A DNA stretch of 12,570 nt, taken from the IMG/VR virus record IMGVR_UViG_2513237361_000007, positions 1 to 12,570 of that record; one strand, written 5' to 3'. Position 1 is the first letter of the stretch, and each line of letters begins with the position of its first letter. This document shows, piece by piece, positions 1-12,570 of this stretch. The stretch is from a virus. Lineage: Duplodnaviria > Heunggongvirae > Uroviricota > Caudoviricetes. The position numbers were made by a program, and so were the translations under genes. The notes beneath the pieces were generated by a model. The model searched no databases. It saw only the letters and a program-made list of their open reading frames with translations, and was not told where the DNA came from.

Positions 1-108
1 TTACTTCCGCTTATTCAGCCAGCTCACGATCAGGCTGGCGAGAATGCCAGCAATGACCGGAGCCGCTAAATCGTGCCAGAAGGCCATGCCTAACTGCGCG
101 AGCGTCAT
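1..108 (-). CDS. Ldr-family type I toxin peptide, 35 aa (MTLAQLGMAFWHDLAAPVIAGILASLIVSWLNKRK)
   Basis: Hand translation of the minus strand: ATG at 108-106, stop at 3-1. The peptide closely resembles E. coli Ldr toxins (LdrD-like FWHDLAAP...NKRK) as I recall them; single hydrophobic helix with basic C-terminus. Too short for the ORF track. Confidence 0.5.
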   Translation of the reverse strand: MTLAQLGMAFWHDLAAPVIAGILASLIVSWLNKRK

Positions 109-149
109 ATAGCCGCCTGTGTTGTAATGACAACGTTTCGCGGCTATTC

Positions 150-494
150 TTGAATGGGCTAGAGTCCAGATATGTCATTCAGCGAGGAGCTAATGCCAAT
201 GGTGCATGGATACGCTGGTCAGATGGTGCAATAGAAGTATTTGGAACCGGTGGATCTAATGATAATGGACTGGCTAAAGTTGTTTACCCAATTGCACTGC
301 CTAAACTTTCACGTTTTATCAGTATCGCGGAAAGAATAAGAACGGATTACGAGAGCACACCTAATAATGTTCACGTTTCAATGATCGTGGATGATCAGGT
401 AACAAATACCGGCTTTTATGCCCGCTGCCAGATGTACGACGGCAGACCATCATCAAATGCTTTTTCCTGGAGGGTTTATTGTGCGCCTGTTTAA
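150..494 (+). pseudogene. Tail-fibre C-terminal cassette fragment, 5'-truncated
   Basis: ORF begins at TTG and the frame stays open back to position 57 with no ATG. It lacks the conserved PWP...CNG...AYP motif seen at the start of the opposite cassette. Position and orientation mirror the alternative cassette; assignment is by context, not recognised homology. Confidence 0.4.
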
Positions 495-678
495 TCCAGT
501 TACTTTGACTGAAGTAATCCCCGGTCTTCATGACGTGACCGGGGCTATTGAATTACCGGAGGACAACTGGTTTTTTACTATGACAGAAATTCCTCAGGGC
601 ATGGAGCTAACAATTAATGAGAAAGGCGAACCAATACTAATTGAGGTTAATCAGTCTCAGGGAATACAGGCCAAATAA
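481..678 (+). CDS. Hypothetical 66-aa protein, possibly a truncated alternative tail-fibre assembly/chaperone gene
   Basis: GTG at 481 lies 6 nt after GGAGG (470-474) and overlaps the stop of the upstream cassette, suggesting coupling. No conserved Tfa C-terminal domain; the 3' end overlaps the convergent tfa gene. Confidence 0.3.
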   Translation: MRLFNPVTLTEVIPGLHDVTGAIELPEDNWFFTMTEIPQGMELTINEKGEPILIEVNQSQGIQAK

Positions 679-1255
679 TATCAGGCGCGGTGCTGGTATC
701 TGTTGCCGTCACTGCGTCAATGTAATTCAGCACCGTGTTAAGTCGGTTGGTTTCTGCCTGCGTCAGACTCCGTCCGGCCTGTAATTTCAGTTGAATCAGA
801 TTGATGGAAGCCATTGCAGTATCCATCAGCGACTGGCGCTGTGCTTCTGCTGCATCTACTGCGGCGCTATGCTGTGCCTCGGTATCCGTCACCCATTTCT
901 CACCATTCCATTTATCGTATGGCGTTAACGGGGCGATAGTGGTTGTATTATCAGGGTAATCCCCCGGAGCTGTGATTTCTTTTGATTCTCCCGTTTCGGT
1001 GTTATAGACAACTTCACCGCGATGGTCTGGCACATATTCCCATGAGTTAAAATCTGCCGAACGGCAGATTGCATAACCAGCCTTATGTGTGCCAGGAGCA
1101 TCTAAACAGGAATATGCGGGGATACCGACACCCACAGCAAGATATTCAATTGATGCAGAAATATACTCCCGTGTCTCACTGTCATAGTTATAAACGGTAA
1201 TCTCTCCTGCCTTTGTGGCAATAAATTTATTATTTAAGATGGCGTTATACATCAT
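647..1255 (-). CDS. Tail fibre assembly protein (lambda Tfa / Mu U-like chaperone)
   Basis: 202-aa ORF whose C-terminus (…NRLNTVLNYIDAVTATDTSTAPDIIWPVFPE) matches the conserved Tfa C-terminal domain. Its start overlaps the stop of the upstream fibre cassette. Confidence 0.8.
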   Translation of the reverse strand: MMYNAILNNKFIATKAGEITVYNYDSETREYISASIEYLAVGVGIPAYSCLDAPGTHKAGYAICRSADFNSWEYVPDHRGEVVYNTETGESKEITAPGDYPDNTTTIAPLTPYDKWNGEKWVTDTEAQHSAAVDAAEAQRQSLMDTAMASINLIQLKLQAGRSLTQAETNRLNTVLNYIDAVTATDTSTAPDIIWPVFPETD

Positions 1256-1830
1256 GCAGCCCTCACAATGTAATTAAATGAAATATTACGTGGGCGTGTC
1301 TCTGCTGCACCGACAATACTGGTACTCAACCCCGTTGCCGTTCGTTTGTTATTTTTATTTCCTTCAATCAAACAGTTGTAATCATCATTACCAATTAACG
1401 AATTGGTGGCATCAATACTGTCCGGGGACAAGGCATTAGTTGTGGAACTTAAAGTCAGCATCTCGTCTGAACTTGGAAGATTTTTTAATGGTGTTTCATT
1501 GCGTGAAATACCCGCATAAAAAAAGGACTCATGCCTGTGAGCTTCAAAAGAGTCATCCTGAAGACTTAGCAAGGCTCGCCCCGCATCCACTCCACGTCCA
1601 TCATCCCAGCCACGAATAAATTCACCGCGTAAATCAGGCAATTTATTGGTCGGGTAAGCCTTTGCCAGTTCCGGGTATTCTTCAGCAGAAAAAGCCGCAC
1701 CATTGCATTTCAGCCAGCCTGTTGGCGGAGTGGCTGAAGGCCACGGAACAGGCACCCCAACCGGTAATGCAGAGCCTTCTCCCAAACCAACGTTTAAGAA
1801 AATGCAGCGATTACGACTAACTGGCATCAT
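1252..1830 (-). CDS. Tail-fibre variable C-terminal cassette, lacking the constant N-terminal part of the fibre gene
   Basis: N-terminal region carries the motif PVGVPVPWPSATPPTGWLKCNGAAFSAEEYPELAKAYP typical of the variable region of P2 H / Mu S fibres. Only 192 aa, with the crossover site inside codons 10-18, so the annotated Met is probably not a real start. Confidence 0.7.
   Translation of the reverse strand: MMPVSRNRCIFLNVGLGEGSALPVGVPVPWPSATPPTGWLKCNGAAFSAEEYPELAKAYPTNKLPDLRGEFIRGWDDGRGVDAGRALLSLQDDSFEAHRHESFFYAGISRNETPLKNLPSSDEMLTLSSTTNALSPDSIDATNSLIGNDDYNCLIEGNKNNKRTATGLSTSIVGAAETRPRNISFNYIVRAA
1777..1802. other. Putative hix/gix/cix-like inversion crossover site (TTCTCCCAAACCAACGTTTAAGAAAA)
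   Basis: 26-bp 12-2-12 element with AAACC-AA-CGTTT centre, resembling Hin/Gin sites as recalled (e.g. TTCTTGAAAACCAAGGTTTTTGATAA). Sits at the 5' end of the fibre cassette about 55 bp from the invertase start, where gixR/hixR-type sites lie. Confidence 0.5.
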
Positions 1831-1857
1831 CCCCGATTTTTATTCAAGGAGATGATC

Positions 1858-2424
1858 ATGCTTATTGGTTATGTACGCGTGTCAACAAATGACCAGAACA
1901 CCGATTTGCAACGTAATGCACTGAATTGCGCGGGATGTGAGCGGATTTTTGAGGACAAAATCAGTGGCACTAAGTCCGACAGACCGGGGCTTAAAAAACT
2001 GCTTAGGACACTATCGGCAGGAGACACTCTGGTTGTCTGGAAGCTGGACAGGTTGGGGCGCAGTATGCGGCATCTTGTTACGCTGATAGAAGAGTTGCGC
2101 CAGCGTGGTGTGAATTTCCGAAGCCTGACTGACAGTATTGATACCAGCACCCCAATGGGCCGTTTCTTTTTTCATGTCATGGGTGCCCTGGCTGAAATGG
2201 AACGCGAACTGATAGTTGAACGTACCAGGGCGGGGATTGCTGCAGCTCGCGACAAAGGCAGAGTAGGTGGACGCCGTCCTAAGTTGACCAGCGAACAGTG
2301 GGCACAGATTGGGCGTTTACTCGAGGCCGGAGAATCAAGACAGCGTATTGCACTGATTTTTGATGTGGGCGTTTCTACCATTTATCGAAAATTTCCGGCA
2401 AATAAGAGCAATGAATCTCCCTGA
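1858..2424 (+). CDS. Serine DNA invertase (Pin/Gin/Hin/Cin family)
   Basis: N-terminus MLIGYVRVSTNDQNTDLQRNAL... with catalytic Ser in YVRVSTNDQ and a C-terminal HTH, very close to E. coli PinE as recalled. Start placed at ATG 1858 (AAGGAG at 1846-1851, 6-nt spacer) rather than ATG 1852. Confidence 0.9.
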   Translation: MLIGYVRVSTNDQNTDLQRNALNCAGCERIFEDKISGTKSDRPGLKKLLRTLSAGDTLVVWKLDRLGRSMRHLVTLIEELRQRGVNFRSLTDSIDTSTPMGRFFFHVMGALAEMERELIVERTRAGIAAARDKGRVGGRRPKLTSEQWAQIGRLLEAGESRQRIALIFDVGVSTIYRKFPANKSNESP

Positions 2425-2472
2425 ATCAGCTTTATTTTGATTATCCCTGAAAGCAGATAAATACCGTCATTT

Positions 2473-2490
2473 TGTGTGAATAACGGTACA
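2473..2490 (+). promoter_or_regulatory. Candidate Ogr-dependent late promoter element (TGT-N12-ACA) upstream of FI
   Basis: TGTGTGAATAACGGTACA fits the TGT-N12-ACA dyad described for P2/P4 late promoters, about 75 bp upstream of the FI start. No transcript start can be determined from sequence. Confidence 0.35.
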
Positions 2491-2566
2491 ACTGCGCTTA
2501 GCTGTTTGTCAGGCACAATCACTTCAACATAGGGCGAAGCCTAATCCAATCAGGAGGTTCGCCACT

Positions 2567-3740
2567 ATGGCTCAGGATTACCACCACGGGGTGCGCGTTG
2601 TTGAAGTCAACGAAGGCACCCGATCCATTACCACGGTGAGCACCGCCATCGTGGGTATGGTCTGCACGGGCGATGATGCCGATGCAAAAATGTTTCCTCT
2701 TAATAAACCCGTGCTGATCACTGATGTGCTGACTGCCAGCGGTAAAGCGGGTGAGTCCGGCACACTGGCCCGTTCGCTGGACGCCATTGCTGACCAGGCA
2801 AAACCCGTGACCGTTGTTGTGCGTGTACCGCAGGGTGAAACGGAAGAAGAAACCACGACCAATATCATCGGAGCAGTGACCGCTGAAGGTAAAAAAACAA
2901 GGCATGAAAGCCCTGTTATCTGCCCAGTCACTGCTCGGCGTTAAACCGCGCATTCTCGGCGTGCCAGGCCACGACACCAAGGCGGTAGCTACTGAGTTGC
3001 TGAGCGTGGCGCAAAGCCTGCGTGGGTTTGCTTACCTGTCAGCGTATGGCTGCAAGACAGTGCAGGAGGCGATCGCTTACCGTGAAAACTTCAGCCAGCG
3101 CGAAGGAATGCTGATCTGGCCCGACTTTACTGGCTGGGACACGGTGCTGAATGCCGAAGCAACGGCATATGCCACCGCCCGTGCGCTTGGTCTGCGTGCC
3201 AAAATTGATGAGCAGACTGGGTGGCACAAAAGCCTGTCCAACGTGGGCGTGAACGGTGTCACCGGAATTTCTGCAGATGTGTTCTGGGATCTGCAGGACC
3301 CGGCAACCGATGCAGGTCTGCTGAACCAGAACGACGTCACCACGCTTGTGCGTAAAGACGGTTTCCGCTTCTGGGGTTCCCGCTGCCTGAGTGATGACCC
3401 GCTCTTTGCCTTCGAAAACTACACCCGCACGGCGCAGGTGCTGACGGACACAATGGCAGAAGCGCACATGTGGGCAGTGGACAAACCGCTGAACCCGTCG
3501 CTGGCGCGCGACATTATCGAGGGCATCCGCGCCAAAATGCGCAGCCTGGTCAGTCAGGGGTATCTCATTGGTGGTGATTGCTGGCTGGACGAGTCGGTGA
3601 ACGACAAAGACACGCTGAAAGCCGGAAAACTCACCATCGACTACGACTACACGCCAGTGCCGCCACTTGAAAACCTGATGTTGCGTCAGCGCATCACCGA
3701 TCAGTACCTGGTGAATTTCGCCACCCAGGTCAGCGCGTAA
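2567..3740 (+). pseudogene. FI: Tail sheath protein FI, disrupted by a +1 frameshift in an A7 tract (2891-2897)
   Basis: ORF 2567-2944 encodes the FI N-terminus ([19 protein letters not shown]...) and ORF 2904-3740 the rest (…[11 protein letters not shown]…[24 protein letters not shown]), in different frames. Removing one A gives continuous ...[29 protein letters not shown]..., collinear with P2 FI as recalled. Confidence 0.85.
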
Positions 3741-3749
3741 GGGGACAAC

Positions 3750-4265
3750 ATGGCTTTACCACGCAAATTAAAACACCTGAACCTGTTTAACGACGGGAAC
3801 AACTGGCAGGGGATCGTTGAGTCGCTGACGCTGCCGAAATTCACCCGCAAATATGAGAAGTATCGCGGCGGCGGAATGCCGGGGGCAGTGGATGTGGATC
3901 TGGGGCTTGATGACAGTGCGCTGGACACAGAATTTTCCATTGGTGGTACTGAACTGCTGCTGTTTAAGCAGATGGGCAAAGCCACGGTGGATGGCATCCA
4001 GTTGCGCTTTACCGGCTCTATCCAGCGTGACGATACCGGGGAAGTGCAGGCCGTGGAGCTTGTGGTGCGTGGACGTCACAAAGAAGTGGATTCCGGTGAG
4101 TGGAAGACGGGCGAAAGCAACACCACCAAAGTGACCAGTACCAACAGCTACGCGAAGCTGACCATCAATGGTGAGGTGCTCTATGAAGTGGACCTTATCA
4201 ACATGGTGGAAATTGTGGACGGTGTGGACCTGATGGAAGCGCACCGCAACGCCCTCGGCCTCTGA
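3750..4265 (+). CDS. FII: Tail tube protein FII
   Basis: 171 aa; MALPRKLKHLNLF...GSIQRDDTGEV...NMVEIVDGVD resembles P2 gpFII and sits immediately after FI. Confidence 0.9.
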   Translation: MALPRKLKHLNLFNDGNNWQGIVESLTLPKFTRKYEKYRGGGMPGAVDVDLGLDDSALDTEFSIGGTELLLFKQMGKATVDGIQLRFTGSIQRDDTGEVQAVELVVRGRHKEVDSGEWKTGESNTTKVTSTNSYAKLTINGEVLYEVDLINMVEIVDGVDLMEAHRNALGL

Positions 4266-4319
4266 TGTATCTGAACGGCGCGGAATGCCGCGCCAGAACC
4301 TAATTTACAGGACAACAAA

Positions 4320-4622
4320 ATGAGCGATAAGCAGACTGAAAAGACCATTCAACTGGATACCCCTATCAAGCGCGGTAAAACAGAAATTACCGAAATTGTG
4401 CTGCGTAAACCGCAGTCCGGTGCGCTGCGCGGTACACGCCTGCAGGCCATTATGGATATGGATGTGAACGCGATGATGACCGTGATCCCCCGCATCTCCA
4501 GTCCGGCACTGACTGCACAGGAAATTGCAGAGATGGACCCGGCAGATCTCACTGCCATGTCGGTTGAGGTTGTCACTTTTTTGTTGAAGAAGTCGGTGCT
4601 TACCGGTTTACCGACAGCCTGA
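4320..4622 (+). CDS. E: Tail assembly chaperone E
   Basis: 100-aa ORF between FII and T containing the slippery heptamer; position and size as in the P2 FETUD operon. Confidence 0.85.
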   Translation: MSDKQTEKTIQLDTPIKRGKTEITEIVLRKPQSGALRGTRLQAIMDMDVNAMMTVIPRISSPALTAQEIAEMDPADLTAMSVEVVTFLLKKSVLTGLPTA

Positions 4623-4756
4623 CGGTTGACGATCTGGTGGCTGATATCGCCACCATCTTTCACTGGCCGCCATCCGTTACTGACGTTATGCCGCTGACCG
4701 AAGTGCTGGAATGGCGGTATAAAGCGATTCAGAGAAGCGGGGCCAACGATGAGTGA
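4320..4756 (+). CDS. E': E+E' extended chaperone made by -1 programmed frameshift at 4577-4583
   Basis: After a -1 slip at T_TTT_TTG the -1 frame stays open for 58 codons (…VEEVGAYRFTDSLTVDDLVADIATIFHWPPSVTDVMPLTEVLEWRYKAIQRSGANDE) to TGA 4754-4756, overlapping the T start at 4749. Confidence 0.7.
4577..4583 (+). other. Slippery heptamer TTTTTTG for the E/E' -1 frameshift
   Basis: In-frame as T TTT TTG (codons ACT TTT TTG); same heptamer reported for P2 E/E'. Confidence 0.7.
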
Positions 4757-7700
4757 TAATAACCTGCGCCTGCAGGTCATTCTTAATGCGGTTGACAAAC
4801 TCACCCGCCCATTCCGTGCTGCACAGGCCAGTTCGAAAGAGCTGGCTGGCGCAATTCAGAATACCCGAAACAGCCTCAAAGAATTGAATAAGCAGGCTGG
4901 CAGAATTGATGAATTTCGCAAGACGCGCTCGCAACTAGCCATAACAGCCAACAACCTGAACGCAGCCCGCGAAGAGGCGGCAAAACTCGCCACACAATTT
5001 GCTGCCACTAACAGGCCAACCGCCGCGCAGGCAAAGTTATTCAGTCAGGCCAAAACACGAGTACAGGAACTTCAGCAGACCTATAACGGCTTGTTGGGGG
5101 CGGTCCAGAGACAACGTCAGGCACTTAAAGAATCAGGGATTGATACCAGACAACTCAGTAGTGCCCAGCGAGAACTTAAGAAAAATGCTGAAGAAACAAG
5201 GCAGGCACTGGAGGGCCAGCAAAAAGCACTTAAACGTCTGGGTGAGCAACAGGCACGGATGAACGCTGCCAGAGAACAATACTCAAGACGGCTTGAAGTG
5301 CGCGATCGCATCGCAGGAGCCGGAGCCACTACCACGGCTGCAGGGCTGGCAATGGGTGCGCCAGTGATGGCGGCAGTAAAAAGCTATACCAGCATGGAAG
5401 ATGCCATGAAAGGTGTGGCAAAGCAGGTCAATGGTCTGCGTGACGATAATGGCAACCGCACTGCACGTTTTTATGAAATGCAGGATGCCATCAAGGCTGC
5501 CAGCGAACAGTTGCCGATGGAAAACGGTGCGGTGGACTTCGCTGCACTGGTTGAAGGTGGTGCGCGCATGAACGTCGCAAACCCTGACGACAGCTGGGAA
5601 GACCAGAAACGTGACCTGCTGGCCTTCGCCAGTACGGCAGCAAAGGCGGCAACAGCCTTTGAGCTGCCAGCGGATGAACTGTCAGAAAGTCTGGGGAAAA
5701 TCGCCCAGCTCTACAAAATACCTACCCGCAATATTGAACAGCTCGGCGATGCGCTGAACTATCTGGATGATAACGCCATGTCGAAAGGGGCGGACATCAT
5801 TGATGTGATGCAACGTCTGGGCGGTGTGGCTGACCGTCTGGATTATCGTAAAGCGGCGGCACTGGGTTCCACCTTTCTGACACTGGGTGCTGCGCCGGAG
5901 GTTGCAGCCAGTGCAGCAAACGCGATGGTGCGTGAATTGTCCATTGCCACCATGCAAAGCAAGAGTTTCTTTGAAGGGATGAATCTGCTGAAACTCAATC
6001 CTGAAGTGATTGAAAAGCAGATGACGAAGGATGCGATGGGAACTATCCAGCGTGTGCTGGAGAAGGTGAACGCACTGCCGCAGGACAATCGTCTGTCTGC
6101 CATGACCATGTTGTTTGGTAAAGAGTTTGGTGATGATGCAGCGAAACTGGCAAACAACCTTCCGGAACTGCAGCGCCAGCTAAAACTGACAGCGGACAAT
6201 GATGCGCTCGGTTCCATGCAGAAAGAATCCGACATCAACAAAGACTCACTTTCCGCTCAGTGGTTGCTGGTCAAAACTGGAGCGCAGAACACCTTCAGCA
6301 GCCTGGGCGAAACGCTGCGCCAGCCGCTGATGGATATTCTGTACACGGTGAAAAGCATTACGGGGGCGTTGCGCCGCTGGGTGGAAGCTAACCCGGAACT
6401 GACAGGCACACTGATGAAAGTAGCGGCTGTTGTGGCTGCGGTTACCGTAGGCCTCGGCACCTTAGCGGTGGCGCTGGCTGCAGTGCTGGGGCCGCTGGCA
6501 GTGATCCGTCTGGGATTCTCTGTGCTGGGTATCAAAACGTTACCTTCCGTTACGGCAGCAGTAACTCGAACCAGCAACGCGTTGTCCTGGCTGGCTGGCG
6601 CTCCACTGGCACTGCTGCGACGCGGGCTTGCTTCATCGGGCAACGCCGCAGGTTTACTTACTGCGCCGTTGTCGTCTTTGCGCCGCACGGCATCACTGAC
6701 GGGAAATGTCCTGAAAACTGTAGCAGGTGCGCCAGTTGCACTTTTGCGGTCTGGATTATCCGGTTTACGTGCTGTTGCTGTGATGTTTATGAATCCTCTG
6801 GCGGTACTGCGCGGTGGACTGGCAGCCGCAGGCGCGGTGCTGCGAGTGCTTGCATCTGGTCCGCTGGCGATGCTGCGCGTTGCCCTGTATGCCATATCTG
6901 GTCTGTTAGGTGCTCTGCTCAGTCCGATAGGTCTTGTGGTTACTGCACTGGCGGGCGTGGCGCTGGTTGTCTGGAAATACTGGCAACCCATTACCGCATT
7001 TCTCGGTGGCGTGGTGGAAGGATTCAAAGCGGCGGCAGGTCCCATCAGTGCAGCGTTTGAACCACTTAAGCCCGTGTTCCAGTGGATTGGCGACAAAGTG
7101 CAGGCGCTGTGGGGCTGGTTTACTGATCTGCTGACGCCTGTTAAGTCGACCTCTGCCGAACTGCAGAGCGCAGCGGCAATGGGGCGACGATTCGGGGAGG
7201 CACTGGCGGAAGGGCTGAATATGGTCATGCATCCGCTGGACTCCCTGAAATCCGGTGTTTCCTGGTTGCTGGATAAACTCGGCATTGTCAGTAAAGAGGC
7301 TGCAAAGGCGAAACTGCCGGAAAGCGTGACGCGTCAGCAACCTGCGACGGTGAATGCAGACGGTAAAGTGATGATGCCATCGGGTGGTTTTCCGTCATGG
7401 GGATATGGCTTTGCGGGGATGTATGACAGCGGCGGCTATATCCCGCGCGGGCAGTTTGGCATCGTCGGTGAAAACGGGCCGGAAATTGTCAACGGCCCGG
7501 CAAACGTGACCAGCCGGAGAAATACCGCTGCACTGGCTGCGGTTGTTGCCGGAATGATGGGCGTTGCTGCCGCGCCTGCAGAGCTTCCACCGTTACATCC
7601 TTTGGCACTTCCCGCGAAAGGCGGCGAAGCGATGGTGAGTCGTGCAGCCACTGTGCCGCCCGTTCAACGGCTTGAGGCACCGACGCAGATCATCATTCAG

Positions 7701-7826
7701 ACGCAGCCAGGACAAAGTGCGCAGGATATTGCGCGGGAGGTTGCACGCCAGCTTGATGAACGTGAACGCAGGCTGAAGGCAAAAGCCAGGAGTAACTACA
7801 GCGATCAGGGGGGATACGAAGCATGA
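4749..7826 (+). CDS. T: Tail tape measure protein T
   Basis: 1025-aa ORF with coiled-coil-like N-terminal half, a hydrophobic repeat-containing middle and a glycine-rich C-terminus; follows E/E' and overlaps U (ATGA at 7823-7826). Confidence 0.9.
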   Translation: MSDNNLRLQVILNAVDKLTRPFRAAQASSKELAGAIQNTRNSLKELNKQAGRIDEFRKTRSQLAITANNLNAAREEAAKLATQFAATNRPTAAQAKLFSQAKTRVQELQQTYNGLLGAVQRQRQALKESGIDTRQLSSAQRELKKNAEETRQALEGQQKALKRLGEQQARMNAAREQYSRRLEVRDRIAGAGATTTAAGLAMGAPVMAAVKSYTSMEDAMKGVAKQVNGLRDDNGNRTARFYEMQDAIKAASEQLPMENGAVDFAALVEGGARMNVANPDDSWEDQKRDLLAFASTAAKAATAFELPADELSESLGKIAQLYKIPTRNIEQLGDALNYLDDNAMSKGADIIDVMQRLGGVADRLDYRKAAALGSTFLTLGAAPEVAASAANAMVRELSIATMQSKSFFEGMNLLKLNPEVIEKQMTKDAMGTIQRVLEKVNALPQDNRLSAMTMLFGKEFGDDAAKLANNLPELQRQLKLTADNDALGSMQKESDINKDSLSAQWLLVKTGAQNTFSSLGETLRQPLMDILYTVKSITGALRRWVEANPELTGTLMKVAAVVAAVTVGLGTLAVALAAVLGPLAVIRLGFSVLGIKTLPSVTAAVTRTSNALSWLAGAPLALLRRGLASSGNAAGLLTAPLSSLRRTASLTGNVLKTVAGAPVALLRSGLSGLRAVAVMFMNPLAVLRGGLAAAGAVLRVLASGPLAMLRVALYAISGLLGALLSPIGLVVTALAGVALVVWKYWQPITAFLGGVVEGFKAAAGPISAAFEPLKPVFQWIGDKVQALWGWFTDLLTPVKSTSAELQSAAAMGRRFGEALAEGLNMVMHPLDSLKSGVSWLLDKLGIVSKEAAKAKLPESVTRQQPATVNADGKVMMPSGGFPSWGYGFAGMYDSGGYIPRGQFGIVGENGPEIVNGPANVTSRRNTAALAAVVAGMMGVAAAPAELPPLHPLALPAKGGEAMVSRAATVPPVQRLEAPTQIIIQTQPGQSAQDIAREVARQLDERERRLKAKARSNYSDQGGYEA
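6603..6890 (+). repeat. Five degenerate tandem repeats of about 63-66 bp inside T, encoding P(L/V)AxLRxGL-type segments
   Basis: Related units begin near 6603, 6666, 6733, 6795 and 6861 (e.g. CCACTGGCACTGCTGCGACGCGGGCTT, CCAGTTGCACTTTTGCGGTCTGGATTA, CCTCTGGCGGTACTGCGCGGTGGACTG, CCGCTGGCGATGCTGCGCGTTGCCCTG). Confidence 0.5.
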
Positions 7827-8308
7827 TGATGGTGCTGGGATTGTACGTGTTTATGCTGCGCACCGTGCCGTATCAGGAGCTGCAGTATCAACGCAGCTGG
7901 CGACATGCGGCAAACAGCCGGGTAAACCGACGTCCGTCCACGCAGTTTCTGGGACCGGACAACGACATGCTGACGCTTTCCGGTGTTCTTATGCCGGAGA
8001 TAACAGGTGGCAGGCTGTCGTTGCTGGCACTGGAGCAGATGGCAGAACAGGGGAAAGCATGGCCCCTGATTGAAGGCAGCGGCACGATTTATGGCATGTA
8101 TGTGATTGAGGGACTGAATCAGACTAAAACGGAGTTTTTCCGCGACGGTATGCCGCGCCGGATTGAGTTCACCCTGTCGCTCAAAAGGGTGGATGAATCA
8201 TTGTCCGATATGTTCGGTGATCTCAGTGCGCAACTGAATAATCTGCAGGACACGGCAACGTCTGCCTTAAGCGATATCAGTAAAACGGTGGGAGGGCTGC
8301 TGTCGTGA
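7823..8308 (+). CDS. U: Tail protein U
   Basis: 161 aa; MMMVLGLYVFMLRTVPYQELQYQRSWRH...FRDGMPRRIEFTLSLKRVDE is near-collinear with P2 gpU as recalled. Confidence 0.9.
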   Translation: MMMVLGLYVFMLRTVPYQELQYQRSWRHAANSRVNRRPSTQFLGPDNDMLTLSGVLMPEITGGRLSLLALEQMAEQGKAWPLIEGSGTIYGMYVIEGLNQTKTEFFRDGMPRRIEFTLSLKRVDESLSDMFGDLSAQLNNLQDTATSALSDISKTVGGLLS

Positions 8309-9405
8309 ATTTCAGCTCTGAACTGCTTAACAAAGGCAACAAAACTCCCGCATTCAGCATCAGTATTGAGGGCAGGGATATCACCACTGTGCTGGATAAC
8401 CGCCTGATGAGTCTGACGCTGACGGATAACCGGGGCTTTGAAGCGGACCAGCTTGATCTGGAGCTGGACGACGCCGATGGAAAAATAGCGCTGCCGCGCC
8501 GTGGTGCGGTCATTACGCTGGCGCTGGGCTGGAAGGGGCAGCCGCTTTTCCCGAAAGGGGCATTCACGGTGGACGAGATTGAACACACTGGCGCACCGGA
8601 CCGCCTGACTATCCGGGCGCGAAGTGCTGATTTTCGGGAAACGCTGAATACCCGCCGTGAAAAGTCGTGGCACAAGACCACTGTCGGGGAAGTGGTGAAG
8701 GAAATAGCTGTGCGGCACAAACTGAAGATGGCACTGGGTAAAGACCTGTCAGATAAACCCGTGGAACATATAGACCAGACTAATGAGAGTGACGGCAGTT
8801 TTCTGATGCGGCTGGCGCGCCAGTACGGTGCTATTGCGTCGGTGAAAAATGGCAATCTGTTATTCATCCGGCAGGGACAGGGTAAAAGCGCCAGCGGTAA
8901 ACCACTACCGGTTATCACTATCACACGTAAGGACGGCGACAGTCACCGCTTTACCCTGGCAGATCGCGGAGCCTACACGGGCGTAATTGCCAGCTGGTTG
9001 CATACCCGCGAACCCGCGAAGAAAGAAAGCACCACGGTGAAGCGTAAGCGCAGGACTAAGAAGCAGAAGAAAGAGCCGGAAGCGAAGCAGGGCGATTACC
9101 TGGTGGGTACAGATGAAAACGTGCTGGTACTTAATCGCACTTATGCCAACCGGAGCAACGCTGAACGGGCTGCGAAAATGCAGTGGGAACGCCTGCAACG
9201 CGGCGTTGCGTCATTCTCGCTACAACTGGCGGAAGGGCGGGCAGAACTCTATACGGAAATGCCAGTGAAAGTCAGTGGCTTTAAACAGCCGATAGATGAT
9301 GCGGAATGGACCATTACGACTCTGACACATACCGTCAGCCCGGATAATGGTTTTACGACCAGTCTGGAGCTTGAAGTGAGGATTGATGATTTCAAAATGG
9401 AATGA
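8305..9405 (+). CDS. D: Tail protein D (late control gene D family)
   Basis: 366-aa ORF after U with GTGA start/stop overlap; contains a Lys/Arg-rich low-complexity segment (KRKRRTKKQKKEPEAKQ). Confidence 0.85.
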   Translation: MNFSSELLNKGNKTPAFSISIEGRDITTVLDNRLMSLTLTDNRGFEADQLDLELDDADGKIALPRRGAVITLALGWKGQPLFPKGAFTVDEIEHTGAPDRLTIRARSADFRETLNTRREKSWHKTTVGEVVKEIAVRHKLKMALGKDLSDKPVEHIDQTNESDGSFLMRLARQYGAIASVKNGNLLFIRQGQGKSASGKPLPVITITRKDGDSHRFTLADRGAYTGVIASWLHTREPAKKESTTVKRKRRTKKQKKEPEAKQGDYLVGTDENVLVLNRTYANRSNAERAAKMQWERLQRGVASFSLQLAEGRAELYTEMPVKVSGFKQPIDDAEWTITTLTHTVSPDNGFTTSLELEVRIDDFKME

Positions 9406-9495
9406 TTCTTCGCAATGGAGAACTTTTAAGTTTGCAAAATGGAATAATGCGGTATCATTATTGTGAATTTAGCAAAAATGGGGAGAACTCGAAAA

Positions 9496-9714
9496 ATGAT
9501 GATTTGCCCACTGTGTGGAAGTGCCGCCCATACTCGCAGCAGTTTTCAGGTATCTTCATTGACCAAAGAGCGTTACAACCAGTGCCAGAACATTAACTGC
9601 AGCCATACTTTTGTTACCCATGAAACTTTTGTTCGTTCGATTGCAACGCCAAAAGAGTCAAATCCGGTTCAGCCGCATCCAATGAAATCAGGACAGGTGG
9701 CGCTCTCTCTTTGA
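9496..9714 (+). CDS. ogr: Ogr/Delta-family zinc-finger late transcription activator
   Basis: MMICPLCGSAAHTRSS...KERYNQCQNINCSHTF...RPHP with Cys4 CxxC...CxxxxC arrangement like P2 Ogr. Start at ATG 9496 (GGGGAG at 9480-9485) preferred over ATG 9463. Confidence 0.85.
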   Translation: MMICPLCGSAAHTRSSFQVSSLTKERYNQCQNINCSHTFVTHETFVRSIATPKESNPVQPHPMKSGQVALSL

Positions 9715-9800
9715 CTCTGCCGCCAATTTGTCGCCATCGTTAAAAAACACTGCTTCTAACATCATGATTTTAAAAGGCATAAATTTTAGGCAACAAAAAA

Positions 9801-9838
9801 CCCATCAACCTTGAACCTAAATGGCGGGGTTGATGGGC
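9801..9838 (-). terminator. Rho-independent terminator downstream of ybjL
   Basis: Inverted repeat CCCATCAACC (9801-9810) / GGTTGATGGG (9828-9837); on the minus strand the hairpin is followed by TTTTTTGTTG (complement of 9791-9800). Confidence 0.6.
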
Positions 9839-9949
9839 TCCACAAAATGGGGACATCAAAGAAAAGCAGTGGCACTAATTAAGACTGATACCCTGAAGAA
9901 AAGTTCTGCGGTTGTACAAAAAAATTTCATTTTTAGGGCAACTTCAGTT

Positions 9950-11635
9950 TTATCCGAGTCCGGGCCATACCATCACAATGATTGTCCCTGCCAGTGTCAG
10001 CAGTACGTTAGCTATTGCATAAGTGCCCGCATAGCCCAGCGCCGGGATGTTACTGCGGGCTGTATCACTGATGATCTCCATTGCCGGTGCGCAGGTTCGT
10101 GCGCCCATCATTGCGCCGAATAACAGTGCGCGGTTCATACGCAATACGTAAGCACCGAACAGGAAGCAGATAACAACGGGCACCAGACTGACAATCAATC
10201 CGGCAATCAACATCTGACCGCCAATCGCGCCCAGGCCGTTATTGATGCCGCTACCGGCGCTTAAACCAACACCCGCCATAAACACCATCAAACCAAACTC
10301 TTTCACCATACTTAACGCACCCTGCGGAATATAGCCGAAGGTCGGGTGGTTAGCGCGCATAAAGCCCAGCATAATGCCAGCGAATAACAATCCGGCAGCG
10401 TTACCCATGCCAAAACTGAAAGTGCTGAACTGGAAGGTAATCATCCCGATCATCAGGCCTATAACAAAGAATGCGCAGAATGCCAGCAAGTCGGTGACCT
10501 GGCTGTGAATCGAAATAAAGCCGATACGGTCAGCGATGGTCTTCACACGGCGGGCATCGCCGCTCACCTGCAAAACGTCACCTTTGTTAAGCACTACGTT
10601 ATCGTCAATTGGCATCTCGATCTGACTGCGGATCACGCGGTTAAGGAAGCAACCGTGATCGGTCAACTTCAATTGCGCCAGACGTTTACCGACGGCGTTA
10701 TGGTTTTTGACGACCACCTCTTCAGTGACAATACGCATGTCGAGAAGGTCACGATCAAAAACTTCTTTACCGTTACGGAAGCTGGGATCGAGTCGGGCGT
10801 GGGCATCGGGATATCCTACCAACGCTATTTCATCGCCCATTTGCAACACGGCGTCACCATCCGGATTTGCCAGAATCCCGTTACGACGGATACGTTCAAT
10901 ATAGCAACCGGTCTGTCGATAAATACCCAATTCACGCAAGTTCTTGCCGTCGGCCCAGGCGACCAGTTCCGGCCCGACTCGGTAAGCGCGAATCACCGGC
11001 AGATAGACTTTGCGGCTGGCGTCGGTGTCCAGACCTCGCTCACGAGCGATTTGCTGGGCGCTGGTCTGTAAGTCCTGATGCTGTAACTTGGGCAGGTAAC
11101 GCGCTCCGACAATCAGGCTCACCAGACCGATCAAATAGGTTAATGCATACCCAAGGCTTAAATTATCCAGTGCCGCGGAGAGCTGCCCGCTTTCTATACC
11201 AGAGTGGCGTAACGTATCGCCCGCACCGACCAGAACCGGCGTCGATGTCATGGAGCCAGCCAACATACCGGCCGTCAGGCCAATGTCCCAGCCAAACAGC
11301 TTACCCAAACCTAAGGCGATCAACAGCGCACTACCGACCATTACCAGCGCTAACATTAGGTAATTTTTCCCATCGCGGAAAAAAATGGAAAAAAAGTTGG
11401 GTCCGGCTTCGACCCCGACGCAGAAAATAAACAGCATAAAGCCAAGATTAAGCGCGTCGGTGTTAATACTGAAATGTTGTTGACCTAATAATAGCGATAC
11501 GACTAAAACGCCAATGGAATTACCCAGTTGGATTGAACCAAGTCGTAATTTTCCGAGACATAGCCCAAGCGCGAGGACCACGAATAATAACAGAATGTAA
11601 TTCCCATTTAACAATTCGGCGACGTTTATATTCAC
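9950..11635 (-). CDS. ybjL: YbjL putative transporter (AAE family, with TrkA-C/RCK_C domains)
   Basis: 561-aa polytopic membrane protein starting [33 protein letters not shown]; matches E. coli YbjL as recalled, with conserved neighbours ybjM and grxA. Confidence 0.9.
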
Positions 11636-11903
11636 GGAGACTAACTTCTTGTTTACGAGTAAGCTGTTGAAAGAAATGGTAATTTAAGATAATGTTTTTA
11701 CCTGAATTCAGGGCGCAGATTCATTCAGCGCACTTAATCAATAGTAAAGTAACAATATATTTTACTAGTGTAATCACATTAGATACCAACGGCTATAAGA
11801 ATTGTGTTGGCCTATATTAGCATGGAATGCGAAGCGGCTTTATCTTACTGAGCGCCACACTGGCGAAAAATGTGTTCGATAGAGGCAGTGTCAGGAGGAA
11901 GAT

Positions 11904-12281
11904 GTGAAACATAAACAACGTTGGGCGGGGGCAGTCTGCTGTTTTGTCCTCTTCATTGTGGTGTGCCTTTTCCTGGCGACGCATATGAAGGGCGCTTTTC
12001 GGGCTGCCGGGCATCCTGAAATCGGCTTACTGTTTTTCATTCTTCCTGGAGCTGTCGCCAGTTTTTTTTCGCAGCGTAGAGAAGTCCTTAAACCCCTGTT
12101 TGGCGCAATGCTGGCAGCACCGTGTTCTATGTTAATTATGCGCCTGTTTTTTTCACCAACACGCTCATTCTGGCAAGAGCTGGCATGGTTATTGAGTGCT
12201 GTCTTCTGGTGTGCGCTGGGGGCGTTGTGTTTCTTGTTTATCAGTAGCTTGTTCAAGCCACAACACAGAAAAAATCAATAA
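11904..12281 (+). CDS. ybjM: Inner membrane protein YbjM
   Basis: 125-aa hydrophobic ORF MKHKQRWAGAVCCFVLFIVVCLF...; GTG start at 11904 with AGGAGG (11893-11898) 5 nt upstream. Confidence 0.85.
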   Translation: MKHKQRWAGAVCCFVLFIVVCLFLATHMKGAFRAAGHPEIGLLFFILPGAVASFFSQRREVLKPLFGAMLAAPCSMLIMRLFFSPTRSFWQELAWLLSAVFWCALGALCFLFISSLFKPQHRKNQ

Positions 12282-12302
12282 AGCCCTCAAACAGAGAGGG
12301 CT
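12282..12302. terminator. Hairpin between convergent ybjM and grxA (possible bidirectional terminator)
   Basis: AGCCCTC (12282-12288) / GAGGGCT (12296-12302) with a 7-nt loop; A-rich on the plus side upstream, giving a T-tract for the minus strand. Confidence 0.4.
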
Positions 12303-12312
12303 TATCCGGCAA

Positions 12313-12570
12313 TCAGGCGTCAAGATTCTCTTTTACCCAGGCTGCAAAATCGGTATAGCCACCGATGTGTTGCTGATCGACAAAAATCTGCGGCACGGTT
12401 TCAACGGGCTTCCCGGCCTTCTGTTGTAAATCTTCTTTAGTGATCCCTTCAGCACGAATATCCACATACTGATAGTGAAAATCATCGCGCTCGTTGCTTA
12501 ATTTTTCTGCCAGATCTTTTGCACGAACGCAGTAAGGGCAACCCGGACGGCCGAAAATAACGGTTTGCAT
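12313..12570 (-). CDS. grxA: Glutaredoxin 1
   Basis: 85 aa, MQTVIFGRPGCPYCVRAKDLAEKL... with CPYC active site; near-identical to E. coli GrxA as recalled. Complete, with the start codon at the window end. Confidence 0.95.
   Translation of the reverse strand: MQTVIFGRPGCPYCVRAKDLAEKLSNERDDFHYQYVDIRAEGITKEDLQQKAGKPVETVPQIFVDQQHIGGYTDFAAWVKENLDA

What the first reader, a model, noticed from the sequence alone, without database searches (positions are those of the whole stretch)
1..150. Ldr-like type I toxin ORF directly abutting phage DNA, apparently without its leader or antisense partner
The 35-aa ORF looks like an Ldr toxin, but phage-derived sequence begins within about 40-50 bp of its start codon. 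Ldr mRNAs are described as having a long 5' leader with a cis-antisense Rdl RNA upstream, and there seems to be no room for these. The phage fragment may therefore have been joined inside a long direct repeat, leaving a toxin ORF driven from phage DNA or silent.
Basis: partly seen in the sequence, partly recalled or inferred. Interest (0 to 1): 0.55.

Follow-up and report, generated by a model that had tools for sequence, protein, structure and literature searches.

The report
Ldr toxin–prophage join: probable misassembly
A genuine Ldr toxin gene does lie 58 bases from phage DNA in this record, but the join falls exactly where genome assemblers routinely end contigs, so it is most likely an artefact of a 2011 draft assembly, not a real orphaned toxin.

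Summary
Positions 108..1 (-) encode a canonical 35-aa Ldr toxin (Pfam Ldr_toxin, 88 bits). LDR homology stops at 166, which is 58 nt upstream of the ATG. From 167 the DNA is the inside of an invertible tail-fibre segment of a P2-like prophage at rybB/ybjL. Only 10 of the 66 nt of the Rdl antitoxin remain, and the ldr promoter and distal leader are gone.

The window is 100% identical to AEME01000001.1, a single 4.81-Mb 'contig' of Escherichia sp. TW09308 (clade V, E. marmotae). No other dataset searched has this join: 5,426 complete E. coli genomes, the GTDB species representatives, JGI metagenomes, and every other E. marmotae contig read.

The phage side begins at the first nucleotide after the 15-bp inverted repeat of the invertible segment. 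An independent assembly has a contig that starts at that same base. In 37% of index blocks this segment sits on contigs shorter than 2 kb. The LDR side ends 2 nt after the last copy-specific base. The prophage part is 99.97% identical to intact prophages at the same site in sister strains.

Verdict: probably two contig ends joined blunt (about 0.8). A real rearrangement is possible (about 0.15) and would leave a promoterless, probably silent toxin ORF. Interest is low.

The parts
1..108 (-). ldr: 35-aa Ldr type I toxin ORF (LdrD-type)
   Evidence: One search gives the ORF. PF13940, 88.4 bits. The peptide is identical to the bcsG-proximal Ldr of E. marmotae genomes.
109..166 (-). The retained proximal 58 nt of the ldr 5' leader (includes the RBS). 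The rest of the roughly 180-190-nt leader and the ldr promoter are absent.
   Evidence: 100% identical to L006 up to 166. In intact LDRs homology continues for more than 200 nt further.
122..166 (+). Putative Rdl promoter (TTGTAA 122-127, 17-nt spacer, TATTCT 145-150) plus the first 10 nt of Rdl (157-166). The Rdl stem-loops and terminator are missing.
   Evidence: The rdlD position is taken from the Rfam hits in L003 and L006 and the K-12 annotation. The window has no rdlD hit. The promoter hexamers are read from the sequence by inference; they fall below the scan threshold.
166..167 (.). Junction between LDR-derived and prophage-derived DNA; only C166 is shared.
   Evidence: The independent contig DAKLQW010000008.1 starts at window-equivalent 167.
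167..494 (+). 3' variable part (last ~109 codons) of one alternative tail-fibre gene H. It lacks its 354-codon constant part and the left crossover site.
   Evidence: In intact prophages L015/L016 this part is fused to Hc, giving a 463-aa H protein (P0076). Weak Gp53-like_C match.
481..678 (+). Conserved 65-aa ORF downstream of that tail-fibre variant (a position like Mu U'); no Pfam match.
   Evidence: Called in all related prophages; no Pfam family.
647..1255 (-). Tail fibre assembly protein of the alternative (currently silent) cassette.
   Evidence: PF02413 Caudo_TAP, 109.9 bits.
1252..1830 (-). Alternative tail-fibre C-terminal cassette (Collar domain). It is expressed only after inversion fuses it to Hc.
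   Evidence: PF07484 Collar. It is fused to Hc as a 528-aa H protein in the inverted loci L017, L018, L020 and L021.
1777..1802 (+). Right 26-bp crossover site of Gin/Pin/Cin type, TTCTCCCAAACCAACGTTTAAGAAAA. It is the only such site in the window; its partner is missing.
   Evidence: 1 match against 0.00 expected. The left partner TTCTCACATACCTTGGTTTGGGAGAA is present in L015 at window-equivalent 139-164.
1858..2424 (+). Serine DNA invertase (188 aa).
   Evidence: PF00239 Resolvase 179 bits plus PF02796 HTH_7.
2567..9778 (+). Right arm of the P2-like prophage: sheath FI (frameshifted by an extra A at 2900), tube FII, E/E', tape measure T, U, D and ogr. The prophage ends at about 9778.
   Evidence: Gene lists. 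99.97% identical to L015 with one 1-nt insertion. Chromosomal homology resumes at 9779.
9792..9870 (-). RybB sRNA gene, which marks the chromosomal attachment locus.
   Evidence: Rfam RF00110, 106.5 bits.

Best explanation
The ldr-prophage junction at 166/167 is most likely not a structure of the living genome. It is most likely a blunt join of two contig ends inside the pseudo-molecule AEME01000001.1, the 4.81-Mb single 'contig' of Escherichia sp. TW09308.

One contig ran bcsA...bcsG-ldr and stopped in the LDR, just past the short patch that differs between the two LDR copies of the relative L006. Whether TW09308 has a second LDR copy is not known. The other contig started at the first unambiguous base inside the invertible tail-fibre segment of a P2-like prophage and ran on to ogr, rybB and ybjL.

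In the real chromosome I expect two ordinary loci: a normal bcsG-LDR(n)-yhjV locus with intact ldr/rdl units, and a complete P2-like prophage at rybB.

Shown: the exact junction, its uniqueness, the coincidence with an independent contig end, the lack of decay, and the intact arrangement in sister strains.

Inferred: that TW09308's record was built by joining contigs. I could not retrieve the assembly method or the reads.
For: 1. Source. The window is 100% identical to AEME01000001.1, which is TW09308 (PMC7716201).

2. Uniqueness. No place in 5,426 complete E. coli genomes spans the join. The 26-mer across it is absent from the GTDB species representatives and from JGI metagenome contigs. All other E. 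marmotae contigs read show bcsG-ldr(1-3 or more)-yhjV. L015 and L016 carry the intact prophage.

3. Phage side. The left and right ends of the invertible segment share the 15-nt inverted repeat TTGGTTTGGGAGAAG, and the two possible continuations first differ at window-equivalent 166. The independent contig DAKLQW010000008.1 (GCA_026547865.1) starts at 167, the same base where phage-specific sequence starts in the window. Another contig (L024) starts at 1776, the other repeat boundary.

4. Break-point frequency. The 65-aa gene inside the segment is on contigs under 2 kb in 1077 of 2928 index blocks. The comparable figures are 18/525 for ldr, 0/1298 for ybjL and 5/114 for the invertase. A 90% cluster holds 420 'partial' H proteins, and its representative runs off a contig end 26 aa (about 78 nt) past the site.

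5. LDR side. In L006 the two tandem LDR copies are identical at 1-153, differ only at 154-164, and are identical again from 165. The LDR part of the window ends at 166.

6. No decay. Window 166-9778 is 99.97% identical to intact prophages in E. marmotae genomes whose chromosomal flank is 100% identical (2 mismatches and 1 indel). The bcs flank is 99.7-99.9% identical to relatives.

7. Topology. ldr and ybjL lie on the same strand, 1.8-2.8 Mb apart, in collinear E. marmotae genomes (CP072689.1, CP188181.1, KE137292.1). The window joins them in that same polarity. One reciprocal exchange would therefore split the chromosome into two circles, so at least one further non-collinear join is required.

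8. Draft-quality error. An extra A at 2900 breaks the sheath gene, which is intact in all relatives.
Against: - I could not see the reads, the assembly method, or the other two ends (Hc plus crossover site, and the LDR remainder plus yhjV) in the same record.
- The LDR side is 2 nt past the predicted fork, not exactly on it, and TW09308's own second LDR copy is unknown.
- The junction lies in a patch of partial similarity (AGAGTCAAGA against AGAAGCCAGA). Real microhomology-mediated joins can look like this too.
- At least one E. marmotae assembly (ERZ28757652 contig_4) has ldr and ybjL on opposite strands. A prior inversion followed by a second one could therefore generate this junction naturally.
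- A record deposited as one 4.81-Mb contig could in principle be a finished chromosome.
Confidence: 0.8

Rival explanations
1. A real, very recent chromosomal rearrangement in strain TW09308. Illegitimate (1-bp microhomology) joining of a break in the LDR next to bcsG to a break just inside the prophage's invertible segment, for example a large inversion on top of a pre-existing inversion. The consequences would be: the Ldr ORF keeps its RBS but loses its promoter, about 125 nt of leader and Rdl; the Rdl promoter now reads into the tail-fibre fragment; the invertible segment is frozen because one crossover site is lost; and the prophage is split and dead. The toxin ORF would most likely be silent.
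For: The join is present in a deposited record. There is partial similarity around the junction. Opposite orientation of the two loci exists in one E. marmotae assembly, which makes a two-step inversion route possible. LDR copy number varies from 1 to at least 3 among strains, so the locus is plastic.
Against: It requires the breakpoint to fall by chance on the very base where an independent assembler ended a contig, and within 2 nt of the LDR copy-specific boundary. It needs at least two large rearrangements in a genus that is largely collinear. There is no decay of either partner. It is found nowhere else.
Confidence: 0.15
2. The prophage's own serine invertase recombined its left crossover site with a pseudo-site in the LDR leader (quasi-site recombination, as described for Cin), creating the junction.
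For: The junction lies next to where the left site should be. The LDR has TTCTTGA at 148-154, which resembles the start of a half-site.
Against: Recombination at the 2-bp core would leave the inner half-site GGTTTGGGAGAA in the product. The window lacks it entirely, and the junction is 14-15 bp from the core. Only one site-like sequence exists in the window at up to 3 mismatches.
Confidence: 0.02
3. An LDR unit, or part of one, moved into the prophage as a mobile element.
For: None beyond the adjacency.
Against: The LDR part is contiguous with its normal neighbour bcsG and the whole bcs operon, so the chromosomal locus itself is joined to the phage, not a transposed copy. LDRs have no known mobility (my own knowledge).
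Confidence: 0.01

Closest known systems
LDR-D (ldrD/rdlD) type I toxin-antitoxin locus of E. coli K-12, between bcsG and yhjV
   Same: Same neighbour (bcsG). Same 35-aa toxin family (the LDR DNA, window 1-171, is 93% identical to E. coli LDRs). Same RBS region and Rdl promoter region up to 58 nt upstream of the ATG.
   Different: In the window the unit stops at Rdl nt 10. There are no Rdl stem-loops or terminator, no distal 5' UTR (where the hypothetical ldrX ORF was proposed; PMC4147584), no ldr promoter and no yhjV.
Invertible tail-fibre segments run by Gin/Pin/Cin/Hin-family serine invertases (Mu G segment, P1 C segment, e14 P region)
   Same: Adjacent invertase, a 26-bp crossover site matching TTCTCNNAAACCNNGGTTTNNGAGAA, and two opposed cassettes each with a tail-fibre C-terminus and an assembly protein. 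Both orientations are seen in related prophages.
   Different: In the window the constant part of the fibre gene and the second crossover site are missing and replaced by LDR. As written, the segment could not invert.
P2-like (Peduoviridae) phages carrying an invertase between the fibre genes and the sheath gene, e.g. Escherichia phage Cartapus (NC_070909.1) and phage 500465-1
   Same: 96-97% DNA identity from the right crossover site through invertase, sheath and tube. Same gene order FI-FII-E-T-U-D-ogr.
   Different: Those phages are complete. The window holds only the arm to the right of the fibre gene's variable part.
Contig ends at repeat or inversion boundaries in short-read assemblies
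   Same: An independent contig starts at the same base. The segment often sits on isolated contigs under 2 kb. There are hundreds of 'partial' fibre proteins; the one I looked up, the cluster representative, is cut at a contig end 26 aa past the site.
   Different: Here two such ends are fused without a gap marker inside one long record.

Membership tests
Ldr/Rdl type I toxin-antitoxin (LDR unit) | 35-aa hydrophobic Ldr toxin ORF | tested here: met
   PF13940, 88.4 bits, full length.
Ldr/Rdl type I toxin-antitoxin (LDR unit) | Cis-encoded ~66-nt Rdl antisense RNA opposite the 5' UTR | tested here: not met
   No RF01813 hit in the window at E<=1. Positive controls score 75-87 bits in K-12 and L006. 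Only nt 1-10 remain.
Ldr/Rdl type I toxin-antitoxin (LDR unit) | Long 5' UTR with its own promoter upstream of Rdl | tested here: not met
   LDR homology ends 58 nt upstream of the ATG. Intact copies continue for more than 200 nt.
Ldr/Rdl type I toxin-antitoxin (LDR unit) | Toxicity on overexpression, repressed by the cognate Rdl | not testable with these tools
   Known for LdrD from the literature (PMC4147584); the peptide here differs from K-12 LdrD at a few residues.
Serine-invertase tail-fibre switch (Gin/Pin/Cin type) | Serine recombinase with a C-terminal HTH next to the segment | tested here: met
   Resolvase plus HTH_7.
Serine-invertase tail-fibre switch (Gin/Pin/Cin type) | Two 26-bp crossover sites in inverted orientation | tested here: not met
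   One site only, at 1777-1802. The partner is present in intact relatives.
Serine-invertase tail-fibre switch (Gin/Pin/Cin type) | Opposed alternative fibre-tip plus assembly-protein cassettes, with a constant 5' gene part outside the segment | tested here: inconclusive
   The cassettes are present. The constant part is absent from the window but present in L015/L016.
Serine-invertase tail-fibre switch (Gin/Pin/Cin type) | Fis-dependent enhancer inside the invertase gene | not tested
   -
Assembly chimera (blunt join of contig ends) | Junction found in one assembly only | tested here: met
Assembly chimera (blunt join of contig ends) | Breakpoints coincide with repeat or ambiguity boundaries where assemblers end contigs | tested here: met
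   Phage side exact. LDR side within 2 nt.
Assembly chimera (blunt join of contig ends) | No reads span the junction; the true neighbours are recovered by reads or PCR | not testable with these tools
   Reads and the rest of the record could not be reached.

The most novel reading that the evidence does not exclude
The join is real. A natural strain carries an Ldr toxin ORF cut off from both its promoter/leader and its Rdl antitoxin by fusion to the inside of a phage invertible segment, with the surviving Rdl promoter now transcribing a tail-fibre remnant. This would be a natural experiment on whether a type I toxin gene can persist without its antitoxin when its leader is removed.
Probability: 0.13. 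Interest if true: 0.35.

Novelty: not a real feature. Interest (0 to 1): 0.08.

Why it matters
If real, the locus would be a mildly interesting case of a type I toxin gene orphaned from its antisense antitoxin, together with a frozen phage tail-fibre switch. As things stand, its main value is as a warning. Single-contig records of early draft genomes can hide blunt joins at repeats and at invertible segments. Features that sit exactly on such boundaries should be checked against sister genomes before they are interpreted. The components themselves (Ldr/Rdl, P2-like prophage at rybB, Gin/Pin-type switch) are all well known.

Tried and rejected
1. Invertase-mediated recombination with a pseudo-site in the LDR. 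Rejected because the product lacks the inner half-site and the junction is 14-15 bp from the core.

2. A partner inverted repeat for the 1777-1802 site inside the window. None was found.

3. The reciprocal ends in the same record (Hc plus site, and LDR remainder plus yhjV).
- I checked 20 candidate proteins for being cluster representatives. Only the intact 463-aa fibre and one HT073016-specific ORF were.
- A homology search with the constant fibre part listed no protein from the 4,809,826-bp contig among its top 120.
- Looking up the intact fibre did not show the TW09308 record, but places with the same neighbours are collapsed, so this is not proof of absence.

4. The junction elsewhere: GTDB representatives, JGI metagenomes and E. 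coli complete genomes. All were negative.

5. The assembly method of TW09308. The original PNAS paper is not held, and later papers give only the accession and the clade.

6. A phage promoter reading into ldr. There is only a chance-level match at 286-259.

Full report
**What is in the sequence**

The minus-strand ORF at 108..1 encodes MTLAQLGMAFWHDLAAPVIAGILASLIVSWLNKRK. This is a full-length match to Pfam Ldr_toxin (88.4 bits). It is the exact peptide encoded next to bcsG in many Escherichia marmotae genomes.

An alignment with the four K-12 LDRs, four IAI39 LDRs and a phage locus, and a base-by-base comparison with E. marmotae relatives, give the junction:
- Window 1-166 is identical to the bcsG-proximal LDR of strain HT073016 (L006).
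- Position 167 is the first difference (C here, A in the LDR).
- From 166 onward the window is identical to intact P2-like prophages.

The junction is therefore 166/167, with one shared base. It lies 58 nt upstream of the ldr ATG.

**What the LDR has lost**

Rfam's rdlD model finds Rdl in K-12 and in both LDR copies of L006, 49-114 nt upstream of the ldr start on the opposite strand (K-12 annotation). In window coordinates that is 157-222. The window gives no rdlD hit even at E<=1, and only Rdl nucleotides 1-10 remain.

The likely Rdl promoter is retained (TTGTAA 122-127 and TATTCT 145-150; read from the sequence, inferred). It would now read into phage DNA.

Intact LDRs stay homologous for more than 200 nt beyond the junction. 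That stretch holds the long 5' UTR described in the literature, and the ldr promoter is inferred to lie there too (PMC4147584). All of this is missing.

**What the phage DNA is**

Positions 167-1775 are the interior of an invertible tail-fibre segment:
- 167-494 (+): a fibre C-terminal variant.
- 481-678 (+): a conserved 65-aa ORF.
- 647-1255 (-): an assembly protein of the opposed cassette.
- 1252-1830 (-): a Collar-domain fibre tip of the opposed cassette.
- 1777-1802: a 26-bp Gin/Pin-type crossover site (1 match, none expected by chance).
- 1858-2424 (+): a serine invertase.

Downstream come the P2-type genes FI, FII, E, T, U, D and ogr. The prophage ends at about 9778, 13 nt from the 3' end of RybB (9792-9870), followed by ybjL, ybjM and grxA.

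Intact copies of this prophage sit at the same site in other genomes. They carry the constant 354-codon fibre part and a left crossover site, TTCTCACATACCTTGGTTTGGGAGAA, immediately to the left of window-equivalent 166. Both orientations of the segment occur. In the window the left site and everything to its left are replaced by the LDR.

**Where the window comes from**

The chromosomal part is only 91.4% identical to E. coli. The window is 100% identical to AEME01000001.1, a 4,809,826-bp 'contig'. That record is Escherichia sp. TW09308, cryptic clade V, which is E. marmotae (PMC7716201 and PMC6650469). To the left of the window the record continues normally into bcsG, bcsF, bcsE and the rest of the operon, at 99.7-99.9% identity to relatives.

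**Is the join real?**

Several independent lines say probably not.

1. It is unique.
- No complete E. coli genome (5,426) spans it.
- The 26-mer across it is absent from the GTDB species representatives and from JGI metagenome contigs.
- Every other E. marmotae contig read has bcsG-ldr(1-3 or more copies)-yhjV.
- L015 and L016 are E. marmotae genomes whose chromosomal flank is 100% identical to the window. They carry the complete prophage at 99.97% identity to the window's part: 2 mismatches and one 1-nt indel in 9.6 kb.

2. The phage side starts at an assembler break point.
- The two ends of the invertible segment share the 15-nt inverted repeat TTGGTTTGGGAGAAG.
- Read from outside, the two possible continuations first differ at window-equivalent 166.
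- An unrelated assembly (GCA_026547865.1, contig DAKLQW010000008.1, 215 kb) starts at window-equivalent 167, and another contig starts at 1776, the other boundary.
- The gene inside the segment is on contigs under 2 kb in 1077 of 2928 index blocks. The figures are 0/1298 for ybjL and 18/525 for ldr.
- A cluster holds 420 'partial' fibre proteins, and its representative runs off a contig end 26 aa (about 78 nt) past the site.

3. The LDR side ends near a fork. In the type strain the tandem LDR copies differ only at 154-164 and are identical again from 165. The window's LDR part ends at 166.

4. The topology is awkward.
- In collinear E. marmotae genomes ldr and ybjL are on the same strand and 1.8-2.8 Mb apart.
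- The window joins them in that same polarity.
- One reciprocal exchange would give two circles, so further non-collinear joins are needed.
- This argument is softened by one assembly (ERZ28757652) in which the two loci are in opposite orientation.

5. The record has at least one draft-type error. An extra A at 2900 splits the sheath gene, which is intact in all relatives.

**Conclusion**

The best reading (about 0.8) is that two contig ends were joined without a gap marker in a pseudo-molecule. TW09308 would then really have a normal ldr/rdl locus and a complete prophage.

I could not prove this. The reads, the assembly method and the other two ends in the record were out of reach.

The main rival (about 0.15) is a real, very recent illegitimate join. 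In that case the toxin ORF would lack its promoter, most of its leader and its antitoxin. It would probably be silent, because the upstream minus-strand phage genes are a promoterless cassette and the only promoter-like match is at chance level.

Invertase-mediated recombination with a pseudo-site is excluded by the junction sequence.

**Comparison with known systems**

The parts are ordinary:
- an LdrD-type LDR unit at its usual bcsG position;
- a Gin/Pin/Cin-type tail-fibre switch;
- a P2-like prophage close to phage Cartapus, integrated at rybB.

Nothing here is a new kind of system. The only unusual thing is the join itself, and that is most likely not biological.

Noticed in passing
window 2890-2910 (sheath gene FI, 2567-3740): An extra A at 2900 (CAAGG where all relatives have CAGG) splits the 390-aa sheath gene into 125-aa and 278-aa ORFs. 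It is probably a sequencing or assembly error in the draft, not a real pseudogene.
   Followed up: partly
window 9779-9870: The P2-like prophage ends at about 9778, 13 nt from the 3' end of the RybB sRNA gene (9792-9870, 106.5 bits). The same rybB/ybjL site is occupied by this prophage in E. coli and E. marmotae and by a 96%-identical relative in CP188181.1, so it looks like a conserved attachment site next to an sRNA terminator.
   Followed up: partly
window 166-700; L001 (E. coli FEX669, NZ_CP065152.1 9943-10477): The same fibre-tip cassette (100% identical over 535 bp) sits in a different prophage with baseplate J/gp47, GP46 and YmfQ-family genes near ssrA, next to a different recombinase gene and a slightly different crossover site (TTCTCAAAAACGTTGGTTTGGGAGAA). 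Invertible cassettes appear to be exchanged between unrelated phage backbones.
   Followed up: partly
L017 and L022 (E. coli NCTC8623, LR134234.1 8211-24777 and 4928956-4943400): The same prophage appears near the start and at the extreme end of this linearised 4.94-Mb record, with the invertible segment in opposite orientations and many frameshifts in the end copy. This looks like an untrimmed circular overlap that captured both orientations from a mixed culture.
   Followed up: no
window 481-678 (+): A 65-aa ORF with no Pfam match is strictly conserved downstream of one fibre variant, where a full tail-fibre assembly protein would be expected. Its exact sequence is listed in 2,928 index blocks.
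   Followed up: no
L050-L059 (E. marmotae bcsG-yhjV loci): LDR copy number at this locus varies from 1 to at least 3 among E. marmotae strains, and most copies encode the identical peptide. The copies in L006 differ mainly in an 11-nt patch at the Rdl 5' end (window-equivalent 154-164).
   Followed up: partly
ERZ28757652 contig_4 (L011, L033): In this E. marmotae assembly ldr and ybjL lie on opposite strands, unlike in the other genomes read. This suggests a large inversion, or a misassembly, in that record.
   Followed up: no

What the first reader, a model, noticed from the sequence alone, without database searches (positions are those of the whole stretch)
150..2424. Tail-fibre inversion switch that appears locked: invertase, one crossover site and two opposed cassettes, but no constant fibre region or second site
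The layout is that of a Gin/Pin/Hin host-range switch: cassette (+), small ORF (+), tfa (-), cassette (-), a 26-bp hix-like site at 1777-1802, then the invertase. I find only one site in the window, and the left cassette has lost its 5' part and any constant fibre region. Either the switch is locked and the intact invertase is kept for acting in trans on other prophage segments, or the partner site and fibre 5' part lie just left of the window.
Basis: partly seen in the sequence, partly recalled or inferred. Interest (0 to 1): 0.6.

Follow-up and report, generated by a model that had tools for sequence, protein, structure and literature searches.

The report
Phage tail-fibre switch, apparently cut by misassembly
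This is an ordinary Gin/Pin-type DNA-inversion switch that lets a P2-like prophage alternate between two tail-fibre tips; its "locked" look (second site and fibre body missing) most likely comes from two draft-assembly contigs being joined at the switch's own breakpoint.

Summary
The layout is real. It has cassette A (166-494, +), a 65-aa ORF, a tail-fibre assembly gene (tfa, -), cassette B (-), one 26-bp crossover site (1777-1802) and an intact invertase (1858-2424, 74% identical to Mu Gin). No second site exists in the window or in the 7.4 kb to its left.

The window comes from the 4.81-Mb single "contig" of Escherichia sp. TW09308 (E. marmotae). Left of base 166 lies the ldrD/bcs locus, which is 1.8-2.8 Mb from ybjL in four other E. 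marmotae assemblies.

Phage identity starts at the first base after the 15-bp inverted repeat. The inner half-site is missing, so the invertase did not make this junction. Independent draft contigs start at equivalent positions 167, 1776 and 1797. A cluster of 420 fibre proteins, of which all 15 members listed are partial, ends in or near this site.

Two near-clonal E. marmotae assemblies (1-3 SNPs in 16-18 kb) carry the same prophage. One has the complete fibre gene and left site. The other has the segment inverted.

Verdict: a canonical, probably active switch, already known. The "locked" state is most likely a contig-join artefact (about 0.8). A real recent truncation is not excluded (about 0.15).

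The parts
1..108 (-). ldr type I toxin gene (35 aa), the bcsG-proximal copy of the ldrD-type LDR locus. It is chromosomal DNA, not part of the prophage.
   Evidence: Pfam Ldr_toxin, E = 3e-25. Bases 1-170 are 93% identical to E. coli ldr loci. The sequence is identical to E. marmotae HT073016 copy 1 through base 166. bcsG, bcsF and bcsE lie immediately to the left.
109..166 (.). ldr 5' region, ending at the junction. Only about the first 10 nt (157-166) of the rdlD antitoxin RNA gene remain.
   Evidence: In the intact E. marmotae locus L018, rdlD maps 49-114 nt upstream of the ldr ATG, which equals window 157-222. Rfam finds no rdlD in the window.
165..167 (.). Junction between ldr-locus DNA and prophage DNA. 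C166 is common to both parents; T165 is ldr-specific and C167 is phage-specific.
   Evidence: Alignments A1, A3 and A4. BLAST identity to intact prophages starts at 166.
166..494 (+). Variable cassette A: the C-terminal 109 codons of the tail fibre. In intact prophages it is fused in frame to a 354-aa constant part, giving a 463-aa fibre.
   Evidence: 100% identical to E. coli NCTC8623 L001. P0135 shows the fusion ...LLTYLGLGE|ARYVIQRG.... Gp53-like_C and PHROG virion/tail-fibre hits.
481..678 (+). 65-aa ORF downstream of cassette A. It may be a shortened assembly chaperone; its function was not tested.
   Evidence: Annotated as a hypothetical protein in all intact relatives. It matches positions 1-66 of the 145-position phrog_5400.
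647..1255 (-). Tail-fibre assembly protein (tfa) that goes with cassette B.
   Evidence: Pfam Caudo_TAP, E = 1e-31. phrog_105 tail fibre assembly, E = 4e-97.
1252..1776 (-). Variable cassette B (collar-type fibre tip), here in the silent position next to the invertase. The ORF runs on to 1827/1830 through a short leader on the invertase side.
   Evidence: Pfam Collar, E = 2e-15. phrog_523 and phrog_3100. It is fused to the constant part in a 528-aa fibre in L003, L041 and P0137.
1777..1802 (.). Right crossover site TTCTCCCAAACC-AA-CGTTTAAGAAAA. The core dinucleotide is at 1789-1790. The inverted repeat shared with the missing left site is 1776-1790.
   Evidence: In the two orientation isomers L001 and L003 the outer half-sites are exchanged exactly at the core.
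1858..2424 (+). DNA invertase, 188 aa: a small serine recombinase with Ser9 and a C-terminal HTH.
   Evidence: Resolvase + HTH_7. Gin structures 3uj3 and 4m6f, E = 4e-93. 74% identical to Mu Gin and 98.9% to a P2-like phage invertase. phrog_125 DNA invertase.
2567..3740 (+). P2 FI-type tail sheath gene, split into 125-aa and 278-aa ORFs by one extra A at 2899. It marks the start of the tail gene block that continues to ogr.
   Evidence: The extra A is absent from every relative compared, including the two near-clonal ones.
9779..9870 (-). Right prophage/chromosome boundary (about 9778/9779) and the RybB sRNA gene (9792-9870) that abuts it.
   Evidence: Identity to prophage-free E. marmotae loci starts at 9779. 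Rfam RybB, 106 bits.

Best explanation
Window 166-2424 is the invertible segment plus the invertase of a canonical Gin/Pin-family tail-fibre switch. It belongs to a P2-like prophage integrated beside rybB/ybjL in E. marmotae TW09308.

Mechanism (inferred from the family, not shown here): the serine invertase pairs two inverted 26-bp sites, cuts at the central AA/TT and rotates the strands. This fuses the 354-aa constant fibre part either to cassette A (with the 65-aa ORF) or to cassette B (with its tfa), changing host range.

The missing left site and fibre body are most likely not a biological truncation. The deposited 4.81-Mb "contig" appears to abut two assembly contigs. One ends in the repeated ldr locus. 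The other starts at the first base inside the left inverted repeat, which is where assemblers break when a culture contains both orientations or the fibre constant region is repeated.

On this reading the real genome holds a complete, active switch.
For: 1. Identity of the element.
- Bases 166-2600 are 100% identical to an intact prophage of E. coli NCTC8623, and 166-8305 are 99.8% identical.
- The invertase is 74% identical to Mu Gin, with Ser9 and an HTH.
- Intact relatives have two sites flanking this same segment. The two isomers differ by exchange exactly at the core dinucleotide.
- Both junction types occur in complete E. coli genomes: 36 and 523 genomes.

2. Breakpoint.
- Phage identity starts at base 166, the first base after the 15-bp inverted repeat TTGGTTTGGGAGAAG.
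- Independent draft contigs start at equivalent positions 167 (L043), 1776 (L044) and 1797 (L046).
- One 90%-identity cluster holds 420 fibre proteins. All 15 members listed are named 'partial', and the five partial members retrieved with lengths 347-355 aa end in or one residue past the site-encoded LL(T/A)YLGLGE.
- That cluster includes the E. coli W draft, whose finished genome has the intact junction.

3. Topology.
- In four E. marmotae assemblies the bcsG-ldr and ybjL loci lie 1.8-2.8 Mb apart, in the same relative orientation as in the window.
- A real junction would therefore require deleting or transposing a megabase arc.

4. Near-clonal relatives.
- GCA_050991025.1 differs from the record by 3 SNPs and one indel over window-equivalent 166-17826, and has the complete 463-aa fibre and left site.
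- GCA_013368845.2 differs by 1 SNP and the same indel over 1776-17826, and has the segment in the opposite orientation.

5. Source.
- The record is a single 4.81-Mb WGS contig of strain TW09308, whose genome literature attributes to Luo et al. 2011.
- From my own knowledge, short-read data of that date could not give such a contig without stitching.
Against: - I could not read the rest of the TW09308 record. The fibre constant region and left site were therefore not shown to exist elsewhere in that genome. An intact 463-aa fibre is not called on it.
- There are no Ns at the junction.
- The two parental sequences match at 7 of 10 positions around the junction (161-170). That hints at microhomology-mediated joining rather than blunt concatenation, although the perfect overlap is only 1 nt.
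- The right site was assembled through without a break.
- On the ldr side the repeat-boundary argument is weak. In HT073016 the two ldr copies are identical for only 17 nt after the copy-specific patch.
- I could not obtain the assembly methods paper.
Confidence: 0.8

Rival explanations
1. The junction is real. A recent illegitimate (microhomology-type) rearrangement removed everything left of the invertible segment and joined it to the ldrD locus. That would leave a prophage remnant with one orphan site. The segment would be locked with cassette B silent and cassette A headless. The intact invertase could act only in trans on other Gin/Pin-type segments.
For: - This is how the sequence reads as deposited: no second site in the window or in the 7.4 kb upstream.
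- No intact fibre gene with this constant part and cassette A is called on the record.
- Parental similarity is 7/10 around the junction.
- The sheath frameshift at 2899 is unique to this record and would fit a decaying remnant.
Against: - The breakpoint would coincide by chance, to the base, with the inner edge of the inverted repeat (about 1 in 1600 even within the segment). Assemblies demonstrably break there.
- The junction has deletion topology across a 1.8-Mb arc. From my own knowledge of E. coli gene order, that arc contains oriC. A real junction would therefore need a rearrangement with at least three breakpoints.
- Near-clonal relatives carry the intact prophage.
- All the other tail genes are intact.
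Confidence: 0.15
2. The invertase itself created the junction by recombining the left site with a secondary (quasi) site in the ldr locus. Such events have been described for Cin and Gin at quasi-sites.
For: The ldr sequence at the junction contains an inverted repeat, TTCTTGA...TCAAGAA, whose outer 7 nt resemble a hixL half-site. This is my reading; the hixL resemblance is from memory.
Against: - Serine invertases exchange at the central dinucleotide, so the inner half-site GGTTTGGGAGAA would stay attached to the segment. It is absent, and the break lies 13-14 nt inside the core.
- The ldr sequence scores below threshold in the half-site scan.
Confidence: 0.02

Closest known systems
Phage Mu G segment with Gin (also P1 C segment/Cin and e14 P segment/Pin)
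   Same: - Small serine invertase: 74% identical to Gin, with the same catalytic Ser9 and C-terminal HTH.
- 26-bp sites of the same half-site architecture.
- Two opposed fibre C-terminal cassettes, each with a downstream ORF (a tfa for cassette B).
- The invertase gene lies just outside one site.
- The invertase gene's 5' region, where from memory the Fis enhancer lies in gin, is conserved with Mu gin.
   Different: - The host element is a P2-like prophage, not Mu, P1 or e14.
- The segment is 1.6 kb, against 3 kb in Mu.
- The cassettes are unrelated in sequence to Mu S/U and S'/U'.
- In this record only one site is present.
Invertible tail-fibre segment of P2-like prophages at rybB/ybjL in E. 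coli and E. marmotae (NCTC8623, M8, W, GCA_050991025.1)
   Same: The prophage is the same to within 0-2 SNPs per 8-10 kb, at the same integration site, with the same invertase, cassettes and right site.
   Different: Those records have the 354-aa fibre constant part and the left site TTCTCACATACC-TT-GGTTTGGGAGAA. This record has ldr-locus DNA instead from base 165 leftwards.
Salmonella Hin/hix flagellar phase-variation switch
   Same: Same recombinase family and same site architecture (from knowledge; the hixC half-site consensus was used as the yardstick).
   Different: Hin flips a promoter for flagellin genes. Here the inversion swaps coding 3' ends of a phage tail-fibre gene.

Membership tests
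Gin/Hin/Pin/Cin DNA-invertase switch | Small serine recombinase with an N-terminal catalytic domain (active-site Ser9/10) and a C-terminal HTH | tested here: met
   Pfam Resolvase 7.5e-53 and HTH_7 4.8e-16. Aligns over residues 1-184 with the Gin crystal-structure sequences, E = 4e-93, with YVRVSTNDQ conserved.
Gin/Hin/Pin/Cin DNA-invertase switch | Close sequence relationship to a characterised invertase | tested here: met
   74% identical to Mu Gin by tblastn. phrog_125 DNA invertase, E = 3.5e-100.
Gin/Hin/Pin/Cin DNA-invertase switch | Two 26-bp crossover sites in inverted orientation flanking the segment | tested here: not met
   Only one site (1777-1802) in the window and none in the 7.4 kb upstream. 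The feature is met in otherwise identical prophages L001, L002, L003 and L040. The failure is probably an assembly artefact.
Gin/Hin/Pin/Cin DNA-invertase switch | Exchange at an identical central dinucleotide, giving two orientation isomers | tested here: met
   In relatives only. L001 and L003 (same strain) carry the outer half-sites swapped at the AA/TT core. The near-clonal L040 and L045 are in opposite orientations. It cannot be assessed for TW09308 itself.
Gin/Hin/Pin/Cin DNA-invertase switch | Fis-dependent recombinational enhancer in the 5' part of the invertase gene | tested here: inconclusive
   The first 200 bp align with Mu gin, including an invariant run TCAACAAATGACCAGAA. I did not map Fis sites, and function cannot be tested here.
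Gin/Hin/Pin/Cin DNA-invertase switch | Alternative tail-fibre C-termini, each followed by its own downstream gene, in opposed orientation inside the segment | tested here: met
   Cassette A with the 65-aa ORF (+) and cassette B with tfa (-). Both are fused to the same constant part in P0135 and P0137.
P2-like (Peduovirus-type) prophage | P2 late tail gene block FI-FII-E-T-U-D-ogr next to the fibre genes | tested here: met
   Pfam families Phage_sheath_1, Phage_tube, Phage_TAC_7, Phage_P2_GpE, PhageMin_Tail, Phage_P2_GpU, Phage_GPD and Ogr_Delta occur in that order. Head, lysis and baseplate genes are absent from this record's locus but present in relatives.
Ldr/Rdl type I toxin-antitoxin locus (left flank) | Ldr toxin ORF with the cis-encoded rdl antisense RNA upstream | tested here: not met
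   The toxin ORF is present. rdlD is not detected in the window. In the intact locus it maps to window-equivalent 157-222 and is cut by the junction.

The most novel reading that the evidence does not exclude
The junction is genuine. A P2-like prophage was cut to the base at the inner edge of its left inverted repeat during a multi-breakpoint chromosomal rearrangement that fused it to the ldrD locus. That would leave three orphans side by side: a functional Gin-type invertase with a single site, two headless fibre cassettes, and an Ldr toxin gene without its Rdl antitoxin. It would suggest that inversion-site edges are hot spots for illegitimate recombination.
Probability: 0.12. Interest if true: 0.35.

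Novelty: already known. Interest (0 to 1): 0.1.

Why it matters
The biological interest is small. Gin/Pin-type fibre switches in P2-like prophages are common: the two fibre-cassette junction types were found in 36 and 523 of 5,426 complete E. coli genomes. This one is near-identical to many of them.

The practical lesson is for genome scans. An "orphan" inversion site in a draft or stitched assembly is more likely a sign that the segment was actively inverting, and so broke the assembly, than a sign that it is locked. Breakpoints that fall exactly on repeat edges and join distant loci should be treated as assembly joins until reads say otherwise.

Tried and rejected
- **Second site in the window.** I searched for the 26-mer with up to 3 mismatches, the inner half-site with up to 2, generic inverted repeats, and a hix-consensus scan. 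Nothing credible turned up. The 34-nt inverted repeat I1 (14-47 / 1705-1738, 74% complementary) lies in ldr and cassette B and is a chance match.
- **Junction made by the invertase.** Rejected, because the inner half-site and core are absent.
- **Reaching the rest of the TW09308 record to find the fibre constant region or the reciprocal junction.**
  - The junction ORF is not a called gene.
  - The gpI cluster representative is not the exact sequence.
  - No fibre hit listed came from a 4,809,826-bp contig.
  - The exact 463-aa fibre is not on that record.
- **The junction elsewhere.** An exact 25-mer was absent from the GTDB species representatives and the JGI metagenomes. This is uninformative, since TW09308 is not a species representative.
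- **Assembly methods.** The Luo et al. 2011 paper is not in the library. Other papers gave only the strain and accession.
- **Repeat boundary on the ldr side.** Only weakly supported, so I did not rely on it.
- **Contig end of L031/L039.** It ends about 100 nt past the right site, which is not a clean site break, so I did not use it as evidence.
Full report
**1. Observation**

- ORF 150-494 (+) ends in a fibre-tip domain: a weak Gp53-like_C hit and a PHROG virion/tail-fibre hit.
- ORF 481-678 (+) is a 65-aa protein matching the first 66 positions of the 145-position phrog_5400.
- 647-1255 (-) is a tail-fibre assembly protein (Caudo_TAP, E = 1e-31).
- 1252-1830 (-) is a collar-type fibre tip.
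- 1858-2424 (+) is a small serine recombinase with Resolvase and HTH_7 domains.
- The 26-mer TTCTCCCAAACC-AA-CGTTTAAGAAAA at 1777-1802 occurs once, with none expected by chance.
- Against a hix half-site consensus it scores 17/24. Mu gixL and gixR score 18 in the same scan. Nothing else in the window scores above 15, and the single 15 also occurs in intact relatives inside the tape-measure gene.
- No second copy of the inner half-site exists within 2 mismatches.

**2. Source and surroundings**

- An exact-protein look-up places the window on AEME01000001.1, a single 4,809,826-bp record of assembly GCA_000208565.2.
- The literature assigns this accession to Escherichia sp. TW09308, cryptic clade V, now E. 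marmotae.
- The chromosomal parts are about 92% identical to E. coli and 99.8-99.9% identical to E. marmotae assemblies.
- Bases 2567-9714 are the P2 late tail block: sheath, tube, E, tape measure, U, D and ogr.
- The prophage ends at about 9778. The RybB sRNA gene follows at 9792-9870, then ybjL, ybjM and grxA.
- Bases 1-108 (-) encode an Ldr type I toxin.
- Bases 1-166 are identical to the bcsG-proximal ldr copy of E. marmotae HT073016.
- The 7.4 kb to the left holds bcsG, bcsF, bcsE, bcsR, bcsQ and bcsA.
- So no fibre constant region or partner site lies just left of the window in this record.

**3. What the element is in intact form**

- Bases 166-2600 are 100% identical to a P2-like prophage of E. 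coli NCTC8623, and 166-8305 are 99.8% identical.
- In that prophage, and in strains M8, W and 210221272, the same segment lies downstream of baseplate genes V, W, J and I and a fibre gene.
- The first 354 codons of that fibre gene are constant and end in the left site TTCTCACATACC-TT-GGTTTGGGAGAA.
- NCTC8623 carries two near-identical copies in opposite states. One fuses the constant part to cassette A (463 aa). The other fuses it to cassette B (528 aa).
- In the two states the outer half-sites TTCTCACATACC and TTTTCTTAAACG are exchanged exactly at the AA/TT core.
- Across complete E. coli genomes the constant+cassette A junction occurs in 36 genomes. The constant+collar-cassette junction occurs in 523.
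- The invertase aligns over residues 1-184 with the Gin structure sequences (E = 4e-93), with the catalytic serine in YVRVSTNDQ. It is 74% identical to Mu Gin and 98.9% to the invertase of a P2-like phage record.
- Its 5' 200 bp, where from knowledge the Fis enhancer of gin, hin and cin lies, aligns with Mu gin and includes an invariant 17-nt run. I did not map Fis sites.

The mechanism is therefore the textbook one, inferred from family membership. The invertase synapses two inverted sites, makes 2-nt staggered cuts at the core and rotates the strands. This swaps which cassette is fused to the fibre body.

**4. Anatomy of the left junction**

- ldr locus: ...TTCTTGAATGGGCTAGAGTC|AAGAATGGCCCCC.
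- Intact phage: ...ACCTTGGTTTGGGAGAAG|CCAGATATGTC.
- Window...TTCTTGAATGGGCTAGAGTCCAGATATGTC.
- T165 is ldr-specific, C167 is phage-specific and C166 is shared.
- The phage part therefore begins at the first base after the 15-bp inverted repeat TTGGTTTGGGAGAAG.
- The core and inner half-site are gone. A serine recombinase exchanges at the core and would have left the inner half-site attached, so the invertase did not make this junction.
- The junction also cuts the rdlD antitoxin gene, which would occupy 157-222.

**5. Real truncation or assembly join?**

Four lines of evidence favour a join.

(a) Assemblies break here.
- Looking up the window's tape-measure protein returned independent draft contigs whose first base corresponds to window 167 (GCA_026547865.1), 1776 (a metagenome scaffold) and 1797 (GCA_032402915.1). 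These are the edges of the two sites.
- One 90%-identity cluster contains 420 fibre proteins. All 15 members listed are named 'partial'. The partial members retrieved with lengths 347-355 aa end in or one residue past the site-encoded LL(T/A)YLGLGE.
- One of these comes from the E. coli W draft, whose finished genome has the intact junction.

(b) Topology.
- In four E. marmotae assemblies that carry both loci on one sequence, bcsG-ldr and ybjL lie 1.8-2.8 Mb apart, in the same relative orientation as in the window.
- The junction therefore has deletion topology over a megabase arc. By E. coli gene order (my knowledge) that arc contains oriC.
- A viable real genome would need a rearrangement with at least three breakpoints.

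(c) Near-clonal relatives.
- GCA_050991025.1 matches the TW09308 record from window-equivalent 166 to 17826 with 3 SNPs and one indel. It carries the full prophage with the 463-aa fibre and left site.
- GCA_013368845.2 matches from 1776 to 17826 with 1 SNP and the same indel. Its contig starts 40 nt inside cassette A, in the inverted orientation next to the invertase-side half-site.
- So the same prophage in the same lineage is complete and has inverted.

(d) The record.
- It is a 4.81-Mb single WGS contig of a genome that literature attributes to Luo et al. 2011. From my own knowledge, the short-read data of that date could not yield such a contig without stitching.
- I could not obtain the methods.

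The only indel against these relatives is an extra A at 2899, which splits the sheath gene. The truncated product is found on no other contig in the collection. That fits a sequencing error as well as a recent mutation.

**6. Points in favour of a real junction**

- There are no Ns at the junction.
- The parental sequences match at 7 of 10 positions across it, though the perfect overlap is only 1 nt.
- The right site is assembled through without a break.
- I could not show that the fibre constant region exists elsewhere in TW09308. The exact 463-aa fibre is not called on the record, and other parts of the record were out of reach.
- The ldr-side argument is weak, because in HT073016 the ldr copies stay identical for only 17 nt beyond the copy-specific patch.

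I put the join artefact at about 0.8, a real recent truncation at about 0.15, and invertase-mediated secondary-site recombination at about 0.02.

**7. Comparison with known systems, and verdict**

- The element works like the Mu G/Gin, P1 C/Cin and e14 P/Pin systems.
- It passes every membership feature that could be tested, except "two sites" in this record. That feature is met in otherwise identical prophages.
- It is one of many near-identical P2-like prophages at rybB/ybjL.
- Nothing about it is new. The one unusual claim, a locked switch, most likely reflects the assembly.
- Interest is low. The useful outcome is the caution that orphan inversion sites in stitched drafts usually mark active switches.

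Noticed in passing
window 1-222 (ldr 1-108, junction 166): As deposited, the Ldr toxin gene has lost its rdlD antisense antitoxin and its upstream region. In the intact E. marmotae locus, rdlD maps to window-equivalent 157-222. Relatives carry 1-3 tandem ldr copies between bcsG and yhjV.
   Followed up: partly
window 9779-9870: The RybB sRNA gene (106 bits) lies 13 nt from the right prophage boundary. The P2-like phage therefore appears to integrate at the 3' end of rybB. Most E. marmotae genomes have this site empty, and one (L014) carries a different P2-like prophage with an acyltransferase gene instead of the invertase.
   Followed up: partly
window 2899 (sheath gene 2567-3740): A single extra A (CAAGG instead of CAGG) splits the tail sheath gene into 125-aa and 278-aa ORFs. 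It is absent from all relatives, including two near-clonal ones. The 125-aa product is found on no other contig in the collection. It is either a sequencing error or a very recent mutation.
   Followed up: yes
L001 and L003 (E. coli NCTC8623, NZ_LR134234.1, 4929264-4943400 and 9894-22128): This complete-genome record holds two near-identical copies of the prophage tail region about 24 kb apart, across the record origin. The fibre switch is in opposite orientations in the two copies, and one copy has many frameshifted genes. It looks like an assembly duplication caused by inversion heterogeneity rather than two prophages.
   Followed up: no
window 481-678: The 65-aa ORF after cassette A matches only the N-terminal half of a 145-position PHROG family of unknown function, and it overlaps the 3' end of the opposing tfa. 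The same short form is present in all intact relatives. Other prophages (L005) have a 146-aa assembly protein after a gp53-like cassette.
   Followed up: partly
window 147-171 and the equivalent in intact ldr loci: The ldr upstream region contains a 7-bp inverted repeat, TTCTTGA...(11 nt)...TCAAGAA, whose outer bases resemble a hixL half-site. The junction falls in its right arm. This is probably coincidence or part of ldr/rdl regulation.
   Followed up: no
window 1803-1830: The silent cassette next to the invertase always gains an ATG-initiated leader (MMPVSRNRCI...) from the invertase-side flank. Annotators therefore call it a 191-aa 'phage tail protein' in every genome. Whether it is expressed is unknown.
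   Followed up: no

What the first reader, a model, noticed from the sequence alone, without database searches (positions are those of the whole stretch)
4749..7826. Enlarged tape-measure protein with five internal tandem repeats
T is 1025 aa here, versus roughly 815 aa for P2 T as I recall. The middle region (about 6603-6890) contains five degenerate repeats of about 21 aa with a P(L/V)AxLRxGL motif, visible also at DNA level. Since tape-measure length sets tail length, repeat gain by slipped recombination is a plausible cause and a source of variation between related prophages.
Basis: partly seen in the sequence, partly recalled or inferred. Interest (0 to 1): 0.4.

Follow-up and report, generated by a model that had tools for sequence, protein, structure and literature searches.

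The report
Repeat array inside phage tape-measure protein
The tail "ruler" protein of this P2-like E. coli prophage holds an old array of 21/22-residue repeats, and changes in their number explain most of the ruler-length differences among its close relatives; this kind of variation is already known, but it offers a ready natural test of how tail length is set.

Summary
Gene T (4749-7826) encodes a 1025-aa tape measure protein; P2 gpT is 815 aa. Residues 616-722 (nt 6594-6914) are five tandem 21/22-aa units with a P(L/V)xx(L/M)R core. A sixth, diverged unit lies upstream and the family-wide last hydrophobic helix lies downstream. The true period is 43 aa (z = 10.5 against shuffles).

The array is ancient. 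Third codon positions are random between copies, and Tandem Repeats Finder finds nothing.

The five units account for 107 of the 210 residues by which T exceeds P2 gpT. The rest lies mostly in the C-terminal region, and the middle of the two proteins is not alignable.

Fels-2 T (935 aa, 82% identical) differs by one 86-aa gap, which is exactly four units. Rare E. coli alleles carry -3, -1 (three junctions), +0.5 and +1 units, all in register. Other length hot spots exist in the C-terminal region.

Unit count is strictly kept (zero gaps) across genera while the sequence drifts, which fits a spacer or ruler role. No usable tail measurements exist.

Verdict: a new member of a known kind, of modest interest.

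The parts
4749..7826 (+). Gene T, tail tape measure protein, 1025 aa
   Evidence: ORF and translation. TIGR01760 tape_meas_TP901 E = 2.3e-93. PF10145 E = 5e-18. phrog_28 E = 1e-208. 98.7% identical to the Escherichia phage Cartapus tape measure protein.
4749..5288 (+). N-terminal coiled-coil region (aa 1-180), 47% identical to P2 gpT
   Evidence: BLASTP. It is the only confidently modelled part of the AlphaFold model, as long helices. In near-identical relatives aa 35-180 exist as two alleles only 31% identical.
5484..6119 (+). PhageMin_Tail domain (aa 246-457)
   Evidence: Pfam PF10145. It lies within the TIGR01760 match at aa 200-567.
6405..6482 (+). First strongly hydrophobic helix (about aa 553-578) preceding the array
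   Evidence: Kyte-Doolittle profile: window means above 1.0 for aa 558-597.
6483..6593 (+). Diverged first unit A0 plus a 16-aa spacer (aa 579-615; GPLAVIR...), 37 aa to the next unit
   Evidence: Motif at aa 582. A0 scores 15-27 against the other units, above the 99th percentile of the null (14). It is conserved across the family.
6594..6656 (+). Unit A1 (aa 616-636, AGAPLALLRRGLASSGNAAGL)
6657..6722 (+). Unit B1 (aa 637-658, LTAPLSSLRRTASLTGNVLKTV)
6723..6785 (+). Unit A2 (aa 659-679, AGAPVALLRSGLSGLRAVAVM)
   Evidence: A1-A2 is the best-scoring unit pair (46).
6786..6851 (+). Unit B2 (aa 680-701, FMNPLAVLRGGLAAAGAVLRVL). This unit is duplicated in the 1047-aa alleles and lost in the 1003-aa alleles.
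6852..6914 (+). Unit A3 (aa 702-722, ASGPLAMLRVALYAISGLLGA), present in most relatives, including the short Fels-2 type
6915..6980 (+). Last hydrophobic helix with the KYW anchor (aa 723-744, LLSPIGLVVTALAGVALVVWKY). It stands in the B position of the third 43-aa double unit and is conserved in P2.
   Evidence: Aligned to P2 aa 586-614. Borderline similarity to the other units.
6975..7328 (+). Conserved Trp-rich region after the anchor (aa 743-860), 44% identical to P2 gpT
   Evidence: BLASTP. 82-90% identical in most relatives of 1011-1025 aa, 70% in L023.
7401..7526 (+). C-terminal motif (aa 885-926, GFAGMYDSGGYIPRGQFGIVGENGPEIVNGPANVTSRRNTAA), shared with many siphophage tape measure proteins and bordering a second indel hot spot
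   Evidence: tblastn hits of 44-64% identity over aa 865-926 or 885-926. Insertions of +114 and +125 aa at aa 922-927 in relatives.
4320..4756 (+). Tail assembly chaperone genes E (4320-4622) and E' (extension ORF 4637-4756, overlapping the T start), with a TTTTTTG slippery site at about 4577-4583
   Evidence: PF10109. PF06528. Sequence read. P2 annotation of the -1 frameshift.

Best explanation
The block is an ancient tandem array inside the hydrophobic central segment of a P2-family tape measure protein. It is built from 43-aa double units (21 + 22 aa). Each single unit starts with G/A/S-P-L-A-x-L-R and is rich in Leu, Ala and Gly. The five units together carry ten basic and no acidic residues.

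Shown: this lineage (genus Elveevirus and its relatives) has five such units between a diverged first unit and the family-wide last hydrophobic helix. Copy number changes by in-register recombination between the short, imperfectly conserved DNA core that encodes the motif (CCNCTGGCNNTNCTGCGC). This produced the 86-aa-shorter Fels-2-type protein and rare alleles with -3, -1, +0.5 and +1 units.

Inferred: the units act mainly as length-constrained helical spacer in the ruler that lies in the tail-tube lumen. Each unit would then add about 3 nm, and the four units missing from Fels-2 about 13 nm (roughly three tube discs). This uses the roughly 0.15 nm per residue rule known from lambda gpH, T4 gp29 and TP901-1 (my own knowledge).
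For: - Periodicity: z = 10.5, period 43 aa; unit-to-unit scores.
- Membership as a tape measure protein. Operon position between E/E' and U/D.
- Fels-2: one 86-aa gap at aa 609-694. The same 2805-nt gene span occurs in SopEPhi, SEN8 and RE2010.
- Direction of change: Fels-2 is sister to the 1021-aa MLG42 protein (96.5% identical in the flanks) and nested within the long clade. Its junction TRTG|SVLRLLISGP matches the B2 tail at 8 of 11 positions against 3 of 11 for the first unit's tail. Both point to a secondary loss.
- Recent alleles: an exact 66-nt duplication (1047 aa, 24 contigs); loss of 22 aa with three different junctions (PLAMLRV, PLAVLRV, PLAVLRG); loss of 64 aa (13 contigs); an 11-aa duplication. 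All lie in intact operons.
- Length conserved while sequence drifts: zero gaps in the five units in relatives of 1011-1025 aa, although identity there is 47-69% against 83-90% in the flanks (53% in Pantoea L033, whose aa 181-552 region is replaced).
- Age: third codon positions are 26% identical between copies.
- Viability of both forms: the short (Fels-2, SopEPhi) and long (MLG42) forms belong to isolated phages.
Against: - No reliable tail measurement links unit number to tail length. Cartapus was never seen by electron microscopy.
- MLG42 is reported with a 234-nm tail but also a 128-nm head, against about 145 and 67 nm for 186-type phages. The tail-to-head ratio (1.8 against 2.0-2.3) gives no support for a longer tail.
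- The region is hydrophobic. A P2 cryo-EM preprint places predicted transmembrane helices in the corresponding part of gpT and proposes a membrane conduit role, so the units may serve that role rather than measure length.
- One unit as an alpha-helix (about 3.2 nm) does not match one tube disc (about 4 nm, my own knowledge).
- The AlphaFold model is uninformative here, with pLDDT about 28-30.
- The window's own sheath gene carries a frameshift, so this copy may not make tails at all.
Confidence: 0.8

Rival explanations
1. The units are not ruler material. They are extra amphipathic or transmembrane helices of the part of the tape measure protein that leaves the tube and forms a conduit through the inner membrane, or that is covered by the E/E+E' chaperones during assembly. 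Copy number would then tune membrane insertion or solubility and leave tail length unchanged.
For: The block sits between two strongly hydrophobic helices, and units 4-6 are themselves hydrophobic. The P2 preprint predicts transmembrane helices up to I612 of gpT, the equivalent region, and proposes a tape measure pore. In other lineages the same slot holds unrelated cassettes, such as an acidic insert of about 110 aa or nothing at all, as expected for a functional module rather than a plain spacer.
Against: Units 1-3 carry 2-3 Arg/Lys each and have low hydropathy, which is poor for membrane spans. Strict conservation of length with relaxed sequence is more typical of a spacer. By my own knowledge, in-frame deletions almost anywhere in the tape measure proteins of lambda, T4, TP901-1 and TM4 shorten tails, including in functional motifs. 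The two roles are not exclusive.
Confidence: 0.35
2. The repeat block is a hypermutable contingency locus. Recent slipped-strand mispairing on near-perfect DNA repeats would switch tail length frequently.
For: An exact 66-nt duplication and several independent single-unit deletions exist.
Against: The copies share only 35-51% DNA identity, with random third positions, and Tandem Repeats Finder finds nothing. All 55 sampled complete E. coli genomes with full coverage show no unit-sized indel in 6300-7200 (one span is 1 nt shorter), so variants are rare, at most about 5%. The unit count is identical from Escherichia to Pantoea.
Confidence: 0.05
3. The length variants are assembly artefacts or decay products of dead prophages and say nothing about functional variation.
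For: Some length variants clearly are artefacts or decay: read-through or fusion with U (1107 and 1186 aa) and a replaced N-terminus (1117 aa). The window's own sheath gene is frameshifted. Repeats are prone to assembly error.
Against: Each repeat-block allele is in frame and recurs on 13-24 contigs with intact neighbouring genes. One deletion carrier is a complete genome, NZ_CP106924.1, matched as a single 70-nt piece. The largest change, -86 aa, is fixed in isolated Felsduovirus phages.
Confidence: 0.1
4. The periodicity is a by-product of Leu/Ala/Gly-rich composition and there are no true repeats.
For: The region has low complexity: L, A and G make up 57% of the five units.
Against: None of 5000 composition-preserving shuffles reached the observed score. 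Natural indels respect unit boundaries exactly, at 22, 64 and 86 aa.
Confidence: 0.01

Closest known systems
Fels-2 / SopEPhi / RE-2010 gpT-like tape measure protein (Felsduovirus; YP_001718720, 935 aa)
   Same: 82% identical over its whole length, with the same operon, the same first unit, the same last 21-aa unit and the same terminal helix.
   Different: It lacks exactly four units (86 aa, T aa 609-694). It is nested within the long-array clade, so the short form is probably a secondary loss.
Bacteriophage P2 gpT (NP_046782, 815 aa)
   Same: Same gene position between E/E' and U/D. aa 1-178 are 47% identical and aa 715-867 are 44% identical, including the last hydrophobic helix and the KYW anchor.
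   Different: The central region of about 540 aa is not alignable by BLASTP. P2 has no P-L-A-x-L-R units; its hydrophobic stretch is 37 + 22 aa with two W-P-V motifs. It is 210 aa shorter, of which 107 aa are the five units.
Escherichia phage Cartapus, Klebsiella phage 4LV2017 and Yersinia phage MLG42 tape measure proteins (Elveevirus, 1021-1025 aa)
   Same: 84-99% identical, with an identical array layout of 37, 21, 22, 21, 22, 21, 22. The window is 100% identical over 901 nt to E. coli NCTC8623.
   Different: Nothing essential. The window belongs to this group.
Tandem-repeat units in siphophage tape measure proteins (Belcaid et al. 2011, PMC3271669; TP901-1 repeat region, from my own knowledge)
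   Same: Repeated units inside the ruler whose duplication and loss change protein length. The 11-aa duplication allele and the 21/22-aa units are near multiples of 11.
   Different: There is no 11-residue W/F marker pattern. The unit is 21/22 aa (43 aa doubled), lies in the hydrophobic segment, and occurs in a contractile-tail phage. A 2026 survey reports that myovirus tape measure proteins mostly lack tandem repeats (PMC13585406).
Lambda gpH and T4 gp29 rulers (my own knowledge; cited in PMC13585406)
   Same: The protein determines tail length in proportion to its own length.
   Different: Only distant similarity or none. No comparable natural copy-number series has been described for them, to my knowledge.

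Membership tests
Phage tail tape measure protein, TP901 family (TIGR01760 / PF10145 / phrog_28) | Profile match above the curated cut-off | tested here: met
   TIGR01760 313 bits against a cut-off of 28.8. PF10145 66 bits against 33.2. phrog_28 E = 1e-208.
Phage tail tape measure protein, TP901 family (TIGR01760 / PF10145 / phrog_28) | [quoted passage not shown] | tested here: met
   E (PF10109), E' (PF06528) and the TTTTTTG site lie upstream. U (PF06995) and D (PF05954) lie downstream.
Phage tail tape measure protein, TP901 family (TIGR01760 / PF10145 / phrog_28) | Largely alpha-helical, extended protein | tested here: inconclusive
   The AlphaFold model is mostly helical by DSSP, but mean pLDDT is 38. 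Only aa 30-170 are confident.
Phage tail tape measure protein, TP901 family (TIGR01760 / PF10145 / phrog_28) | Protein length sets tail length | not testable with these tools
   No electron microscopy of Cartapus. The MLG42 measurement is unreliable.
Elveevirus-type T with the full array | At least 84% identity and the layout 37+21+22+21+22+21+22 between the first hydrophobic helix and KYW | tested here: met
P2 gpT orthologue in the strict sense (Peduovirus type) | Alignable along the whole length with P2 gpT | tested here: not met
   BLASTP aligns only aa 1-178 and 715-867. tblastn covers 29%.
Belcaid-type 11-aa tape measure repeat units | [FW]-x10 repeated seven times, or the 11-11-18 pattern | tested here: not met
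   Neither pattern is found, and there is only one F or W in aa 616-722.
Slippage-prone simple-sequence contingency locus | Near-identical head-to-tail DNA copies | tested here: not met
   Tandem Repeats Finder finds none. Unit DNA identity is 35-51%. Third codon positions match at 26%.

The most novel reading that the evidence does not exclude
The 21/22-aa units are a modular length-tuning element of a contractile-tail ruler. The natural allele series would then specify tails that differ in discrete numbers of tube and sheath discs. That series comprises the Fels-2 type with one of the five units, plus alleles with two, four, five, five and a half and six units. The strict conservation of unit number with free sequence drift would reflect selection on tail length, for example to match host envelope or capsule thickness. 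A stronger form is that each positively charged unit docks periodically on the acidic tube lumen.
Probability: 0.3. Interest if true: 0.55.

Novelty: new member of a known kind. Interest (0 to 1): 0.35.

Why it matters
Tape measure proteins are the textbook molecular ruler. Even so, it remains unclear for contractile tails which parts of the protein actually count towards length, and whether the hydrophobic segment is ruler, membrane conduit or both.

This family offers a ready-made natural series: 935, 961, 1003, 1025, 1036 and 1047 aa. The members differ almost only by whole repeat units in otherwise 82-99% identical proteins, and several belong to isolated or inducible phages. Measuring their tails would answer the question directly. 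Practically, the series also explains why annotated T lengths differ between Felsduovirus and Elveevirus prophages, which occur in about a fifth of complete E. coli genomes (1051 of 5426).

Tried and rejected
- AlphaFold2 on full-length T with an 18-sequence alignment gave mean pLDDT 38, and about 28-30 in the array. It cannot tell hairpins from a continuous helix, so no fold search was run.
- Junction-specific 70-nt searches in complete E. coli genomes, meant to count carriers of the +22 and -22 alleles, failed. The tool joins the two wild-type half-matches, so coverage does not discriminate. Only one clean carrier could be read off (NZ_CP106924.1). Frequency is therefore bounded only by sampling: none of 55 shows a unit-sized indel.
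- A literature search for tail lengths of Cartapus, Fels-2 and RE-2010 (ELPhiS) found nothing usable. The MLG42 value has an implausible 128-nm head.
- A PDB sequence search gave only one weak hit, 9j1k FtbJ, E = 0.0055.
- The reading 'P2 gpT plus an inserted repeat block' was rejected, because the central halves of the two proteins are unalignable.
- Recent slippage was rejected as the origin of the five resident units.
- The 342-aa antisense ORF at 6257-7285 was noted and not examined; it is assumed to be a by-product of GC-rich Ala/Leu codons.
Full report
**Context.** The window carries the tail operon of a P2-like prophage:
- a DNA invertase (1852-2424);
- the sheath gene FI, split at about 2899;
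- the tube gene FII (3750-4265);
- chaperone genes E (4320-4622) and E' (4637-4756);
- T (4749-7826), U (7823-8308), D (8305-9405) and ogr (within 9463-9714);
- host genes beyond that.

T is 98.7% identical to the tape measure protein of Escherichia phage Cartapus (genus Elveevirus, Peduoviridae). A 901-nt stretch of it is 100% identical to E. coli NCTC8623. Similar genes occur in 1051 of 5426 complete E. coli genomes. Membership in the TP901 tape measure family is solid: TIGR01760 E = 2e-93, PF10145, phrog_28.

**The observation.** T is 1025 aa and P2 gpT is 815 aa. The motif P[LV]xx[LIM]R occurs at aa 582, 619, 640, 662, 683 and 705, with spacings of 37, 21, 22, 21 and 22. Autocorrelation of aa 613-728 peaks at 43 aa. 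No composition-preserving shuffle out of 5000 reaches the observed score, and z = 10.5.

The best reading is an array of 43-aa double units, A (21 aa) plus B (22 aa):
- A1B1, aa 616-658;
- A2B2, aa 659-701;
- A3, aa 702-722, followed by the last hydrophobic helix (aa 723-744) in the B position.

A diverged unit A0 lies at aa 579 onwards. A1B1 and A2B2 share 18 of 43 residues, and most unit pairs score above the 99th percentile of the null. The five units hold 24 Leu, 23 Ala, 14 Gly, ten Arg/Lys and no Asp/Glu.

At the DNA level the repeat is barely visible. Tandem Repeats Finder finds nothing. Only a 28-nt core is 68-79% identical. Whole units are 35-51% identical. Lag-129 identity is 43% (p about 0.0005), and third codon positions match at a random 26%. 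The resident copies are therefore ancient and are kept alike at the protein level only.

**Where the length differences map: P2.** BLASTP aligns only aa 1-178 (47%) and aa 715-867 (44%) with P2 gpT. Using the conserved KYW anchor (T 743, P2 614), 129 of the 210 extra residues lie before it and 81 after it. P2's hydrophobic stretch is 37 + 22 aa and has no A-type unit. The five units (107 aa) therefore account for about half of the excess.

**Where the length differences map: Fels-2.** Fels-2 T (935 aa) aligns end to end at 82% identity, with one 86-aa gap (T aa 609-694, exactly four units) and one 4-aa gap. SopEPhi, SEN8 and RE2010 have the same 2805-nt gene span.

**Where the length differences map: close relatives.** Among the 120 closest cluster representatives (at least 84% identity), the in-frame internal indels fall in two hot spots plus two singletons.
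- Inside the array: -64 aa (961 aa); -22 aa with three distinct junctions, PLAMLRV, PLAVLRV and PLAVLRG (1003 aa); +11 aa (1036 aa); +22 aa (1047 aa).
- At aa 909-927: -6, +114 and +125 aa.
- Singletons: -28 aa at 218 and +45 aa at 799.

At the DNA level the +22 allele is an exact 66-nt tandem duplication. The junctions of the other alleles lie in the shared core CTGGCNNTNCTGCGCG. These alleles recur on 13-24 contigs with intact neighbouring genes. They are rare: none of 55 sampled full-coverage genomes has a unit-sized indel in 6300-7200 (one span is 1 nt shorter).

**Direction and age.** On trees built from the flanks (aa 180-605 and 745-860), Fels-2 is sister to the 1021-aa MLG42 protein (96.5% identical) and nested inside the 1021-1025-aa clade. 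The window's T branches first within that clade. The Fels-2 junction TRTG|SVLRLLISGP resembles the tail of unit B2 at 8 of 11 positions, against 3 of 11 for the tail of the first unit. The short form is therefore most likely an in-register loss of 86 aa.

In species-representative genomes the distance from A0 to KYW takes four forms:
- 162 aa in Escherichia, Citrobacter and Enterobacter loci, and in Winslowiella and Pantoea;
- 76 aa (Fels-2 type) in Kluyvera and Citrobacter loci;
- 188-192 aa where an unrelated acidic insert replaces the middle units;
- minimal (44 aa plus the last helix) in proteins of 893-913 aa.

More distant representatives show the same slot as a general expansion site. 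One has its own 18-aa repeat (z = 8.2).

Within the 162-aa class the five units contain no gap at all. Yet they are the least conserved part in most comparisons: 47-69% identity against 83-90% for aa 181-552 and 70-90% for aa 723-860. The exception is Pantoea L033, where aa 181-552 is replaced (21% identity) and the units are 53% identical. Length is conserved while sequence drifts.

**Mechanism.**
- Shown: the array, its register, its age, and recurrent in-register gain and loss through short imperfect homology.
- Inferred: the function. The pattern of constrained length with relaxed sequence favours a role as helical spacer in the ruler. So does the general rule, from my own knowledge of lambda gpH, T4 gp29, TP901-1 and TM4, that in-frame changes in a tape measure protein scale tail length. 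That would mean about 3 nm per unit and about 13 nm for the Fels-2 difference.
- The main rival: these units belong to the hydrophobic module that a recent P2 cryo-EM preprint proposes forms an inner-membrane conduit after ejection. That preprint predicts transmembrane helices up to I612 of gpT. The two roles are not exclusive.

No usable tail measurements exist. Cartapus was not seen by electron microscopy. MLG42's 234-nm tail comes with an implausible 128-nm head. AlphaFold was uninformative.

**Comparison and novelty.** Tandem units whose duplication and loss change tape measure length are known in siphophages (Belcaid 2011). This array does not fit their 11-aa W/F pattern. It also lies in a myophage, a group reported to lack tandem repeats in most tape measure proteins. 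I could not find it described. It is best filed as a new member of a known kind.

**Verdict.** Interest is modest (0.35). The main value is the natural allele series, which allows a direct test of what counts as ruler in a contractile tail.

Noticed in passing
window 2567-3740 (indel at about 2899): The tail sheath gene FI is split into two ORFs (2567-2944 and 2904-3740) by one extra base next to an A-run, relative to Cartapus (GGTAAAAAAACAAGG against GGTAAAAAAAC-AGG). Either this prophage copy is defective or the assembly has a homopolymer error.
   Followed up: partly
window 7401-7560 (T aa 885-937); relatives P0001/P0030 (1139 aa) and P0116/P0118 (1149 aa): A second indel hot spot in T. A +114-aa insert is a diverged duplicate of the preceding C-terminal module. 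A +125-aa insert is made of units of about 41 aa resembling NGPANVTSRRxTAxLA. The flanking motif GMYDSGGYIPRGQFGIVGENGPEIVNGPANV is shared at 44-64% identity with tape measure proteins of many unrelated siphophages.
   Followed up: partly
window 4851-5288 (T aa 35-180): Near-identical T proteins (98-99% identical in aa 181-600) carry one of two N-terminal alleles that are only 31% identical over aa 35-180 (for example P0038, P0119, P0030 and P0037 against the window). This indicates mosaic recombination inside the gene.
   Followed up: partly
window 5394-5499: A 22-nt imperfect direct repeat (MEDAMKG / MQDAIKA, 84 nt apart) coincides with a 28-aa in-frame deletion in relative P0029 (997 aa). 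This is another microhomology-mediated deletion, outside the array.
   Followed up: partly
window 4577-4756: A TTTTTTG slippery site lies in gene E, and the E' extension ORF (PF06528) overlaps the T start codon by 8 nt. This is the conserved -1 frameshift chaperone arrangement of P2.
   Followed up: partly
window 9463-12570: The prophage ends just after ogr (Ogr_Delta zinc finger). The next genes look like host genes: an Asp-Al_Ex/TrkA_C transporter (9950-11635, minus strand) and a glutaredoxin (12313-12570, minus strand). The attachment site was not located.
   Followed up: no
window 150-2424: An invertible tail-fibre segment: a Gin/Cin-type invertase (1852-2424) lies next to oppositely oriented tail-fibre tip and fibre-assembly genes (647-1255 Caudo_TAP; 1252-1830 collar domain), as in Cartapus and Fels-2.
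   Followed up: no
window 6257-7285 (minus strand): A 342-aa ORF runs antisense to the repeat region of T. It is probably a by-product of GC-rich Ala/Leu/Gly codons and was not examined further.
   Followed up: no
P0184 (1041 aa, distant homologue), aa about 590-670: An unrelated tape measure lineage has its own 18-aa GGFSGL-type repeats in the equivalent slot (z = 8.2). The segment before the last hydrophobic helix therefore appears to have expanded independently in different lineages.
   Followed up: partly
L004 (Yersinia phage vB_YpM_MLG42) and PMC11126057 Table 1: The published dimensions of MLG42 (head 128 nm, tail 234 nm for a 31-kb genome) are about twice those of the co-isolated 186-type phages, which suggests a scale problem. 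The GenBank record also labels its T gene 'tail fiber assembly protein'.
   Followed up: no

Follow-up and report, generated by a model that had tools for sequence, protein, structure and literature searches.

The locus analysed here raises the question of whether a late-transcription activator gene situated at the host boundary of an apparently truncated prophage is intact, how it would be expressed and on which promoters its product could act. The window, i.e., the whole stretch of DNA of 12,570 nucleotides, matches contig AEME01000001.1 of assembly GCA_000208565.2 (a 2011 draft consisting of one 4.81-Mb contig) at 100%, and the host is Escherichia sp. TW09308, a freshwater isolate of cryptic clade V. 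Our answer is that 9496-9714 is very probably ogr (named B in phage 186) of a 186-like prophage of the P2 family (Peduoviridae) that resides in the 3' end of rybB and the left part of which is missing in the assembly. The first-pass annotation of this DNA had described an intact orphan ogr at the prophage-host junction of a defective prophage, the product of which could activate late promoters of other elements in the same cell; its observation is confirmed, and its interpretation, although largely right, is partly supported, as discussed below.

The ogr gene and its promoter

9496-9714, plus strand: ogr, 72 codons plus TGA, late-transcription activator of the Ogr/Delta Cys4 zinc-finger family
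9431-9458, plus strand: predicted ogr promoter, TTTGCA at 9431-9436 (-35), 16 nt, TATCAT at 9453-9458 (-10)
9480-9485, plus strand: Shine-Dalgarno-like GGGGAG, read from the sequence

The start codon of ogr is located at 9496 (ATGATG...) and the 72-residue product, MMICPLCGSAAHTRSSFQVSSLTKERYNQCQNINCSHTFVTHETFVRSIATPKESNPVQPHPMKSGQVALSL, carries its cysteines in the arrangement C4-X2-C7-X22-C30-X4-C35. The interval 9406-9714 that had been assigned to the gene is correct at its end, which is the ogr stop codon, whereas its start, 9406, marks the beginning of the D-ogr spacer immediately behind the stop codon of D. The earlier description of a complete gene with a Cys4 motif was fully borne out: the 72-aa open reading frame matched the Pfam family Ogr_Delta (PF04606) with 78 bits (cut-off 26.3; E = 5e-22) over profile positions 2-47 of 47, and it aligned without gaps over 72 of 72 residues both with P2 Ogr (51% identity) and with 186 B (54% identity). 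In an alignment of 69 distinct homologues, taken from 80 species-representative genomes and the reference loci, all 29 positions of at least 95% conservation were kept in the window protein, which also matched the consensus in every column of at least 80% conservation; the four cysteine columns were 99-100% Cys among these homologues. Moreover, E. coli WAT (L001, full-length) and two other Escherichia species (L005 and L006, included with their right halves) carry prophages at this chromosomal site whose Ogr is 100% identical, with only one or two synonymous changes at the DNA level, and the public annotation of the identical protein reads 'ogr/Delta-like zinc finger family protein'. The profile match, the gapless alignments with P2 and 186, the conserved positions and the identical copies make the identification as an intact ogr secure, and as far as its sequence tells, the gene is indistinguishable from functional copies. 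The gene is already on record and its function is already known. In about 75 of the 83 loci compared, the gene immediately before the ogr homologue is D, and ogr is the last gene of the late region, after D and before attR; the order D-ogr-att is found in P2 and 186 as well.

With regard to transcription, TTGCAA at 9432-9437 had been proposed as part of a plausible ogr promoter. The promoter is indeed plausible and aligns with 186 pB, but TTTGCA at 9431-9436 represents the better register of the -35 hexamer. The two hexamers share 9 of 12 positions with the consensus in a consensus scan, a match that is by itself at chance level (one found versus 1.3 expected in shuffled sequences), and the promoter call therefore rests on comparative evidence. 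The annotated pB of phage 186 (NC_001317) reads TTCACA-17-TATCAT, is described as 'repressed by CI' and has two CI sites. The window D-ogr spacer aligns with this promoter, the -10 hexamer TATCAT being identical and located in the same columns and the -35 hexamer being related, albeit the spacing is 16 nt as compared to 17 nt in 186 and TTTGCA is the weaker hexamer. Furthermore, among 23 D-ogr spacers from different Enterobacteriaceae species, whose Ogr proteins are 62-90% identical to the window Ogr, the block GTATCATTATTGCGA is nearly invariant (window version GTATCATTATTGTGA, 9452-9466) and GTTC..A of the -35 region is also conserved, while the remaining spacer drifts. Judged from these alignments, the predicted promoter is of the sigma-70 type and homologous to 186 pB, and transcription of ogr is predicted to start near 9465. 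Phage P2 proved too diverged to serve as reference for the D-ogr spacer as well as for the FI upstream spacer, and phage 186 was suited instead.

The CI operator of 186, ATTCAC-N5-GTGAAT, has a degenerate counterpart in the window ogr promoter, namely GTTTGC-AAAAT-GGAAT. The operator-like repeat CATTTGGGTAC from the immunity region of an intact relative was not found in the ogr promoter, and a single 9-mer, about the level of chance, is common to the promoter and the CI operator motif of this relative. As to translation, the ribosome-binding site previously rated as good is present in the form of GGGGAG, but at a distance of 10 nt from the ATG it is usable or adequate rather than good; a purine-rich block is conserved at the same place in the D-ogr spacers of relatives.

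The GTATCATTATTGCGA block deserves a separate remark. It comprises the -10 hexamer and 9 nt downstream of it, is found about 35-50 nt upstream of ogr in the loci L007-L052 from more than 20 species, and is flanked by dyads, e.g., CATTATTG/AATAATG and GAGAAC-N5-GTTCTC. Since the block is near-invariant across genera while the Ogr proteins and the immunity regions differ, it might, beyond its part as a promoter element, be bound by a conserved regulator of the late switch that has yet to be described.

The late promoter of FI and the action of Ogr

2473-2490, plus strand: TGT-N12-ACA dyad, predicted Ogr site of the FI (PF) late promoter, called from positional conservation
2567-3740, plus strand: tail sheath gene FI, frameshifted, with open reading frames at 2567-2944 and 2904-3740 (125 and 278 aa)
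3750-9405, plus strand: late tail operon with FII 3750-4265, E 4320-4622, E' 4637-4756, T 4749-7826, U 7823-8308 and D 8305-9405 (from gene calls, Pfam and open reading frames)

The TGT-N12-ACA element upstream of FI, which the first-pass annotation had named as a local target of Ogr, was located at 2473-2490, where it starts at -94 and is centred at a distance of 85 nt from the FI ATG. Among 63 distinct related FI upstream regions, 57 had a perfect TGT-N12-ACA that starts 87-94 nt before the FI ATG, and the inner 12 nt of these sites vary freely; by simple arithmetic, about 3.5% of random 160-nt stretches are expected to hold one such element. The count over the whole window, five versus 3.96 expected, is at chance level, and the other matches, no more frequent than by chance, are located within genes or next to them; this count was discarded as evidence, and the positional conservation across the 63 regions was used instead. 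In P2, the centre of the annotated pF activator site precedes FI by 83 nt and the mapped transcription start by 58 nt. Taken together, the positional conservation and the geometry shared with P2 pF identify 2473-2490 as the predicted activator site of the PF late promoter, and on the basis of the P2 annotation the site would lie about 55 bp upstream of the late transcription start.

[quoted passage not shown] By analogy, the four cysteines of the window Ogr would bind zinc, and the protein would bind the TGT-N12-ACA dyad, the centre of which precedes late promoters by about 55 bp, and would recruit RNA polymerase via its alpha subunit. We propose that ogr would be made from its own sigma-70 promoter at 9431-9458 and that transcription from PF, activated at 2473-2490, would run through FI-D into ogr, giving rise to positive feedback. 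As family members cross-activate one another's late promoters, Ogr could in addition act in trans on behalf of P2-like phages or P4-like satellites; late gene expression of both P2 and P4 is promoted by P4 delta as well as by P2 ogr (PMC8628076).

The regulation of ogr in the window element may differ from that in a complete prophage. With 186 pB being repressed by CI and the remnant being devoid of cI, a constitutive ogr promoter is possible, and the promoter may be on at all times unless a homo-immune 186-like prophage elsewhere supplies CI; expression of ogr would then depend on a matching repressor elsewhere in the cell, given that the homologous 186 promoter is CI-repressed. We infer expression of ogr, activation by its product and the loss of CI repression of the 186 type.

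Ends of the prophage and competing readings

9718-9739, plus strand: tandem integrase arm-type-like repeats TGCCGCCAATTT GTCGCCATC, attR arm, just after ogr
9779-9805, no strand assigned: attR core ATAAATTTTAGGCAACAAAAAACCCAT, phage-host boundary, an imperfect duplication of about 27 bp found at both ends of the WAT prophage
9792-9870, minus strand: host sRNA gene rybB (Rfam RF00110, 106.5 bits with a gathering score of 40; K-12 annotation)
9950-11635, minus strand: host gene ybjL (aspartate:alanine antiporter family), followed by ybjM and grxA
1-165, minus strand: host DNA left of the remnant, ldrD-like toxin ORF at 1-108 and part of its leader
166-494, no strand assigned: 3' fragment (last 329 nt) of the tail-fibre gene H
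481-1827, no strand assigned: invertible tail-fibre/assembly cassette
1858-2424, no strand assigned: DNA invertase of the Hin type

The attR core lies 64 bp beyond the end of ogr and homology to prophage-free K-12 begins at 9779. The gene thus stands next to a prophage-host junction, as had been noted, but this place is the normal one in P2, in 186 and in the intact relatives. The att core overlaps the 3' end and the terminator of rybB, which codes for a sigma-E-dependent sRNA; integration rebuilds the rybB terminator at attR. The repeat pair at 9718-9739 recurs at attR and beside int at attL of the intact E. coli WAT prophage and resembles the 186 Int arm consensus YAYCGCCAYTY (NC_001317 annotation), so that integrase presumably binds there. 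Compared with all E. coli genomes, the host part of the window (ybjL, ybjM and grxA) shows an identity of about 91.3%, a level to be expected of a cryptic clade. Of 5426 complete E. coli genomes, 545 contained 80% or more of the window, so that the rybB terminator site is occupied in about 10% of them.

The left side of the element is less regular. E. coli WAT harbours a full 186-like prophage made up of related DNA (94-98% identity), which comprises int, CI, an Apl-like gene, CII, Fil, gene A for replication and the genes for head, lysis and baseplate; its CI is 33% identical to 186 CI (E = 4e-35). By contrast, genes for int, CI, replication, head, lysis and baseplate were absent from the contiguous element in the source contig, and phage homology to the WAT prophage begins abruptly at 166, in the variable 3' part of H. 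In comparison to K-12, the ldrD-like ORF at 1-108 is intact, only about 9 nt of the antisense gene rdlD are left and the leader/promoter region upstream has been lost; further left in the source contig, bcsG-F-E and bcsR-Q-A-B follow. The left join (109-170), at which 8 of 11 bases are common to both parental sequences (AGAGTCAAGAT / AGAAGCCAGAT), unites sequences that correspond to K-12 positions 3.70 Mb (bcs/ldrD) and 0.89 Mb (rybB/ybjL) in direct orientation, and no single inversion or viable deletion explains it. A break at the crossover site of the invertase was considered and rejected: the break lies about 50-60 nt inside the variable segment, and an inverted repeat matching the invertase crossover was not found at the left break. 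The second defect concerns FI, in which one extra A at about 2898/2899 causes a +1 frameshift relative to the intact 390-aa homologue from E. coli WAT (2890-2905: GGTAAAAAAACAAGGC in the window versus GGTAAAAAAAC-AGGC in the intact homologue); the extra A is located two bases after an A7 run and may reflect a sequencing error instead of a pseudogene.

Several observations on the neighbouring phage genes may be recorded here. The cassette coding for the tail-fibre C-terminus and assembly protein occurs in both orientations across genomes (L088-L096), with H being 463 or 528 aa long, which is consistent with an active host-range switch. A tail-fibre assembly protein identical to that of the window is encoded in a Mu-like prophage (L097, 8842-10772) beside effector genes of the NleG/OspG type, where the neighbouring invertase has 184 aa (188 aa in the window) and the fibre tip is an alternative one; this indicates cassette exchange between P2-like and Mu-like phages. 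The tape-measure protein T (4749-7826) comprises 1025 aa as compared to 815 aa in P2 (L003, 4851-7298), which suggests a longer tail in the phage lineage of the window. Moreover, the WAT prophage carries cargo at typical P2 hot spots (L001, 9867-11439; L085, 6204-7880 and 15318-16001), namely a gene for a PcfJ-domain protein and a small ORF between S and V, a gene for a DUF4041 protein between int and cI, and a phosphoribosyltransferase gene and a DprA-like gene near the portal gene; an anti-phage defence function of these genes is possible.

The terms 'orphan' and 'defective' used earlier for ogr and its prophage have to be qualified in the light of these data. The former is overstated, since ogr still follows the complete operon FI-FII-E-T-U-D, whereas only a D fragment precedes ogrK in K-12. 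The latter holds for this assembly with its left truncation and its FI frameshift, but both features occur in one 2011 draft only. It may be that the real chromosome of TW09308 contains a complete prophage, that the 165/166 junction and the FI frameshift are artefacts of the draft and that ogr is a normal, lysogenically repressed gene; we regard this as a possibility to be taken seriously, though not as the probable case. Both defects were encountered only in GCA_000208565.2: the shortened FI sheath product is on record in the TW09308 contig only, and the ldrD-H' junction was found in 0 of 5426 complete E. coli genomes and in none of the metagenome contigs, while the full late region was present at all seven ybjL-linked places in other assemblies that encode an identical tail-fibre assembly protein (7/7). 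The two sides of the join are repeat-prone (LDR repeat and tail-fibre variable region), where assemblers tend to break, and the loci that it unites in direct orientation are separated by 1.8 Mb on the K-12 map. Furthermore, the extra A in FI stands beside the A7 run, and an extra base next to a homopolymer is a typical context of pyrosequencing errors. Against an artefact, the microhomology of 8 of 11 bases at the join looks like illegitimate recombination rather than blunt concatenation of contigs, and the join contains zero Ns. The label 'defective prophage' hence comes down to two features unique to one early draft and needs verifying before use.

If the truncation is real, ogr could be a recently stranded and functionally irrelevant relic that is unexpressed or left without targets and has no selectable function, a reading which we consider unlikely. 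It fits with the truncated arrangement being known from a single genome and with the only target in cis driving a frameshifted and incomplete tail operon. The one or two synonymous differences from the copies in intact phages point in the same direction: with so few differences, the intactness of ogr carries no signal of selection within the remnant. Despite this, promoter, ribosome-binding site and coding sequence are all as in the intact relatives, and the stranded ogr copies of E. coli K-12 and B are reportedly transcribed and complement P2 phage from which ogr has been deleted.

Two further readings concern the DNA beyond ogr. An intrinsic terminator (hairpin plus U-tract) was not found on the plus strand between the ogr stop codon and rybB; the sole strong plus-strand hairpin after ogr is the complement of the RybB terminator, which is followed by CUCCACAAAA. 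In P2 and 186, by contrast, terminators are annotated 10-18 nt past the stop codon of ogr or B. Without a terminator with U-tract after ogr, transcripts of ogr and of the late operon would cross rybB in antisense direction and converge on ybjL. In the intact phage, CI presumably represses the ogr promoter; a stranded ogr that has lost this control could be constitutively expressed and have effects beyond the dead operon, and its transcripts running antisense through rybB could dampen RybB; this combination appears quite improbable to us. Hardly credible is the idea that ogr has been domesticated and controls host genes, or RybB via read-through antisense transcription, instead of phage genes. 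Serratia NucC, an Ogr homologue that controls host exoproteins, provides a precedent, and the lack of a terminator that sets the window apart from P2 and 186 would allow antisense transcripts across rybB. However, the intact WAT prophage is likewise without a terminator after ogr, and the presence of this layout in the intact same-site prophages makes it a phage feature and not an adaptation of the remnant; moreover, the other TGT-N12-ACA matches in the window are at chance level and a host target was not identified. Finally, the element cannot be an R-type tailocin locus, as the baseplate is missing (V, W, J and I are absent), only the last 329 nt of the fibre gene H are left and the sheath gene carries the frameshift.

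Comparison with related systems

The reading of 9496-9714 as ogr of a 186-like prophage in rybB is in accordance with its closest characterised homologue, gene B and its promoter pB of phage 186 (Eganvirus, Peduoviridae). Both genes encode Cys4 proteins of 72 aa and are the last gene after D and before att. The promoters share the -10 hexamer TATCAT and differ in the -35 hexamer (TTCACA in 186 versus TTTGCA), while the spacer can be aligned throughout. Early genes of the 186 type (CI, Apl-like, CII and Fil) are present in the intact relatives of the window element. On the other hand, a tB-type terminator follows B in 186 and none follows ogr in the window, and the attachment site of 186 is the ileY tRNA gene as compared to rybB for the window element.

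P2 ogr resembles the window gene in its length, in the spacing of its cysteines and in its place between D and att. Likewise, the geometry of the window FI site recurs in the target of P2 Ogr, an activator site with a partial dyad that precedes the pF start by about 55-58 bp. Contrarily, the D-ogr spacer of P2 is not recognisably conserved, a terminator follows right after P2 ogr, and immunity is of the C/Cox type in P2 but of the CI/Apl type in the intact relatives of the window element.

A similar gene arrangement is found in the xenorhabdicin (R-type tailocin) loci of Xenorhabdus, which contain a P2-like tail cluster ending in an ogr-family gene, as in the window; many loci of Xenorhabdus and Photorhabdus with D-ogr synteny were recovered, and ogr-type genes are mentioned in papers on Xenorhabdus tailocin loci. 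The window element differs from these in being devoid of V, W, J and I and in its truncated fibre and frameshifted sheath.

The closest situation is that of ogrK in the cryptic prophage PR-X of E. coli K-12, where a P2-like prophage has decayed but an intact 72-aa ogr persists at its attR end; stranded yet intact ogr genes are thus already known. An sRNA gene adjoins both, namely cyaR at K-12 ogrK and rybB at the window ogr. If its truncation is real, TW09308 is a natural analogue of K-12 in this respect. The two remnants differ in type and extent: PR-X, which is of the P2 type, keeps a 219-bp fragment of D (yegZ) and ogrK, about 0.6 kb, whereas the window element, which is of the 186 type, keeps about 9.6 kb, in which the tail-fibre cassette, the invertase and the PF promoter are present along with all of the FI-D operon.
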